A stretch of 64,000 nt of DNA, taken from contig CAVOGE010000007.1 in assembly GCA_963695195.1 (NCBI GenBank), positions 831,756 through 895,755 on the forward strand, read 5' to 3'. The notes beneath the pieces were generated by a model. That model searched no databases and was not told the DNA's origin. It saw only the letters and a program-made list of their open reading frames with translations. The translations under genes were made by a program, and so were the position numbers. This document shows, piece after piece, positions 1 to 64,000 of the stretch; the first letter of the stretch is position 1; each line of letters opens with the position of its first letter. Source of the DNA: an uncultured Chloroflexia bacterium (lineage in GTDB: Bacteria > Chloroflexota > Limnocylindria > QHBO01).

Positions 1-607
1 GGGCGCGATGCGCTGGTTCGCGGCCAGCCACGATTTCCAGGCGATCAGCCTGCGCTACTTCAACGTCGCCGGGTCGACCGACCGCAATGGTGAGGACCAC
101 GATCCGGAGACGCACCTGATGCCGCTCGTCCTGCGGGTGGCGGCCGGCGAGGCGACGCACGTCCAGATCTTCGGCCAGGACTACCCGACCCCCGACGGCA
201 CCTGCATCCGCGACTTCATCCACGTCCGCGACCTTGCCGCCGCGCACCTGCTGGCCCTTGAGGCGACCGGAGAGGGCGACCCGTCGTTCGAGGTCTACAA
301 CCTCGGCTCGGCCGCCGGCTTCAGCGTGCGCGAGGTTGTCGAGGCGGCCCGCAAGGTGACGGGGCGCGCCATCCCGGCACGTGTCGTCAAACGGCGCAGC
401 GGCGACCCGCCGGTCCTGGTCGCCTCGTCACGCCGGGCCCGTCGGGAACTCGGCTGGCAGCCGCAGCATTCCAAGCTCGAGCAGATGCTGGCCGACTCAT
501 GGGCGTGGAAACTGAGGCATCCGAACGGCTACGCGCGCCCGCAGCGGACCGATGGAGCCCCCGTCGATAGGCCGCCCTCTCGACCGGGGACGCCCGCTCC
601 CGTCTAG
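1..607 (+). CDS. galE: UDP-glucose 4-epimerase, C-terminal ~200 aa (5' end lies upstream of window)
   Basis: ORF 8..607 translation carries GalE C-terminal motifs (YFNVAGS, PETHLMP, DGTCIRDFIHVRDLAAAH). Reading frame is open to window start. Confidence 0.85.
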   Translation, partial: GAMRWFAASHDFQAISLRYFNVAGSTDRNGEDHDPETHLMPLVLRVAAGEATHVQIFGQDYPTPDGTCIRDFIHVRDLAAAHLLALEATGEGDPSFEVYNLGSAAGFSVREVVEAARKVTGRAIPARVVKRRSGDPPVLVASSRRARRELGWQPQHSKLEQMLADSWAWKLRHPNGYARPQRTDGAPVDRPPSRPGTPAPV

Positions 608-1032
608 CCGGCCGCCCGAACGCAGTCGGCGCAGCGACCGTAGAAGTCGAGGCGTGCGTCGTCGATCACGAAGCCGCGCTCGTCGGTCAGGCGCTGCACG
701 ATCGGCTGAACGAACGACTCGCCGATCTCCTCCACCTTCCCGCAGGTGCGACACGACAGGTGATGGTGGTGAGCCGGCTCGCAGGCGACGTAGGCCGAGA
801 CATGCCCGTCGAGCTCGAGTCGCCGGGCGACTCCGGCGCCGACGAGGGCATCCAGGCTTCGGAACACGGTCGCGCGTCCGATCCCCCGACGCCGTCCGGC
901 CGCAGTCCAGACTTCCTCGGCGGTGAGCTGGCGACCAGCCGCGATGAGCGCCTCGGCGATCCGCAGGCGCTGGGGTGTCGGGCGCTCCCCGGCGGCGCGC
1001 AGGCGCTCGGACACCCCGGCCGCGCCGCTCAC
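604..1032 (-). CDS. Fur-family metalloregulator, probable Zur
   Basis: C-terminal 136 aa of the long ORF 604..3027 has the Fur fold signature (HHHHLSCRTCGKVEEI ... GRCADC). GTG start at 1032 overlaps the upstream ZIP gene stop as GTGA. Adjacent to a zinc permease. Confidence 0.8.
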   Translation of the reverse strand: MSGAAGVSERLRAAGERPTPQRLRIAEALIAAGRQLTAEEVWTAAGRRRGIGRATVFRSLDALVGAGVARRLELDGHVSAYVACEPAHHHHLSCRTCGKVEEIGESFVQPIVQRLTDERGFVIDDARLDFYGRCADCVRAAG

Positions 1033-1781
1033 ACGCTCGCCCCAATAACGCCGGCAAAGACCGAGAAGCCGTAGATCGCCGCCACGCCCGCCAGGGTCGC
1101 GACCACGATCCAGCGCGACCGGTCGGAACGGTGCGCCTCCGGCAGGAGCTCGGCCGCCCCGATGTACAGGAAGAAGCCGGCAAAGACGCCCAGCATCCCC
1201 CCGAGCACCTGGCCGGGGATCGGCAGCGCCAGACCCAGCAGCACGCCGAACACCGGTGCGATGGCCACCACGCTGACCCAGCGGTAGGCGACCGATATCG
1301 GCGTCCGCGAGGCAAGCAGCAGGCTGACGATTCCGATCCCGTCGCTGAAGCGGTGCACGATCACCACCGCACCGATCACCAGGCCGATGCCACCTCCCAC
1401 GGCCAGCGCCGCAGCGACGGCGACGCCGTCCAGGAAGCTGTGCAGGCTCATCCCCGACGCCCCGATGATGCCGACATGGCGGTGCGCGGCGTCCTCGTGG
1501 TCGAGCTCGGCCGCCGTCTCGTGGCCGACGTGCAGCGTGGTCAGCTTCTCGATCGCGTAGAACAGGAGGAAGCCGACCGCCGTGAAGACCATCGCCAGGT
1601 CGAGCGAGCCGAGCTGCTCCACCGATTCGGGGATCAGGTCGAAGTAGGCTGCCCCGATCCGGATCCCGGCCCCGACCGCGATGATCACGCCGACCGAGGT
1701 CGTCGCGCGCAGCGCCAGGAGTCCACCCGCAAGGGCGGAGAGCAGCGCGCCGGCCGAGACGAGGATGGCGGTAAGGGCCAT
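1029..1781 (-). CDS. ZIP-family metal (zinc) permease, ZupT-like
   Basis: 250-aa polytopic membrane protein with His-rich loop (HVGHETAAELDHEDAAHRH) and ZIP-like TM helices. ATG at 1781 (MALTAILVSAG). Confidence 0.8.
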   Translation of the reverse strand: MALTAILVSAGALLSALAGGLLALRATTSVGVIIAVGAGIRIGAAYFDLIPESVEQLGSLDLAMVFTAVGFLLFYAIEKLTTLHVGHETAAELDHEDAAHRHVGIIGASGMSLHSFLDGVAVAAALAVGGGIGLVIGAVVIVHRFSDGIGIVSLLLASRTPISVAYRWVSVVAIAPVFGVLLGLALPIPGQVLGGMLGVFAGFFLYIGAAELLPEAHRSDRSRWIVVATLAGVAAIYGFSVFAGVIGASV

Positions 1782-1856
1782 GGTGAGACTGAGTATCACG
1801 TCGTCCCGGCGGGTCGTCAACCCTCCCCGTGGTAGCATCACCTTCGAGTTCACCCC

Positions 1857-3174
1857 GTTGGAGCCCCGTTTGCCAGAAGCTGAATCTCCGCCCGCGCGCC
1901 GCCGACACCGAGCGCCGCGCCGCACGACCCCGGTCCCCACCGAGTCCGTCGCCCCCGAGTCCGCCACCAGCAACGGCGACGCTCCAGCCACCGACATCGA
2001 CGCCGAGGCCTCCCCGCTGCTCGCCGCCGTGCTGGCCGCCCAGCGCAGCCACCGCTTCGGCGAGATCGAGCTGCCGGTCACCATCGCGCGGGCCATCGAG
2101 AAGATGGGGTTCGTCACGCCCACCGAGGTGCAGGCGCGGGCCATCGGTCCCCTGCGCGAGGGGAAGGACCTGATCGGCCAGGCCCAGACCGGTACCGGCA
2201 AGACCGCCGCCTTCGGCATCCCGATCATCGAGAAGATCGACCCGTCGGCCCGCTACGTGCAGGCCCTCGTCCTGACACCCACGCGCGAGTTGTGCGTGCA
2301 GGTGACCGAGGAGATCAATCGGCTCGGCGAGTTCCGCAACATCACCGCGGTGGCCATCTACGGCGGCTCGAGCATGGACCGCCAGATCACGGCCCTCCAC
2401 CGCGGAGCGCAGATCGTGGTCGGCACCCCGGGGCGCGTGCTCGACCTGATCCGCCGGGGCGAGCTCCATCTCGGCAGCGTGCAGACGGTGATCCTCGACG
2501 AGGCCGACCGGATGCTCGACATGGGCTTCATCGTCGATGTCGAGACGATCCTGGCGCGCTGCCCGCGGCAGCGGCAGACCGCGCTCTTCAGCGCCACCAT
2601 GCCGTACGCCATCCTGCGCATCTGCGATCGCTTCATGGACAAGGGCGCGGAGCACATCATCGTGCGCCCCGAGATGCGCACCGTCGAGACGGTCCGGCAG
2701 CTCGTCTACTTCGTCGCGGAGCAGGACAAGGTGGCGACGCTGATGGAGCTGACCGAGACGTTCGGCTTCGATCGGCTGCTCGTCTTCCGACACACCCAGA
2801 TCGGCGTGGACCGATTGACCGCAACCCTCTCTCGCAAGGGCCGGAACGTGGCCGCGCTGCACGGCGGACTCAGCCAGCGGGAGCGCGATCGGACGCTTGC
2901 CGATTTCAAATCGGGGAAGATCCAGTACCTGGTGGCGACCAACGTGGCCTCGCGCGGCCTGGACATCGCCGACCTGCCGTTCGTCCTCAACTACGACATC
3001 CCCGAGGACGCCGAGACGTATGTCCACCGGATCGGGCGCACGGCGCGCGCCGGGCGCACCGGGACCGCCATCAGCCTCATCGGCGAATGGGACATCGCCG
3101 CCTGGGAGCAGATCCGCACCCAGGTCGGTGCCGAGATCGAAGAGGGGCAGCTCCGTCTCTACGATCGGCGCTGA
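1857..3174 (+). CDS. DEAD-box ATP-dependent RNA helicase
   Basis: Q-motif (FGEIELP...TPTEVQ), Walker A AQTGTGKT, DEAD box (ILDEADRML), SAT, HRIGRTARAG. Start uncertain (TTG 1857 or GTG ~2031); the track ORF starts inside the antisense ZIP gene. Confidence 0.8.
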
Positions 3175-3209
3175 ACGTTTCGGCCGACCCCGCGCTAGGC
3201 TTCATCGGC

Positions 3210-3896
3210 ATGCCTGATCCCGACGCCATTCATCCGCAGCTGGCCACCTACGCCGCCGTCGTCATCACCAGCGTCGACTGGCTCTTCGAGCCGTACTGGG
3301 CCGGCGACCGCCTGGTCGCACGGCTGGCCGATGGCCGGGTCGATCTGACCGATGAGGCCGGCGAGCCGGCTCGCCCCGAATTCGCCGAAGCCGCCGAGCT
3401 GCTGGCCGCCGCGATCGACGCCGATGCTGCGGTGATCGACGGGGTGTGGACCGCTCAGCCGTTCGTCGGTGACGGGAGCAGCGCACGGCGACTGGCCGAG
3501 ACGCTCGCCGAGGAGGGGCTTGGCGAGGAGGTGCCGGATCCGGCCGAGCTTGAGACGCGTCGCGCGTTCGTGGCGTTCGACATCGTGGAGCTCGACGGGA
3601 AGTCCCTCACCGATGTCCCGTACCAGGAGCGCCGCCGCCTGCTCGCCTCGGTGGTCGCCGAGAACGTTCGGGTGCGCATCTCGCCGGCGGTCAAGCAGCC
3701 GCTCGGGCCCTGGCTGCACGCCTGGCGCGGCAATGGCTTCACCCACTACGTGGCCAAGCACATGAACTCGCGCTACCGGCCCGGCGAACGGGTCGATGAC
3801 TGGCTGATCGTCTCGGCTGCGGCGGAGCGCGGCCCCACGATGGTCGGGCGCATGTTCGGCCAGCGGCCGCGGAAGCTGCGCCGGATCGAGGATTGA
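3210..3896 (+). CDS. LigD-ligase-domain-like nucleotidyltransferase protein with degenerate active site (pseudo-ligase)
   Basis: 228 aa. Aligns to the LigD LIG nucleotidyltransferase core: HPQLAT (cf. EPMLAT), WLFEPYWAGDR (cf. W.FE.KWDGYR: Lys->Tyr, Asp->Ala), motif III AFVAFDIVELDG, motif IV GNGFTHYVAK, motif V WLIVS (both Lys lost). No OB domain. ATG at 3210. Confidence 0.7.
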   Translation: MPDPDAIHPQLATYAAVVITSVDWLFEPYWAGDRLVARLADGRVDLTDEAGEPARPEFAEAAELLAAAIDADAAVIDGVWTAQPFVGDGSSARRLAETLAEEGLGEEVPDPAELETRRAFVAFDIVELDGKSLTDVPYQERRRLLASVVAENVRVRISPAVKQPLGPWLHAWRGNGFTHYVAKHMNSRYRPGERVDDWLIVSAAAERGPTMVGRMFGQRPRKLRRIED

Positions 3897-4732
3897 CCCG
3901 GGCAGCGGCAGCCCCGCCCCGCCCAAGCCTGCGGAAGCTCGCCGCCGACCGGCGTGCCCGCCGGGTCCGTGTCGAGCAGGTGCTGGAGCAGCTGGGCGAG
4001 CGGTACCACCATCCACGCTGGGGCGGACCGCGCCTCGACGCGGCCGCCGAGCTGGTGCTCACGATCCTCTCGCAGAACACGGCCGATACGAACTCGTTCC
4101 GCGCCTTCACCGCGCTCCGCAAGCGCTACCCATCGTGGGACGCGGTGCTCGCCGCCCCGACCGACGAGCTGGTCGAGGTGATCCGCCCCGGTGGCCTGGC
4201 GCCGACCAAGGGGCCGCGTATCCAGGCGGTGCTAGCCGAGGTTCACGCGGAGACCGGCGGCACCTGGGACCTCTCCTTCCTTGGTGATTGGCCGCTCGAG
4301 CAGGCGCGCGACTGGCTCGTCTCCCTGCCGGGGATCGGGCGCAAGACAGCGGCGATCGTCCTGCTCTTCAACTTCGGCCGCCCGGCCCTGCCGGTGGATA
4401 CCCACGTCCACCGCGTCGCGCTGCGGCTCGGCCTGCTTCCCCCGAAGACCGACGTGCTCCGGGCGCACGACCTGCTGGAGGCCGCGCTGCAACCCGAGGA
4501 GATGTACCCGTTCCACGTCGAGCTGATCCGCCACGGCCGCGACACGTGTCGAGCCCCGCGACCGATCTGCGGCCTCTGCCCGCTGACCGGCCTGTGCCCC
4601 TACTACGCGCAGGTGCTCCGTGGAAAGGCGGCGATCAATGCGCCACCTCGAGGGCTGCCGGGTGACGGGTCAGAGCCGCGTTACCACGACGAGCTGATCC
4701 ATGGGTGGGCGCCGCCCGAGGCTCGCGGCTGA
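3893..4732 (+). CDS. Endonuclease III-like HhH-GPD DNA glycosylase with C-terminal 4Fe-4S cluster
   Basis: HhH-GPD core (ILSQNTADTNSFRAF, LPGIGRKTAAIVL) and Cys cluster CRAPRPICGLCPLTGLC. TTG start at 3893 overlaps the upstream stop (TTGA). Confidence 0.8.
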   Translation: MTRAAAAPPRPSLRKLAADRRARRVRVEQVLEQLGERYHHPRWGGPRLDAAAELVLTILSQNTADTNSFRAFTALRKRYPSWDAVLAAPTDELVEVIRPGGLAPTKGPRIQAVLAEVHAETGGTWDLSFLGDWPLEQARDWLVSLPGIGRKTAAIVLLFNFGRPALPVDTHVHRVALRLGLLPPKTDVLRAHDLLEAALQPEEMYPFHVELIRHGRDTCRAPRPICGLCPLTGLCPYYAQVLRGKAAINAPPRGLPGDGSEPRYHDELIHGWAPPEARG

Positions 4733-4752
4733 AGTCGGCGCATACTGCCGTC

Positions 4753-5103
4753 ATGAACATCGTGACAACGCCCTACCTCCCCGGCCACCGCGTGGTGGAG
4801 GCCAAGGGCCAGGTCTTCGGCCTGGTGGTGCGCAGCCGCGGACTGGGCGGCAATATCGCAGCTGGTCTTCGCTCGATCATCGGTGGCGAGATCCGGGAAT
4901 ACACCGAACTGCTCGAGGACACTCGACGCCAGGCGCTCGATCGAATGGTCCAGAACGCGACCCTGATGGGCGCCAACGCGGTGATCAGCATGCGGTTCGA
5001 CAGCAGCCAGCTGGGATCCACCATGAGCGAGATCGTGGCCTATGGCACGGCCGTCGTGGTCGAGCCCGACACCTCGGCTCCGCTGCCCCCGGTGCTCGAC
5101 TGA
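4753..5103 (+). CDS. YbjQ/UPF0145 family heavy-metal-binding-domain protein
   Basis: MNIVTTPYLPGHRVVEAKGQVFGLVVRSRG...; family-typical length and motifs. ATG 4753 chosen inside the longer track ORF. Confidence 0.75.
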   Translation: MNIVTTPYLPGHRVVEAKGQVFGLVVRSRGLGGNIAAGLRSIIGGEIREYTELLEDTRRQALDRMVQNATLMGANAVISMRFDSSQLGSTMSEIVAYGTAVVVEPDTSAPLPPVLD

Positions 5104-5119
5104 GAAGAGGCGCAGACCG

Positions 5120-5419
5120 ATGCCGTTGATCCGCACCGTGATGGGTGCCGTTGGCGTTGCACTGCTCCTCGGCGGGCTTGGCTGGGCGATGAGCGGGCAT
5201 CGTGACGACGGCCTGGTCCTGATGGCGATCGGCGCCGGCGCCGTCCTGATCGCGCTCTTCGAGCGGGCGCGCTACGGTCGCGAAGAGCGGCCCACGCCCG
5301 CGTCTGCCGCCTCCATGCGCCGCACCGACGAGGCCTTCACCGACCCCACGACCGGCGAGCTCACCCGCGTCTGGGTCGACCCAAAGACCGGCACTCGGGA
5401 GTATCGTCGCGACGAATAG
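5120..5419 (+). CDS. Small membrane protein (2 TM), unknown function
   Basis: ATG 5120 preceded by GAAGAGG Shine-Dalgarno. Hydrophobic N-terminus. Its C-terminal motif ELTRVWVD..REYRRDE recurs as a relic at 10626..10692. Confidence 0.6.
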   Translation: MPLIRTVMGAVGVALLLGGLGWAMSGHRDDGLVLMAIGAGAVLIALFERARYGREERPTPASAASMRRTDEAFTDPTTGELTRVWVDPKTGTREYRRDE

Positions 5420-5463
5420 TCACGCTCGGGACCTGGCCCGACGCTGACACCTCCGGGTCGCCG

Positions 5464-5570
5464 CTGGTAAGACTCGGGCCCCGTCCGCGCCAGTTGCCGA
5501 AGTAGCTCAGTGGTAGAGCAACGGTTTCGTAAACCGTCGGTCGAGGGTTCGAGTCCCACCTTCGGCTCCA
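5464..5570 (+). repeat. Direct repeat copy 1 (tRNA-Thr plus ~32 nt upstream flank)
   Basis: ~97% identical to 10780..10885. A second shorter block 5349..5414 matches 10626..10689. Confidence 0.85.
5496..5570 (+). tRNA. tRNA-Thr (anticodon CGT), CCA encoded
   Basis: Cloverleaf: GCCGAAG acceptor, D-loop AGCTCAGTGGTAGAGC, anticodon loop TTCGTAA, T-loop TTCGAGT, 3' CTTCGGC-T-CCA. One A-A mismatch in the T-stem relative to the copy at 10811. Confidence 0.9.
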
Positions 5571-5674
5571 TCCCCTCACGCTCATGTGGCAATCGGCGCA
5601 CCGAGACCCCCCTCGCCCCCTTAGGTGGTCGTTTCCTGCGAGACCTGGCGGACTACGATGGCGCCGTGCCTCCC

Positions 5675-7219
5675 ATGACCCGAATCGGATTGCGATCGCT
5701 GATCCGCGTTGCTGTGATCGTGCTCGCTGCGCTCGTCGCGTCGGTCGCGGGAGTGTTCGTGCTCGAGGAGAGTGCGGGCGTGCGCGATGGATCCCTCGTC
5801 TTCCTGCTGGCCGTGGCGCTGGTGGCGTACGTGCATGGAAGCTGGGCAGCGGTCGCCACCGCGCTGGGCGCCTTCCTCACCTACAACTTTATCTTTCTGC
5901 CCCCCGAGTTCACGTTCTTCGTGTCCGATCCTCAGCATCTTCTGACGCTTGGCTTGCTCCTGGTCGTTGGTGTCGCGATCGGGCGATTGACCGGCTTGCA
6001 GCGGGACCAGGCGCAGCGTTCGGAGCGCCGCGAGCGGGAGGCTCGCGCCCTCTACGGCGTCAGCCGGGCCATATCCTCGGGCAAGCACATGAGGGATGCC
6101 CTGCCGGCGCTGGTCAGCGGCCTGGCCGCCGATGTCCGGATGACCCGGGTCTGGGTAGGCCTCGGCTCGACCTGGGCGCAGGAGCAGGTGGTTGGGTCGA
6201 CGAACCCAACCGTCGATGCCCGTGCGCCGGGTCCGCATAGCCTCCTGCGCCGCGGTCCCGACCAGGGACAGGTAGCGTGGGTCCGACTGAGCCCGCCAGC
6301 TGCTTCCGCAGGACGGAGAGACAGGCTGGCGCTCTACCGCCTCGAGCTTGTCGATGGCGACGAGACGATCGGTTCCCTTTGGGCAACGCGCGATCCCAGT
6401 CTGGCGCTCCCAACCGGTGAGGAGACACGGCTGCTAGCCGCCGCAGCGGACCAGATCGGGCAGGGAATCGTGCGCGACCGTCTCGAGGAGCAGGCCACCG
6501 AGCTTGAGGTTGCCCGACGTAGCGAGGAGCTGAAGGCGGCCCTCCTGGACTCCGTGTCCCATGACCTGCGCACGCCGCTCTCCACCATCCGTGCCACGGC
6601 GGGAACTCTTGCCGACCCAACGGTCGCGCTCGCCCTCGAGGAAGCTCGCGCCATGGCTCGCGAGATCGACGCGGAGGCCGCGCGCCTTGCCAGCTTGGTG
6701 AGTGGCCTCCTGGACATGAGCCGGATTGCGGGAGGCGCTCTTCAGACGAGCCCTGAGCCGATGCCGGTATCGGAGGTCGTTGAGTCAGCCTTGCACCGCG
6801 CGCGCGGTAGGCTTGGCCACCGGCTGATCCAGGTGGCGATTCCGGACGACCTGCCGTTGGCTGCAGTCGATCCGGTGCTAGGCAACCAGGTCATCGATAA
6901 TCTGCTCGAAAACGTGAGCGTGCACACGTCACCCGATGCTCTCCTGCGCATATCTGCTGCGCGAGATGGCGAGGCCGTCAGAGTGCGGGTAGAGGATGCC
7001 GGGCCTGGAGTCCCGCCCGAGGCGATGGTCCACCTCTTTGAGAAGTTCTACCGCGTGCCTGCCCGGCCTCGAGCTGCGGGCCACGGGACGGGCCTGGGGC
7101 TTGCCATGGTGAAGGGCCTGGCTGAAGCGATGGGCGGATCGGTGGCCGCATCTCGCAGCGCGCTCGGTGGCCTCGCGATTGACGTGTGGCTGCCGCAGGC
7201 TGCCGTGCCACCGGAATGA
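5675..7219 (+). CDS. KdpD-like sensor histidine kinase lacking the N-terminal KdpD/Usp domains (DUF4118 TM region, GAF-like, HisKA, HATPase)
   Basis: TM region matches KdpD membrane core (LTYNFIFLPPEFTFFVSDPQHLLTLGLLLVV). HisKA H-box (SHDLRTPLSTI) and G-boxes (GTGLGLAMV). Start ATG 5675, downstream of the tRNA. Confidence 0.8.
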   Translation: MTRIGLRSLIRVAVIVLAALVASVAGVFVLEESAGVRDGSLVFLLAVALVAYVHGSWAAVATALGAFLTYNFIFLPPEFTFFVSDPQHLLTLGLLLVVGVAIGRLTGLQRDQAQRSERREREARALYGVSRAISSGKHMRDALPALVSGLAADVRMTRVWVGLGSTWAQEQVVGSTNPTVDARAPGPHSLLRRGPDQGQVAWVRLSPPAASAGRRDRLALYRLELVDGDETIGSLWATRDPSLALPTGEETRLLAAAADQIGQGIVRDRLEEQATELEVARRSEELKAALLDSVSHDLRTPLSTIRATAGTLADPTVALALEEARAMAREIDAEAARLASLVSGLLDMSRIAGGALQTSPEPMPVSEVVESALHRARGRLGHRLIQVAIPDDLPLAAVDPVLGNQVIDNLLENVSVHTSPDALLRISAARDGEAVRVRVEDAGPGVPPEAMVHLFEKFYRVPARPRAAGHGTGLGLAMVKGLAEAMGGSVAASRSALGGLAIDVWLPQAAVPPE

Positions 7220-7935
7220 GCGAGCGGCGGGCGAGCATTCTGCTGGTCGAGGACGACGAGCGGTCCAGGGGGGCGGTGTTGGCCAACCTGAAAGGGCATG
7301 GCTACCGCGTTCGCGGGGCTGCCGACGGCGAAGAGGCGTTGGTCTCGTGGGACTTGCGCCGCCCGGATCTCATCCTGCTCGACTTGGGGTTGCCCGGTAT
7401 CGACGGGTTGGGCGTGCTGCGACGCATCCGACGCGACGCCACGACGCCGGTGATCGTTCTCTCGGCGCGCGGCGAGGAACGCCACAAGGTCGAGGCGCTC
7501 GACGCCGGCGCTGACGACTATCTGGCCAAGCCGTTCGGGATGGCCGAGCTCCACGCTCGCATTCGTGCGGCTCTGCGACGCACCCTGGCGCGAGAGGTCG
7601 ACCCGAGCGGTGCCGCCGTGATCGGCCCGATGCGGCTGGACCCGGGCCGCCGAGTCGTGACGATTGGGACGGCAGAACTGCATCTCACCCCCCGCGAATA
7701 CGAGCTGCTCAAGGTGCTCGTCGCTCATGCCGGCCGGGTGGTAACGCGCGGCCGGCTCCTCCGCGCCGTATGGGGCACGGACTACGCTGAGGAGGGCCAC
7801 TACGTGCACGTCTATGTCGGCCAGATCAGGCGAAAGATTGCCGCACTGGACCCTGACGGCGCCCTCGCCGACCTGTTCGTGGCCGAACCCGGGGTCGGAT
7901 ATCGCGTGCGGAGCGCCGAATCGGAGGCTTCTTGA
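7216..7935 (+). CDS. OmpR/KdpE-family response regulator
   Basis: Receiver (ILLVEDDE, LILLDLGLPGIDG, KPF) plus winged-helix output (GYRV). ATGA overlap with kinase stop. Confidence 0.85.
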   Translation: MSERRASILLVEDDERSRGAVLANLKGHGYRVRGAADGEEALVSWDLRRPDLILLDLGLPGIDGLGVLRRIRRDATTPVIVLSARGEERHKVEALDAGADDYLAKPFGMAELHARIRAALRRTLAREVDPSGAAVIGPMRLDPGRRVVTIGTAELHLTPREYELLKVLVAHAGRVVTRGRLLRAVWGTDYAEEGHYVHVYVGQIRRKIAALDPDGALADLFVAEPGVGYRVRSAESEAS

Positions 7936-8003
7936 GCCTCTCTTGAGGACCGAGCCGTGCTCGACAGGCTGTTCCCTCTTGGGCTGCCCGTCACGCTGAA
8001 AGT

Positions 8004-8243
8004 ATGCAAGCGCCGATGTTCAGCAAAGACGCGGGGCCGGATGCCAAGTATCAGTTCGATCTGGTACGCAGTGCCATCGCGCTCCTCGCCGGTGGCGGGG
8101 CACGCCGCGTGACGCTCGTGAATATCAGACTCAGCAAGGCCATGCTGCGCGAGGCCGCCGGGCTGGCCCGCGCCGCCGGAATACTCCTTCGCATTGCTCC
8201 GCATGGCGCCGCCTCCGACATCACGGTCGAGGCCAGCGGGTGA
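8004..8243 (+). CDS. Hypothetical small protein (79 aa)
   Basis: ORF with high GC3 and a GAAAG SD-like upstream. No recognisable family. Confidence 0.35.
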   Translation: MQAPMFSKDAGPDAKYQFDLVRSAIALLAGGGARRVTLVNIRLSKAMLREAAGLARAAGILLRIAPHGAASDITVEASG

Positions 8244-8252
8244 CCGGTTCCC

Positions 8253-10286
8253 ATGGAGACTGAACCAGGGGGCCAGACCCAATCCGACGACCTGCGCGAG
8301 CTTCGTCCGGCCCGTGGCGGTCGGCCGGGTGATCGGTACGTGCGCGTGGTGGAGCCGTTCGCCTCCGACTTCCGCCGTCGCGCGCCCGGCCACCTGGTCG
8401 CATCCGAGCGCGTGCTGACGCCCGAGAGCGGCCTGGGACGCCTCGCCGACGTGCTGCGGAGGGTCTTGATCGGGAGACGGATCGCCAGCGAGAAGGAGGC
8501 GCAGGAGCGGATTGGGCCGGTCAAGGGCCTGGCCGTCTTCGCCTCCGACAACATCTCGTCATCGGCCTATGCCACCGAGGAGATCATGCGGGTGGCGGTG
8601 GTGGCTGGCGTCGCCGCCCTGGCTGCCACGCTGCCGCTCACCTTCGCCATCGTGGCGGTGCTGCTGATCGTGGTCACCAGCTACCAGCAGACGATCCGCG
8701 CCTATCCGAGCGGCGGGGGCTCGTACATCGTGGCCAGCGACAACCTGGGGGTCGGTCCGGGGCTGATGGCCGCCGGCGCCCTGCTGACCGACTACGTCCT
8801 GACGGTGGCCGTCTCGGTGGCCGCCGGGGTTGCCGCCCTGACATCGATCTTCCCGGGTCTGCACGACCAGCGCGTGCTGGTCGGCGTCGGCTTCATCGCG
8901 CTCCTCTGGATCGGCAACCTGCGCGGCCTGCAGGAGAGCTCGAACATCTTCGCGGTCCCCACCTACATCTACCTCGTCGCCATCTTCGGCCTGCTCGCCT
9001 ACGGCGGCTGGCTGGCGGTCTCAGGCTCGCTGCCCCCCTATAGCGCCCCTCTTGCATGGACGAATGCCGTGCCGCTGGAGGGACTGGGGCTGCTGCTGAT
9101 CCTGCGTGCCTTCGCGGCGGGATCGGTGGCGCTGACCGGCACGGAGGCGGTCTCTAACGGTGTCCAGGCGTTCAGGGCACCGGAGGCGCGCAACGCCGGC
9201 CTGGTGCTGATCCTGATGGGAACGCTGTTCGCGACCATCTTCCTGGGGATCAGCTTCCTCGCCTCCCAGCTCGGGATCATCCCGGACCCGTCGGAGCAGG
9301 AGACGGTGATCAGCCAGATCGCCCGCACGCTCTTCGGCGGCGGCACGCCGCTGCACTACCTGATCCAGCTGTCGACCGCGTTCCTGCTGATCCTCGCCGC
9401 CAACACCGCGTTCGCGGGCTTCCCGCGCCTCGCCAGCATCCTCGGCAAGGACCGATTCCTTCCGCGCCAGTTCCAGTACCGCGGCGACCGGCTGGCGTAC
9501 AGCTTTGGGATCATGGTGCTCGCCCTGCTGGCGGCAGGATTGGTGGCGGGGTTCGGCGGCAGCGTCACCAACCTGATCCCGCTCTACACGGTCGGCGTCT
9601 TCATCGCCTTCACCCTCAGCCAGTCCGGGATGGTCGTTCACTGGTGGAGGCTCCGCCACGAGGTGCGCGGCTGGCGCTGGCGGGCCGCCCTCAACGGCGC
9701 CGGTGCCACTGCCACCGGCGTGGTGGCCATCATCGTGGGGGTCGTCAAGTTCGCCCTCGGCGCCTGGATGGTGCTGCTGCTGATCCCGGTGCTGATCGGC
9801 CTGATGTGGGCCATCGGGCGCCACTACCGCAGCATCGAGTCAGCGTTGGCCGTCGACTGGACCGGCGCGGCCCTGCCTCGACGCGTCGCGCCCCGCGTCC
9901 TGGTGCCGGTGAGCCGGCTCGACCGCGCCACCCTGAACGCCCTCTCCTTCGCCAGCTCGATCTCGACCGACGTGACGGCGATCCACGTCGCGAGCGATCC
10001 GAGCGACGTGGCGCGCATGAAGGAGCACTGGGAGCGGTGGGGCGGTCCGGTCAACCTCGTCATCCTGGAGTCGCCGTACCGCGCGCTGATGGCGCCGCTG
10101 ATGGCCTACATCGACGCGACCGATAGCGGGGATCCGGCGCAACCGACCACCGTTCTGCTTCCCGAGTTCGTGCCGCGCCACTTCTGGGAGTACCCGCTTC
10201 ACAACCAGACCGCCTTTCGACTGAAACTTCGCCTCTTCTTCAGGCGTAACACGGTCGTGGTGGACGTGCCGTACCACATCGGGTAG
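8253..10286 (+). CDS. APC-superfamily permease with C-terminal cytoplasmic Usp-like domain
   Basis: N-terminal motif VFASDNISSSAYATEEI, 12 predicted TM helices. C-terminal ~150 aa resembles universal stress protein fold (VLVPVSRLDRATLNALSFA...). Confidence 0.75.
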   Translation: METEPGGQTQSDDLRELRPARGGRPGDRYVRVVEPFASDFRRRAPGHLVASERVLTPESGLGRLADVLRRVLIGRRIASEKEAQERIGPVKGLAVFASDNISSSAYATEEIMRVAVVAGVAALAATLPLTFAIVAVLLIVVTSYQQTIRAYPSGGGSYIVASDNLGVGPGLMAAGALLTDYVLTVAVSVAAGVAALTSIFPGLHDQRVLVGVGFIALLWIGNLRGLQESSNIFAVPTYIYLVAIFGLLAYGGWLAVSGSLPPYSAPLAWTNAVPLEGLGLLLILRAFAAGSVALTGTEAVSNGVQAFRAPEARNAGLVLILMGTLFATIFLGISFLASQLGIIPDPSEQETVISQIARTLFGGGTPLHYLIQLSTAFLLILAANTAFAGFPRLASILGKDRFLPRQFQYRGDRLAYSFGIMVLALLAAGLVAGFGGSVTNLIPLYTVGVFIAFTLSQSGMVVHWWRLRHEVRGWRWRAALNGAGATATGVVAIIVGVVKFALGAWMVLLLIPVLIGLMWAIGRHYRSIESALAVDWTGAALPRRVAPRVLVPVSRLDRATLNALSFASSISTDVTAIHVASDPSDVARMKEHWERWGGPVNLVILESPYRALMAPLMAYIDATDSGDPAQPTTVLLPEFVPRHFWEYPLHNQTAFRLKLRLFFRRNTVVVDVPYHIG

Positions 10287-10622
10287 CTGGCGCTGAGACC
10301 GTCAGATTCGATGCGCCCCGAGGGCAGGCTTCCAATCCGGCGTAACCCGATCAGCCTCTGGCGGGCAGGACGCGGATGCCTCGCCTCTCGCCTCGGCCCG
10401 CTTACTGACCGCCGTCTCTGTGCCTTCCCTGAAGAGGTGCGCGACGCGGCAAGCGCCAGCAAGGCCAAGTCGCACTCCGCCGACGACTGAGAATGCTCGC
10501 CTCGCCCACAATGTGATGGTGCGGCGCTCCCGCGGATCTCTCGCGCCACGCATCCTTGACCCCGTCCTGGGGCTGGTGGAGCGAGTCGACCGCAACTGCG
10601 GCGCATTCATCCCATCGACGAC

Positions 10623-10692
10623 GACTCGGTGCTTGGGCTTCGAGCTCACCCGCGTCTGGGTCGATCGGGAGTACCGTCACGACGACGAATAG
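10623..10692 (+). pseudogene. Relic 3' end of a duplicate of the small membrane protein gene (5120..5419)
   Basis: Encodes ...FELTRVWVDREYRHDDE*. 23 nt (GAGCTCACCCGCGTCTGGGTCGA) identical to 5349..5371. Upstream reading frame is non-coding-like. Confidence 0.5.
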
Positions 10693-10779
10693 TCGACAGG
10701 ACGACCGTATCCGACCGACCGCGCAGGCGTGGCTCGTGGAGTGATCCCCAGCCTGCCCCGTGGCATCGGTCCAGATCGG

Positions 10780-10885
10780 CTGGTAGACTCGGGCCCCGTC
10801 CGCGCCAGTTGCCGAAGTAGCTCAGTGGTAGAGCAACGGTTTCGTAAACCGTCGGTCGAGGGTTCGAGTCCCTCCTTCGGCTCCA
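10780..10885 (+). repeat. Direct repeat copy 2 (tRNA-Thr plus upstream flank)
   Basis: See copy 1. The pair brackets a 5.2-kb segment. Confidence 0.85.
10811..10885 (+). tRNA. tRNA-Thr (anticodon CGT), CCA encoded
   Basis: Differs by one nucleotide from the copy at 5496 (fully paired T-stem GAGGG/CCCTC). ~35 nt of upstream flank also conserved. Confidence 0.9.
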
Positions 10886-10910
10886 ACATTTTCGCGCAGG
10901 GAGAGGACGA

Positions 10911-11399
10911 ATGGACTGGCAGGACCCCTTCCCGTGGCTCCTGTTCCTGCACCTCATGGCCGCGATCGTGGCCATCGGACCGAACTTCGCCTACTCCACG
11001 ATTCGTGCCCTGGGGCGTCAGGAGCCGCAGCACGCCAACTTCGCCACGCGTGTCCCGCATGCGATCTCTGCGAGGCTCGTCTACCCGATCGGCCTGGTCA
11101 TCCCCGCCACGGGCGTCGCCATGATCCTGGTGCTGGGCATCGACCTGACAAGCCGGGACTTCTGGTGGCTCGACATCGCGATCGTGGCCTACGCCGCCGT
11201 GTACCTGTATTCGTTCCTTGTGCAGCGCCTCATCATCGAACGGATCATCGAGATCACCTCGTCGCCCCCGCCCCCGGGTGCCAGCGGGCCGCCGGCTGAA
11301 CTGGTGGCACTGGCCGCGCGCGCACAGCGCGGTGGCACAGCGATGCTCGTCGCGCTCTCGTTCGTCGTGTTTCTGATGGTGGTCAAGCCTCAGTTCTGA
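10911..11399 (+). CDS. DUF2269-like integral membrane protein
   Basis: 162 aa, 4 TM. Strong SD GGAGAGGA 4 nt before ATG 10911. Confidence 0.6.
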   Translation: MDWQDPFPWLLFLHLMAAIVAIGPNFAYSTIRALGRQEPQHANFATRVPHAISARLVYPIGLVIPATGVAMILVLGIDLTSRDFWWLDIAIVAYAAVYLYSFLVQRLIIERIIEITSSPPPPGASGPPAELVALAARAQRGGTAMLVALSFVVFLMVVKPQF

Positions 11400-11577
11400 C
11401 TAGAGGCAGTCACCGGTTGGTTGCGCGCCGGGACGTACCGATGGCATCGGCGGGTCGCAATCACATGGGACAGCGCCAATGTCCCATGAACCGCCGGTCG
11501 GCGACGGCAGTACCCTAGATTGACATCGAGCCCTGCGTGGCTCGGCATGCAGGCGACCCCGTTCGATTGGAGGCTCC

Positions 11578-12525
11578 GTGCTGGGCTACGTGATCCGCCG
11601 CGTCCTGTGGATCTTTCCGGTGCTCCTGATGGCCTCGATCATCACCTTCCTGATGATGCACGCCGCCCCGGGGAGCCCGTGGAGCCGCGAAGGGCGCCAG
11701 CTCGACCCGGTGGTCATCGAGCGGCTCAACGCGGAGCTCGGGCTCGATCAACCGCTGCCCATGCAGTACCTGGCATGGCTGGGTCGAATCGTCGTCGGCG
11801 ACTTCGGCCTCTCGGTGAGCGAGCACCCGCTCCAGGTCCGTGGCGTGATCGGGAACAGTGCACTGCCATCGCTGCAGCTGGGGCTGATGGCGTTCGGTCT
11901 GGCGCTCATCGTCGGGCTGCCGCTCGGGATCGTTGCGGCCCTGAGGCACCGGACGGTGATCGACTATGCGGCCACGGGGGTGGCCATTCTCGGCATGGCG
12001 GCGCCCGCCTTCGTGCTCGGCGCCCTCTTCCAGCTGGTCTTCACCGCGGGGGACTTCAAACCTCCGGGTCTGCTGCCGCGCCACGGTTGGGACTCGCCGC
12101 AGCACTGGATCCTGCCCACCATCGCGCTCGCCGGACTGCCGATGGCCCAGATCGCCCGGTTCACCAAGGCGAGCATGCTCGAGGTGATCCACGCCGATTA
12201 CATCCGCGTCGCGCACTCGAAGGGCCTCGAAGAGCGCTGGATCGTCACGCGCCACATGATCCGCAACGCGCTGGTGCCGCTGGTGACCATCGCCGGACCG
12301 ATCCTCGCCATCCTGGTGACCGGCTCGATCGCCGTTGAGCTGATCTTCGATATCCCCGGCCTCGGGCAGCTCTACTGGGGCTCGATTCGCTACCGTGACT
12401 ACGGAGCCGTGATGGGCATCACCGTCCTGTACGCCGGCTCGATCGCCATCCTCAACGCGGCGGTCGACATCGCGTACGGGTACATCGACCCGCGCATCCG
12501 CGACGGGTCGCGGGAGCCGGCATGA
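11578..12525 (+). CDS. ABC transporter permease, DppB/OppB-like (peptide/nickel family)
   Basis: Family-typical N-terminus (MLGYVIRRVLWIFPVLLMASIITFLMMHAAPGSP) and EAA-like loop. GTG start with GGAGG SD. Confidence 0.85.
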   Translation: MLGYVIRRVLWIFPVLLMASIITFLMMHAAPGSPWSREGRQLDPVVIERLNAELGLDQPLPMQYLAWLGRIVVGDFGLSVSEHPLQVRGVIGNSALPSLQLGLMAFGLALIVGLPLGIVAALRHRTVIDYAATGVAILGMAAPAFVLGALFQLVFTAGDFKPPGLLPRHGWDSPQHWILPTIALAGLPMAQIARFTKASMLEVIHADYIRVAHSKGLEERWIVTRHMIRNALVPLVTIAGPILAILVTGSIAVELIFDIPGLGQLYWGSIRYRDYGAVMGITVLYAGSIAILNAAVDIAYGYIDPRIRDGSREPA

Positions 12526-13466
12526 GCCAGGCGCGCACCCTGGAGGTCGCCACGGTGGATGCGCGAGGCCACGGCCGCGGGTACTGGACCGATGCCGTGC
12601 TTCGGCTGCGTCACTCTCCGTCGGGGATGGTGGGGTTGGTGATCGTGGTACTGCTCGCGCTGCTCGGCCTCTTCGGGCCGTTCCTGGCGCCCTGGGACTA
12701 CCGAGTTCAGGACCTGCCCGGCATCATGGCAAACGACGCGCAGCCTCTGCCTCCGCTGTCGCCGGGGCACCTGTTCGGCACTGACCGGCTCGGGCGGGAC
12801 CTGTTCAGCCGCACGCTCGACGGCGCGCAGGTCTCGATGACGGTCGCGCTCATCGCCCAGGTGGTGGTGCTCCTGATCGGTGTGCCGATCGGTGCCGTCG
12901 CAGGCTGGCGCGGCGGGCGCACGGAGACGGCGCTGATGCGCTTCACCGACGTGATCTACGCCTTCCCCGACCTCTTCTTCGTGATCCTCATCACCTCGGC
13001 CATCGTGTACACGCCGCTCTTCCGGCTGATGAACGGGCTGTTCATGGTCTTCCTGGCCATCGGCCTCGTCTCATGGGTCACCATGGCACGGCTGGTGAGG
13101 GCCCAGGTGCTGGCGATCAAGCATCGCGAATACGTGGAGGCAGCGCGAGCGCTGGGTGTGCCGGACCGACAGATCGTGCTGCGTCACGTCCTGCCAAACG
13201 CCATCGGCCCGATCATCGTGGCGGTGAGCGTCGGGATTCCGGCCGCGATCCTGGCCGAATCGACCCTCTCCTTCCTGGGGCTCGGTGTGCAGACGCCGCG
13301 CGCGTCGTGGGGGAGCCTGATCGAGGTCGGCATCCGCAACGCCGAGAGCGCGCCGTGGCTGATCATCCCGCCGATGGTCGCACTGGCGATCGCGCTGGCC
13401 GGCTTCACCCTGCTCGGCGACGGGCTGCGCGACGCGTTCGACCCGAAGACGAGCCGCCGCCGCTAG
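12522..13466 (+). CDS. ABC transporter permease, DppC/OppC-like
   Basis: GTDRLGRDLFSRTLDGAQVSM..., ATGA overlap with upstream permease. No cognate SBP/ATPase in window. Confidence 0.85.
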   Translation: MSQARTLEVATVDARGHGRGYWTDAVLRLRHSPSGMVGLVIVVLLALLGLFGPFLAPWDYRVQDLPGIMANDAQPLPPLSPGHLFGTDRLGRDLFSRTLDGAQVSMTVALIAQVVVLLIGVPIGAVAGWRGGRTETALMRFTDVIYAFPDLFFVILITSAIVYTPLFRLMNGLFMVFLAIGLVSWVTMARLVRAQVLAIKHREYVEAARALGVPDRQIVLRHVLPNAIGPIIVAVSVGIPAAILAESTLSFLGLGVQTPRASWGSLIEVGIRNAESAPWLIIPPMVALAIALAGFTLLGDGLRDAFDPKTSRRR

Positions 13467-13493
13467 CAGACCAGCGGCACATATCATCACGCA

Positions 13494-14240
13494 ATGGTCG
13501 ACCGGCCCCGGATTGTGGTCACCCTGCACGGCCCCGAGCAGGCCGCGCTCGAAGAGCCGACCTGGGCGACATTCGACAACTACCTGGTTGCGGTGCATCG
13601 CGCCGGTGGCGATCCGGTCCCGCTCGACCCGGGCACCAGCGCCGCTGAGCGTCTCGCCGCGTTTGCCGTGATGGATGGACTCCTCCTCCCCGGCGGGGCC
13701 GACCTGGACCCGGGCCTGTACGGCGAGGAGCCACATCCGGCCGCGCAGGTCGAGGCGGTTCGCGACGACCTCGAGCTCGAGGCGTGGCGGGCAGCACGCC
13801 GGCACGGCGTTCCAGTGCTTGGCGTCTGCCGGGGCTTCCAGGCGATCAACGTCTTTTCCGGTGGTTCGCTGGTGCAGCACCTCGAAGGGCACGACACCTC
13901 GGGCCTGCCGGCGGCCCATCCGCTGCACCTCGACCCCGCTTCGCGGCTCGCGGTCATTCTCGGCGACGCGGCCCCGATGATCAGCACCGAGGTCAACTCC
14001 TACCACCACCAGGCGGTGCGGCCGCGAGATCTTGCTCCCGGGCTCGTCGCCACGGGCCTGGCGCCGCACCACGACGGAGACCTGGTGGAGGCACTCGAGG
14101 CGGCCGATCCGACCGACTGGCTGCTCGGCGTCCAGTGCCACCCGGAGCGGCCCGAGTTCATGGCTCCAGAGTTCGACCGGCTGTGGCGCGCCTTCGTGGA
14201 CGCCGCTCGGGTCAGCTCAGGTCGACGTAGACGTTCTTGA
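13494..14240 (+). CDS. Gamma-glutamyl-gamma-aminobutyrate hydrolase family protein (class I glutamine amidotransferase-like, peptidase C26; PuuD-like)
   Basis: GVCRGFQAINVFSGGSL catalytic Cys motif, HH...E triad region. Confidence 0.8.
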   Translation: MVDRPRIVVTLHGPEQAALEEPTWATFDNYLVAVHRAGGDPVPLDPGTSAAERLAAFAVMDGLLLPGGADLDPGLYGEEPHPAAQVEAVRDDLELEAWRAARRHGVPVLGVCRGFQAINVFSGGSLVQHLEGHDTSGLPAAHPLHLDPASRLAVILGDAAPMISTEVNSYHHQAVRPRDLAPGLVATGLAPHHDGDLVEALEAADPTDWLLGVQCHPERPEFMAPEFDRLWRAFVDAARVSSGRRRRS

Positions 14241-15696
14241 CCTCGGTGTACAGCTCGACCGCGTGCATCCCCAGCTCGCGCCCGATGCCACTCATCTTGT
14301 AGCCACCGAAGGGCGCCTCGGTGTGTACGCTGCTGTTGCTGTTGACCGATAGCACACCGGCCTTCAGCCCCTTGACCACGCGCAACGCCCTGCCGATGTC
14401 GCGGCTCCAGACCGAGCCCGACAGCCCATACGGCGTGTCGTTGGCAAGGCGGAGCGCCTCCGCCTCGTCGTGGAACGGGATGATCGCCACCACCGGGCCA
14501 AAGATCTCCTCGCGCACGATGCGCATGTCGGTCCGGCAGGCGTCGAAGATGGTCGGCATCAGGTAGGCGCCATTGTCGAACTCGTCGCCGGTCGGGGCCT
14601 CGCCCCCGTAGACCAGTTCGGCTCCTTCTTCGCGGCCGATGGCGATGTAGTCGGCCACCCGCTCGCGCTGGCGCTGGCTGATCAGGCTCCCCATCTCGGT
14701 CTTGTCGTCGGACGGGTCGCCGACCACGACCTTGCGCGTCGCCTCGGTGAAGAGCTCGACTACGCGATCGTGGACCGTGTCCTGGACGAAGATCCGGCTC
14801 CGCGCGCAGCAGTCCTGTCCGGCGTTGTCGAAGACCGAGTACGGCGACTCGGCCGCGAACTTCTCGAGATCCGCGTCGTCGAAGACGATGTTCGGGCTCT
14901 TGCCGCCGAGCTCCAGCGAGATCTTCTTCACGTTGCCCGCAGCCAGCCGCATGATCTCCTGCCCGGTCGTCGTCTCCCCGGTGAACGCGATCTTGCCGAC
15001 ACCGGGATGCCCGGCCAGCGCCGCGCCGGCGGTGCCTCCCGGTCCGGTGATGACGTTGACCACGCCTGGCGGGAAACCGGCCTCCAGGGCCAGCTCGCCG
15101 AGGCGCAGGGCGCTGAGCGGCGTATAGCTCGCCGGCTTAAGGATGGTCGCGTTGCCGGCCGCCAGTGCCGGGCCGAGCTTCCAGCTGGCCATGTTCATCG
15201 GGAAGTTCCACGGCACGATCAGGCCGACCACGCCGATCGGCTCGCGCAGGGTGAAATCGAGCCCCGGCTTGGAGACCGGGATCGTCTCACCGAAGACCTT
15301 GTTCGCCGCGCCTGCGTAGTACTCGAACACGAGGCTGACGCCGAGTGCCTCGCCGCGGGCGCCGGAGATCGGCTTGCCGACGTTGCGGCTCTCGAGCTGG
15401 GCGAGCTCCTCGAGGTTCTGCTTCACCAGGTTCGAGAGCTTCTGCAGGGTGCGGCCGCGCTTGGCCGCTGACCAGGTCGACCAGCCGCGCGGGTCGTCGA
15501 GCGCCTTCTGCGCGGCGGTCACCGCGCGATCGACATCCTCCTTGCCCCCCAGCGGGGCTCGCGCAAGCAGCTCGCCACTCGCCGGGTTGGTGACATCAAA
15601 GGTCTGTCCGTCGGCGGCATCGACCTGCTCGCCGCCGATGATCATCTTCACGTTGCCGAGCGCCGGCGCAGCGGCCGCGCGGGATTCGGTGGTCAT
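14212..15696 (-). CDS. NAD(P)-dependent aldehyde dehydrogenase
   Basis: ALDH motifs (ELGGKSP, catalytic Cys in FDNAGQDCCARSR, GGYKMSGIGRE). ATG at 15696 (MTTESR...) chosen over the longer track ORF. Confidence 0.85.
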   Translation of the reverse strand: MTTESRAAAAPALGNVKMIIGGEQVDAADGQTFDVTNPASGELLARAPLGGKEDVDRAVTAAQKALDDPRGWSTWSAAKRGRTLQKLSNLVKQNLEELAQLESRNVGKPISGARGEALGVSLVFEYYAGAANKVFGETIPVSKPGLDFTLREPIGVVGLIVPWNFPMNMASWKLGPALAAGNATILKPASYTPLSALRLGELALEAGFPPGVVNVITGPGGTAGAALAGHPGVGKIAFTGETTTGQEIMRLAAGNVKKISLELGGKSPNIVFDDADLEKFAAESPYSVFDNAGQDCCARSRIFVQDTVHDRVVELFTEATRKVVVGDPSDDKTEMGSLISQRQRERVADYIAIGREEGAELVYGGEAPTGDEFDNGAYLMPTIFDACRTDMRIVREEIFGPVVAIIPFHDEAEALRLANDTPYGLSGSVWSRDIGRALRVVKGLKAGVLSVNSNSSVHTEAPFGGYKMSGIGRELGMHAVELYTEVKNVYVDLS

Positions 15697-15752
15697 GGGG
15701 AGCCTCACTTCATGGGCGGCGGATTGGGATGATTCTAGGCCGCAGACCGCCG

Positions 15753-16523
15753 CTAGAAGTAATTGACGCTGATCCCCCCGTCGATCACGAACTGCGCGCC
15801 GTTGGTCCACCGCGACTCATCCGAGGCGAGGTAGATGGCCGCGTTGACAACTTCCTCCGGCTTGCCGAAGCGACCAGTCGGGTTGCGGGCCAGGCGCAGC
15901 TGCTTGGCCGCCTCATCCTTGAGCAGCCACTCCATCAGCAGGGGCGTCTCGATCGGTCCGGGGCAGATCGCATTCGACCGGACGCCGCGGCCGCCGAATT
16001 GCACGGCCAGGGACCGGGTCAGCGACAGCACGGCGCCCTTGCTGGCGGTGTAGGCGTCCTGCGGGACGGAGCAGCCGAGCAGCGCCACGAAGCTGCTGAC
16101 ATTGATCACCGATCCGGAGCCCTGTTCCAGCATCCGCGGGATCGCGTACTTGCAGCCGAGGAAGACGCCACGCACGTTGACCGCCATCACCCGGTCCCAC
16201 GTCGCGACATCGGTGTCGATGACGCTGTGGTCGGGCTCCGGCATGATCCCGGCGTTGTTGTAGAGCGCGTCGACCCGGCCATAGGTCGCCGTCGCGTGCT
16301 CGACCATGCCGCGCGCGCTCTCCTCGTTCGACACGTCGGTCTTCACAAAGGTCGCCTGGCCGCCCGCGGCGGTGACCGCGGCGACCGTCTCGTTGCCTGC
16401 TCGCTCGTCGAACTCGGCCACCACCACCCGGGCGCCTTCTGCCGCGAACATCTGGGCGGCGGTTCGGCCCATGCCGCTGCCGGCCCCGGTGATGATCGCG
16501 ACCTTGTCGGTCAGTCGTTGCAT
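15753..16523 (-). CDS. SDR-family oxidoreductase
   Basis: TGAGSGMG Rossmann motif, NNAG, YTASKGAV catalytic Tyr-Lys. Confidence 0.85.
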   Translation of the reverse strand: MQRLTDKVAIITGAGSGMGRTAAQMFAAEGARVVVAEFDERAGNETVAAVTAAGGQATFVKTDVSNEESARGMVEHATATYGRVDALYNNAGIMPEPDHSVIDTDVATWDRVMAVNVRGVFLGCKYAIPRMLEQGSGSVINVSSFVALLGCSVPQDAYTASKGAVLSLTRSLAVQFGGRGVRSNAICPGPIETPLLMEWLLKDEAAKQLRLARNPTGRFGKPEEVVNAAIYLASDESRWTNGAQFVIDGGISVNYF

Positions 16524-16528
16524 ATCGG

Positions 16529-17914
16529 TCAGCCTCGCTCCAGGTATCGCTCGCGGTCCCAGGGATGGACGATCGCGTCGTAGGTCTCCTGCTCGACGCG
16601 TGCCGCGTTGAGGTAGTGCGCCACCACGTCGGCGCCGAAGATGTCGACGGCCGCCTGTGAATCCTCGAGCTCGCGGATTGCCTCGTGCAGCGCGCGCGGC
16701 ATCCGGTCGCAGCCGGTCGCGACGTAGCCGTTCCCCTTGTACTCTGCCGGCGGCTCGATCCCGCGCTCGATGCCGAGCAGCCCCGCCCCCACCACCGCGG
16801 CGTAGGTGAGGTACGAGTTCATGTCGCCGCCGGGGAAGCGGTTCTCGATGTGGAGGCCCGGCCCGTCACCGACCACCCGAAAGCCGGTCGTGCGGTTGTC
16901 GCGGCCCCAGACCACATTGACCGGCGCCCAGGAGGCGACCGCATAGCGCTTGTACGAGTTCACGTTCTGCGCAGCAAAGACGGAAAGCTCCCGGGCGTAG
17001 GCCATCATGCCGCCGAGGTAGTGGCGCATCGTCTCCGTCATTCCGTAGGGCTCGGCGCCCTCCTTCGCGAAGAGCGGCGTGCGCCCGTCGGGGCTCCACA
17101 GGCTCATGTGCAGGTGGCCCGATGACCCGGTCCAGGTGTGATCGGGCTTGCTCATGAAGGTCAGCCCGAAGCCGTTCAGCCAGGCGATCTCCTTTGCGCC
17201 GTGCTTGAACAGGACCGATTGGTCCGACATGGTCAGGACATCGGTGTAGTGGATGTTGACCTCGTGCTGGCCGGGGGCAGCCTCGCCCTTGCTGAACTCG
17301 ACGGGGATGCCCGCCTCGGTCATCAGGTTGCGCAGCCTGCCGTGGATCGGCTCGCCCTTGGTCGCCTGCAGGAGGTGGTAGTCCTCGTTGTACTTGCCGA
17401 ATCGCTCGAGGCCGACGAAGCCCTTCTCGTAGGCCTGCTCGTAGGTGTCGGTCAGCAGGTAGTACTCGAACTCGGAGCCGGCCATCACCGAGAAGCCCAT
17501 GGCTGCCGCCTTGGCGACGACCTTCTTGAGGATGGTGCGCGGCGAGACGGGTATCTCCTGGCCGTGGTGATCCACGGTGTCGGACAGCACGATGGCCGTC
17601 TTCTCCAACCACGGCACCACGCGCATGGTGTCCCACAGCGGGTCGGCGATCCAGTCGCCGTAGCCGGACTCCCAGTTCATAAGCGCATATCCGTCCGGCG
17701 TGTTCATCTCCATGTCGGTGCCCAGCAGGTAGGTGCAGAAGTGGGCGCCGTGGTCGATCGCGCCATTCAGGAAGGCCTGGCCCTGGACGCGCTTGCCCAT
17801 CAGCCGGCCCTGCATGTCGGTGAGGGCCACCACGAGCGTGTCGATTCGCCCGTCGCGCACCATCTGCTTCAACTCGGCGAGCTTCGGATGATCGCCCTGG
17901 TGGTCCTTGCTCAT
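16529..17914 (-). CDS. Glutamine synthetase-family protein (gamma-glutamyl-amine synthetase, PuuA/GlnA3-like)
   Basis: GS catalytic domain motifs (GSSGHLHMSLW, NRFPGGDMNSYL). Upstream of SDR and ALDH in the same operon. Confidence 0.85.
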   Translation of the reverse strand: MSKDHQGDHPKLAELKQMVRDGRIDTLVVALTDMQGRLMGKRVQGQAFLNGAIDHGAHFCTYLLGTDMEMNTPDGYALMNWESGYGDWIADPLWDTMRVVPWLEKTAIVLSDTVDHHGQEIPVSPRTILKKVVAKAAAMGFSVMAGSEFEYYLLTDTYEQAYEKGFVGLERFGKYNEDYHLLQATKGEPIHGRLRNLMTEAGIPVEFSKGEAAPGQHEVNIHYTDVLTMSDQSVLFKHGAKEIAWLNGFGLTFMSKPDHTWTGSSGHLHMSLWSPDGRTPLFAKEGAEPYGMTETMRHYLGGMMAYARELSVFAAQNVNSYKRYAVASWAPVNVVWGRDNRTTGFRVVGDGPGLHIENRFPGGDMNSYLTYAAVVGAGLLGIERGIEPPAEYKGNGYVATGCDRMPRALHEAIRELEDSQAAVDIFGADVVAHYLNAARVEQETYDAIVHPWDRERYLERG

Positions 17915-17996
17915 CGGTTCCCTTCGTCTCTCGTGTGCATGAAAGGTGGGCCGGCCGGATTGCCCGACCGGCCCACAACGGACGCCAGCGACCGAA

Positions 17997-19607
17997 CTAG
18001 TCGCCGAACTTGCCAGCCTCGGACTCGAACTCGCGCTCGATCTCGCTCAACTCCTGCTCGCTTCCCTGGCGGCGCGGACCGGCGAACCGGGTCCGTGCCC
18101 ACCCGAAGTAGTAGAGCAGCAGGAACACGATGAAGCCAAGGACCGTCCACAGGGCGGCCGGGTTCAAGGCGTACGGGAAGAGGAAGAGCGGAGTGATCAG
18201 GATGACCCAGATCACCGCGATCATGGCCATCGGTCGGCTGTAGCGCCCGAGGCTCCAGACACGCACGTTGCGCCACGATTGATCACCCCACAGGCCCAGA
18301 CCGATGCACACCGCGTATGCCCAGTAGAGCAGCACGGTGCTGATTCCGGTCACGCCGGCGATCAGGAAGAACGGATCGCCTCCCAGGGCGTTGGTCAGGA
18401 CATAGATCAGGGCGATCAACAGCCAGCTCAGGATGCTGATTGCGATGACCGAGTTGGCGGGTGTTCGGTAGCGAACGCTCACCTTCTTGAGCCACTTGCT
18501 CCCCGGCACCCCGTCGTCCCGACTGAAGGCGAACAGCATCCGCCCCGCCGATGCGATTGAGCTGAACCCGCAGAAGGTCATCGCGAAGGCGATGCCCACC
18601 GCGAGCAGGCCGCCGAGCTTGTCCAGGCCGGCACCCAGGTTGGTCTCCAGGATGTAGGCCACGCCGCCGCCACCGCCACTGTTCGCCAGAACGTCGGCGG
18701 GGTCGGTCATCTTGAGGGTGAGCGCGACGAGCACGATGTAGCCGACCACGGCAGACACCGCGACCGACAGGAAGACGCCCCAGCCGGATGCCATGCGGGC
18801 GTTGACGGTCTCCTCGGCGACATGCGCCGAGGCGTCGTAGCCGGTGTAGGTCCACTGGGCCTGCAGCAGGCTCAGGGCGAAGGCGCCCGCCACGCCGAAC
18901 GGCAGCAGCGTCGCAATCGGGTCGCCGTCGGCGCTCACGCCGGCGGGCGCGACCGTGAACAGGAACCCAACGTCATGGGTTGCATTCGTCCCGAGGGCGA
19001 ACAGCAGGATCGTGATGGCGGCCACGAAGAAGATGTGCCACCAGACCGACAGGTCGTTCATGAACGAGACAATGCGGGTGCCGGCGACGTTGAAGCCGAT
19101 CTCGATGAGGATCAGCGCACCGGTAATCCAGATCGCGTTGAGCACTCCCAGTGTCTCCAGGTTCGGGTCGATCCCGAACACCGGGTTGAGCAGTGTCGCG
19201 GTCAGGTAGTACGCCGCCGAGAAGTTGATGCCGGCGACGATCGAGATCTGGCCACCCAGGTTCAGCCAGGCGGTCCACCAGCCCCAGTTCTTGTTCTTCA
19301 GGCGGCTCGCCCAGTAGTACAGGCCACCGGCCGTCGGATAGGCAGATGCGATCTCGGCCATGGTGGCGGCGATCATCAGCGTGAAGACCGTCACGAGCGG
19401 CCACCCGAGGCCGACCGAAGCCGGTCCGCCCAGGGCAAGTCCGTAGTTGAACAGGATGACCGCGCCCGTCAGGATCGAGATGATGCTGAAGCTGATGGCG
19501 AAGTTGCTGAAGCCGCCCATGCTGCGCAGCAGCTCCTGGGCATAGCCGAGTCCGTGTAGGTCGCGGACGTCCTGCTGGATGACGTCCTCGCGGGATCGCT
19601 GCGTCAT
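17997..19607 (-). CDS. APC-family amino-acid/polyamine permease
   Basis: 12-TM APC permease. ATG 19607 (MTQRSRED...) with GGAGAGG SD, chosen over the longer track ORF. Confidence 0.8.
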   Translation of the reverse strand: MTQRSREDVIQQDVRDLHGLGYAQELLRSMGGFSNFAISFSIISILTGAVILFNYGLALGGPASVGLGWPLVTVFTLMIAATMAEIASAYPTAGGLYYWASRLKNKNWGWWTAWLNLGGQISIVAGINFSAAYYLTATLLNPVFGIDPNLETLGVLNAIWITGALILIEIGFNVAGTRIVSFMNDLSVWWHIFFVAAITILLFALGTNATHDVGFLFTVAPAGVSADGDPIATLLPFGVAGAFALSLLQAQWTYTGYDASAHVAEETVNARMASGWGVFLSVAVSAVVGYIVLVALTLKMTDPADVLANSGGGGGVAYILETNLGAGLDKLGGLLAVGIAFAMTFCGFSSIASAGRMLFAFSRDDGVPGSKWLKKVSVRYRTPANSVIAISILSWLLIALIYVLTNALGGDPFFLIAGVTGISTVLLYWAYAVCIGLGLWGDQSWRNVRVWSLGRYSRPMAMIAVIWVILITPLFLFPYALNPAALWTVLGFIVFLLLYYFGWARTRFAGPRRQGSEQELSEIEREFESEAGKFGD

Positions 19608-19870
19608 GTGGAACCTCTCCTCCAGTGTCGGAATCGGCGCTGCGGCGGCCGCCGCGCGCACGGCAAGGATCGGGTCACGCGTGGGCGATACGGCGGGCGA
19701 GTAGGCGAACCCTCCTTCCACATGCGGACGGCGCTGCGCCGGTGTGAGGCGCAGCCCGGAAGGGAGCGCCCCGCGGGCAGTTGCGGGTCGGCCCACGGGA
19801 CTATACGCACGTTACGGGGTCGCTGGGAAGGCCTGAAATGCGAGGGATCGCCAGCGGACGCCGGGCGGTC

Positions 19871-20554
19871 CTAGGAGCCGCTCTCCTCGCCCGATTCGGC
19901 AGCCGCGCTCGGCTCTTCGTCGGTCGCTTCGCCCTCTTCGCCCTCGGCCGCGGCTGCCTCCTCGCCCTCGACGGCGGCGACCACGATGGGCTCCTCCTCG
20001 ACGCGTGGCGGGCTCACCTTGGCGACCAGGTCTGCGGGGTCATTGAGGATGGTGACCCCAGCAGGAACCGGCAGATCGCGGACGTGGATGGTGGCCTCCA
20101 GATCGGTGAGCGGTGACAGGTCGACGGCGATCTCGTCCGGCAGGTCCGCCGGCAGCGCCCTGATCTTGACGTGATCGATGGCGGTGAACAGGATCGCGTC
20201 CTCGAGCTCGACGACGGGGGCAGTCCCGGTGAACACGAGCGGCACGTCGGCCTGCATCTCATGCCGCAGGTCGAGCGCGTGCAGATCCACGTGCAGGGCC
20301 CTGCCGGTCAGCGGATTGCGCTGGATCGACTTGATGATGGCGCTCGTTGGCGCGCCTCCGTCCACGGAGACCTTAACGATGTTCGTGCGGCCGGCGGCTC
20401 GATAGAGCACCTCGAGCGCCTTGGCTTCAAGCTGCACCGGCTCCGAGCCGTGCGCCTTGCCGAACAGGACGCCGGGGACCATCCCGGTGCCGCGCAGGCG
20501 GCTGGTCTGCTTGCCGAGCACGCTGCGTGAGCTGACGGTGATCTCCAGGTCCAT
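19871..20554 (-). CDS. rplY: 50S ribosomal protein L25 / general stress protein Ctc
   Basis: L25/Ctc fold motifs, acidic C-terminal tail. Confidence 0.85.
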   Translation of the reverse strand: MDLEITVSSRSVLGKQTSRLRGTGMVPGVLFGKAHGSEPVQLEAKALEVLYRAAGRTNIVKVSVDGGAPTSAIIKSIQRNPLTGRALHVDLHALDLRHEMQADVPLVFTGTAPVVELEDAILFTAIDHVKIRALPADLPDEIAVDLSPLTDLEATIHVRDLPVPAGVTILNDPADLVAKVSPPRVEEEPIVVAAVEGEEAAAAEGEEGEATDEEPSAAAESGEESGS

Positions 20555-20695
20555 CGGTCTGACTTGATCCTCGATTGCTGGCGTCCGGGCATGCCGGATG
20601 CAGGTGAAACGCTTCAGGCGCGGGAGCGCATGGTACCAACGGACCGAGAGAGCGGCAAGGAGGCGATCCGGAGGTCGGGCTAGAATCGGTGGTCA

Positions 20696-21391
20696 ATGGC
20701 TGGCACGATCATGATCGTTGAGGATGAACCTGCGGTCGCCCGTGGGGTCCAGGTGGCCCTTGAGCGCGAGGGATACGCGACCGTCATCGTGGGGACCGGC
20801 GAAGAGGCGGTCGCTCGATTCGCCGATATCGCGCCGGATCTGGTGCTGCTCGACGTCCGCCTGCCGGGGATCGACGGGTTCGAGGTCTGTCGCCAGTTGC
20901 GCCGCGAGACGCGCGCCCCGGTCCTGTTCCTGACCGCCCGCGCCGACGAGGTCGACAAGGTGGTCGGCCTGGAGATCGGCGCCGACGACTACCTGGTCAA
21001 GCCGTTCAGCGTTCGCGAGCTGGTGAGCCGAATCAAGGCGCTGCTGCGGCGCGCCTACGGCGAACTGGCCGACACGCAGACGGGCAGGACGCTGCGACGC
21101 GGCGACCTGGTGATCGACCTCGAGCGGCGCCGCGTCACCCGCGACGGCGAGCGGATCAGCCTGACCACGACCGAGTTCGACCTGCTGCGCCACATGGCCG
21201 CCAAGCCGGGGCGCGTCTACACCCGGACCCAGCTCCTCGAACTGGTGCGTGACTATGAAGCGCTCGAGGCCGACGAGCGCACGATCAACGTGCATGTCAG
21301 CCACATCCGCGAGAAGATCGAGCCCGATCCCGCCCAGCCTCGCTACATCAAGACGGTGAGAGGCGTGGGCTATGCGTTCAGCGAGGACTGA
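20696..21391 (+). CDS. OmpR-family response regulator (MprA/MtrA-like)
   Basis: Receiver plus winged-helix. TAGAAT -10-like box 13 nt upstream of ATG. Confidence 0.85.
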   Translation: MAGTIMIVEDEPAVARGVQVALEREGYATVIVGTGEEAVARFADIAPDLVLLDVRLPGIDGFEVCRQLRRETRAPVLFLTARADEVDKVVGLEIGADDYLVKPFSVRELVSRIKALLRRAYGELADTQTGRTLRRGDLVIDLERRRVTRDGERISLTTTEFDLLRHMAAKPGRVYTRTQLLELVRDYEALEADERTINVHVSHIREKIEPDPAQPRYIKTVRGVGYAFSED

Positions 21392-22880
21392 CTCCGGGTC
21401 CGTCCCGACGCTCGGGGGCGTCCGACGGCGTCTCGCCTGGTTCCAGCAGCTGAATGCGCGCCTGGTGCTCGCCCTCGCCAGCGTGGCGCTGGTTGCGCTC
21501 CTCGTATCGGGGCTGTCGCTGAACCAGGTGCTCCCCGGCTATTTCGTCGAGCAGGCGGCCAGTCGGGCCCGCACGGCGGCCCTTTCGACGGCCCTCCTCC
21601 TCCAGGAGCAGGCGACCAGCGTGGCGACCACGCGCCCGCAGCTGCTCACCGTCCGGGAGCTGCGCGAGGCCCAGCTGCTGCGGCCCGTGGCCGAGACGGC
21701 AGCGCGCGCCCTGGCGCAGGGGACCGTCTCGTTCTACAACGAGGACGGTACGCTCGCCGCGCGCGCCGAGCCCGACGCCGCGACCGTCGAGGCGCTGGTC
21801 GCCGATGGCCTGCACCCGGATCCCGAGGTCCCGGACCAGGCGGTCTCGCAGCAGATCGCCATGCCGGACCTCTCGCCGCCGCTGAAATTCACCATCACCG
21901 TCTCGAACCCGTACACGTCGCGCGCGCGGACGCTCGATCGCGTGCGCGGCACCCTCTACCTGACCGGCCTGCTGGCGTTGATCGCCTCCGTGGCGGTCGG
22001 CGTTCTCGTCGCCCGGCGCTTCACCATCCCCCTGGCGCGGCTGCGGCGGGCGAGCAGCCGCCTGGCGCAGGGTCAGCTCGATGAGCGGGCGCCGCGCTCC
22101 ACCATCGTCGAGGTCGACGACCTGGCCCACCAGTTCAACGTGATGGCCGACCGCCTCTCGGAGTCACTCCGCTTGCTCGAGGCCGACCGGGATCGGCTCC
22201 GGGAATTCGTGGCGGACGTGTCTCACGAGTTCCGCACGCCGATCGCCGCCCTGCGCGCCTTCACCGAGCTGCAGCGCGACGGCGACGTTGACGAGCCGAC
22301 CCGGCGCGAGTTCCTGGCACGCTCCGAGGAGCAGATCAGCCGGCTTGACTGGATGAGCACCAACCTGCTCGACCTGTCGCGCATCGACGCCGGGATCTTC
22401 CCGCTCGACATGCGATCCGGGGATCTGCGCGACCCGATCCGCTCGGTGGTCGAGGCGCACGCCGAGCTCGCCGAGCAGCGAGGCGTGTCGCTGGCGATCG
22501 AGGTGCCCGCGTCGCCGGTGATCATCCGCTTCGACCGCGAGCGGGTGGTGCAGCTGCTGACCAACCTGGTCGGCAACGGGCTGAAGTTCACCCCGCGCGG
22601 CGGCGAGGTGGTTGCGACCCTGACCGATGCTCCCGAGGGGGCCATCGTGCTGATCCGCGACACCGGCCCCGGAATCACCGAGGCCGAGCTGCCCCGCGTC
22701 TTCGAGCGCTTCTTCCGGGGCACGAACGTGGGTGAGGCGCGGGCGTCCGGGAGCGGGCTGGGGCTGGCCATCGCCCGCTCGATCGTGGAGATGCACGGTG
22801 GGACGATCGACGTTGCGAGCGCGCCTGGACAGGGCACCGCCTTCACCGTGCGGCTGCCACGCACCCCGGAAGGTCAATGA
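21372..22880 (+). CDS. Sensor histidine kinase (TM-periplasmic-TM, HAMP, HisKA, HATPase)
   Basis: H-box SHEFRTPIAAL, N/G boxes GNGLKFT, GSGLGLAIARS. Confidence 0.8.
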   Translation: MRSARTDSGSVPTLGGVRRRLAWFQQLNARLVLALASVALVALLVSGLSLNQVLPGYFVEQAASRARTAALSTALLLQEQATSVATTRPQLLTVRELREAQLLRPVAETAARALAQGTVSFYNEDGTLAARAEPDAATVEALVADGLHPDPEVPDQAVSQQIAMPDLSPPLKFTITVSNPYTSRARTLDRVRGTLYLTGLLALIASVAVGVLVARRFTIPLARLRRASSRLAQGQLDERAPRSTIVEVDDLAHQFNVMADRLSESLRLLEADRDRLREFVADVSHEFRTPIAALRAFTELQRDGDVDEPTRREFLARSEEQISRLDWMSTNLLDLSRIDAGIFPLDMRSGDLRDPIRSVVEAHAELAEQRGVSLAIEVPASPVIIRFDRERVVQLLTNLVGNGLKFTPRGGEVVATLTDAPEGAIVLIRDTGPGITEAELPRVFERFFRGTNVGEARASGSGLGLAIARSIVEMHGGTIDVASAPGQGTAFTVRLPRTPEGQ

Positions 22881-22956
22881 AACTTCACGCGGCCGGCTCG
22901 CTGAGCGCAACCCGCGACGGCCACCATCGAGGGCACATGCCAACCAGCGAGGACCG

Positions 22957-24237
22957 ATGAGCGACCAGGATCTCCCGACAACTCCCGATGCCGATGCATA
23001 CGCACCGGGGGTCGAGGTGAGCCGCTACGGCCCGCCGCCCAGCCAGCCGAACCGACCGACATGGAGCGCGGCTCCCACCTGGTCAGCACCTCCGGCCGCG
23101 CCGCCTCCGTCGCCTGGGCGCCGCGGCCTCGGTCCGCTGTCGGTGATCACCATTGCCCTCGTGACGGCGATCATCTCCGGCTCGCTGTCCGCGGCGGCCG
23201 TCGCGAACCTGCTCCGGACGCCGACCGGCAGCGCGGTGAACGGGCCGACCGGCACCGCGGTGAGCCAGCTGCACCTCGACGAATCGAGTGCGGTGATCAC
23301 CGCCGTCGCCAAGGTGATGCCCGCCGTGGTGACGATCACCGCGCGAACCAACGGTGGGGTGGTCGGCGGAACGAACGGTGTCGGCTCCGGATTCATCTTC
23401 GACCCCGACGGCTGGATCCTGACGAACAAGCATGTCGTGGACGGCGCTGACGAGATCTCGGTCCAGCTCACCGACTCGCGGGTCTTCGTGGGACGCGTGT
23501 ACGGCATCGACACGCTGACCGACCTGGCGATCGTGAAGATCGATGCAAGCGGGCTGCCGGCCGCGCCGATCGGCTCGAGCGACGACCTGGAGCTGGGCCA
23601 GTTGGCGATCGCCATCGGCAACCCGCTGGGAACCTTCGAGAACACGGTCACCACCGGCGTCGTCTCCGGCCTCGGCCGCCAGATCCGGGCCGGTGACGCG
23701 CTCGGCACCTCGAGCGAGCAGCTCAACAACCTGATCCAGACGGATGCGGCCATCAACCCCGGCAACTCCGGCGGGCCGTTGATCAACAGCGCCGGGCAGG
23801 TGATCGGCATCAACACCGCGGTCAACCGCGATGCGCAGGGGATCGGCTTCGCCATCCCGATCAATATCGCCCGCCCGATCATGGAGCTGGCGCTCGCCGG
23901 AGAGCCGATCGCGCGACCCTGGATCGGGGTCTACTACGTGCGGCTGAACGCGGCGCTTGCCGAGGAGCGCGGCCTGGGCATCGACCATGGTGTGCTGATT
24001 GACGCGGCCGACAACGGTGCACCCGGCGTCTTCCCCGGCAGCCCCGCCGAGGCTGCCGGGCTCCGCGATGGCGACGTGGTGGTGGCCGTCGACGGGGTGC
24101 AGGTCGATGATCGGCACGACCTGGCCGCGCTCGTCATGCCGCATGCACCCGGCGACGTGGTGGTGCTGTCGGTCGTGCGTGACGGGGAGACGATCCAGGT
24201 GAGCGTGACACTCGGCACGCTCCCAGCCCAACGCTAG
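22957..24237 (+). CDS. HtrA/DegP-family trypsin-like serine protease with PDZ domain (PepD-like)
   Basis: Catalytic triad context (TNKHVV, DLAIVK, GNSGGPL), C-terminal PDZ. ATG 22957 with GAGGA SD. PT-rich N-terminal tail and TM anchor. Confidence 0.85.
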   Translation: MSDQDLPTTPDADAYAPGVEVSRYGPPPSQPNRPTWSAAPTWSAPPAAPPPSPGRRGLGPLSVITIALVTAIISGSLSAAAVANLLRTPTGSAVNGPTGTAVSQLHLDESSAVITAVAKVMPAVVTITARTNGGVVGGTNGVGSGFIFDPDGWILTNKHVVDGADEISVQLTDSRVFVGRVYGIDTLTDLAIVKIDASGLPAAPIGSSDDLELGQLAIAIGNPLGTFENTVTTGVVSGLGRQIRAGDALGTSSEQLNNLIQTDAAINPGNSGGPLINSAGQVIGINTAVNRDAQGIGFAIPINIARPIMELALAGEPIARPWIGVYYVRLNAALAEERGLGIDHGVLIDAADNGAPGVFPGSPAEAAGLRDGDVVVAVDGVQVDDRHDLAALVMPHAPGDVVVLSVVRDGETIQVSVTLGTLPAQR

Positions 24238-24617
24238 GAGGCGCGTTCCCGACGGCGCCGGCGCAGGCGCACCTCGACCGTCTCGAACTCGCCGGGCAGT
24301 GGCGCCTGCGGTTTGCGGACCGCCACCTCGACCTCGTCGACATCGAGTGTGGCCAGGACCGCGTCGGCGATGGCCCCGGCCATCGCCTCGAGAAGCCGGA
24401 ACGAGCGGCCTTCCACAATGCCCCGCGCCAGGTCGAAGAGCGCGGCATAGTCGACCGTGTCGGCGAGGTCGTCGCTGGCCGCGGCAGGCGCGAGGTCCAG
24501 GGTCAACACGACGTCCACCTCGAACGGCTGGGCCGTCAGCTGCTCACCGGGGAGCGCGCCGTGGCGGCCGGCAAAGCGCATGCCACGCAGGGTGATCCGG
24601 TCCCCTGCCTCGGTCAT
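24234..24617 (-). CDS. folB: Dihydroneopterin aldolase
   Basis: FolB family motifs (GMRFAGRHGALPGEQ, FEVDVVL). Confidence 0.85.
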   Translation of the reverse strand: MTEAGDRITLRGMRFAGRHGALPGEQLTAQPFEVDVVLTLDLAPAAASDDLADTVDYAALFDLARGIVEGRSFRLLEAMAGAIADAVLATLDVDEVEVAVRKPQAPLPGEFETVEVRLRRRRRERAS

Positions 24618-25468
24618 GACGGCCTCCGCACGATGGCGTCGCTGATCCGAACGGTGCGCACCATGGCGGCAACGTCGTGCACCCGCACGATGTCGGCGCC
24701 GGCTGCGATGGCCAGCGCCACGCTCGCCCCGGTCCCCTCCAGCCGTTGCTCAGGCGGTGCGCCGTCGAGCAGCTCGCCGATGAAGCGCTTGCGGCTCGTT
24801 CCGACCAGGAGCGGCAGCCCGCCCAGCGCGGCCTTGAGATCGGCCAGGCGGTGGAGGAGCTCGAGCGAGTGGGACCGGGTCTTGCCGAAGCCGACCCCCG
24901 GATCCACGATCAGCCGTTCGCGGGCGACGCCGCCGGCCAGCGCCCGCTCGATCGCCTCGCGCAGCCACGTCACCACCTCGTCGAAGACGCCGCCCGGGTA
25001 TTCGGCCACGTCCCGGTTGTGCATCAGCACCAGGTACGCGTCGGCCTCGGCGGCCGCTTCGATGGTTGCCGGATCGCGTCGCCCGGCCCATACGTCGTTG
25101 ACGATCGTGGCGCCCGCCTCGAGGGCGGCGCGGGCGACCGTGCCCTTGGTGGTATCGATGCTCACCGCGGCGCGGCCGTCGAACGCGCGCGCCAGAGCCG
25201 CCACCACCGGGACGGCCGATGCGGCCTCCGCCTCCGCATCGACCGGAAGCCGCTCTCCGTAGAACTGCGCCGGCCGCGAGGATTCGGCTCCGACGTCAAG
25301 GATGTCGGCGCCCGCGTCGACGAAGTCACGCGCCTGCTCGAGTGCCGCGGCAACGATCTCCAGCTCGCTGCGCCCGGGCAGCGCGATGCCGTCGCCCGAG
25401 AACGAGTCGGACGTGACGTTGATGATCCCCATCACCAGCGTGCGCTCTCCCCACCGGAACTCGGTCAC
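24614..25468 (-). CDS. folP: Dihydropteroate synthase
   Basis: Pterin-binding TIM barrel motifs (GIINVTSDSFSGDG, DILDVGAESSRP, DPGVGFGKT). Confidence 0.9.
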   Translation of the reverse strand: MTEFRWGERTLVMGIINVTSDSFSGDGIALPGRSELEIVAAALEQARDFVDAGADILDVGAESSRPAQFYGERLPVDAEAEAASAVPVVAALARAFDGRAAVSIDTTKGTVARAALEAGATIVNDVWAGRRDPATIEAAAEADAYLVLMHNRDVAEYPGGVFDEVVTWLREAIERALAGGVARERLIVDPGVGFGKTRSHSLELLHRLADLKAALGGLPLLVGTSRKRFIGELLDGAPPEQRLEGTGASVALAIAAGADIVRVHDVAAMVRTVRISDAIVRRPS

Positions 25469-26839
25469 TCAGACCTCCTGCTCGCCGGTCAGCATCCCAC
25501 GAACCGCGCCGACCAGATACAGCGAGCCCGCGACCACCACCGGCTGTTCGACGGACCGGCGCAGCTCGGCGGCGCGCAGCAGGGCGCTCGCCGGGTCGGC
25601 TGCAGCCTCGCCCGCGTCCGCGATACGCCGCCAGATCCGCAGCAGCGATTCCGGGCGATGCGCACCCGGATCGGCCACAGCGGTGAAGACGGGGATCGGC
25701 TCAAGCGGGGCGAGCGCGCGCAGCACGGCGGTGACACGCTTGCCGCGCATCGCGCCGAACACGAGCGGGAATCGGTGCATCCTGAGCTCGCCCAGAGCGG
25801 CCGTCAGTGCCCGGGCGCCGGCCGGGTTGTGCGCCCCGTCGAGCAGGACGCGCCCGAAGGGGGCGCGGTCGAGCAGCTCCATGCGCCCCGGCCATCGTGC
25901 GGCGGCAAACCCCTGCCGAATGGCAGCCTCGTCGACGCCGAGCGCCACGCCCCGCCGGTCGGCGTCCTCGACGAGCGCGTCAAGCAGGGCCAGGGCGACG
26001 GCCGCGTTGGCCGCCTGGTGACCTCCCAGCAGCCCCACCTGCAGGGCGGGAAGCTCCCCGAATGGCGTCGTCGCATCCAGGATCACCCCGTCCCAGTCGG
26101 CCTGGCGCACGACGGCCCGGTATGGACGCCCCGATCCGGCCAGTCGCAGTGGGACGCCCAGCGCGACACATCGGTCCCGGATGGGGTTGAACCCACGTGA
26201 GCCGGCGCCGGTGGCGGCAAGGTTGCCCGGCTTGATGATCGCCGCCTTCTCGGTCCCGATCGCCGCGAGGGTCGACCCGAGGTGCCGCTCGTGGTCGTGC
26301 TGGACGTTCGTGATGACCGCGACACCCGGATCGAGTACGTTCGTGGCGTCGAGCCGGCCACCCAGTCCGACCTCCACCAGCACCAGGTCGAGGTCGCTTC
26401 GCGCGAGCTCGGCGAACGCCGCCGCGGTGAGCGCCTCGAACTCGGTGGGTGCACCCAGGCGGGAGGTAACGGCGTCGATCGCCGGCAGGACCGAAGCGAC
26501 TGCCGCCGCGAAGCGTTCCGCGCTGATCGGCCGACCATCGATCGCGATCCGCTCGCGATAGGCCACCAGGTGCGGTTTCGGCATGCTCCCGACGCGCAGC
26601 CCCGCGGCACGCAGGACGGCGAGCGCGAGCGCCACCACGCTGCCCTTCCCGTTGGTGCCGCCGACGAGCGCCCCCCGCAGGCCTCGCTCCGGGTGATCCA
26701 GTTCGTCGAGGAGCGCGGTTATCCGCTGAAGGCCAAGGCTGATCCCGAATCGCCCGCGCGAGCGGAGGGCCTCGACTGTGGCTTCGTATCCGATGCCTGC
26801 CGTGTCAGGCGCCCTCGTCCTCGAAGAAGACGCAGTCAT
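25469..26839 (-). CDS. folC: Bifunctional folylpolyglutamate synthase / dihydrofolate synthase
   Basis: Mur-ligase family P-loop GTNGKGS, FolC layout. Confidence 0.85.
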   Translation of the reverse strand: MTASSSRTRAPDTAGIGYEATVEALRSRGRFGISLGLQRITALLDELDHPERGLRGALVGGTNGKGSVVALALAVLRAAGLRVGSMPKPHLVAYRERIAIDGRPISAERFAAAVASVLPAIDAVTSRLGAPTEFEALTAAAFAELARSDLDLVLVEVGLGGRLDATNVLDPGVAVITNVQHDHERHLGSTLAAIGTEKAAIIKPGNLAATGAGSRGFNPIRDRCVALGVPLRLAGSGRPYRAVVRQADWDGVILDATTPFGELPALQVGLLGGHQAANAAVALALLDALVEDADRRGVALGVDEAAIRQGFAAARWPGRMELLDRAPFGRVLLDGAHNPAGARALTAALGELRMHRFPLVFGAMRGKRVTAVLRALAPLEPIPVFTAVADPGAHRPESLLRIWRRIADAGEAAADPASALLRAAELRRSVEQPVVVAGSLYLVGAVRGMLTGEQEV

Positions 26840-27362
26840 GGAACTGACCGGTCATGCACAGATCGGCGACGTATCCGTTGTCGAGGTGGACACCGCCACG
26901 CAGGTCGCAGCGGTTCACCATGCCGTCTTGCTTCATGAGCATCCGGAGCACTCCCGGTGAGTCGGTCCCGACGCGATCCCTCGCCCCGTTGGTCAGGTAG
27001 AAGTGCGGGCAACTGTGCCGGCGCTTGCCGGTGTAGCCGAGTGGCACGCCCCGGCGACCGACGTGAACGGTGAGCGGCTCGGGGGTCGCGGCGAACCGCT
27101 TCTCGGCGATGGCGCAACGCCCCGGTTCACAATCGATCTCGTTGTGGCAGCAGGCGCGCGCGGGACCGACCCCCTCCACCGCCCACAGCTCCCAGCAGGG
27201 GCGACGCAGGATGAATGCGGGGCAGCGGTAGCGGACGGCCAGGTCGCAGTTCTCGACCTCCCAGCACATGGTGCGCCGGTCGTCGGCGCGCCGGTCCGGG
27301 GCGAACGGATCTGCGGCAAGGCGCCGGTCGGCGCCGACACGGCGTTCGGTCTTGATGATCAC
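26805..27362 (-). CDS. Cysteine-rich hypothetical protein (11 Cys, two C-W motifs)
   Basis: Coding-like codon usage (high GC3). MCWEVENC, PCWELW, CCHNEIDCEPGRC, CPHFY, CDLRGG, CMTGQFHDC. No family recognised. Confidence 0.5.
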   Translation of the reverse strand: MIIKTERRVGADRRLAADPFAPDRRADDRRTMCWEVENCDLAVRYRCPAFILRRPCWELWAVEGVGPARACCHNEIDCEPGRCAIAEKRFAATPEPLTVHVGRRGVPLGYTGKRRHSCPHFYLTNGARDRVGTDSPGVLRMLMKQDGMVNRCDLRGGVHLDNGYVADLCMTGQFHDCVFFEDEGA

Positions 27363-27448
27363 GGCCGAGAGTGTAGTCGCTGGGCTGGGCCGGGAGTCAG
27401 AAGACCCCCGCCCGGGTGGGCGGCGGTCACATCGGCGCCGCGGAGCAC

Positions 27449-27775
27449 CTACGCCAGAAATTCGCGGAGTCGGTCCTCCATTGCCGCCTGCGGCATGTAA
27501 CCGACCAGGCGGGCGGCCTCGCGGCCGTCCTTGAAGACGATCAGCGTCGGGATCGAGAAGATGCTGTAGCGCATCGCCAGCTGCTGGTTCTCATCGGTGT
27601 TCACCTTGGCCGTGGCGACCTTGTCGCCATGGGCCTCGCCGAACGCCTCGACGACCGGCGAGACGAGCCGGCATGGCCCGCACCACGGTGCCCAGAAATC
27701 GACGAGCACCGGCTTTTCGGAGTTGAGGACCTCGGCCTCGAAGGTCGCATCGTCGACCATCATCGCGGCTGTCAT
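27449..27775 (-). CDS. trxA: Thioredoxin
   Basis: WCGPC active site, 108 aa. Confidence 0.9.
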   Translation of the reverse strand: MTAAMMVDDATFEAEVLNSEKPVLVDFWAPWCGPCRLVSPVVEAFGEAHGDKVATAKVNTDENQQLAMRYSIFSIPTLIVFKDGREAARLVGYMPQAAMEDRLREFLA

Positions 27776-27862
27776 GTGGGTGCCATTGACCTCCCGGTCG
27801 GACTGCGTATCTCGGACGTCGATCGTAGCACTCGATGGCGCGCCGGGGGATTTGGCGGACGA

Positions 27863-29578
27863 CTAGGCCGGGGTTGAGGGGACCGGAGTCTCCGGAACCG
27901 GCGTCGGCGTCGGGACCGGGGTCGGTGTTGGCGTCGGGACCGGGGTCGGCGAGGGGCTCGGCGAGGGGGTCGGGCCCATGGAGAGGACCAGGTCCACCTG
28001 GCTCCCCTTGCCGACCGTTACGCCCGCCCCTGGCACGGTGCTGATCACGGTGCCAGCCGGCCGGTCGTTTGGCTCCTCGCTCACCGCACCCAGCGCCAGG
28101 CCCGCCCTGTCCAGCGTGGCTGCTGCCTCCGCGCGGGTCTGACCGATCAGCACCGGAACGTTGACCTCCTCCGCGCCGTTGCTGACCACCACCGTGATGG
28201 TGTCGCCCTTGGCCACCGTTTCGTCGGCGGCGGGATCGGTGGAGATGACCCGGTCCACCTCGACCTCGTCGTTCGGTTCGCGCACCACCCTGAGCTTGAG
28301 GTCCAGGCGGCCCGCCTCCTCGCGGACGCCGGCGATCGGGTCGCCGACCCAGTCCGGGACGGTCACCGCGGACGCGGACGGGATCGGTGTCTGGCCCGGG
28401 CCGAGTGCACCCAGCACCTGGGCTCCCAGGAACCCGATGGTCCCGAGCAGGACCACCGCGAGGATTGCGAGCAGCCAGATCCACCACGGCTGGCCCTCCG
28501 GCGGCGCTGATGGGCGTCGGGGAGGGGGACCCGCGCGGCGGTTGTCCCGGAGCCCGTATCCCGCGCCGGGTGCCGGCGTGCTGCCCGCTCCCCCCACCGC
28601 GGCAAGGTCCGAGGGAAGCGTGACCCTCGGCGGCACGTACACCGTTGGCTCCCCGGAAGCCGGGAGTGGTGCGGCCTGGGGCGGCGGGGAGCCGATCGCC
28701 GATGCGACGCCCGCGACCCCGGCGCCTGCTGACCCGGTGTCCGGCTCGGCAGCGTGCGGATCCTGCCGCCAGACGCGCATCGCCTCGGCAAACGAGCCGG
28801 CGTCGGGGAACCGCTCGTCGGGGTCGCGCGCCAGGGCGCGCATCACGATCGCTGACAGACCCGCGGCAATGGGCCGGTGCGTTTCGGGCGGCAGCGGGTC
28901 CTCGTTAAGCCGCTTGAGCGCCACCCCGGCCGCCGAGTCGCCCTCGAACGGGCGGCGCCCGGTGAGCATCTCGTACAGGACGATGCCGAGCGAGTAGACG
29001 TCGCTGCGGCCGGTCACGTCCTGGCCTCGCGCCTGCTCCGGGCTGAAGTAGTGGACCGACCCCAGCGTCGTGCCGGTGACCGTCATGGAGGTCTCGCTGA
29101 CGGCCCGCGCGATGCCGAAGTCGGTCACCTTCACGTCATCGTCGATCAGGATGTTCCCCGGCTTGACGTCGCGGTGGATGATCCCGCGACGGTGCGCCGC
29201 CTCGAGGGCGGACGCGACGCCAATGGCGATGCGTACCGCGTCGTCGACCGAGAGCGGGCCGCGCTCGGCAAGGACGGTAGAAAGGTCCTGGCCGTCGATC
29301 AACTGCATGACGATGAACTGGCCACCGCTCTCGGCATCGGTCCCGTAGTCGTAGACCGGCACGATGTTGGGATGCGAGAGCGATCCGGCGGAGCGAGCCT
29401 CCTGCTTGAAGCGAGCCGCGAAGCCGGCGTCGTTGTCGAATTGGGGGCGCAGGAGCTTGACGGCAACTTCCCGGTCGAGCTGCTCATCGACGGCGCGCCA
29501 GATCGTGGCCATCCCGCCCTCGCCGAGCGGCGCAATGAGCCGGTAGCGCCCGCCGACCATTCGCCCGATCATCTCCAC
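27863..29578 (-). CDS. Ser/Thr protein kinase with extracellular PASTA domains and Pro/Thr-rich tail (PknB-like)
   Basis: Kinase subdomains (GEGGMATIW, HRDVKPGNIL, DFGIA), TM helix, two PASTA-like repeats, C-terminal (TP)n. Confidence 0.85.
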   Translation of the reverse strand: MEMIGRMVGGRYRLIAPLGEGGMATIWRAVDEQLDREVAVKLLRPQFDNDAGFAARFKQEARSAGSLSHPNIVPVYDYGTDAESGGQFIVMQLIDGQDLSTVLAERGPLSVDDAVRIAIGVASALEAAHRRGIIHRDVKPGNILIDDDVKVTDFGIARAVSETSMTVTGTTLGSVHYFSPEQARGQDVTGRSDVYSLGIVLYEMLTGRRPFEGDSAAGVALKRLNEDPLPPETHRPIAAGLSAIVMRALARDPDERFPDAGSFAEAMRVWRQDPHAAEPDTGSAGAGVAGVASAIGSPPPQAAPLPASGEPTVYVPPRVTLPSDLAAVGGAGSTPAPGAGYGLRDNRRAGPPPRRPSAPPEGQPWWIWLLAILAVVLLGTIGFLGAQVLGALGPGQTPIPSASAVTVPDWVGDPIAGVREEAGRLDLKLRVVREPNDEVEVDRVISTDPAADETVAKGDTITVVVSNGAEEVNVPVLIGQTRAEAAATLDRAGLALGAVSEEPNDRPAGTVISTVPGAGVTVGKGSQVDLVLSMGPTPSPSPSPTPVPTPTPTPVPTPTPVPETPVPSTPA

Positions 29579-29584
29579 CGCCGG

Positions 29585-30451
29585 TCAGTCTCGCAGGTCG
29601 AGGCTGCGGACGTAGGCGCGGAACTCATCGGCCTCGTCCGACTCAAGACTGAGCGCGACGTTGGCCTTCAGCCAGCCGAGGCGCGTGCCTGCGTCGTGGC
29701 GGACCCCCTCGAATCGGTAGCCGAAGACCGGCTGCTCCCGAGTGAGCGCGCGCAACGCGTCGGTCAGCTGGATCTCTCCTCCGGCGCCGCGCTGGGTCGT
29801 CTCGAGCTTGTCGAAGATCTTGGGCGACAGGATGTAGCGTCCCAGCACCGCAAGGTCGGACGGCGCCTCGTCGACCGGCGGCTTTTCGACAAGGTCCCCG
29901 ATCTCCACCAGCCGATGCTCCTCGCGCACCGGCGCGACGATGCCGTAGCGGCTCGTATCCTCCCGCGGCACCCGATGCAGTGCGATCACCGAGCCGCGAT
30001 GCGCGCGATGCTGCTCGATCAGCTGACCGGTCACCGGCGTGCCCCCCGGATTGAGCATCACGTCGTCGGGCAGGAGCACCGCGAACGGCTCGTCGCCGAC
30101 CAGCTCCTTGGCCATCAGCACTGCGTGTCCAAGGCCGAGCTGCTCCTTCTGGTGGACGAAGGCGATGGTCCCCACCTCGGTGATGCGGCGCACCGCGCGC
30201 AGCAGCTCGATCTGGCCGCGGTCCTCCAACCAGCGCTCGAGGGCGGGGTGCGAGTCGAAGTGCTCCTCGATGGCGCTGCGCCCTGACGCGATGACGATGA
30301 TGATCTGCTCGATCCCCGAGGCGACCGCCTCCTCGACCGCGTACTGGATGATCGGTCGGTCGACCAGCGGCAGCATCTCCTTGGGAACCGCCTTGGTCGC
30401 CGGCAGGAAGCGGGTGCCGAATCCGGCCGCCGGGATGACGGCCTTTCTCAC
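29585..30451 (-). CDS. galU: UTP--glucose-1-phosphate uridylyltransferase
   Basis: AVIPAAGFGTRFLPATKAVPKEMLP, VEKP motif. Confidence 0.85.
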   Translation of the reverse strand: MRKAVIPAAGFGTRFLPATKAVPKEMLPLVDRPIIQYAVEEAVASGIEQIIIVIASGRSAIEEHFDSHPALERWLEDRGQIELLRAVRRITEVGTIAFVHQKEQLGLGHAVLMAKELVGDEPFAVLLPDDVMLNPGGTPVTGQLIEQHRAHRGSVIALHRVPREDTSRYGIVAPVREEHRLVEIGDLVEKPPVDEAPSDLAVLGRYILSPKIFDKLETTQRGAGGEIQLTDALRALTREQPVFGYRFEGVRHDAGTRLGWLKANVALSLESDEADEFRAYVRSLDLRD

Positions 30452-30653
30452 GCGCGCAGTGATCGGATCTCTCCTTGAGCAGGTTCGCTACGGTGCCCGG
30501 TTCGTGGGGCCGTTGGGGTCGCGCTCGCCGACGGGGCGGGTCTCATGCGGCGCGGTTGCGTGGTTGCCTCACGGGGGAGTGAGTATACCAACGGCAGGCC
30601 GCGCGACCCTTTCGGCGGGTCACGACGCTCCGGGACGCTACAATCTCGGCCCG

Positions 30654-31121
30654 ATGATCAAGTCGCTGATCCGCACCTTCCGTGGCCCCAGCCGCGCCCC
30701 CGCGATGGCCTACATCAGCCGTCCGCTGCCCCGCCGGCTCCTCGACGAGCAGGTGGTTGCCGCGCTGGAGATGGCGTTCGCGGCAAGTCCGGATCCAGAG
30801 AGCCTGGTGGAGACCCTCCCGCCCGCGCTGCGGGCCGTCACCGGAAAGACCTACCAAGTGCTCGACCGATCGACCGGGGACGTGACCGGTGCGTACCGCA
30901 CGGTGCAGGTGATGATCCGCGACGGCGAGATCGGGCTGTGGCCCGGCTATGCGGCCCGCGCCTACCCGATGCTGGAGCCGACCAGGCGCTCCGAGGCGAC
31001 CCGCGCCGCCATCGCTGCGGCCGATGGGGCCCCGAGCGCCGACGCCCCGTCGCCCACCAACCCGGTCGGCAAGCCGGGCTGGAAGCCACCGGCCCCGCTC
31101 CCCGGCGACGAGGAGGCGTAG
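30654..31121 (+). CDS. Hypothetical protein (155 aa)
   Basis: High GC3 ORF. TACAAT -10-like box 10 nt upstream of ATG (possibly short-leader transcript). Confidence 0.5.
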   Translation: MIKSLIRTFRGPSRAPAMAYISRPLPRRLLDEQVVAALEMAFAASPDPESLVETLPPALRAVTGKTYQVLDRSTGDVTGAYRTVQVMIRDGEIGLWPGYAARAYPMLEPTRRSEATRAAIAAADGAPSADAPSPTNPVGKPGWKPPAPLPGDEEA

Positions 31122-31124
31122 GTC

Positions 31125-31304
31125 GTGGGCCGCCAGAACGTGCCGCGCGACCAGTGGCTGGACCTCGGTGCCGAGTGCCCGCATTGCGGCGAGCGGGTCA
31201 CCGAGGAGATGGTCTACTCGTGGCGTCCCGTGCCAGAGGACCCGAAGCTCCTCCTGCTGTGGTGCCCCGACTGCGGGGACCGGGTCGAGATCAACCACGT
31301 CTGA
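31125..31304 (+). CDS. Small zinc-ribbon protein (59 aa; CPHCG...CPDCG)
   Basis: Absent from the ORF track (below size cutoff). GTG start 8 nt after a GAGGAGG SD. Two CxxC pairs. Confidence 0.5.
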   Translation: MGRQNVPRDQWLDLGAECPHCGERVTEEMVYSWRPVPEDPKLLLLWCPDCGDRVEINHV

Positions 31305-31785
31305 CGCGCTTCACACCCGCGCTGGATCTCGAACATCTCGGGGTGCTCATAAAGAGCCTGACAAGGGAACAAGACGACCAGAAGAAGCGTCTTTGCCCTG
31401 CGTAGCCCCGCTTGGGGCCGATGATCGGAACTTGTCCCCGATGGAAGGATGGAACTCCGATGGAGCGGACGACCTTGCATGCCACCAGACCGAGCGCGAG
31501 GACAATCTTTGTCGCTCTTCTCGCCGGGCTCGTCGTCCTAGTGCTTCTGTTTCCCGGGAGCGGTAATAGCGCGCAGCCCCCGACGTGTTACTCGACGTTT
31601 GGCTGGGTCGTGCCGTGCGACGCATGGGTCTCATGGGTCGCCGCAGCGGTGGCGGCTGGGTTCGTCGGCTTGCGCCTGTCGATGAATGTCCGCCGCCGAC
31701 AGTGAGTCGGGCGGGGCTCAAGGCAACGGGAAGCGCGCAGGGACTCAGCCAGCCGCCGACCTGAGGAGCTCCAGCAGTCACAGGG

Positions 31786-31862
31786 TGGTGCCCCCAACCG
31801 GATTCGAACCGGTGATCTCCACCTTGAAAGGGTGGCGTCCTAGGCCTCTAGACGATGGGGGC
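31786..31862 (-). tRNA. tRNA-Glu (anticodon TTC)
   Basis: Reverse complement folds as GCCCCCA acceptor, D-loop TAGAGGCCTAG, anticodon loop CTTTCAA, T-loop TTCGAAT, CCA encoded. Confidence 0.85.
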
Positions 31863-31946
31863 GCGAGCAAACCGCACGGTCTGACCGCCGCATCCTAACA
31901 AGGTGTCGCCACCGCAGCCGTCGCGGTCTCGACCGCGACGCCGGGG

Positions 31947-32255
31947 CTACAGGTAGAAGAGGATGATCAGGATCGCCGCACCGGCCAGCGCGACGGCGGC
32001 GAGCAGGATCATCACCCCGCCGCCCACCGCGATCGCCAGCGCCATGCCGGGACCTCGGCTGCGGTAGGCCCGCTGCGACCAGATCCAGCCCTGCGCGAAG
32101 AGGAAGACGCCGACCCCGGCGGCGATCAGGGAGCTTCCCAACATCGCCAACACCGACAGCCCGGAGTCGTCGCCGGCGAATGCCAGCGCCGTCAGGGCGG
32201 CTGCGATCAGCAGCGCCACCACCCCGATCACCACGTTCCGAGCGAACGGATGCAT
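31947..32255 (-). CDS. Small membrane protein (3 TM), unknown function
   Basis: ATG directly abuts the TAG of the upstream Mo-oxidoreductase gene. Very hydrophobic. Confidence 0.45.
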   Translation of the reverse strand: MHPFARNVVIGVVALLIAAALTALAFAGDDSGLSVLAMLGSSLIAAGVGVFLFAQGWIWSQRAYRSRGPGMALAIAVGGGVMILLAAVALAGAAILIILFYL

Positions 32256-32858
32256 CTAGAAGTCCGAGTAGCGCTCTTCGCGCCACGGGTCGGCCGAGTT
32301 GGAGTAGCCGTTGCGCTCCCAGAAGCCGGGCCGATCCTCGCTGCTGAACTCGACGCCGCGCAGCCACTTGGCGCTCTTCCAGAAGTACCGGGCGGGGACG
32401 ATCGCTCGCAGCGGATAGCCGTGCTCCGCCTCGAGCGGCTTCCCGTCGAAGTCCCAGGCGAGCAGGGCGGCCGGATCAAGCGCGATCTCAATCGGCACAT
32501 TGCTGGTGTAGCCGTACTCGGCGTGGAAGATGACGAAGCGCGCGCTGGAACGGGGTTGCGCCACCTCGGCGATGTGCGTCATCGACACGCCCTTCCACGT
32601 GGTGCCGAGCTTCGACCAACGGGTGACGCAGTGGATATCGAGCGTCGTCTCGCTGACCGGCAGCTGCCGGAACTCGGTCCAGTTCAGGGTGAAGGGCGTC
32701 TCCACGTCGCCGAAGACGCGGAAGTCCCAGCGCGACAGGTCTGGGTATTCGGGGACCCGCCCGAAGTGCAGCACCGGGAACTTCTCGGTCAGGACCTGGC
32801 CCGGCGGGACGCGCTTGGCCATCTCCGGATCGATCACCGGCTTCTGCCACTTGAACAT
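32256..32858 (-). CDS. Sulfite-oxidase-like molybdopterin-dependent oxidoreductase (YuiH/MsrP-like catalytic domain, no signal peptide)
   Basis: Moco-binding fold motifs (HCVTRWSKLGTTWKGV, HGYPLRAIVP). ATG 32858 (MFKWQKP...). Confidence 0.75.
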   Translation of the reverse strand: MFKWQKPVIDPEMAKRVPPGQVLTEKFPVLHFGRVPEYPDLSRWDFRVFGDVETPFTLNWTEFRQLPVSETTLDIHCVTRWSKLGTTWKGVSMTHIAEVAQPRSSARFVIFHAEYGYTSNVPIEIALDPAALLAWDFDGKPLEAEHGYPLRAIVPARYFWKSAKWLRGVEFSSEDRPGFWERNGYSNSADPWREERYSDF

Positions 32859-32889
32859 GCCACAAGCGTGCATGGACCGATGGGGCCCG

Positions 32890-35247
32890 TCAAGGCGTGC
32901 CTCCAACCGCCGTCAGCACCTGGTCGAGGGTGTCGACGATCAGATCGGCCTCCTGGGCCGTGGCGCACAACGGCGGGCGAACCTTCAGCACGTTGCCCTG
33001 GCGACCCGTGGTGCCGATCAGGACGCCCTGCTCGCGCATCTGGTCGCGGACCTGCGCCGCGACGTCGCCGGCCGGCCCGCGTGTTGCGCGGTCGACGACC
33101 AGCTCCACGCCGGTCATCAGGCCGCGACCCCGGATGTCGCCGATGACAGGGTGGCGCGCCGCAAGATCACCAAGCGCGGCCCGCAGCCCCTCTCCGACCA
33201 CGCGCGAGCTCTCCAGCAGGTTCTCGTCGTCCAGGATGTCGAGCACGGCCAGCCCCGCGGCGCAGGCAACCGGGTTGCCGCCGAAGGTGCTGAAGAACTC
33301 GGTCTCGGCGGCGAATCGGTCGACGATGTCGGCGCGAGTGATGACCGCGGCGATCGGATGGCCGTTGCCCATCGGCTTTCCCAGGGTGACGATGTCGGGG
33401 GTGATGCCCCAGGCGGAGAAGCTCCACAGGCCATCGCCGCCACGCCCGTGGCCGGCCTGCACCTCGTCGGCCACCAGCATCGCCCCGGCGGCGCGGGCAC
33501 GCGCCAGCATCGGCGCCAGGTGCGCGGAACCCGGGGCGAAGATCCCGTCCGAGGTGAAGAGGGTGTCGAGGTAGAGCGCGGCCGGCCGGTGGCCTCGCTC
33601 CGAGAGCCGAGCGACGGCCAGGTCGATCTCGGTCGCGGCCCGCTCCCCCGGGTCGGCGAGCTCGCGGTAGATGCCCCGGTAGGCATCGGGCGGCGGGATC
33701 GTCTCCACGTGCGCCGGCTGCTCGCCGCGCGGCCACTCCGACGGCGAGAGATCGGCAATGGCGGCGCTCACGCCGTGGTACGCCCAGGCGTTGACGATGG
33801 CCCCGGTCGCGCCGCTCACGATCGTCGCCAGCCGCCAGGCGAGGTCGGTCGCCTCGCTTCCCGAGTTCACGAACATGACCGTGTCGAGCCCCTCGGGCAT
33901 GGTCGCCACCAGTCGCTCCGCGAGCTCAATCGCCGCCTCGTGCAGGTAGCGCGTGTTCGTGTTCAGCGTGGCCGCCTGGTGGGCGATCGCCTCGACCACA
34001 CGCGGGTGCGAGTGGCCCACCACCGGCACGTTGTTGTACGCGTCGAGGTAGGCGCGGCCACCGGTGTCGAACAGCCAGCTGCGCTCGCCGCGGACCAGGT
34101 GCAGCGGGCGGCGGTAGGTGAGCGGTGAGAGGGCGCTGCCCAGGACGCGGCCCCGGCGTGCGATCAGCTCCGCGGTGCCGGCGGCTCGCCATCCCGGTGC
34201 GGCCAGCGGAACCGGTCGTGCGGCGGTCGCCAGGCGGCGCCCCGCCTCGTCAACGCCGACCGCCTCGAGCTGTTCGAGCAGCCGCCAGGCCGGATCGGTC
34301 CAGCCGGTGATGTAGGCGTTGTCGGGGTACTGCCGCGTCCGCCACTCCGAGATCAGGATCGTCTGCACCATCCGCGCGGCGAGCAGGTCACCGAGCAGGT
34401 CCGCCTCCATCTGCTCGAGCGGCGTCACCGAGGTGTACCCGCGCAGGAAGGCCTCGGCGACCTCGAAGATGTCGTCCCGGCCGCGCAGCAGGGACTGGAG
34501 CGTGGCCGAGATGTCGGCCACCAGGGCGGTGTGGGCCATGTCGCCAAAGTCGATGATCCCGGTCACGCGTCCGGCTTCGTCGAGGAGCAGGTTGTCGAGC
34601 GTGGCGTCGTCGTGGATGACCTGTGCCCGCAACGTCGCGTACACCGGCAGGACCCGCTCGTCGTGGCGCTTCAGGGCTCGCGCCAGGAGTGCATGGCGCC
34701 CCGGCTCCTCGACCAGCGCGTGATGCTCCCGCATGGCGGGGATGTGCTTGAGGTCCCACCAGATCGCGCGCCCCGCGGACGGATGGAAGAAGCCGCGCAG
34801 CGCCCGACCCAGGCGCGCCACCGTGACGCCGATCCCCTCGATCGACTCTACGCCAAGCTCGGTCGCATCCACGTTGCGCCCCGGCAGGGCCGGCAGCAGG
34901 CGAACCAGGTGCGCGACGCCGTCGGCGCCCCTGACGAGGCCGACAGGTCCGCCCTCGAGCGTCTGAACTCCCACCGGGACGGGGAGCGACGGGTCGATGC
35001 GCGCCACGTGCTCGACCGCGGCGACCTCCATCTCGACCACCCCCGGCTCTTCGCCGGCGTTGGAGACCTTCAGCACCCAGCCCGGGTTGGCCGCACCGGT
35101 CGGATCGGTGATGCGGAAGTTCTGGTCGCGCTCGCTGACCAGCGGGCTGGCCCTGCCGGCGATGCCGAAGGTGGTCCGGACGATGTCCTCCGCCTCGGCG
35201 ACGGTCAGGCTCGGTGGATCGATCCCCAGGACGCCGGCGGTCTGCAT
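32890..35247 (-). CDS. Fusion protein: APH/homoserine-kinase-like phosphotransferase domain plus class-III (AGXT2L-like) PLP aminotransferase/phospho-lyase domain
   Basis: N-terminal kinase motifs (HDDATLDNLLLD, IDFGD). C-terminal class III PLP fold (PLP Lys in VTLGKPMGNGHP). ATG 35247. Confidence 0.8.
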   Translation of the reverse strand: MQTAGVLGIDPPSLTVAEAEDIVRTTFGIAGRASPLVSERDQNFRITDPTGAANPGWVLKVSNAGEEPGVVEMEVAAVEHVARIDPSLPVPVGVQTLEGGPVGLVRGADGVAHLVRLLPALPGRNVDATELGVESIEGIGVTVARLGRALRGFFHPSAGRAIWWDLKHIPAMREHHALVEEPGRHALLARALKRHDERVLPVYATLRAQVIHDDATLDNLLLDEAGRVTGIIDFGDMAHTALVADISATLQSLLRGRDDIFEVAEAFLRGYTSVTPLEQMEADLLGDLLAARMVQTILISEWRTRQYPDNAYITGWTDPAWRLLEQLEAVGVDEAGRRLATAARPVPLAAPGWRAAGTAELIARRGRVLGSALSPLTYRRPLHLVRGERSWLFDTGGRAYLDAYNNVPVVGHSHPRVVEAIAHQAATLNTNTRYLHEAAIELAERLVATMPEGLDTVMFVNSGSEATDLAWRLATIVSGATGAIVNAWAYHGVSAAIADLSPSEWPRGEQPAHVETIPPPDAYRGIYRELADPGERAATEIDLAVARLSERGHRPAALYLDTLFTSDGIFAPGSAHLAPMLARARAAGAMLVADEVQAGHGRGGDGLWSFSAWGITPDIVTLGKPMGNGHPIAAVITRADIVDRFAAETEFFSTFGGNPVACAAGLAVLDILDDENLLESSRVVGEGLRAALGDLAARHPVIGDIRGRGLMTGVELVVDRATRGPAGDVAAQVRDQMREQGVLIGTTGRQGNVLKVRPPLCATAQEADLIVDTLDQVLTAVGGTP

Positions 35248-35283
35248 GAGGCCGATCGTACACGCCGGTAGACTCGACGGAGG

Positions 35284-37008
35284 ATGGTCCGCTCCGCACC
35301 CTTCGCCGAGTTCGCCCGCGTCGCCGATGCGGTCGCCTCCACCACCTCCAAGCTGGCGAAACGCGACGCGCTGGCGGCGTACCTGCGGGCGCTGGCGCCC
35401 GACGACCTGCAGGCGGCGGTGACCTTCTTCGCCGGACGCCCGCTCCCGGGAGCCGCCGATCGGCTGGGCCTCGGCTGGGTTCAACAGTCGCAGTCACTCG
35501 CCGCCGCGGCCCAGGCCGACCCCGCGGCGCTCCACGCGGCCTACCTGCGCCACTCCGATTTCGGCGACGCGGCCGCCGAGCTGTTGGCGCATGCGGCCCC
35601 CACCGGCCATCCTCTGACGCTCGGAGCGGTCCGCGACGCGTTCCGGGCCATGAGCGAGACCTCTTCCACCGAGGCGCGCGTGGCGGAGATGACGCGCCTC
35701 TTCGAACGTGCGTCGCCGGAGGAGGCGCGCTACGCCGCACGGATCGCGGCGCGCGAGCTGCGCATCGGCCTGCGGGAGGGGCTGCTGGAGGAGGCGATCG
35801 CCGCTGCCTTCCAGCGGCCGCTCGGTGCGGTGCGCCAGGCGCACATGCTGCTCGGCGAGCCCGGGGAGGCGGCCGCGCTGGCCAGGGACGACCGGCTGGC
35901 CGAGGCCGCGCTCCATCTCGGCCGACCGATCCGCTTCATGCTCGCCACCCCGGTGGCCGATGCCGACGAGGTGATGCGCCGGGTCGGCGACGAGGCGTGG
36001 ATCGAGGACAAGTACGACGGCATCCGCGCCCAGCTGCATCTCGTCGCCGGCGAGGCCCCGCGCCTCTTCTCGCGCGACCTCAACGAGATCACCGCCTCGT
36101 TCCCCGAGGTCGCCCAGGCGGCCGCCGGCCTGGCGCAGAAGATGGTGATCGACGGGGAGCTGGTCCCGTATCGGTCCGGATCGGTGCTCGACTTCGCGAG
36201 TCTGCAGACGCGCCTTGGCCGGGTTGCGCCGAGCCCCGAGCTGATCGCCGAGGTGCCGGTCGTGCTGGTCGCATTCGACCTCCTGCATCTGGCAGGTCGC
36301 GACCTTCTGGAGGTGCCGCTGCGTGAGCGCCGTGCCGCGCTCGAGGCGCTCAGTCTGCCCCTGCTGACCGAAGGTCGGTTCCTCCTCTCGCACCTCGCGG
36401 CGGCGCGATCGGCCGACGAGGTGGAGCGTCACTTCGACGATGCCCGTGAGCGCCGCAACGAGGGCCTGATGGTCAAGGACCCCGATTCGGTCTACCAGCC
36501 CGGGCGGCGCGGGCTCGGCTGGCTGAAGCTGAAGAAGGCGCTCGCCACGCTCGACTGCGTGGTGGTGGGGGTCGAGTGGGGCCACGGCAAGCGGCGCGGC
36601 GTCCTCTCCGACTACACCTTCGCCGTGCGCTCGCCCGACGGCGAGTCGCTGCTCACCATTGGCAAGGCCTACACCGGCCTGACCGATGCGGAGATCGCAG
36701 CCATGACAGAACGATTCAAGGCCACGACGCTCCAGGACTTCGGTCGCTACCGGACCGTCGTCCCCGAGGTGGTGGTGGAGATCGCCTTCGACCGAATCAT
36801 GCGCTCGAAGCGGCACGACTCAGGTTTCGCGATGCGCTTCCCCCGCATCGTCCGCATCCGCGATGACAAGGCACGGGCCGAAATCGATGACCTCGCCACC
36901 GTGGAGAAGCTCTTCACCGCACAGGCGAGCGGCCGGATCCTGCTGGCACGTGGGCCGCGCGGGGAGATGGAGCGCATCACCGCCACCGGTGAGACGGATG
37001 GGGACTAG
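35284..37008 (+). CDS. ATP-dependent DNA ligase, LigB/Lig1-type (N-terminal DNA-binding domain, nucleotidyltransferase, OB)
   Basis: Intact motif I EDKYDGIRAQL, motif III/IV/V (FDLLHLAG, EGLMVKD, WLKLKK). Confidence 0.85.
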   Translation: MVRSAPFAEFARVADAVASTTSKLAKRDALAAYLRALAPDDLQAAVTFFAGRPLPGAADRLGLGWVQQSQSLAAAAQADPAALHAAYLRHSDFGDAAAELLAHAAPTGHPLTLGAVRDAFRAMSETSSTEARVAEMTRLFERASPEEARYAARIAARELRIGLREGLLEEAIAAAFQRPLGAVRQAHMLLGEPGEAAALARDDRLAEAALHLGRPIRFMLATPVADADEVMRRVGDEAWIEDKYDGIRAQLHLVAGEAPRLFSRDLNEITASFPEVAQAAAGLAQKMVIDGELVPYRSGSVLDFASLQTRLGRVAPSPELIAEVPVVLVAFDLLHLAGRDLLEVPLRERRAALEALSLPLLTEGRFLLSHLAAARSADEVERHFDDARERRNEGLMVKDPDSVYQPGRRGLGWLKLKKALATLDCVVVGVEWGHGKRRGVLSDYTFAVRSPDGESLLTIGKAYTGLTDAEIAAMTERFKATTLQDFGRYRTVVPEVVVEIAFDRIMRSKRHDSGFAMRFPRIVRIRDDKARAEIDDLATVEKLFTAQASGRILLARGPRGEMERITATGETDGD

Positions 37009-37046
37009 AGCCGCTGAACGCTGCGACGCGCTGGTAGCATCGGGTC

Positions 37047-37661
37047 ATGAACGCGTTCGCCGTCGATCCGTTCGCTGTCTCCGCGACCCGTTCGGTTGCG
37101 GTCGACGTCTACACCGCCGCGTACCGGGTCTCAGGCCAGACGGTGACCCGTTTCGGGCGCGTCGCCGACATCGTCAACCAGATCTCCTCGACGCACCTGG
37201 TGATCGACGAGGCCACCGTCAGCGAGTACACGGATCCGACCGCCACGATATCGGCCCAGCAGGTGCTGGTGACGGTTGACGAGATCCTCTTCCTGATGGC
37301 CGCCGAGACCGACGGCGCCGCTCGCCCGGAGATGCGCATCCAGAAGCGTGCGGTACGGGCGCAGCTGGGGCTGCCCCCGTTTCGCCTCACCGGAGCGGTG
37401 CACGTGCCGCAGGGGAGCCGTCCGGCCGACGGGCTGCTCAACGTTGGGGAACGCTTCCTGGCGATGACCGAGGTGACCATCGCCTCTGGGGTGTACCCGG
37501 AGCTGGCACGCACCGCACCGGCCGTGGCGATTCAACGCCAGCGGGCACACGTGCTGCTGGTGACCGACGACGAGCAGCCCGACCAGTTGCTGGCCGACGT
37601 GCTTGATGCGGCAACCGCTGAGCGCTGGCTGAAGCCCCGCGAGAACGACGAGGCGGGCTGA
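37047..37661 (+). CDS. Hypothetical protein (204 aa)
   Basis: Strong coding-like GC3. TAGCAT box just upstream of ATG. No family recognised. Confidence 0.5.
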   Translation: MNAFAVDPFAVSATRSVAVDVYTAAYRVSGQTVTRFGRVADIVNQISSTHLVIDEATVSEYTDPTATISAQQVLVTVDEILFLMAAETDGAARPEMRIQKRAVRAQLGLPPFRLTGAVHVPQGSRPADGLLNVGERFLAMTEVTIASGVYPELARTAPAVAIQRQRAHVLLVTDDEQPDQLLADVLDAATAERWLKPRENDEAG

Positions 37662-37665
37662 CCGG

Positions 37666-38427
37666 CTACGCGCTCTGGGTCGTGGGTGCCGCCGACGGGC
37701 TTCGCGATTCCGCCTCGCCGGCCTCCAGGACTGCCTCCACGAACCGTCCGACACGCTGCGGATCCATCCGCTGCACGCGCCCGATCAGTTGGGCAAACCA
37801 CGGGGCGTTGTCCGTGGTGACGACCTCGAGGTCGGGCTCCTCCAGGACGATCCGGGAGTGCGGCCGCGGGAAGGCGATCGCCCCGGCGACGGGGATCGGC
37901 ACCCCTGGGAGTACCGTGCCCGTCCAGCGCGTCACCGCCTGCACCACCGCCCGCGCGTCCAACGACGGGTTGGTGATGCATGGCACCCATCCGGCGCGGG
38001 TCCGCGTGTCCTGGTCCCAGCTGAGCCCGCGGACGCGGTAGCTCCCGTGCCATCGGCGCGCGATCACGGCGCGCACCCCCGGCGGGCCGACCAGCAGGGC
38101 GGTCAGGTCATCAGGGACGCCGGGCAGCCGCGGGGAGACGATCAGGACGTAGCTGTCGTCGAACGCCGGAGCCAGCAGCCGCACCAGGTCATCGCCGCGC
38201 TCCCGTGTCCTGCGTCGGCCCGCCGAGAAGGCACGCAGTGCGATGGCGCAGCCGACGCCAAGTCCGAGCGCAGCCGACAGTGCGAGGAGCGCGACCGGGG
38301 CCGGGCGTGACGTCGGAATGATCGACATCAGCGCCAGGGCGGTGCAGCCCACGATGAGCATCAGCAGCGCCAGGATCACCGTGCTGCGGGTGGCGCTCCG
38401 GGTCCCCACGGGTCGAATCAGACGCAT
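37666..38427 (-). CDS. NERD-like (nuclease-related domain) membrane protein
   Basis: Two N-terminal TM helices, then DDLTALLVGPPGVRAVIARRWHGSY resembling the NERD core. Confidence 0.45.
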   Translation of the reverse strand: MRLIRPVGTRSATRSTVILALLMLIVGCTALALMSIIPTSRPAPVALLALSAALGLGVGCAIALRAFSAGRRRTRERGDDLVRLLAPAFDDSYVLIVSPRLPGVPDDLTALLVGPPGVRAVIARRWHGSYRVRGLSWDQDTRTRAGWVPCITNPSLDARAVVQAVTRWTGTVLPGVPIPVAGAIAFPRPHSRIVLEEPDLEVVTTDNAPWFAQLIGRVQRMDPQRVGRFVEAVLEAGEAESRSPSAAPTTQSA

Positions 38428-38453
38428 CGAGCTCCTCCTGCTACATTCGACAC

Positions 38454-38945
38454 ATGCCAGAGACCAGTACCGTTCTCGCGACGTTCGGGGATCCGGCCGA
38501 GGGGACGCGGGTCGACGCCGCCACCGGCTCGGGATTCACGATCACGCTCGACTCGGCCGCCGGCGGCGCATCGCGGGGAGGGCCTGGCCCCACCGAATCG
38601 ATCCTGGCGGCGCTCGCCGGGTGCACTGCGATGGATGTGGCAAGCATCCTGCGCAAGAAGCGGCAGCATGCGACCAGCTACCAGATCGCCGTCTCCGGCG
38701 AACGGGCGGACGAGCATCCCCGGGTCTATACCCGAATCGTCGTCGAACATCGCGTGGCGGGCGACGTCGAGCCCGAAGCGCTGCGCCGATCGATCGAGCT
38801 GTCGGCGACAAGCTACTGCCCGGTCAATGCCATGCTCTCGCGCGGTGTGACGGTCGAACATCGGTATCGTCTTGTGCGCGAGGGACGCGACGAGGTGGTG
38901 GCCCTGGTGGTCACCACCGGCCCACAGGGTCCGCAGCTCCCCTGA
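38454..38945 (+). CDS. OsmC/Ohr-family peroxiredoxin
   Basis: Two conserved Cys (LAGCTAMD, SYCPVNAML). Confidence 0.85.
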   Translation: MPETSTVLATFGDPAEGTRVDAATGSGFTITLDSAAGGASRGGPGPTESILAALAGCTAMDVASILRKKRQHATSYQIAVSGERADEHPRVYTRIVVEHRVAGDVEPEALRRSIELSATSYCPVNAMLSRGVTVEHRYRLVREGRDEVVALVVTTGPQGPQLP

Positions 38946-39068
38946 CGCCATCACCCGGCGAGTGTCGCTGCGGCGGGCTTTCGGAGGCAATGGCGGGATG
39001 GTCCTGCGCGCCCCGCGTCCTTTCGTCGAGATCGGTCCCCTTGCGTCGTCGGTGTACCCTTCCCGGCC

Positions 39069-39929
39069 ATGGCACGCTCAATGTGGCGCGGGGCGATCCA
39101 GTTCGGGCTGGTGACGATCCCGGTCAAGCTCTACCTGGCAACCGAGAGCACCTCGATCGGCTTCAACATGCTGCACGCCGATTGCCTGAATCGGATCCAG
39201 ATGAAGATCTACTGCCCGCACCACGACGAGGTGGTTCCCCGCTCCGATACCGTGCGCGGGTACGAGTGGAGCAAGGGCCGCTACGTGGTGATGACCGACG
39301 CGGAGATGGACGCCGTCCCGCTCAAGACGGTGCGCGCCATCGAGATCGAGATGTTCGTGGACGCAAAGCGCGAGGCCCACGAGGCGCAGTTCGTCAAGCA
39401 GGCCTACTACCTGGAGCCCGATCCGATGGGTGCCAAGGCGTTCGAGCTGCTCCGCCAGGTGCTCGCCGAGCAGGGCAAGACGGCCATCTGCAAGATCGTG
39501 CTGAAGGACCGCGAGCAGCTCGCGGCGCTGAACCCGTTCGACACCACCATGCTGCTGACCACACTCCACTGGCCAGACGAGGTTCGCTCGCACACCGAGC
39601 TCAACCTGCCGACCGAGCCGATCGCCGTGAAGCCCGCCGAGCGGGCCATGGCCGAGCAGCTGATCGCCTCGATGACCGGTGAATTCTCGCCGGCCGACTA
39701 CCGTGACGACTATCGGGCGGCCCTCATGTCGGTGATCGAAGCCAAGGTTGGCGGCGAGGAGCCGGTGCCCGCCCAGCGTGTCGAGCCGACCAAGATCGGC
39801 GACCTCATGGCGGCACTCGAGGCCAGCGTGGCTGCCGCCCGCGAGGCGCGACGGAGTGCTGCCGTTGAGCCGCCCTCGGAGACCGCCGACGCCGACCAGC
39901 GGCCGGCGCGCCGCCGCCGGTCCGCCTAG
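39069..39929 (+). CDS. ku: Ku protein (non-homologous end joining)
   Basis: MWRGAIQFGLVTIPVKLY N-terminus, Ku core, basic C-terminal tail. Confidence 0.9.
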   Translation: MARSMWRGAIQFGLVTIPVKLYLATESTSIGFNMLHADCLNRIQMKIYCPHHDEVVPRSDTVRGYEWSKGRYVVMTDAEMDAVPLKTVRAIEIEMFVDAKREAHEAQFVKQAYYLEPDPMGAKAFELLRQVLAEQGKTAICKIVLKDREQLAALNPFDTTMLLTTLHWPDEVRSHTELNLPTEPIAVKPAERAMAEQLIASMTGEFSPADYRDDYRAALMSVIEAKVGGEEPVPAQRVEPTKIGDLMAALEASVAAAREARRSAAVEPPSETADADQRPARRRRSA

Positions 39930-39938
39930 CACCGCGTC

Positions 39939-40640
39939 GTGGCCGCCGAGCAGCTGCCGCTGCCGGTTGCGCCGCGTGCTCCGACTGGCGATGGCCAGGC
40001 GCGGCGTCTCCCGGCCCGCATCTCGCCGATGCTGCCATCGGCGGTGGCGTCTCCGTTTGACGACCCCGACTACCTCTTCGAGGCGTGGTGGCCCGGCGCT
40101 CGGGCGATCGCGTCGTGCGAGCGCGGCCTCCTGCGGCTGCAGGTAGCCGGCATGGCCGACGCCGAGGCGGCGTTCCCGGAGCTGGCCACGCTTCCCGCCC
40201 AGCTGGCCGAGGACGGCACGATGCTCGACGGCACGCTCCTGATCCTCGACGCCGACGGGCGTCCCGACGCCGATCTGCTGCGGCAGCGACTTGCCGGACT
40301 CGGTCGTCCCGGGCGTCCGGCCTATGTCGCCAGCGATCTGCTGTGGGCCGGCGGGCAGTCGGTGCGGCTCAACGCCTTCCGTGTGCGGCGCGCATGGCTC
40401 GAAGCGATCCTGGTGCCCGGCGACCGCGCCACGGTCGGGCGCGCCTACCGTGGCGACGGCACCCTGCTGGCGGAAGCGCTGGCCTCGATGGGCGTTGACG
40501 GCATCTCCGCGCGGCATCTCGGAGCCCGGTACCGGTCCGGCTTCGCCGGCGACGCGTGGTTGCGCGCCCCCATCGCGCCGGCCCAGCCGCGCCCGCGTCC
40601 AACGCTGGCGCTCATCCTCCGCCTGCCGCTCGGCGAGTAG
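39939..40640 (+). CDS. Second LigD-ligase-domain-like protein with degenerate active site (paralog of 3210..3896)
   Basis: ISPMLPS (cf. EPMLAT), YLFEAWWPGARAIA (cf. W.FE.KWDGYR: Lys->Trp, Asp->Pro), SDLLWAGG (motif III), DGISAR (motif IV Lys->Arg), AWLRA (motif V Lys lost). 233 aa, no OB domain. Starts 10 nt after Ku stop. Confidence 0.7.
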   Translation: MAAEQLPLPVAPRAPTGDGQARRLPARISPMLPSAVASPFDDPDYLFEAWWPGARAIASCERGLLRLQVAGMADAEAAFPELATLPAQLAEDGTMLDGTLLILDADGRPDADLLRQRLAGLGRPGRPAYVASDLLWAGGQSVRLNAFRVRRAWLEAILVPGDRATVGRAYRGDGTLLAEALASMGVDGISARHLGARYRSGFAGDAWLRAPIAPAQPRPRPTLALILRLPLGE

Positions 40641-40649
40641 CCCAGCGGC

Positions 40650-41279
40650 TCAGCGGCCCGTGTCGCGCTCACCGAGCAGCCTGAGGGCATGCTCGAGCTT
40701 GGTGAGTGGGTCCCGCTGCAGCCCGACGACATCGAGGAGCGCGGCATCGAGCTGCGCAACCAGCGCATCGTCGGGCGCCTCGCCGGCCCGGCACTCCACC
40801 TCCACCACCATCAGCCGGCCGCGCGCCTCGCCGTTGCGCATCACCGTGACCTCGTCGAGCGACAGGAGCCCGATCCGTCGAGCGCCCGCCAGGACGACCC
40901 GCTCCCGGCGGTGCTGGAGCAGGCTGAATCGCTCGACGAGGCCGAGCCGGGAGGCCGCCGCCTCGCCACCCAGCGCCACGAGCAGGTCACGAGCGGGGGA
41001 AGGGGGCCATCTGCCGAGGCTCGTCTCGGCCCCGGCCGGACCCTCGACCTCCGGACGGAGGTGGAGCGCATCCCCCGGCTCGTGGCGCGCTGGTCCCTTG
41101 AGCGACAGCGTCGTCAGCTCGCCGCGGGTCCGCAGCCGGCATGCCCAGCCCGCCGCGGCCAGGCGCAGGTCCGGGGTATCGAGGTAGCGGTCGAGCTCAT
41201 CTACCGAAGTGCGTCGGCCCGAGCGCGACGGGTCCGAGCGAATCGACGCCGACGAGCGCGCGCAGCGGTGCAACATCAT
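40650..41279 (-). CDS. CYTH-like domain protein (triphosphate tunnel metalloenzyme fold), start uncertain
   Basis: ELDRYL, CRLRTRGELTTLSLKGP, RLMVVEVE motifs resemble CYTH. Possible GTG start near 41204. Confidence 0.45.
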   Translation of the reverse strand: MMLHRCARSSASIRSDPSRSGRRTSVDELDRYLDTPDLRLAAAGWACRLRTRGELTTLSLKGPARHEPGDALHLRPEVEGPAGAETSLGRWPPSPARDLLVALGGEAAASRLGLVERFSLLQHRRERVVLAGARRIGLLSLDEVTVMRNGEARGRLMVVEVECRAGEAPDDALVAQLDAALLDVVGLQRDPLTKLEHALRLLGERDTGR

Positions 41280-41324
41280 GGGCGCGGTACTTGAGCTCGA
41301 CCTCGATCGGGTAGTCGGTCCGCG

Positions 41325-42362
41325 TCACTCGGCGTAGCGGGCCGCGGCACCGCGGGTCGCGACAGCGACGGCCTCGCGCAACGCGGGCGGCTCGAGCACC
41401 TCGACCGCGTCGCCCCACGACAGCACCCATGGCCGGATCTCGACGATGCCAGCGACCGTCACGGTCAGCTCGAGCCGACCGTCGGGGAGATCGGCGATCC
41501 GCTGCGATCGGTGCCAGATCGACTCGCGCACGCGCTGCGCCACCGAGGCCTCGAAGCGCAGCGTGACGGTCTCTGGGGCCGTGGTGTCCGACGACCAGAT
41601 CCCCCACGAGTGCGCCAGCCATCGGTCGGGGTCGAAATCGGCGGGCACCTCGTATCGGTCAGCGGTCAGGGTCGAACTGAGGATCCGCTCCACCTTGTAG
41701 GTCCGCATCGCCTCAACGACTTCGTCAAAGCCGATCAGGTAGACCGATCGGCCGGCCGCATCGGGCTCCAGGAAGTAGGGTCGGACTCGCGCCCGCCTGC
41801 GCTCCCCACCGCTCGCCTCGTACGCGAACTCGACGACGCGACCGTCCGCCCACGCCTGCGCGACGTGCGCGAAGTTGCGGGCGAACGGCTCATTTGGACC
41901 GGCGCGACCGACCGCCAGCATCGTCGCGGCAACGTGCCGCGCGATCGGCTGGGGAAGCAGGTCGGCGAGCTTGGTGAAGGCGCTGACCACCGCCTGGTCG
42001 TACTCGTCGCTCCAGCGGGCGATCAGCCGCGAAGCGAGGAAGAGGACGACCGCCTCGGGAAGGGAGAGGCGCAGCGGCGGCAGGAAGTACTTCTTTTCGA
42101 TCCCGTAGCGACCCTTGCCGGCCTGGAAGATCGGCATCCCAAGCTCATCTTCGAGGGCGCGGATGTCCCGATACACGGTGCGGGTGGTCATGCCCGTCAG
42201 GTCTGCGATCTCCGAGACGGGAACCCCCGCGTCGTTGTGCCCGCGGCTGTACAGGATCGATGCCACGGCCAGCAGGCGCGCCAGGCGGTCGCGCTTGCGG
42301 AAGCTGCCCTCGTCCCCGTCGGCGTCGCCCCAGCGCGCCCAGTCGTCGCGCTCGTCGCTCAC
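41325..42362 (-). CDS. HTH-WYL-WCX transcriptional regulator (PafBC/YafY family)
   Basis: N-terminal HTH (VSEIADLTGMTTRTVYRDIRAL), central WYL domain, C-terminal extension. ATGA overlap with rhodanese gene. Confidence 0.8.
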   Translation of the reverse strand: MSDERDDWARWGDADGDEGSFRKRDRLARLLAVASILYSRGHNDAGVPVSEIADLTGMTTRTVYRDIRALEDELGMPIFQAGKGRYGIEKKYFLPPLRLSLPEAVVLFLASRLIARWSDEYDQAVVSAFTKLADLLPQPIARHVAATMLAVGRAGPNEPFARNFAHVAQAWADGRVVEFAYEASGGERRRARVRPYFLEPDAAGRSVYLIGFDEVVEAMRTYKVERILSSTLTADRYEVPADFDPDRWLAHSWGIWSSDTTAPETVTLRFEASVAQRVRESIWHRSQRIADLPDGRLELTVTVAGIVEIRPWVLSWGDAVEVLEPPALREAVAVATRGAAARYAE

Positions 42363-43228
42363 GCCGCTCCACCCGGGTCAGGCCCGATGGCGGCCGGGCG
42401 GCTCGGGTCGGACGACCAGTCGCCCCAGCTCCCCTCGTACAGCTGCGCCCTGATACCCGCCAGCCGCATCGCCAGGATCGTCTGCGTCGCATTCACGCCC
42501 GATCCGCAGGCAGCGATCACGCGCCGGCCGTCCGCTGCGCCAAGCGCGCGGAAGCGGTCGACCAGGGCTGCCGGCGACAGGAGGCGGCCGTCCGGCTGGA
42601 GGTTCCCCGCCGCCGGGGCGCTCACCGCGCCGGGGATGTGTCCTGGTCGTGGATCGATCGGCTCGACCTCGCCGCGATACCGTTCGGGGGCGCGCACATC
42701 GAGCAGCAGCGTGCCGGGTTCGAGCCGGCGCGCATCAACGATCTCGGCGTCCACGACATCATCGGTCCGTGGCGCGCCGGCCGTCCAGGTGGCCTTGGGA
42801 TGCGCCGGATGCGCCGTCACGAGGGTCCCGCCGGCATCGGTCCAGGCCGAGATGCCGCCGTCCAGGATCGCCGCCATACCGGGGTGACCGAAGTGTTCGA
42901 AGAGCCACCACAGGCGCGACGCCACCGTGCCTCCGGCATCGTCGTAGGCGACGACCGTGTGCTCGTCGCCGATCCCGCGCTCCGACAGCGCCCGCGCCAG
43001 TTGGGCCGGGGCTGGGATCGGATGCCGGCCAGGGCCAGATCCTCGCGAGGCGCTGATGTCGTGATCGAGATCCAGGAAGACGGCCCGGGGAATGTGGCCC
43101 GCCGCGTACCGCTCGCGCCCCGGTGGACCGGCGAGCGACCAGCGCAGGTCCACGATCCGCAGGTCGGGGTGCGTCGCGAGCTCGAGTAGCCACGCGGCGG
43201 AGACGATCGGCCCAGGCAGGGTCAGCAC
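42359..43228 (-). CDS. Tandem-rhodanese sulfurtransferase (thiosulfate/3-mercaptopyruvate sulfurtransferase-like)
   Basis: Two rhodanese modules, catalytic Cys in ACGSGVNAT. Confidence 0.8.
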   Translation of the reverse strand: MLTLPGPIVSAAWLLELATHPDLRIVDLRWSLAGPPGRERYAAGHIPRAVFLDLDHDISASRGSGPGRHPIPAPAQLARALSERGIGDEHTVVAYDDAGGTVASRLWWLFEHFGHPGMAAILDGGISAWTDAGGTLVTAHPAHPKATWTAGAPRTDDVVDAEIVDARRLEPGTLLLDVRAPERYRGEVEPIDPRPGHIPGAVSAPAAGNLQPDGRLLSPAALVDRFRALGAADGRRVIAACGSGVNATQTILAMRLAGIRAQLYEGSWGDWSSDPSRPAAIGPDPGGAA

Positions 43229-43261
43229 GACACCGATGATAGATCGGCCGGCGGGAGGACC

Positions 43262-43993
43262 TCAGCCGGGCGAGGGAGATCCCGAGGCTGGCTCGCTGAC
43301 GCCAGGCGAGCCCGATGGCGCCGGCGTCGGCGTGGGCGGTGCCTCCCCGGGGAGACCCGCCAGCATCGCCAGGTTCTGCGCCGCATCGGTGCCGATCAGC
43401 AGGAACACGAACCCGTCTGCTGCCCAGGTGTAGATGAAGGTTCCGGCGGCGGTCGCGTCATCCTCCGGTCGGACCCAGACCAGGTGGTCGCCGATCGCCT
43501 CGAGCGTCCACGGCTCGCGCACCAGGCCGGCAATTCCCACATAGCGGCCCGCCTCGGCCAGGTGCGGCTCCAGGTCCGCGCTGGCGGGGAACGGCGGATC
43601 GACGCGCATGGCGTACAGGGAGAGGCGCGGCCGCTGCACGAACGCCACCTGGACCGATCGGAACCGATCCCCGATCGGTCCGTATACCGCACCGATGTCG
43701 CCCGGGGTGATCGAGAACTCGGTGATCGGCGGGATCTCGACCGGCTGTCCGGCAACCTCGGTCGGAATGAGCGCCACGAGCGCGGCGTCGGGCGAGTTGC
43801 TGAAGAGCGGTGTCGGAGCGGGCGTCGGCACCGGCGACGGCGTCGGGCTCGGCGTGGGGAGCTCGGTGGGGCTGGGCAACGGCGTCGGGCTCGGCGTCGG
43901 GGTCGCGGAGCAGGCCGCAACCACCATGGCCACCGCCATCGCACCGACAATCCCGACCTTGGGGCGGGCAGCGTCGGGACGGGTCATCGGCAT
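43262..43993 (-). CDS. Pro/Thr-rich lipoprotein, unknown function
   Basis: Lipobox MVVAAC, long (TPSP)n linker. Start ATG 43993 or 43987. Confidence 0.55.
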   Translation of the reverse strand: MPMTRPDAARPKVGIVGAMAVAMVVAACSATPTPSPTPLPSPTELPTPSPTPSPVPTPAPTPLFSNSPDAALVALIPTEVAGQPVEIPPITEFSITPGDIGAVYGPIGDRFRSVQVAFVQRPRLSLYAMRVDPPFPASADLEPHLAEAGRYVGIAGLVREPWTLEAIGDHLVWVRPEDDATAAGTFIYTWAADGFVFLLIGTDAAQNLAMLAGLPGEAPPTPTPAPSGSPGVSEPASGSPSPG

Positions 43994-44039
43994 GGGAGCG
44001 GCGATGATAGCACCGGCCCCCGCGGCCCTCGCAGTCGGC

Positions 44040-47024
44040 TCAGGCTCCTCCGCTGGCCCGCGGAGCGCGCGTGCGATCCCGCACCGACGCGGTCCGCTTG
44101 CCGGCGGGCCGCTTGACGGCAGTCCGCTTTCCCGGACCGCCCTTGCTGCGAGCATGCCCGGCGCCGACCGCCGCCACCACCGCCCCCGCCATGTCGGACC
44201 GTTCCGCAGAGCCTGGACCAGGTGCATGCAGCGCGGCTCGGGCGAGCTGGTCCAGCGTTCCGCGCAGGTCTCGCATCTCGCTGGGAACATCGGCTGCCGA
44301 GATGACGCGGTCGCCCCCGGACTGCTTGCCGAGGTAGAGCGCGGTGTCTGCGGCAGCGATCAGCCCGTTCTTGTCGGAGGCGTCGCCGGGAATGGTCGCC
44401 ACGCCGATCGAGATGGTGATCGGTGATGCGTCCTGCGCGGTCAGCTTCGCAACCGCCACCCGGACCCGCTCCGCAATGGTTGCCGCGGTTACGGCGTCGA
44501 CATCCGGCAGGACGAGTGCGAACTCATCGCCCCCGTAGCGGAAGACGAGGTCATCCGCGCGAGCGGCACCGTGAATCGCCACGCCGACCGCGTGGAGCAG
44601 TGCGTCTCCAGCCGGGTGGCCGAGGCGGTCGTTGTAGCCCTTGAACAGATCGAGGTCGAGCATCAGCAGCGAGACGGTTCGACGGTCGGTGGCGCGGCGC
44701 CTTCCTCTGCCGGCGGACGCGTCGCACAGGGCACCAAGGATGCGCTGGAACGCACCGTGATTCCCCAGCTCGGTCAGCGCATCGGTATCGGCCCGTTCGT
44801 TCACGGCGTGGTGTGCCTCTGCGTTGCGAAGCGCGATCGACGCCTGGCCGGCGAACAGCTTCACCAGTTCGAAGTCGTTCTCCGAGAAGTAGTTTTCGTC
44901 CGCGCCCACGCGCGAGATGTTCATGCAACCGATCACCTCTCCCGCGCTCACAAGCGGCACGACCGCCAGCGCCTCGGGATCGGCCGGCGTGCCGGGAATC
45001 TGCATGGCGCGAGGGTCGTGCAGCGCATCGTTGGCCAGGATCGGTTCGGCGTGATCGGTCGCCCAGCCCATCAGGCCACTGCCGAAGGGGACGACGTACC
45101 GCCTCACCTGCTCTGCGTGGCGCTCCCGGGTGAGGACCGGCGTCAGCACCCGGTTCACTGGGTCAGTGCGGTAGATCGACAGGTTGTCGTAGCGCACCAC
45201 CGATCGGAGTCCGTCGGCGATCGCCTCGAGGACGAGCTGGCGGTCGAGGGTCGAGTTGAGCCGCTCCGTGATCTCGAGCAGTCTGCCCTGCGAGTTGAGC
45301 TGACGGGTGAGCTCGGTCGACTGGAGCTCGAGGCGGGCATATGCCGATGCGTTGGCGATGGCCTGGGCCGCATATCCGGCAAAGATCATCATGGTCTGAA
45401 GGTCGTCGGCGCTGAACTGGTCGATCCCCAGCTTCGAGAGCGCGACAACACCGAGCGCGCGGCCCTCGAAGACCATGGGCACGACGAGCATCGACTCCTC
45501 GATCTCGTCGGTCCCTTCGATGGTGTGCCCGCGGGGGTCGTGGAGCGCGTCATTGGCGAGGATCGGCTCGCCGTGCTCCGCCACCCATCCGGTGAAGGAA
45601 CCGTCGCCGATGTCGACCTGCAGCGCCTCGCGGAAGTCGCCCTCCCCGAGGAGCCGATCAGTAAACGCGATCGGTTCGCAGATCCCACGCTCCCAGTTGG
45701 CCGAATAGACGCGGATGTCGTGGTACGCAGCCAGGGTGCTCGCCTCCGCGACGATGGCATCGGCGATGGCCTGGACATCGGTCAGCCGGTTGAGGCGCGC
45801 GGACAGGTCCTGGATCGAGCGCATGCGAGCGGCCTGGTCGGCGACCGACCGATAGAGGCGCGCATTGCTGATCGCGACCGCGGCCTGGTTGGCGAAGGCT
45901 TGCGCCAGGGCAATCTCGTCCTCGGGCCAGTCGCGGTCCCGGGTGTGGTACAGGCCGATGACCCCGACCGCGCGATCGTGGCTGACCAGCGGGACGAGGC
46001 AGGCGGTCTGGATTCCTTCATGCCGATAGACCGCCTGCAGCGCTCCGACACCCGGCCGCGCCCCGGCCTCGCGGATGACGCATGTGCGTCGCTCACGGAC
46101 TGCCTGGACCCCCAGCGACGGAGTCTCCAGGGTGAGGCCCCGGACGGTGGCGAGAAACTCCTCGCCGATGCCACGCGAGGCGGCCACGTGGAACGGGTGG
46201 TCGCCCTCCTGGATCAGCCAGAGTCCGACCTTTTCAGCGTCGAAGAGTGATCGCGTGCGGTCGACAATATCGTCGAGTACCACGCTCAGCTCGAGCTGGC
46301 TGGTCAGTTCCTGGGTCACATGTCGAAGGGCCCGCGCCCGAGTCGCTTCGCGGCGGGCGCGGGCCATGGCTCGTGCCTGGCGCACATCTGCGGCGATCGC
46401 GGCGGCGACCGTCTGAACGAATGGGCGCCGCAGCGCGTCTGCGCCGGCCGTCTGCTCGATCAGGAGCGCCCCGAGCGTGTCGCCAGCGATCGTGAGCGGC
46501 GTCACGAGCACCAGGGGAGCGTCCCCCGAGCGTGGGAGGGTCATCAGCCCCTCGTCGCCGGCCTCGCCGGCGACGCTCAGCTTCTCCGGTGGTGCAACGT
46601 CATATCCGGCGTGCGTCTCGAGCCGAAGGTCGCCCTCGTCGCCCTCGCGGGCAAGGTAGATGGCCACTCGTTCGACGGGCAGGTGCGTGCGAATTGCCTC
46701 GATCGCTCCACGGCAGACCGCGGACACGTTTGCCGGCATGCCGCCCACGGCAACGAGGCGTGTCAGCACGGCCAACTCAGCGTCGCGCGTACTCGCTGAC
46801 GTGGCTTCGCGCTCATCGGTGGCCGATCCCTCTGCCAGCAGCCGCTCGACGTCGCCGCGGCGGAACCGACGATCCCCGCGTGCATTGATCCGGAACGCGG
46901 GGAGGCGGCCAGCCTCGGCCCAGGCGCGGATCGTGTTCGGGTGGACGGCGAGCATCGCGGCAGCCTGCGCCACGCTGACGAGCACCCCCCGGTCCTCCCT
47001 GCGGTCGCTGTGCGGCTGTCCCAT
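44040..47024 (-). CDS. Multidomain regulator: MerR/excisionase-type HTH, multiple GAF domains, GGDEF diguanylate cyclase
   Basis: HTH (MLAVHPNTIRAWAEAGRLPAF), 3-4 GAF repeats, GGDEF (RYGGDEFALVL). Confidence 0.8.
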   Translation of the reverse strand: MGQPHSDRREDRGVLVSVAQAAAMLAVHPNTIRAWAEAGRLPAFRINARGDRRFRRGDVERLLAEGSATDEREATSASTRDAELAVLTRLVAVGGMPANVSAVCRGAIEAIRTHLPVERVAIYLAREGDEGDLRLETHAGYDVAPPEKLSVAGEAGDEGLMTLPRSGDAPLVLVTPLTIAGDTLGALLIEQTAGADALRRPFVQTVAAAIAADVRQARAMARARREATRARALRHVTQELTSQLELSVVLDDIVDRTRSLFDAEKVGLWLIQEGDHPFHVAASRGIGEEFLATVRGLTLETPSLGVQAVRERRTCVIREAGARPGVGALQAVYRHEGIQTACLVPLVSHDRAVGVIGLYHTRDRDWPEDEIALAQAFANQAAVAISNARLYRSVADQAARMRSIQDLSARLNRLTDVQAIADAIVAEASTLAAYHDIRVYSANWERGICEPIAFTDRLLGEGDFREALQVDIGDGSFTGWVAEHGEPILANDALHDPRGHTIEGTDEIEESMLVVPMVFEGRALGVVALSKLGIDQFSADDLQTMMIFAGYAAQAIANASAYARLELQSTELTRQLNSQGRLLEITERLNSTLDRQLVLEAIADGLRSVVRYDNLSIYRTDPVNRVLTPVLTRERHAEQVRRYVVPFGSGLMGWATDHAEPILANDALHDPRAMQIPGTPADPEALAVVPLVSAGEVIGCMNISRVGADENYFSENDFELVKLFAGQASIALRNAEAHHAVNERADTDALTELGNHGAFQRILGALCDASAGRGRRRATDRRTVSLLMLDLDLFKGYNDRLGHPAGDALLHAVGVAIHGAARADDLVFRYGGDEFALVLPDVDAVTAATIAERVRVAVAKLTAQDASPITISIGVATIPGDASDKNGLIAAADTALYLGKQSGGDRVISAADVPSEMRDLRGTLDQLARAALHAPGPGSAERSDMAGAVVAAVGAGHARSKGGPGKRTAVKRPAGKRTASVRDRTRAPRASGGA

Positions 47025-47163
47025 GGACTGCTCCGTGCTCGATCAGCACCCGTCCCAGCCCGACGCTGGAGCTTCTGGTAGGTGCCGTGCAGCGGATGGT
47101 AGAAGTGGTAGGGCGTCGCGGCGATGCCCCGTTGGTACCGTTCGGACACGGTACGACCAGGGC

Positions 47164-47928
47164 TCAGCGGCCCGCCACCAGGCTAATCCCCGCGACCATC
47201 GTTGCCAGCGCCACGGCCAGGAGTCCGAGCGCGAGCGAGGCCATCCCGGCCAACAGAAGGCGCGGTCTCCGCCCGCCGAGCACGCGCATCGCCTCATCGA
47301 GCTCAAGAGAAGTGATCACGTAGCCTCCCGGCGGCGGCGCCAGCGCGGTGCCGGCCTCCGCCGTTCGACGCACCTCCGCGAGCACCATGAGTCGCTCGAC
47401 GACGCTGAGCCTGTGGGTGATGGCGCGGGCGGCGGTCGGTCGGCCCAGCTCCGCGGTGATTCGGGCGACCGCAGCGGCATAGACCTCGCCCAATGCTTCA
47501 GGAGGCCCCTCCCAGACGTGCGGAAGCACGACCAGGGGTTCGTGCGCGTCCGCCGGGTCGACGGTCAATGAGCCGTCGTGATCCCACAGCTCGAAGGACC
47601 GCGACTCGCGAAGGCGTTCGATCAGGCGCCAGCGGCCGCCCGGGAGTTGGACCTCGATGTCGCGATGGAAGGCCACGAGACGGTCGTCCTCGGCGGTGAC
47701 GATCGGGTCGCCGCAGCGGATCCGACCGACCACGCGCACGGGGCGGCGCGGCAGCCCGGCGTCAGGTCCGACATCGAGCAGCCGCCCGACCTTGATCTCC
47801 CTCGCGCCGGCCAATCGTCGCGCCATGCCCGGTCGCGCCCCCGAGGCGCGCACCATGACCCACCCGGTCGCCACCAGCGCGGCGCCGGCGATCACAGCGG
47901 AGAGCTGGGCGGGGATGTCGAACAGCAT
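47164..47928 (-). CDS. Hypothetical membrane-anchored protein (N- and C-terminal TM helices)
   Basis: ORF upstream of and co-directional with the GGDEF gene. No family recognised. Confidence 0.4.
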   Translation of the reverse strand: MLFDIPAQLSAVIAGAALVATGWVMVRASGARPGMARRLAGAREIKVGRLLDVGPDAGLPRRPVRVVGRIRCGDPIVTAEDDRLVAFHRDIEVQLPGGRWRLIERLRESRSFELWDHDGSLTVDPADAHEPLVVLPHVWEGPPEALGEVYAAAVARITAELGRPTAARAITHRLSVVERLMVLAEVRRTAEAGTALAPPPGGYVITSLELDEAMRVLGGRRPRLLLAGMASLALGLLAVALATMVAGISLVAGR

Positions 47929-48109
47929 GGCTCCCGATTATCGCCGCCGCGACGGTGGGCGGATAAGGGGCCGGTAAGCGAGCGCGCGGTAGCCTCGTCC
48001 GGGCTGCCGCCGGGGCAGCGATCCGACGCCAGCAGGGAGGGACTCGCAGCCACCGGAACATCCGTCGCTCCAAATGCCACGACACAGGGCCATGCCACGG
48101 AGGTTCCCC

Positions 48110-49126
48110 ATGTCCACGTCGCGACGCGCTGCGGCGCGCCATCTCCCCGGCGCCGCGCGGCGCCTGCTCGTCCTGCTCTCCCTCGCGCCATTCGCGACCA
48201 GCCTCGTTATCGGTGTCGCGTCGGCTGGGCCCCCGCCGGCCGTCGTCCACCTGGATCCGGCCGGTGCCCGCGGATCGGGGGTGTCTGTCTCGTTGCGTCG
48301 CGATGAGCGGCGCGGCGTGGCACTCGTCGAGATCGGACTCCCTGCCTCCGCCCCGGGCGCGCGGGTCCTGGCAGTCGCTCCGGACGGGAGCTCAGCTGCG
48401 CTCGCGATGGCGGCAACCTCGCCTGGCGGGGAGCTGGCGATCGCGACGACCGATGGTGACCAGCTGCGCGTTCGTCTGCCCGGGGTGACCGCCGCCGGGT
48501 TTGCCCCCGCCGGCGACCGACTGGCCGTCATCGACGGGAACGGATCCCTGTGGCTGGTGGACGTCGACTCCGGCGCGTCACGTCGGGTCGGGGACGGGCC
48601 ATTCGTCGGCTCGCCGACCTTCGAGTCGGACGGCTCGCTGCTGCTCCTTGCCGCCAGCTCGGTCGAGGCGCCATATCGGTCGCAACCGGTCGTCGTTGCC
48701 GTGGGCAATGGCTCGTCGACGCCCATCTCGGAAGACGAGCTGGTCTACGCCGTCTTTCCGCTCACCGATGGCGCGCGCGCGATCGTCGTCCACGAGCCCG
48801 GCGGGACGGTCGTAAAGCGGCTCCGTGGCACCGATGCGTCCATCCTCGCCGAGCTTGGGCCCGATGCCACGGGCGTGACCGTCACGGGCGACGGGTCCCG
48901 CATCGCGTTTCAGCGTGGCGACGCCGGCATCTTCCTTGTCGACCGACCGGGTATGCCTCCCCGCCGGATCAGCGACGGATCGGCTCCGACCCTCTCGCCC
49001 GATGGCGAGCTGCTCCTGGTTCGCCACGGTGCGGGGACCGAACTGCTGGCGGTGGACGGCACGCTGGTGGCCACGTACGACGGCGCCGCCGCCTTCATCG
49101 GCTGCACCGAGGAGTGCCAGCCATGA
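48110..49126 (+). CDS. Secreted beta-propeller (TolB/WD40-like) repeat protein
   Basis: Signal peptide, repeated DG-S/LAV-DG motifs. GGAGG SD 6 nt before ATG 48110. Confidence 0.6.
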   Translation: MSTSRRAAARHLPGAARRLLVLLSLAPFATSLVIGVASAGPPPAVVHLDPAGARGSGVSVSLRRDERRGVALVEIGLPASAPGARVLAVAPDGSSAALAMAATSPGGELAIATTDGDQLRVRLPGVTAAGFAPAGDRLAVIDGNGSLWLVDVDSGASRRVGDGPFVGSPTFESDGSLLLLAASSVEAPYRSQPVVVAVGNGSSTPISEDELVYAVFPLTDGARAIVVHEPGGTVVKRLRGTDASILAELGPDATGVTVTGDGSRIAFQRGDAGIFLVDRPGMPPRRISDGSAPTLSPDGELLLVRHGAGTELLAVDGTLVATYDGAAAFIGCTEECQP

Positions 49127-50127
49127 CCCGCGTGCTGCGCGACATGACCGGATCGGTCCTCCTCCTGCCCCTGCTTGCCCTTGTCGGGGCGGGCGGCGCG
49201 GCCGCAACCGATGACTACACGCTTCCCTTCTACGACCCGGCGGTGACGCTCAGCTATGGCGTCGACCGTGATCCGCTGCTCAACCACCAGCTCGACTGGA
49301 CGGGGCAGGTCTGGAACGACGGCGTGCCCCACTACGGACGCGTGTACGACCAGCACTCCGGGATCGACTACCCGATGCCCCTGCTGAGCGACCTGGCCGC
49401 CGCCCGGGACGGTGTGGTGATCGATCGTGAGGGAGGCTTCGGGACACAGCAGTTCGGCTCATTCGGCAATTTCATGCTTGTCGAGCATGCGGATGGCAAG
49501 CGAACCCTGTACTACCACCTCGCCAGCAGCTCCGACGGCGGCCAGGCCGCGAATATCGGGCAGTCGGTGGTTGCCGGGCAGCGCATCGGCCGTTCCGGCT
49601 GCAGCGGGATCTGCTATGGCGCCCACCTGCACTTCGAGCTGCTGGCCTGGAATGCCACCGCCCGCACCTGGGTCTCCACCGATCCGATGGCGGAGCGCCG
49701 CTGGACCACCTGGCCCGGGCGCGTCCCCTTTCTGGCGACCTACCTTCGCGAGAACAACGCTGGCACCGAGGTCGTCGGGCGGGGCAGGACGATCACCCAC
49801 TGGGTCGAGTTCCGCAACGCCGGCGGCCGCACCTGGCGCAGCACCGGCATCCCGGGGAGAGCGGCGCTCGCCACCTGGAATCCGGCGTACCACAGCTCGC
49901 CATTCCGGGCTGGCGATTGGTCCGCCGCCTGGCTGGCGACGATGGTCGACACCGCCACGGTGGCGCCGGACGGGACCGGTCGATTCACGTTCGGGATTCG
50001 CGGCGGCCCTGCCCCTGGCAGCTACGTCGAGACGTTCAACCTGCTCTCGCAGGACGTGCGCTGGTTCGACCATGCCCGGCTCGGCTCGTTCTACGTGCCG
50101 ATCGTGGTGAGCAACGTGACCCAGTGA
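49123..50127 (+). CDS. M23-family metallopeptidase (LytM-like) with C-terminal extension
   Basis: HSGIDYP, GNFMLVEHADG, HLHFEL zinc-ligand motifs. ATGA overlap with upstream gene. Confidence 0.8.
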   Translation: MTRVLRDMTGSVLLLPLLALVGAGGAAATDDYTLPFYDPAVTLSYGVDRDPLLNHQLDWTGQVWNDGVPHYGRVYDQHSGIDYPMPLLSDLAAARDGVVIDREGGFGTQQFGSFGNFMLVEHADGKRTLYYHLASSSDGGQAANIGQSVVAGQRIGRSGCSGICYGAHLHFELLAWNATARTWVSTDPMAERRWTTWPGRVPFLATYLRENNAGTEVVGRGRTITHWVEFRNAGGRTWRSTGIPGRAALATWNPAYHSSPFRAGDWSAAWLATMVDTATVAPDGTGRFTFGIRGGPAPGSYVETFNLLSQDVRWFDHARLGSFYVPIVVSNVTQ

Positions 50128-50193
50128 GGGTAGACCGGCGGGGGACGGCGCCCGCCGCCCCGCGCCATAATCACGAGAAGGGGAGGACGTCGA

Positions 50194-50646
50194 ATGCACC
50201 GATTTCGACCGATCACGGAATTGCTGCTCGTCACCGCGCTGGTCGCATGCACACCTGGCTCATCGCCATCGACGACGCGGTCAGCTCGTCCCTCGAACCC
50301 GTCGTCCCCGGCCGGTTCGTCGGCTGCCACGGCAAGCGCGTCCGCGGTCGTGCGTCGCGAGTTGCCGTCCGGCTTTCCGATCATCGCTGGCGCGGTCGCG
50401 CTTTCGCTGCCCACTGACGACCTGGGGCTTATCGCTCATTGGACAAGCGACGTCGTCGGCACTCCGGTGTACGACTTCTACGTCGAGCGCCTCCCGGCGG
50501 CCGGCTACCCGATCGAGGGGCTCTACCCTGGCGACGCGTTCGCGGTGATCCGCTTCACCGGGCCCGGAAACGAGATCTGGCAGCTGATCATGCAGACCAC
50601 CGACCTGGCAACCACCGAGATCGAGGTGCGGCTCGACCGTCCCTAG
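50194..50646 (+). CDS. Lipoprotein, unknown function
   Basis: Lipobox LVAC, Ser/Pro-rich linker. Confidence 0.5.
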   Translation: MHRFRPITELLLVTALVACTPGSSPSTTRSARPSNPSSPAGSSAATASASAVVRRELPSGFPIIAGAVALSLPTDDLGLIAHWTSDVVGTPVYDFYVERLPAAGYPIEGLYPGDAFAVIRFTGPGNEIWQLIMQTTDLATTEIEVRLDRP

Positions 50647-51146
50647 CCGGCGGCGTCCGCGGCCAGGCTGGCCGGCTGAGCCGCGGCGACCCGAGTCAGC
50701 TCAGCGGGTTCAATCGAAAAGACCGCGTCGGGTAGCCCGGCGGCCGCCCATACGAGGTCGTGCTCGAGCAGGTGCGCATCGACGAGGACGGGCAGGGGCC
50801 GCGCATGCCCGAACGGCGGCACGCCACCGATCGCGAAGCCGGTCGCGGCCCGCACCTCGTCGCCATCCGCACGACGGACCACCTCTGCCCCGAGTGCTGC
50901 CGCGAGGCGCATCGGATCGAGCCGGTCGTTGCCGGCAACGAGGGCGACCACGGGACTCCCATCGACGAGGAAGACGAGTGACTTGACGATCTGCGACACC
51001 GCGCACCCGACCGCCCGGGCCGCGTCCTCGGCGGTGCGTGTTCCCTCCGGGAACCGGCTCACCGTGATCGTCAGGCCGGCCGCCATCGCGGCCGCTTCGA
51101 CCCGCGCCACGTTCGGGTGGGTAGGCGGCGCGGAGGCATCGGTCAT
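50643..51146 (-). CDS. YbaK/ProX-family aminoacyl-tRNA deacylase domain protein
   Basis: Family motifs (IVKSLVF, GFAIGGVPPFGH). Confidence 0.8.
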   Translation of the reverse strand: MTDASAPPTHPNVARVEAAAMAAGLTITVSRFPEGTRTAEDAARAVGCAVSQIVKSLVFLVDGSPVVALVAGNDRLDPMRLAAALGAEVVRRADGDEVRAATGFAIGGVPPFGHARPLPVLVDAHLLEHDLVWAAAGLPDAVFSIEPAELTRVAAAQPASLAADAAG

Positions 51147-51194
51147 GGCCGGATCATGCCACGCGTGCTACGCTCGGCGCGACAACTCCATAGC

Positions 51195-51276
51195 GACAGG
51201 GGAGCGCGCGAGCGCTGAGAGTGCGGCAGGCCGCAGACCCTCGAACCTGATCTGGGTCATACCAGCGAAGGGAGTC
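51195..51276 (+). ncRNA. TPP (THI-box) riboswitch
   Basis: GGGGAGC...GCUGAGA...ACCC...AACCUGAUCUGGGUCAUACCAGCGAAGGGA matches the THI element core. Sits 5' of the thiamine pyrophosphokinase / ECF transporter operon. Confidence 0.85.
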
Positions 51277-51392
51277 GGTTTGAACCGTGCGACGGCGCGC
51301 CCCAACCAGGTGCGCCGTTCCTGATTCCGAACGGACCGATGCGTGGTCCGGCGCGCCCCGTCGCCCGTTGCCCAAGACAGGAGGAGCGTGCG

Positions 51393-52043
51393 GTGAAAGC
51401 GGTGGTGGTGGCCGGCGGTGACGCCCACCGCGGCGATGCAGCGCACCTGGTCGACGCCGACCTGGTGATTGCCGCCGACGGCGGGGTGCAATGGCTGGAT
51501 GAGATCGGGGTGCCGCCACACGTGGTCGTGGGCGACCTCGACTCGGCCGACCCGCGGCTGATCGAGCGGCTCGAGATGGAGGGGGTACCGATCGAGCGCC
51601 ACCCGGTCGACAAGGACGCCTCTGACGCCGAGCTGGCCGTTGGCCGGGCCGTGACGGCCGGTGCCGGCGAGGTGCTGATCCTGGGCGCCCTCGGCGGCGA
51701 TCGCATCGACCACGAGCTGGCAAACCTGCTTCTCCTCACCGCCCCGCGGTGGCGCGGGCACAGGCTTCGGATCGTCCGGGGCTCGACCTCGGTCCAGGCG
51801 CTGGCCGCGGGAGAGCGGCTCGCGCTCGCCGGCGCGCCCGGCGACCTCGTCACGCTGCTGCCGATCTCCGGAGACGCCGCCGGCGTGTGGACCGAAGGGC
51901 TTCGCTACGCGCTCGCCGGCGAGACGCTCGTGGCTGGGTCGACCCGCGGCCTATCGAACGAGGTGGTGCTCGCACCGGCATCGGTTCGGACCGATGCGGG
52001 CAGTCTGCTGGTCATCGAAACGCCAAGGGAGGTCGGTCCGTGA
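51393..52043 (+). CDS. Thiamine pyrophosphokinase
   Basis: TPK catalytic and thiamine-binding domains (VVVAGGD, ADGG, GDLDS). GTG 51393 with AGGAGG SD. Confidence 0.75.
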   Translation: MKAVVVAGGDAHRGDAAHLVDADLVIAADGGVQWLDEIGVPPHVVVGDLDSADPRLIERLEMEGVPIERHPVDKDASDAELAVGRAVTAGAGEVLILGALGGDRIDHELANLLLLTAPRWRGHRLRIVRGSTSVQALAAGERLALAGAPGDLVTLLPISGDAAGVWTEGLRYALAGETLVAGSTRGLSNEVVLAPASVRTDAGSLLVIETPREVGP

Positions 52044-52633
52044 CGCAAGCCGAATCGCCCGCCGAGGGCTGGCGCCTCGTCGACGTGGTGGTAGCCGCCG
52101 TGCTGGGCGTGGCCTTCGGCGCCGTCTTTCAGGGTTGGAACCTGCTGTGGGCCGCGACCGCGCCGGCCTTCGCCGCCCTGCCACCGCTGCAGGGGCTGAT
52201 CTACGGCGTCTGGCTGCTGCCGGCAGTACTCGTGCCGCTGGTCGTACGTCGGCCGGGCGCCGCGCTCTTCGGTGAGCTGGTGGCCGCGTCCGCGTCGGCG
52301 CTCTTCGGCGCGCCCTGGGGGCTGCTGACGATCGTCTACGGCCTGATGCAGGGGGGCGCCGCGGAGATTGTCTTCGCCGCCGGTCTCTATCGCCGCTGGG
52401 GGTTGGCGGTTGTCGTACTGGCGGGTGCGGCGGCCGGGGGAGCGGCCGTGCTCCTCGACCTCGCGCTCTACTACCCCGCCTGGGAGGCCGCCTGGCAGAT
52501 CGCCTACGCGGCGCTCGTCATCCCGAGCGCGGCGGTCATTGCCGGTGTCGGTGCCTGGCTGCTCGTCCGCTCGCTGGCGCGCACCGGCGTTCTCGCCGGC
52601 TTCCCGGTCGGGCGCGAGCAGCCGCGGATCTGA
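52040..52633 (+). CDS. ECF-transporter substrate-specific (S) component, YkoE-like (thiamine-related)
   Basis: 197-aa 6-TM protein. GTGA overlap with TPK stop, AAGGGAGG SD. Confidence 0.65.
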   Translation: MTQAESPAEGWRLVDVVVAAVLGVAFGAVFQGWNLLWAATAPAFAALPPLQGLIYGVWLLPAVLVPLVVRRPGAALFGELVAASASALFGAPWGLLTIVYGLMQGGAAEIVFAAGLYRRWGLAVVVLAGAAAGGAAVLLDLALYYPAWEAAWQIAYAALVIPSAAVIAGVGAWLLVRSLARTGVLAGFPVGREQPRI

Positions 52634-52640
52634 CCGGCTG

Positions 52641-54080
52641 ATGACGGGGATCGCCGTCGAGGCCCGCGGCTGGGGTTGGCGGCACCCCGGCCGGCGCGAC
52701 TGGGCTCTTCGCGGCGTTGACCTGCGCATTGCGCCTGGGGAGCGGGTGCTCCTCCTCGGACCGTCCGGCTCGGGCAAGTCGACGCTGCTTGCCGCGATGG
52801 CCGGGCTGCTGGCGGGCGGGGATTCGGAGGGGGAGCTCGTCGTGGATGGTCTCCCGCCGCGCGAGACCCGCGACCGCGTCGGGATCCTCTTCCAGGACCC
52901 GGAGTCGCAGATCGTGATGGCGCGCGCCGGCGACGAGGTCGCCTTCGGACTCGAGAACCGATGCGTCCCGCAACCCGAGATCTGGCCACGAGTCGACGGA
53001 GCGCTCGCCGAAGTCGGCTTCCCCTACGGCCGCGACCGCGCGACCGACGCCCTGTCCGGTGGGGAGCAGCAGCGGCTCGCCCTGGCCGCCACCATCGCCC
53101 TGCGCCCCGACCTCCTGCTCCTCGACGAGCCGACCGCCAACCTCGACCCCGACGGCGCCGCGCTCCTGACGGCGGCGTTGCGGCGCGTTGCGGCCGATGC
53201 GCCGTCGAGGACCCTGGTGATGGTCGAACACCGTGTGGCGGCGGCCCTCCCGCTGGTGGATCGCGCGGTCGTGCTGCAGGCGGGCGGCGGAGTGATCGCC
53301 GATGGCCCTCCACGCGAGGTCTTTGCCCGGCTGGGCGACGAGCTGGCGGCCGCGGGGGTCTGGGTGCCCGGCCATCCGCTGCCGCGCTCGCGACGCCGAT
53401 CAGACATGGCGCAGGAGCCGCTGCTTATCGCCGAGGAGGCCGGCTACCGATACCCGGGCGAGCGCACGGCGGCACTTGGCGGCGTGAGCCTGGAGCTGCG
53501 CTCGGGTGAGGCGCTGGCGGTGACCGGCGCGAACGGCTCCGGGAAGACGACGCTGGCGCTCCTGCTCGGCGGCCTGCTGCGACCGACCACCGGGAGTGTG
53601 CTCGCCACGCCGCTCCTGGCCGGGGCCCTCGGGAGTGACCCCGGGCGGTGGTCCGCTCGTCGCCTGGCGGCCCGCGTCGGGTCGGTCTTCCAGGATCCGG
53701 AGCACCAGTTCCTGACCGGTCGCGTGGTGGATGAGCTGACGATCGGTCCCCTGCGGGCCGGAACGGAGAGCGCCACCGCCCGGGGTCGCGCGGACGAGCT
53801 GCTGGCACGCCTCCACCTCGCCCACCTGGCCGAAGCGAACCCGTTCACGCTGTCCGGCGGCGAGAAGCGGCGTCTCTCGGTGGCGACCGCGCTGGCAGCC
53901 GGGCCAGCGATCCTGATCCTGGACGAGCCGACCTTCGGGCAGGACCGGCGAACCGCGGTCGGGCTGCTGGATCTGCTGGCCGCGCAGCGCGATGCCGGGA
54001 CCGCGATCTGCTTCGTCACGCACGACGCGGCCTTCGCCGAGGCGCTCGCCGATCGCACGCTGCGGCTGTCGTCGCCATGA
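52641..54080 (+). CDS. ECF-transporter fused tandem ATPase (two ABC domains), YkoD-like
   Basis: Two Walker A (GPSGSGKST, GANGSGKTT), two LSGGE signatures, two Walker B. Confidence 0.85.
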   Translation: MTGIAVEARGWGWRHPGRRDWALRGVDLRIAPGERVLLLGPSGSGKSTLLAAMAGLLAGGDSEGELVVDGLPPRETRDRVGILFQDPESQIVMARAGDEVAFGLENRCVPQPEIWPRVDGALAEVGFPYGRDRATDALSGGEQQRLALAATIALRPDLLLLDEPTANLDPDGAALLTAALRRVAADAPSRTLVMVEHRVAAALPLVDRAVVLQAGGGVIADGPPREVFARLGDELAAAGVWVPGHPLPRSRRRSDMAQEPLLIAEEAGYRYPGERTAALGGVSLELRSGEALAVTGANGSGKTTLALLLGGLLRPTTGSVLATPLLAGALGSDPGRWSARRLAARVGSVFQDPEHQFLTGRVVDELTIGPLRAGTESATARGRADELLARLHLAHLAEANPFTLSGGEKRRLSVATALAAGPAILILDEPTFGQDRRTAVGLLDLLAAQRDAGTAICFVTHDAAFAEALADRTLRLSSP

Positions 54081-54844
54081 TCCGCTTCGCGCCCATTCGA
54101 CCCGACGCGGCGGCCCCCCTGCCACGCGCGAACCCGATCGCCAAGCTGATCGCCGCGGTGGTCCTGATGGCCGTGCTCTTCGTCTCGGCCGACCCGCTCA
54201 GCGCCGCGCTGGTGCTCACCGGCCTGGCGGTCTGCGTCCCGCTCACCGGCGTGCGGCCGCGCGACCTGTTGGCGCGAACCTGGCCGCTCCTGCTGGCGGC
54301 GGTATCGGTTGGCGTGTTGAACGTGGTCCTCGGCTCGAGTGGTCCGGGTGCCGATGGCTGGTCTGCCGGCATCGGGCTCGGGCTGCGGCTGCTGGCGATT
54401 GCGCTCTCGGGAGTGCTGGCGCTGGTGACCACTGACCCCACCGACCTGGCCGATGCGCTGCAGCAGCAGGCGCGTCTCTCGCCACGCGTGGCCATTGGCG
54501 CGCTGGCTGCCGCCAGGCTCCTGCCGATCCTCGCCGCCGAGTGGCAGATCCTGCGACTGGCTCGCCGCGCCCGGGGCGTGGAGGCTGGGCGCTCGCCGAT
54601 TGCCGCGGGCCGAATGGCGCTCGGGATGCTGCTCGCCCTCTTGGTTGGGGCGGTCCGTCGTGCCACCCGGCTGGCCACCGCCATGGAGTCCCGTGGCTTC
54701 GGCGCCGAGCCCTGCCGGACCATTGCACGACCGACCCGGATGCTTGCCGCGGATTGGGGCTGGATCTCGGCCGCAATGCTCCTTGGCTTCGGGGCTGTCG
54801 CGTTGAGCCTCGCCGCAGGCAGCTGGCGCTTCGTCTTCGGCTAG
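54077..54844 (+). CDS. ECF-transporter transmembrane (T) component, CbiQ/YkoC-like
   Basis: CbiQ-family topology, ATGA overlap. Confidence 0.8.
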   Translation: MIRFAPIRPDAAAPLPRANPIAKLIAAVVLMAVLFVSADPLSAALVLTGLAVCVPLTGVRPRDLLARTWPLLLAAVSVGVLNVVLGSSGPGADGWSAGIGLGLRLLAIALSGVLALVTTDPTDLADALQQQARLSPRVAIGALAAARLLPILAAEWQILRLARRARGVEAGRSPIAAGRMALGMLLALLVGAVRRATRLATAMESRGFGAEPCRTIARPTRMLAADWGWISAAMLLGFGAVALSLAAGSWRFVFG

Positions 54845-55028
54845 GGCACGAATGCAGCGCTGCGCTCTGCATCGGAGCACTCCGACGGGGATTCGACGAT
54901 CCGGGCCCGATTTCGTGGCCTTCCTGCACAGTACGGAGAATCCGGCCGGGATACGGACTCATATCGGTCCGTGTGCTCGGATACCGAGCGGCCAACCGTG
55001 TCAGGCGCAGGACTGACGAAGGGGCCGG

Positions 55029-56327
55029 TCAGATCGCCGCTTGCGCCGCGGTGAAGGGTCCCAGCCAGGTCGGCTCGTACTGCGTGCCGACGTAGCGGGC
55101 CGGCTCGAACGGAGCCAGGGAGAGGGTACGTGCTTCGCCCTCGGCGATCAGCTCGGCGAGGAGCAGCCCCATGATCGGCGCGTAGGGGAGGCCGTGGCCG
55201 GTCAGGCCACAGGCAAGGTAGCCGCCGGGGACCGGCGTTCCGTCCTCGGCCGGGAGTCGTCCCATCATCGGGATCTCGAGCGATGCGAAGTCGAGCAGCC
55301 CCGCCCAGCAGCGCACGATCCGGGCATCGGCTGCCCCTGGGTGGAGGCGCCCGAGGAGCCCGGCCAGCAGCGGGGGCACCGCCGGCGTCACGTCCAACGC
55401 GTAGGTGCCGATCCCCATCTCACGGTCCGCCACCGCGAAGCCGCCGATCAGCACCTCGCCGCTGCGCAACTGCCGCCAGTACTCGTTGCATTGGTTCATC
55501 TGATACCCCGGGCCAAGGATCGGCGGGATCGGCTCGGTCACGCAGACGTGCTCGCGGATGGGGGTCAGGTTGGCGCGGATGTGTGGCACCAGGGCCGGGG
55601 TCCAGGCGTTGGTGGCGAGCAGCACCGCGCCTGCGCTCACCTCCCCGTGCGAGGTGGCCACACCGGCCACGCGGCCCGATCGCACGAGTACGTTCTCGAC
55701 GCGCACCCCGGTCACGACCGATGCGCCGCGCGCCCGAGCGGCCGCGAGCAGCGCGTAGACCAGGTGGATGGGATGCACCTGACCATCGCGCGGCGTCCAT
55801 TTCGCGCTGCGCACCTGGCTCAGGTCCATTCCGGGAGCGAGTTCACCCATCCGATCGGGCCCGATGACCTCCACCTCCATCCCCTCCGCCGCCTGGATCG
55901 AGGCGATGTGGCGTCCATCGGCCTCCTCGGACTCGGTGGTGAAGAGGTCGAGTGAGCCGGTGCGATCCCAGTCCACGCCACCGGGGAGGACTCCGTCGAG
56001 CTCCTCGAGCAGGTCGAGTGAACGCATCGTGTAGTCGAGGATGGAGCGTCCCCCGGCCCGCTGGACAAGCTTCGTCACCCGCGCGAAGTGCCCTCCCAGG
56101 CCGGCGAGGGCCAGCCCTGCCAGGCGTCCGCTTGCGCCGCTGGCGGGAGCATTGGCGTCGATCACCAGCGGTCGCATCCCGGCCAGCGCCAGTCGGTAGG
56201 CCGCTGAGGCTCCGACCATTCCCGCTCCCACTACGACCACCTCGGCCGTGGCCGGCAGCTCGGCGTGCGGGTCGGGGGCGAAGGCGATCGACTCGGGGGG
56301 CGGTGCGAACCGCGGGACGGCGCTCAT
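55029..56327 (-). CDS. FAD-dependent oxidoreductase (DAO family; amino-acid/sarcosine oxidase-like)
   Basis: VVVVGAGMVGASAAYRLA dinucleotide motif. Start ATG 56327 or 56354. Confidence 0.8.
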   Translation of the reverse strand: MSAVPRFAPPPESIAFAPDPHAELPATAEVVVVGAGMVGASAAYRLALAGMRPLVIDANAPASGASGRLAGLALAGLGGHFARVTKLVQRAGGRSILDYTMRSLDLLEELDGVLPGGVDWDRTGSLDLFTTESEEADGRHIASIQAAEGMEVEVIGPDRMGELAPGMDLSQVRSAKWTPRDGQVHPIHLVYALLAAARARGASVVTGVRVENVLVRSGRVAGVATSHGEVSAGAVLLATNAWTPALVPHIRANLTPIREHVCVTEPIPPILGPGYQMNQCNEYWRQLRSGEVLIGGFAVADREMGIGTYALDVTPAVPPLLAGLLGRLHPGAADARIVRCWAGLLDFASLEIPMMGRLPAEDGTPVPGGYLACGLTGHGLPYAPIMGLLLAELIAEGEARTLSLAPFEPARYVGTQYEPTWLGPFTAAQAAI

Positions 56328-56352
56328 CGGGAGCCGAGTGTACCCTCGTGGC

Positions 56353-57333
56353 ATGCCCCGCTCCGAGGAGCTGCGCGTCCGAGCCGGTGAGGTCCATCTT
56401 GCCGGGGTGCTCACGCTGCCCGACGCACCACCACCGCCCGACCGGCGCGGTCGCTACCCGAATGCGCTCCTGCTGCCGTCCTGGCTGCCGCGCGATCGAG
56501 GGGGGCACTACGACCGGACCGGGCACCCGACCTGGTTCGGTCCCGCTCCGGTCGCTCCCGGCCTGCTGGAGCGCCTCGGCGACGCGTTGGCGGAGCGCGG
56601 CGTGGCGACGCTGCGCTGTGACGCGCGCGGCTGCGGTGTCTCCGAAGGGGTCTGGGAGGCGGCCGATCTGTTCACCCGGATCGACGACGCGCGCGACCAG
56701 CTGGCGGCCATGCGCGGCCACGGAGCGCTCGACCTGCGCCGAACCGGGATCGTCGGGCATGGGGAGGGGGCGACCCTGGCGATCGCGGTGGCCATCGCCG
56801 ATCCGGTCATCTCGGCGCTGACCCTGGTGGGAGCCTCGGCTCGTTCGTGGCGCGACACGCTGCGACGCGCGGCTGCAACCCGCGGCCGCACCGGCACCGA
56901 CAGAGAGCATCCACTGATCGCCGCCCTCGACCTGTGGAGCGAGGATCTGCTGGAGCGCGCCGAGCGACGCGAGGCCTCGTTCGAGCTGCGCCTGCGCGGT
57001 GGCGAGCGGGTCACCCTGAACCTGTCCGCCATCGAGCAGGCGATCCACACACCGTCGCTCGCGCTCATCACCATGCTGCATCGGTCGGTGACGCTGGTGC
57101 ACGGCACGGCGGACGTTTGGACCGATCCGGCCGAGTCGGCTCTCCTCGCCGACGGGCTCCGCGCCGCCGCGCCTGACGAACCACGGCCGCGACTGATCAG
57201 CATCCCCGGCGGCGGGCACGACCTGGCCGAGGCGAGTGACACCGTCATCGGCGATCTGGCCGATGACCTGGCTGCCCGGTTGATGCCGGGGGAGCTGCCC
57301 CCGGTGCTGGTCGCGATCGAGGAGATGGGGTGA
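56353..57333 (+). CDS. Alpha/beta-hydrolase (dienelactone hydrolase-like)
   Basis: GHGEGA nucleophile elbow, C-terminal HD. Start ATG 56353 inside a GCATGC palindrome shared with the divergent gene. Confidence 0.7.
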   Translation: MPRSEELRVRAGEVHLAGVLTLPDAPPPPDRRGRYPNALLLPSWLPRDRGGHYDRTGHPTWFGPAPVAPGLLERLGDALAERGVATLRCDARGCGVSEGVWEAADLFTRIDDARDQLAAMRGHGALDLRRTGIVGHGEGATLAIAVAIADPVISALTLVGASARSWRDTLRRAAATRGRTGTDREHPLIAALDLWSEDLLERAERREASFELRLRGGERVTLNLSAIEQAIHTPSLALITMLHRSVTLVHGTADVWTDPAESALLADGLRAAAPDEPRPRLISIPGGGHDLAEASDTVIGDLADDLAARLMPGELPPVLVAIEEMG

Positions 57334-57812
57334 GGTACGATCCGCCCGTGAGTCTGCCGAACCCGGGCGACGCGGCCCCCGCATTCCGCATGACCGCCGA
57401 CGACGGTCAGTTGGTTTCGACCGAGAGCCTCGCCGGACGGCGCTTCGTCCTCTACTTCTACCCGAAGGACGACACGCCCGGCTGCACCCGTCAGGCGTGC
57501 TCATTGCGCGACAACTGGGAACGGATGCAGGCCACCGGCGCCGAGATCTTCGGCGTCTCGGTCGACTCGGTGGCGAGCCACGTGAAGTTCCGCGCCAAGT
57601 ACGACCTGCCGTACCGCCTCCTCTCCGACGTGGGTCACGCAGTCGCCGAGGCGTTTGGCGTCTGGGTCGAGAAGACATTCCTGGGAAAGAGCTACATGGG
57701 GACCGAGCGAACAAGTTTCGTCATCGGTCCCGACGGGCGGATCGAGCACGTGCTGCCGCGCGTCAAGCCAGACGAGCACGTGGACCGGCTCCTGGAGTTG
57801 CTCGCCGCATGA
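57330..57812 (+). CDS. bcp: Peroxiredoxin Bcp (thiol peroxidase)
   Basis: PKDDTPGCTRQAC peroxidatic Cys motif. Confidence 0.85.
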   Translation: MRYDPPVSLPNPGDAAPAFRMTADDGQLVSTESLAGRRFVLYFYPKDDTPGCTRQACSLRDNWERMQATGAEIFGVSVDSVASHVKFRAKYDLPYRLLSDVGHAVAEAFGVWVEKTFLGKSYMGTERTSFVIGPDGRIEHVLPRVKPDEHVDRLLELLAA

Positions 57813-57955
57813 TGTGGATCGCCATCGCCGTCGTCCTCGTCGCCTGGTTCGCCGGGCTCCTGCTCCAACTGGGTCCGCTGGTCAACCTGCTGCTCGTGCT
57901 GGCGGCGGTCCTCCTGGTGGTGCAGGTCATCAACGAGCGGGAGGAACAGGCGTAG
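57809..57955 (+). CDS. Small membrane protein (48 aa), lmo0937-like
   Basis: MMWIAIAVVLVAWFAGLLL...; ATGA overlap with bcp stop. Confidence 0.5.
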   Translation: MMWIAIAVVLVAWFAGLLLQLGPLVNLLLVLAAVLLVVQVINEREEQA

Positions 57956-58119
57956 TGGGGTGGGCCGGCCTCGCCTGGCGGGCGGCCCCGGTCGTCCTGG
58001 TGCTCGCCTGGCTGGTGGCCCTGATCGGCGGGTTCAGCGCCGGCGGCCTCGTCCACCTGCTGGTTCTGGGTGCGCTTGCCTCGCTTGCGTGGGACCCGAC
58101 CAGGGGTCAAGCCGGCTAG
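57955..58119 (+). CDS. Small hydrophobic protein (54 aa)
   Basis: GTG overlapping previous stop. 2 TM helices. Confidence 0.35.
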   Translation: MGWAGLAWRAAPVVLVLAWLVALIGGFSAGGLVHLLVLGALASLAWDPTRGQAG

Positions 58120-58176
58120 TCCTCCGCCCGTCCGCGACGGCCGAGGTGTCGCGCCCATCGGCTACGCTTGCGGTCC

Positions 58177-59268
58177 GTGAAACTCCTGCATTTCGCCGAC
58201 CTCCATCTCGACGCGCCCTTCGCCTGGGCTACCCCCGCGGTGGCACGAACGCGGCGCCAGAACCGACGCGAAACGCTGACGCGGGTGCTCGAACTGGCCG
58301 AGGCTGAGGCGGTCGACGCGATCCTGTGCGCCGGCGACCTGTTCGAGCACGACCGGTTCACGCCCGACACGATCGAGTTCCTGCGCGCGAGCTTCGCGCG
58401 GACCGATCGGCCCATCTATCTCGCGCCTGGCAACCACGACTGGTATTCGCCCCGAAGCCCGTACGCGCTGGCGGCATGGTCGTCCAACGTGCACCTCTTC
58501 ACGGAGGACCGCCTCACCCCGGTCACGCTCGCGGACGGGCTGACGCTGTGGGGTGCCGCGCACCGTGCTCCCGCCAACACCGATGGCTTCTTCGCCGGCT
58601 TCTCGACCGATCGCAGCGGCATCCACCTGGCGCTGGCGCACGCATCGGAGCGCGGCGCGCTCGCTTTCCAGGAGTCGGGCAAGCAGCCGCATGCACCGTT
58701 CGACGCCGCCGAGCTGGAGGGGGCCGGGATCGCGCACGCGTTCCTCGGCCACTACCACGTCGCCCGTGATCGAGACCGCCACACGTATCCCGGCAACCCG
58801 GATCCGCTCGAATTCGGCGAATCGGCCGATCGGGGGGTGGTGATCGCCGTCGTCGCCGACGACGGAGGCATCACGCGGGTGCGCCATTCGGTCGCGGTGA
58901 GCGCCGTCCACGACGTCGACGTTTCGCTCGACGGCTGCCAGCATGCCGACGATGTCCGCGACCGCGTCGGGGCGGCGATCGCCGGTCTCGCGGGCTCGGT
59001 CCGCGTGACCCTCGCCGGCGAGGTGCCGGCCGCGTTGCCGATCAGCCCGCGTGAGCTGCAGTCACTCGGCGATCACCTCGACGGCCTGCTCGTTCGAAGC
59101 GGCTCCGTTCACCCCATGTACGACCTCGAGGCGATCCGCCACGAGGCGACCGTGCGCGGCCAGTTCGCGCGCGACACCGACGAGATCGAAGACGACGAGC
59201 GCCGCCGCCGCGTGCTGATCACCGGCTTGCGAGCCCTCGAGGGCCGCGCCGACCTCGAGGTCGCCTGA
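58177..59268 (+). CDS. SbcD/Mre11-like metallophosphoesterase (YhaO/SbcF-like)
   Basis: VKLLHFADLHLD, GDLFEH, GNHD, GHYH phosphoesterase motifs. Confidence 0.8.
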   Translation: MKLLHFADLHLDAPFAWATPAVARTRRQNRRETLTRVLELAEAEAVDAILCAGDLFEHDRFTPDTIEFLRASFARTDRPIYLAPGNHDWYSPRSPYALAAWSSNVHLFTEDRLTPVTLADGLTLWGAAHRAPANTDGFFAGFSTDRSGIHLALAHASERGALAFQESGKQPHAPFDAAELEGAGIAHAFLGHYHVARDRDRHTYPGNPDPLEFGESADRGVVIAVVADDGGITRVRHSVAVSAVHDVDVSLDGCQHADDVRDRVGAAIAGLAGSVRVTLAGEVPAALPISPRELQSLGDHLDGLLVRSGSVHPMYDLEAIRHEATVRGQFARDTDEIEDDERRRRVLITGLRALEGRADLEVA

Positions 59269-59271
59269 CCG

Positions 59272-61788
59272 ATGTGGATCGAGCGGGTGATCGCCCATGC
59301 CTTCGGGCCGTTTCAGGACGCGACGCTTGAGTTGGGCGAGGGGATGACCGTGGTTGCCGGTCCCAACGAGGCCGGCAAGACCACGTGGCACGCTGCCACC
59401 CGCCTTGCGCTCACCGGCCTGCGCCGCGGGCCGGGCATGACCAAGGAGGCACACGAGTTGATCCGCCGCCACCGCCCGTGGGACGCGCCGGAGCGATGGG
59501 AGGTCGAGGCGCGCCTGCATCTGGCGGACGGGCGCGCGATCGACATCATCCAGGACCTGGCCGGCAAGGTGGCATGCCGCGCCCGCGACGTGGTGCTGGG
59601 GGGCGACGTGTCCGCGGAGATCATCAACGACGGCACGCCCGACGCCAGCCGCTGGCTCGGGCTGGATCGCGATGCCTTCGCATCGGTCGCTGCGGTCAGC
59701 CAGGCGCAGATCATGGCCGTCGCCGACAACGCTGGCGCGCTCCAGGATGACCTCCAGCGAGCCGCCGCCACCCGCGGGACGGATGCCACCGCCGCGGAGG
59801 CGATCGACCAGCTGAAGGCCTTCCGCCGCGAGTCTGTCGGTGCCGATACCCGGGCCGCCGTTGGGCCGCTGCGCCGGGCGATCCGTGACCAGGAGTCGGC
59901 AGAGTCGGCGGTGGCGGAGGCGCGACGGCTGCACGCGGAGTACCTGGAGCGCCGAGCGAGCCTCGAGGAGGCCCAGGCGGGCCATCTTGCCGCGAGCCGC
60001 GTGCAGGCCGGCGTCGAGGTGGCGCGCGCGCGTCGCGAGGCGGAGGTACTTGTCCGGCGCACCGCACGCGCCCAGGAGCTCGCCGCCAGGTACCCGATCG
60101 CGCCGGCCGGCCTGGATACGCAGGACGCGCTGGCCCGCGAGGTCGCTGCCGCGCTGGACGGGTGGCGGCATCGTCCTCCGCTGCCAATGCTCGACGGTCC
60201 CGGCAGCGGGGCGCTGGCGACCCAGATTGCCGCGCTGCCCGCGCTGCCCGACGGCGATCGCCGGCCGCACCCCGAGGTGGTGGAGGCGTCTCGGTCGCTC
60301 GATCTGGCGGAGGAGGCGCTTCGGCTCCATCACGATAGTCCTGCGACGTCGGCCGAGGCAACGGCCCAGGCGCCGATCACATCAACCGCGAGATCGGGAA
60401 CCCCCGGCTGGGCCATACCCGTGGCGGCCGGAGGGGCGGCAGCGGTTGCCGGTGTCGCCCTGCTCGCGGTGCAGCAGACACCTGCTGGCGTCGCCCTCGC
60501 CATGTTCGGGGTGCTGCTGGCGGCCTGGGGATGGTCACGGCGCGGTCCTGCTGGCGCGGGGGCGAACCCCGCTGCGGAGCGGCTTATCAACGAGCAGCAG
60601 GCGGAGGCGCGGCGGTCGACGAAAGTGGTGCTCGACGCTACCCTCCGCGACGCCGAGCAACGGCTGCGCCGAGCGCTCGTTGGCCGCGGGGCCGAGGTCA
60701 ATGGGACGCTCCGTGCTGCCCTGACCGCATATGAGACCGCCTGCGCGGACCGCGCGGATCAGGCCGAGGCGGCCGCCGGCGGCGAAGGGCTGCGCCAGGC
60801 GCTGGCGTCCAGGAGCGCTCTCGAGGCGAGCGCCGACCAGGCACGGCAGACCGCCGCCGCCGCCGAGGTCGCGCTCCGCGCCGCCGCCACACGGGTCGGT
60901 GAACCGTCCGAAGGTACGGTCGAAGAGATCGACGCGGCCCTTGGGGCCTGGCAGGCGCGCTGGACGGAGGCGGTGCGCGGTGTCGAGGTCGCGATCCGCG
61001 AGTGGCAGGAGCTGGAAGGGCTGCTGGACGGTCGAAGCCTGGAGGAGCTCCGGGATGAGGCTGCTCGCCGCCGGGCCGCCTCGGACCGACTGGTCGAGGC
61101 GCTGGACGGTGAGCCGCCGTCCCTGGCAGCCGAGGTGGACCTCGAGGCAGTCGAATCGAGCGCGCGCGCCGCAACCGCGATGGCGAAAGCGACGGCCGAC
61201 GCCCTCACCGGGGAACTGCGACTGACCGGCGCCGCGCTGCCCGACGTCGCCGAGGCCGAGGAGCGCCTCGCAGCCTCGCGCGCCGAACTGGCTCGCGTCA
61301 CAGAACTTGCCGAGGTGCTCGACCAGACGCTCGACCTCCTTCAGGCGGCCGAGCGCAGGGTGCACCGCGACATTGCGCCCGTGTTGAAGGCGTCGGTCGA
61401 GCGCCACCTGCCGACGGTCACCGGTGGAGCGTACGACGAGGTTGGGGTGAACCCGCGGGATCTCTCGGTCGATGTGAAGGAGGCCCGCACCGGCCAGTGG
61501 CGTGACGCCAGGCTCCTGTCGGAGGGTACCCGGGAGCAGGTCTACCTCCTGCTCCGTGTCGCGATGGCGGAACACCTGGTGACCACCGCGGAGACCGCCC
61601 CGCTCCTGCTCGACGAAGTGACTGCGCAGGCGGACCCCGACCGCAAGCGCCAGGTGCTCGAGGTGCTCCGCGCGGTCAGCGCGGACCGGCAGGTCGTGCT
61701 CTTCAGTCACGACGCCGACGTGCTGGCCTGGGCCGATATCTCTCTGTCCGAGCCACGTGACAGGGTCGTCCGACTGGGTGGCTGGTAG
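59272..61788 (+). CDS. SbcC/Rad50-like SMC ATPase with central hydrophobic segment (YhaN/SbcE-like)
   Basis: Walker A GPNEAGKTT, long Ala/Arg-rich coiled coil, signature LSEGTREQVYLL, Walker B LLLDE. Hydrophobic stretch ~res 380-420. Confidence 0.8.
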   Translation: MWIERVIAHAFGPFQDATLELGEGMTVVAGPNEAGKTTWHAATRLALTGLRRGPGMTKEAHELIRRHRPWDAPERWEVEARLHLADGRAIDIIQDLAGKVACRARDVVLGGDVSAEIINDGTPDASRWLGLDRDAFASVAAVSQAQIMAVADNAGALQDDLQRAAATRGTDATAAEAIDQLKAFRRESVGADTRAAVGPLRRAIRDQESAESAVAEARRLHAEYLERRASLEEAQAGHLAASRVQAGVEVARARREAEVLVRRTARAQELAARYPIAPAGLDTQDALAREVAAALDGWRHRPPLPMLDGPGSGALATQIAALPALPDGDRRPHPEVVEASRSLDLAEEALRLHHDSPATSAEATAQAPITSTARSGTPGWAIPVAAGGAAAVAGVALLAVQQTPAGVALAMFGVLLAAWGWSRRGPAGAGANPAAERLINEQQAEARRSTKVVLDATLRDAEQRLRRALVGRGAEVNGTLRAALTAYETACADRADQAEAAAGGEGLRQALASRSALEASADQARQTAAAAEVALRAAATRVGEPSEGTVEEIDAALGAWQARWTEAVRGVEVAIREWQELEGLLDGRSLEELRDEAARRRAASDRLVEALDGEPPSLAAEVDLEAVESSARAATAMAKATADALTGELRLTGAALPDVAEAEERLAASRAELARVTELAEVLDQTLDLLQAAERRVHRDIAPVLKASVERHLPTVTGGAYDEVGVNPRDLSVDVKEARTGQWRDARLLSEGTREQVYLLLRVAMAEHLVTTAETAPLLLDEVTAQADPDRKRQVLEVLRAVSADRQVVLFSHDADVLAWADISLSEPRDRVVRLGGW

Positions 61789-61827
61789 GATTCGCCCGAT
61801 CCCACGGCCATCCTGCCAGGCGAACCG

Positions 61828-62547
61828 ATGCCCACCGACCGACTCCCCACACCTGAACGCGTCCTGGTCGTCGCCGCGCATCCGGACGACATCGAGTTCG
61901 GCGCGGCGGGGACGGTGGCGCGCTGGATCTCGGAGGGCGCCGAGGCCCACTACCTCCTGCTGACCAGCGGTGACAAGGGCAGCGATGACCCCGCCGCCGA
62001 CCCGGCGGCCCTGGTCGCGACCCGCGAGCAGGAGCAGCGCGCTGCTGCGGCGGAGATCGGTGTGGCGAGCGTCGACTTTCTCGGTGAACCCGATGGCCAG
62101 GTCGAGTCGAGCCTGCGGCTGCGCGAGCGGATCACCCGCGCTATCAGGGCCCTCCGTCCCGAAGTGGTGATGACCCACGACCCGACCGTGCTGTTCGTGA
62201 ACAACGAGTGGGTCAACCACCCGGACCACCGCGCCGCCGGGCTGGTGGTGGTCGACGCCGTCTTCCCGACCGCCCGGGACCCGCTGAACTTCCCCGAGCA
62301 CCTCGCGGCCGGGCTCGGGGCCTGGAAGGTTGCGGAGCTCTTCCTGTGGAGCACCAACGAGGCCAACCAGTTGGTCGACATCGGCGCGACGCTCGACCGC
62401 AAGATCGCGGCGCTTGCCCACCATGCCAGCCAGTTCCGCGACTTCGCCGAGACGGACCGCTGGCTGCGGCGCGGCGCGGAGGAACTGGGCGAGCGAGCGG
62501 GATACGCTGCCGCCGAGGGATTCCGGCGGGTGATGCTGGCCAGATGA
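61828..62547 (+). CDS. PIG-L/LmbE-family N-acetylglucosaminyl deacetylase
   Basis: AHPDDIEFG, HPDH zinc motifs. Confidence 0.8.
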   Translation: MPTDRLPTPERVLVVAAHPDDIEFGAAGTVARWISEGAEAHYLLLTSGDKGSDDPAADPAALVATREQEQRAAAAEIGVASVDFLGEPDGQVESSLRLRERITRAIRALRPEVVMTHDPTVLFVNNEWVNHPDHRAAGLVVVDAVFPTARDPLNFPEHLAAGLGAWKVAELFLWSTNEANQLVDIGATLDRKIAALAHHASQFRDFAETDRWLRRGAEELGERAGYAAAEGFRRVMLAR

Positions 62548-64000
62548 CTCAATCAGGGGGGCGGGTGCGCTGGCTCGCCGTTTCTGTCGGTGCTGCCGCC
62601 CTGCTCGCGGCCTGCACCGCGACGATCCTGCCGTCGCCATCGGTGCCACCCCGCGTCACCGTTGACCGCGCCGCCGAGCACGAGGCCGCGCGCCGTGTCG
62701 CCGTCAAGTTCCTGGTCGCCTGGCGCGGCGAACGCTTCGAGCGGATGGTCGAGCTGCTGGCTCCGGCAGACCGCGACCGCTTCTCGGCCGATGCGATCAC
62801 CGGCCTCCTGCGGGACTTCGCCGAGATGGCGGGCGTCACCCGTCTGGCGGCCGAAGCAGGGCCGGTCCTGGAGACGAGCCTGTCGCCGGAAGGCGCGATC
62901 GAGGGGCCGCGCCGGGCACTCACGATCCCGATTCGCCTGGCCTTCGAGACCGATCGATTCGGCCGCGTGGCGTTCCAGCGGATGTTGACGCTCACCGCGG
63001 GGGCAGAGGGCTGGGAGGTTCGTTGGCGCGCGGCGCTGCTCTTCCCCGCGCTCGGCGACGACGGAACGCTCGAGCTGGCCCGCACGCTCGGCACCCGCGG
63101 CCGGATCCTCGCAACCGACGGGACGGTCTTTGCGCAGGTCCGCGACGACGGCACTCGTGTCTACCCGCAGGAGTGGCTGGCCGGCCAGACGATCGGCTGG
63201 GTCACGCCGGCCGTCGAAACCGAGCTGCCGGCGCTCGGGGCCGACTACCGAACCGGCGACCTGGTCGGTCGCAGCGGCCTGGAGCGAGGTGCAGAGGCGC
63301 TGCTCCGCGGATCGCCGGGGTACGTCCTGTCGGCCGTTGCCGGTCCGGGCGTCGGCCAGGAGACCGAGCCGAAGCCACTCCTCGAGCGCGCACCGGTACC
63401 CGGCGCCGACCTGACCATCGCCATCCGCCCGGACCTCCAGCGCATCGCCGAGGACGCCATCGGCACATACCACGAAGCGGCGACCGCGATCCTCGATCCG
63501 CAGAGCGGCGACGTCTGGGCGCTCGCGTCGGCTCCACTCTTCAACCCCAACGCGATGGTGCTCGGCACCACCCTGGCCGGCGATCCGCTCCCCGTACCGA
63601 GCGCCTCGGCACGGCGCAACCACGCCGTGGATTCGGGCTATCCGGCAGGGTCGTCCTTCAAGCCATTCACCCTGCTGGCTGCACTGCGGACCGGCGTCGC
63701 CGATCGGGCGACCCGGATGTCCTGCAACGGCACCTGGGTCTTCGACGGCTTCACGTTCCGCAACTACGAGATGCACTCGCTGGGCAACAGCGTGTCGCTG
63801 ACGACCGCCATGGCCTTCAGCTGCAACACCACCTACATGCCGCTCTCGATTCGCGTGTGGGACGCGGATCGGGAGGCACTGACCGACCTGATCGCCGAAT
63901 TCGGCTTTGGGAAGCCCACCGCGATCGCCCACCTTGCCGAAACGCCGGGCATCCTGCCCGATGCCGCCTACTACGAGGGGAGGCCGCGCTGGGACGGCGG
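62544..64000 (+). CDS. Penicillin-binding protein (lipoprotein; N-terminal NTF2-like region plus transpeptidase domain), 3' end beyond window
   Basis: Frame open from ATG 62544 to window end. Lipobox LLAAC, SxxK (SSFKPF) and SxN (FSCNT) motifs. Not in ORF track because no stop in window. Confidence 0.7.
   Translation, partial: MTQSGGRVRWLAVSVGAAALLAACTATILPSPSVPPRVTVDRAAEHEAARRVAVKFLVAWRGERFERMVELLAPADRDRFSADAITGLLRDFAEMAGVTRLAAEAGPVLETSLSPEGAIEGPRRALTIPIRLAFETDRFGRVAFQRMLTLTAGAEGWEVRWRAALLFPALGDDGTLELARTLGTRGRILATDGTVFAQVRDDGTRVYPQEWLAGQTIGWVTPAVETELPALGADYRTGDLVGRSGLERGAEALLRGSPGYVLSAVAGPGVGQETEPKPLLERAPVPGADLTIAIRPDLQRIAEDAIGTYHEAATAILDPQSGDVWALASAPLFNPNAMVLGTTLAGDPLPVPSASARRNHAVDSGYPAGSSFKPFTLLAALRTGVADRATRMSCNGTWVFDGFTFRNYEMHSLGNSVSLTTAMAFSCNTTYMPLSIRVWDADREALTDLIAEFGFGKPTAIAHLAETPGILPDAAYYEGRPRWDG

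Follow-up and report, generated by a model that had tools for sequence, protein, structure and literature searches.

A lysine-free LigD-type pseudo-ligase paired with Ku in Limnocylindria: a putative non-catalytic adaptor in break repair

The gene that directly follows ku in an uncultured Chloroflexia bacterium encodes a LigD-type nucleotidyltransferase (NTase) domain, which we call pLIG, with a dead active site, an intact fold, clear conservation and strict linkage to Ku. Its function and interactions are inferred. On balance, our analysis leans somewhat towards a pseudo-ligase that partners Ku and works as an adaptor, with the sliding clamp as its probable target, by a logic resembling that of ImuB. 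Textbook bacterial NHEJ consists of Ku and the multifunctional ligase LigD; if pLIG is as inactive as predicted, an entire class of bacteria abundant in soil pairs Ku with a ligase-domain fossil unable to ligate.

The DNA (GTDB lineage Chloroflexota; Limnocylindria; QHBO01) comes from assembly GCA_963695195.1, contig CAVOGE010000007.1, positions 831,756-895,755 of the forward strand. This whole stretch of 64,000 nt is referred to as the window, and positions are numbered from its first letter. The genes considered here are the following.

35284..37008, + strand: intact three-domain ATP-dependent DNA ligase of the LigB/Lig1 type, 574 aa (PF04675 + PF01068 + PF04679)
39069..39929, + strand: ku gene, 286 aa (TIGR02772 Ku_bact E=4.4e-81; PF02735 E=2.4e-43)
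39930..39938, + strand: 9-nt spacer of an operon-like gene pair, Ku stop TAG CACCGCGTC GTG start of the pseudo-ligase
39939..40640, + strand: pseudo-ligase gene pLIG, 233 aa, GTG start; LigD-type NTase domain only, lysine-free, no OB domain
41325..42362, - strand: HTH-WYL-WCX (PafC-like) regulator, a conserved downstream neighbour identified by domain match (context only)

Scoring 272 bits where the TIGR02772 cut-off is 150, the ku product qualified as a bacterial Ku homolog. Comparison of C-termini showed a conserved arm, IGDLMAALEASVAAAR; the end of the protein, RRRRSA before the stop codon, is basic. A preliminary description of this DNA had reported Ku followed by a separate LIG-type reading frame; both frames were confirmed, with the 9-nt spacer between them. 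It did not include the LigB-type ligase upstream, the clamp-binding-like motif at the pLIG N-terminus or a second dead-ligase paralog, which is also present in the 64-kb window. A scan for promoters and terminators found none, and PADLOC returned no defence-system match for pLIG or its neighbours other than generic WYL models.

Residues 20-210 of pLIG aligned to positions 470-657 of the NF007210 model (E=1.6e-25), which is the NTase part of the LigD LIG domain only, and the protein matched PDB entries 1vs0/6nhx by sequence (E~1e-15). The scores were below the curated thresholds (PF01068, 17.9 versus 26.2; TIGR02779, 70.7 versus 227.75; NF007210, 89.6 versus 989). An AF2 model built on a deep alignment had a pLDDT of 90.4, and its best Foldseek matches (E 1e-12 to 1e-13, TMq 0.66-0.72) were ATP-dependent DNA ligases, Mtb LigD among them. 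Compared with the LIG domain of Mtb LigD (residues ~450-759; 1VS0, 6NHX, 6NHZ), pLIG has a homologous NTase fold, ~27% identity and a recognisable motif scaffold. The modelled fold is thus that of a ligase nucleotidyltransferase (adenylation) domain; the LIG-type core that had been claimed stands, and the matches leave no place for an unrelated fold. The reported lack of an OB domain was also borne out: there was no PF04679 match, the protein stops 22 residues past motif V, and no OB sequence turned up downstream of pLIG when 12 full-length LigDs were used as tblastn queries.

The ligase motifs are present as remnants, mapped as follows.

40077..40103, + strand: motif I remnant FEAWWPGAR (K to W50, D to P52; HMMER alignment)
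40224..40235, + strand: motif III remnant LDGT (Mtb E530 to T99; alignment to Mtb LigD)
40323..40346, + strand: motif IIIa remnant YVASDLLW (Phe of Mtb LigD AFDLL to S132; alignment to Mtb LigD)
40497..40514, + strand: motif IV remnant DGISAR (E613 to D187, K618 to R192; aligned to EGVIAK)
40554..40571, + strand: motif V remnant AWLRAP (K635 to R209, K637 to P211; WVK(I)K versus WLRAP)

HMMER aligned FEAWWPGAR with FEGKWDGYR of Mtb LigD without a gap, placing W50 at the position of K481 and P52 at that of D483. W50, W51, P52 and G53 are invariant across the family, with W50 in 121/121 sequences. The replacement of the motif I lysine and the loss of the motif V lysines, both proposed earlier, were therefore found in the alignment itself. 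The motif IIIa Phe, which has an adenine-stacking role in Chlorella virus ligase, was assigned to Mtb position 559 using a numbering offset derived in this analysis. The preliminary description had named SDLLWAGG motif III, which in standard ligase nomenclature is motif IIIa. The true motif III has changed from LDGE to LDGT and therefore the ribose-contacting Glu is lost as well; the roles of the nucleotide-contacting residues of Mtb LigD, including E530, are described in PMC8656161. Further changes are R501A and R629A, and H465 is absent. Among the changes at nucleotide- and metal-binding motif residues, K618R and K635R are merely conservative.

There are no lysines anywhere in pLIG, none in 91/120 family members and no alignment column with a conserved Lys. 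This excludes the reading in which the catalytic lysine has merely been shifted by an indel. From its sequence, pLIG is catalytically dead: most of the residues that contact ATP or AMP in Mtb LigD are replaced, the motif I Lys is missing, and a protein without any lysine would be unable to ligate. Formation of a ligase-adenylate, already ruled out in the preliminary description, and nick sealing are both predicted to be absent on sequence grounds alone.

A search for relatives found 709 pLIG homologs, and 249 species-level genomes carry the signature FEPWWPG. The best 80 loci retrieved belong nearly throughout to Limnocylindria. The ku gene lies directly upstream of the pLIG gene in 78/78 loci, and the pairing is kept in L006 and L095, whose pLIG members are 45-47% identical and whose neighbourhoods are otherwise unrelated, as well as in L003-5, L093 and L094. 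Across 84 related loci the gap between the two genes is usually 8 nt, and all values but one fall between -13 and +40. By strict genomic linkage pLIG is a partner of Ku, which fits the partnership suggested earlier; there are no data on a physical Ku interaction. A readthrough fusion of Ku and pLIG was considered because both reading frames are in the same frame in the window, and was rejected as the frame relation is not conserved and the gap is mostly 8 nt.

Residue D522 of Mtb LigD is the most critical for binding the C-terminal arm of Ku (bioRxiv 10.64898/2025.12.12.693941). It corresponds to E91 of pLIG, which is invariant in the close family and G, A or D in divergent members. In the main clade, E91 and W153 occupy positions equivalent to Ku-contacting residues of Mtb LigD. 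As the mapped residues are conserved only in the close family, they give weak support for a Ku contact.

Neither POL nor PE domains were detected by tblastn with the 12 full-length LigDs in the 64-kb window or in 86 related loci. Of the components of two-component NHEJ (Ku + LigD), a ku gene and an adjoining ligase-family gene are present, and no active LigD with POL and/or PE was detected in the window or these 86 loci. The earlier statement that pLIG stands instead of a LigD thus holds for the window and for 10 kb on either side of the 86 related loci; it is not established genome-wide, and a canonical LigD may lie elsewhere in these genomes. The LigB-type ligase ~2.9 kb (about 3 kb) upstream of pLIG in the window, which retains motifs I (K243 YDG), III, IIIa, IV, V and VI, was the one enzyme identified in this block that could do the sealing. 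It was found upstream on the same strand in 54/55 loci with at least 7.5 kb of flank, and not near pLIG in the divergent lineages L006 and L095. Its proximity could be phylogenetic inertia within one class, and in mycobacteria NHEJ is unaltered by loss of LigB (as stated in PMC5124664). On the downstream side, the HTH-WYL-WCX regulator was present in 63/64 loci with at least 5 kb of flank.

Two conserved elements lie at the ends of pLIG.

39948..39968, + strand: N-terminal beta-clamp-binding-like motif E4-QLPLPV-10, in a predicted disordered N-terminus (pLDDT ~57)
40587..40637, + strand: conserved C-terminal tail PRPRPTLALILRLPLGE, in place of the OB domain; candidate protein-interaction motif

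The N-terminal peptide carrying the motif is AAEQLPLPVAPR. A hexapeptide of the QLxL type (consensus QLxLx(V/I/L); RLxLxx in a few divergent loci) was present at each of the 87 loci whose upstream sequence was long enough, its x positions varying while Q, L and L hold. The background frequency was 3 matches per 127,996 six-frame residues, or ~2e-5 per residue. We took the clamp-motif consensus (QL[SD]LF or QLxLxL type) from PMC9690074, PMC5397184 and PMC10421592; the clamp-binding motif is 6-QLSLPL-11 in Hda (PMC5397184) and 352-QLPLWG-357 in ImuB (PMC10421592). One pLIG ortholog (L073) has the exact Hda string QLSLPL, and the lysine-less relative P0138 starts MPQLSLF, a canonical QL[SD]LF. 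Among the nearest relatives, the QLxL motif occurs in 14/43 Lys-less versus 0/55 Lys-bearing proteins (Fisher test, without correction for phylogeny). The pattern and its position in a flexible terminus suggest a clamp-binding motif. Short linear motifs can mislead, and interaction data are lacking for Ku, DnaN and LigB alike, so that clamp binding stays a reading of the sequence.

In the C-terminal tail a short helix is predicted at residues 221-228 (pLDDT 65-78). Across divergent members P221, L223 and L229 are invariant and R228, P230 and L231 are conserved in at least 90%; the RLPL tail is shared with other lysine-less relatives. We dropped the tail as a second clamp motif, since it has no Q in the right register.

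The adaptor model that we favour can be put as follows. A LigD-type NTase domain without an OB domain or the predicted means to form ligase-AMP, retained as the operon partner of Ku, would take part in Ku-dependent break repair as an adaptor, without catalysis of its own. Its NTase body, its RLPL tail or both may contact Ku or another repair factor, and pLIG would link ends bound by Ku to enzymes tethered to the clamp. A true ligase would do the sealing, and the LigB-type enzyme ~3 kb upstream is the most plausible one. A broader form of this proposal, which we advance only tentatively and would not expect to hold, is that pLIG founds a class of clamp-binding pseudo-ligases that physically couple Ku-bound ends to the beta sliding clamp, and that Limnocylindria and other lineages with Lys-less LigD-like proteins join ends with general enzymes of replication and repair (LigB/LigA, polymerases) tethered to the clamp, without a dedicated LigD.

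That pLIG is an artefact, either a decaying pseudogene or a frameshifted or truncated LigD, might be argued from its sub-threshold Pfam score and from the name 'LigD' given to homologs by JGI pipelines. It can be set aside almost entirely. The reading frame is intact, over 80 genomes share its length and stop (226-241 aa at nearly all of the 84 loci), new motifs have become invariant, and no OB, POL or PE remnants lie downstream. The dN/dS of pLIG (0.29) equals that of Ku (0.30) and is close to that of LigB (0.26), and its GC3 is 0.86 versus 0.75 for the GC of the gene. pLIG is kept under purifying selection and is not a decayed pseudogene, as had been supposed from the start. An enzyme of different chemistry, using a non-lysine nucleophile or non-covalent nucleotidyl or other transfer, would make sense of the invariant E48, D133, S190 and T175. 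However, the adenine- and ribose-binding residues are gone (F559S, E530T, R501A), no His or Lys is conserved and we know of no precedent in the superfamily; we regard it as very improbable.

Two non-catalytic alternatives are less easily dismissed, and both are unlikely in our estimation. In an elaboration of the idea put forward in the preliminary description, pLIG is a sensor or cap for ends or nicks whose degenerate pocket binds a 5′-phosphate or terminal nucleotide: R192, R209 and R55 would hold the phosphate, W50/W51 would stack on the base, and Ku-bound ends would be marked or protected without catalysis. The conservative and invariant changes K618 to R192 and K635 to R209 and the invariant WW pair are as expected for such a pocket, and R55, kept in the main clade, becomes P, A or Q in divergent members. 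An isolated NTase domain, however, lacks the OB domain and DBD from which ligases derive their DNA affinity, most members of the family are acidic (median pI 5.2), and the terminal motifs are left unexplained. A shade less probable still is a negative regulator or decoy that sits on the ligase-recruiting arm of Ku or in the clamp cleft and thereby holds back end joining or the loading of Ku, as it might in growing cells, until it is displaced. A LigD NTase surface without activity, stoichiometric co-expression with Ku (inferred from the gene pairing) and the main-clade residues at Ku-contacting positions would suit this role, but there is no active LigD to compete with in the window or the 86 loci, and an inhibitor constitutively co-translated with the operon partner that it inhibits would be unusual.

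A ligase-family gene adjoins ku in classical NHEJ operons, as in the pLIG locus. Relative to Mtb LigD, however, pLIG is without the catalytic Lys, the OB domain, motif VI, POL and PE, has most of its ATP, AMP and Mg ligands replaced, and has gained the N-terminal QLxLxV motif and the C-terminal RLPL tail. In eukaryotic NHEJ, a structural, non-catalytic role has been proposed for DNA ligase IV, whose body can support end joining without its own catalysis while another ligase seals; that case concerns engineered mutants of an active enzyme, whereas the inactivation of pLIG is natural, ancient and fixed. Stand-alone LigDom/LigC proteins (Actinobacteria and archaeal NHEJ, e.g. Streptomyces ligC/ligD) retain the motif I Lys and an OB domain. 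They too have a LigD-type ligase domain in a separate gene, sometimes near ku, and are treated as functional ligases (PMC5124664). ImuB, of the mycobacterial ImuA'-ImuB-DnaE2 mutasome, is likewise a dead homolog of a repair enzyme with a QLPL-type clamp motif; it is thought to be a hub or adaptor, and its clamp binding has been shown experimentally (PMC10421592). Unlike pLIG, it has a Y-family polymerase fold and has DnaE2 and ImuA' as partners; the partner of pLIG is Ku, and its clamp binding is inferred from sequence. Hda has the same hexapeptide pattern at the same place (~residues 5-10) in a flexible N-terminus, but is an AAA+ regulator of DnaA, and the likeness is confined to the motif.

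If pLIG is an adaptor to the sliding clamp, a Lig1-like ligase or both, it would represent a third architecture for prokaryotic end joining and parallel, in nature, the non-catalytic role that ligase IV is proposed to have in eukaryotes; clamp coupling, if true, would connect bacterial NHEJ with the sliding clamp for the first time. In our literature searches, no dead LigD-like ligase had been described, nor any link of Ku to the clamp, nor NHEJ in Limnocylindria. JGI annotation calls pLIG homologs 'bifunctional NHEJ protein LigD' or 'ATP-dependent DNA ligase', and the NHEJ capacity inferred from genomes for Chloroflexota and related metagenomes has therefore probably been misjudged. Lys-less LigD-like proteins made up 59/141 cluster representatives among the nearest relatives, and dead ligases may therefore form a protein class of some size that has gone unnoticed.

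We noted that the ORF directly downstream of ku, here called pLIG, encodes a LigD-type nucleotidyltransferase (NTase) domain only. The two genes and the next downstream gene are:

39069..39929, + strand: ku, 286 aa (TIGR02772, E=4e-81, full-length coverage)
39939..40640, + strand: pLIG, 233-aa ORF with a GTG start
40650..41279, convergent with ku-pLIG: CYTH gene

Since the CYTH gene is convergent, ku and pLIG form a two-gene unit. The pLIG ORF is intact, with a GC content of 0.75 and a GC3 of 0.86, in line with the high GC3 of the preliminary description. That description had placed the gene 10 nt downstream of ku; the distance from the ku TAG stop to the pLIG GTG is 9 nt. In this genome ku and pLIG share one reading frame, being parted only by the TAG and three codons (window 39927..39941), so that stop-codon readthrough would fuse both. 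As a conserved feature this frame relation was rejected: the gap across related loci is typically 8 nt and the frame is not kept. One homolog, P0182, resembles a fusion of the Ku C-terminus with pLIG but seems frameshifted.

The residues of Mycobacterium tuberculosis (Mtb) LigD that contact ATP, AMP or Mg were taken from PMC8656161 and mapped onto pLIG using a gap-free HMMER alignment and the family profile. The nucleophile K481 falls on W50, D483 on P52, R501 on A70, E530 (motif III) on T99, R629 on A203 and K637 on P211, while H465 is absent. F559 of motif IIIa (numbering derived in this analysis), a presumed contact, falls on S132. K618 and K635 are conservatively replaced by R192 and R209, E613 corresponds to D187, and E479, G484 and R486 are retained. 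There is not a single lysine in pLIG, and a covalent lysyl-AMP is therefore impossible. The whole protein is likewise lysine-free in 91 of 120 family members and no lysine column is conserved in the alignment, ruling out a lysine that has merely shifted. pLIG has neither an OB domain nor motif VI and ends 22 residues past motif V, and tblastn with 12 full-length LigDs detected no remnant of the OB, POL or PE domains downstream or elsewhere in the window. The earlier inferences that the motif I and motif V lysines and the OB domain are gone, and that ligase-AMP cannot form, are thus borne out.

Matches of pLIG to the LigD ligase domain (LIG) are confined to its NTase half: NCBIfam NF007210 (E=1.6e-25, residues 20-210 on model positions 470-657), TIGR02779 (E=1e-19) and Mtb LigD LIG (PDB 1VS0/6NHX, E~1e-15). 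All profile scores are far under the curated family cut-offs, and Pfam PF01068 is sub-threshold at 17.9 bits (cut-off 26.2 bits). By every catalytic criterion and by the curated thresholds, pLIG fails as a member of the ATP-dependent ligases, and it ought not to be classified as LigD. Homologs are named ‘bifunctional non-homologous end joining protein LigD’ or ‘ATP-dependent DNA ligase’ by JGI and hypothetical by NCBI; the JGI naming amounts to a systematic functional mis-annotation.

Structure prediction from a family-only alignment was unusable (pLDDT 43). With diverse LigD-like sequences in the alignment, pLDDT rose to 90.4 and pTM was 0.82; ∼25 N-terminal residues were disordered and the final ∼20 were of lower confidence. 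A Foldseek search of the PDB with this model returned ATP-dependent DNA ligases only (archaeal ligases, Mtb LigD 6NHX/1VS0/6NHZ and human Lig1/3/4; E 1e-13 to 1e-9, TMq 0.66-0.72), which agrees with the ligase NTase fold originally proposed.

We found 709 homologs of pLIG at E<=1e-3. Lengths among the top 120 span 201-239 aa and identities 65-91%, and where a source is named it is mostly a Candidatus Limnocylindria or Chloroflexota MAG. When one genome per GTDB species was scanned, the signature [LF]FEPWWPG was present in 249 genomes, and the best 80 signature loci are nearly all from Limnocylindria; these are uncultured organisms. W50, W51, P52 and G53 are invariant in 121/121 sequences, and also in cluster representatives at only 44-50% identity. 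In almost all of 84 loci the gene codes for 226-241 aa. Median pairwise dN/dS is 0.29 for pLIG, 0.30 for Ku and 0.26 for the neighbouring ligase; GC3 saturation probably inflates the absolute values, so it is the comparison between genes that counts. In agreement with the preliminary description, the gene is therefore no decayed pseudogene, and its reading as an artefact was refuted. Typical Limnocylindria Ku-pLIG blocks also occur on contigs of MAGs labelled Methylomirabilota, Pleomorphomonadaceae, Zixiibacteriota, Steroidobacteraceae, Dormiibacterota and Binatia (loci L012, L023, L035, L037, L047 and L080), a labelling that is likely due to mis-binning.

The search for orthologs next to ku in related genomes, suggested in the preliminary description, showed Ku directly upstream in 78/78 loci with upstream sequence. 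The divergent homologs P0122 (locus L006; 47% identity, 4-nt overlap) and P0130 (L095; 45% identity) keep the pairing in otherwise unrelated neighbourhoods, which marks Ku-pLIG as a conserved module. The pairing is also present for P0128 (L003-5), and the upstream ORF fragments of P0131 and P0124 terminate in the Ku-typical RRRK(S/T)A*. The surrounding features in the window are:

35284..37008, + strand: LigB/Lig1-type ATP-dependent ligase, all three domains and motifs I-VI intact
37047..38945 and 40650..42362: conserved Ku-pLIG neighbours, comprising DUF6812, a 253-aa unannotated gene (minus strand), OsmC, CYTH and HTH-WYL-WCX (PafC-like)
44040..47024, - strand: MerR/HTH_17 protein with three GAF domains and GGDEF, 994 aa, near the Ku-pLIG block

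The Limnocylindria block runs LigB-type ligase, DUF6812, the 253-aa gene of unknown function, OsmC, Ku and pLIG, followed by CYTH and the WYL/WCX regulator. The sole bona fide ligase of the block is the LigB-type enzyme, which in this window lies 2.9 kb upstream of pLIG; it is upstream on the same strand in 54/55 loci with sufficient flank (median 3.5 kb from pLIG). Present in 63/64 loci, the PafC-like protein may regulate the block as part of a damage response. Loci L001 and L002 carry large HTH_17/MerR proteins with multiple GAF domains at the same relative position as the 994-aa protein.

The extreme N-terminus of pLIG reads (M)AAEQLPLPV. A hexapeptide of this type is in the pLIG frame in 87/87 loci with enough upstream sequence, mostly as (E/D)QLxLx(V/I/L/A/T). 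The Q and both L residues are invariant in the QLxLx-type loci, a few divergent loci having RLxLxx, and the x positions vary freely (QLPLPV, QLDLPI, QLRLPV, QLDLSI, QLALAL, QLSLDI). Judged from its sequence, the hexapeptide is a putative beta-clamp-binding motif, the bacterial pattern being QL[SD]LF (PMC9690074). Escherichia coli Hda has 6-QLSLPL-11 in an N-terminal loop, of which L7, L9, P10 and L11 occupy the clamp cleft (PMC5397184), and the pLIG ortholog at L073 has exactly QLSLPL; the mycobacterial ImuB clamp motif is 352-QLPLWG-357 (PMC10421592). The strict pattern occurs three times in 127,996 six-frame window residues, the pLIG site being one. Of the nearest representatives of 50%-identity clusters, 14/43 lysine-less proteins carry the motif within the 45 residues that precede the PML landmark, versus 0/55 lysine-bearing ones (Fisher p=2e-6, uncorrected for phylogeny). 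P0138, lysine-less and with an OB domain, starts with the canonical pentapeptide, MPQLSLF.

At the other end, the place of the OB domain is taken by a tail RPxLxL(I/L)xRLPL(G/D/E), whose conservation equals that of the core. Other lysine-less relatives also end in this tail, among them ones that still have an OB-sized region (P0237, P0157, P0263, P0178), a behaviour that fits a terminal interaction peptide.

pLIG is thus a catalytically dead but well-folded NTase domain, under selection and in an operon with Ku, that carries a conserved peptide at either end. We infer, without interaction, DNA-binding or activity data, that it assists Ku-dependent repair non-catalytically, through protein-protein contacts. 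The specific contact with the best support would be that of the N-terminal motif with the beta clamp, again in the absence of interaction data. Functionally, the nearest precedent is ImuB, a polymerase homolog without catalytic activity that acts as a clamp-binding hub (PMC10421592). Ku might be contacted through the NTase surface, since the C-terminal arm of Mtb Ku binds LIG at D522, K579 and L580 (bioRxiv 10.64898/2025.12.12.693941). Their counterparts in pLIG are E91, A152 (an arginine in most of the family) and W153. The close family keeps E91 and W153 without exception, but divergent members do not conserve E91, and the support from this mapping is weak. The C-terminal tail may be an alternative handle for Ku. 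Sealing would fall to a real ligase, the obvious candidate being the syntenic LigB-type enzyme, although the LigB link is absent in the two divergent lineages (L006 and L095) and LigB loss is stated to leave mycobacterial NHEJ unaltered (PMC5124664).

A less favoured rival reading makes pLIG a sensor of ends or 5′-phosphates; the arginines found invariantly in motifs IV and V are consistent with it, as is the WW pair, but the lost OB domain and the acidic family pI (5.2) argue against it. A decoy or negative regulator of Ku, and an enzyme of novel chemistry, are further rival explanations. pLIG is a pseudo-enzyme derived from the LigD ligase domain, and a new adaptor role for it is plausible. 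A full-text literature search gave no account of a lysine-less LigD-like protein, a Ku-clamp connection or NHEJ in Limnocylindria.

The motif I lysine is missing in 59/141 of the nearest cluster representatives, replaced by W in 32 and otherwise by R, L, D, Q, N, A, I, G, S or C. A crude NJ tree places several lysine-less groups between the WWPG clade, to which pLIG belongs, and the lysine-bearing ligases, with a few more lysine-less sequences scattered among the latter. Several of these relatives (proteins P0138-P0263, loci L088-L092) have OB domains. P0149 (332 aa, NTase plus OB; L088) is directly downstream of Ku, while P0152, P0138 and P0186 do not adjoin it. These observations suggest that dead LigD/LigC-like proteins form a broad class not yet described. 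The window itself holds a second, different paralog:

1681..3174: DEAD-box helicase, flanking the second paralog
3210..3896, + strand: second dead-ligase paralog, 228 aa, NTase only
3893..4732: Nth-like DNA glycosylase, its start overlapping the stop of the paralog

Its motif I is FEPYWAGDR (K to Y, D to A), motif III IDGVW and motif V DWLIVS, with the motif IV lysine kept, and the QLxLxL motif was not found in it. It matches LigD NF007210 (E=2.4e-25) and PF01068 (E=7.8e-11), and its family is conserved in Limnocylindria, with 738 homologs of 225-250 aa.
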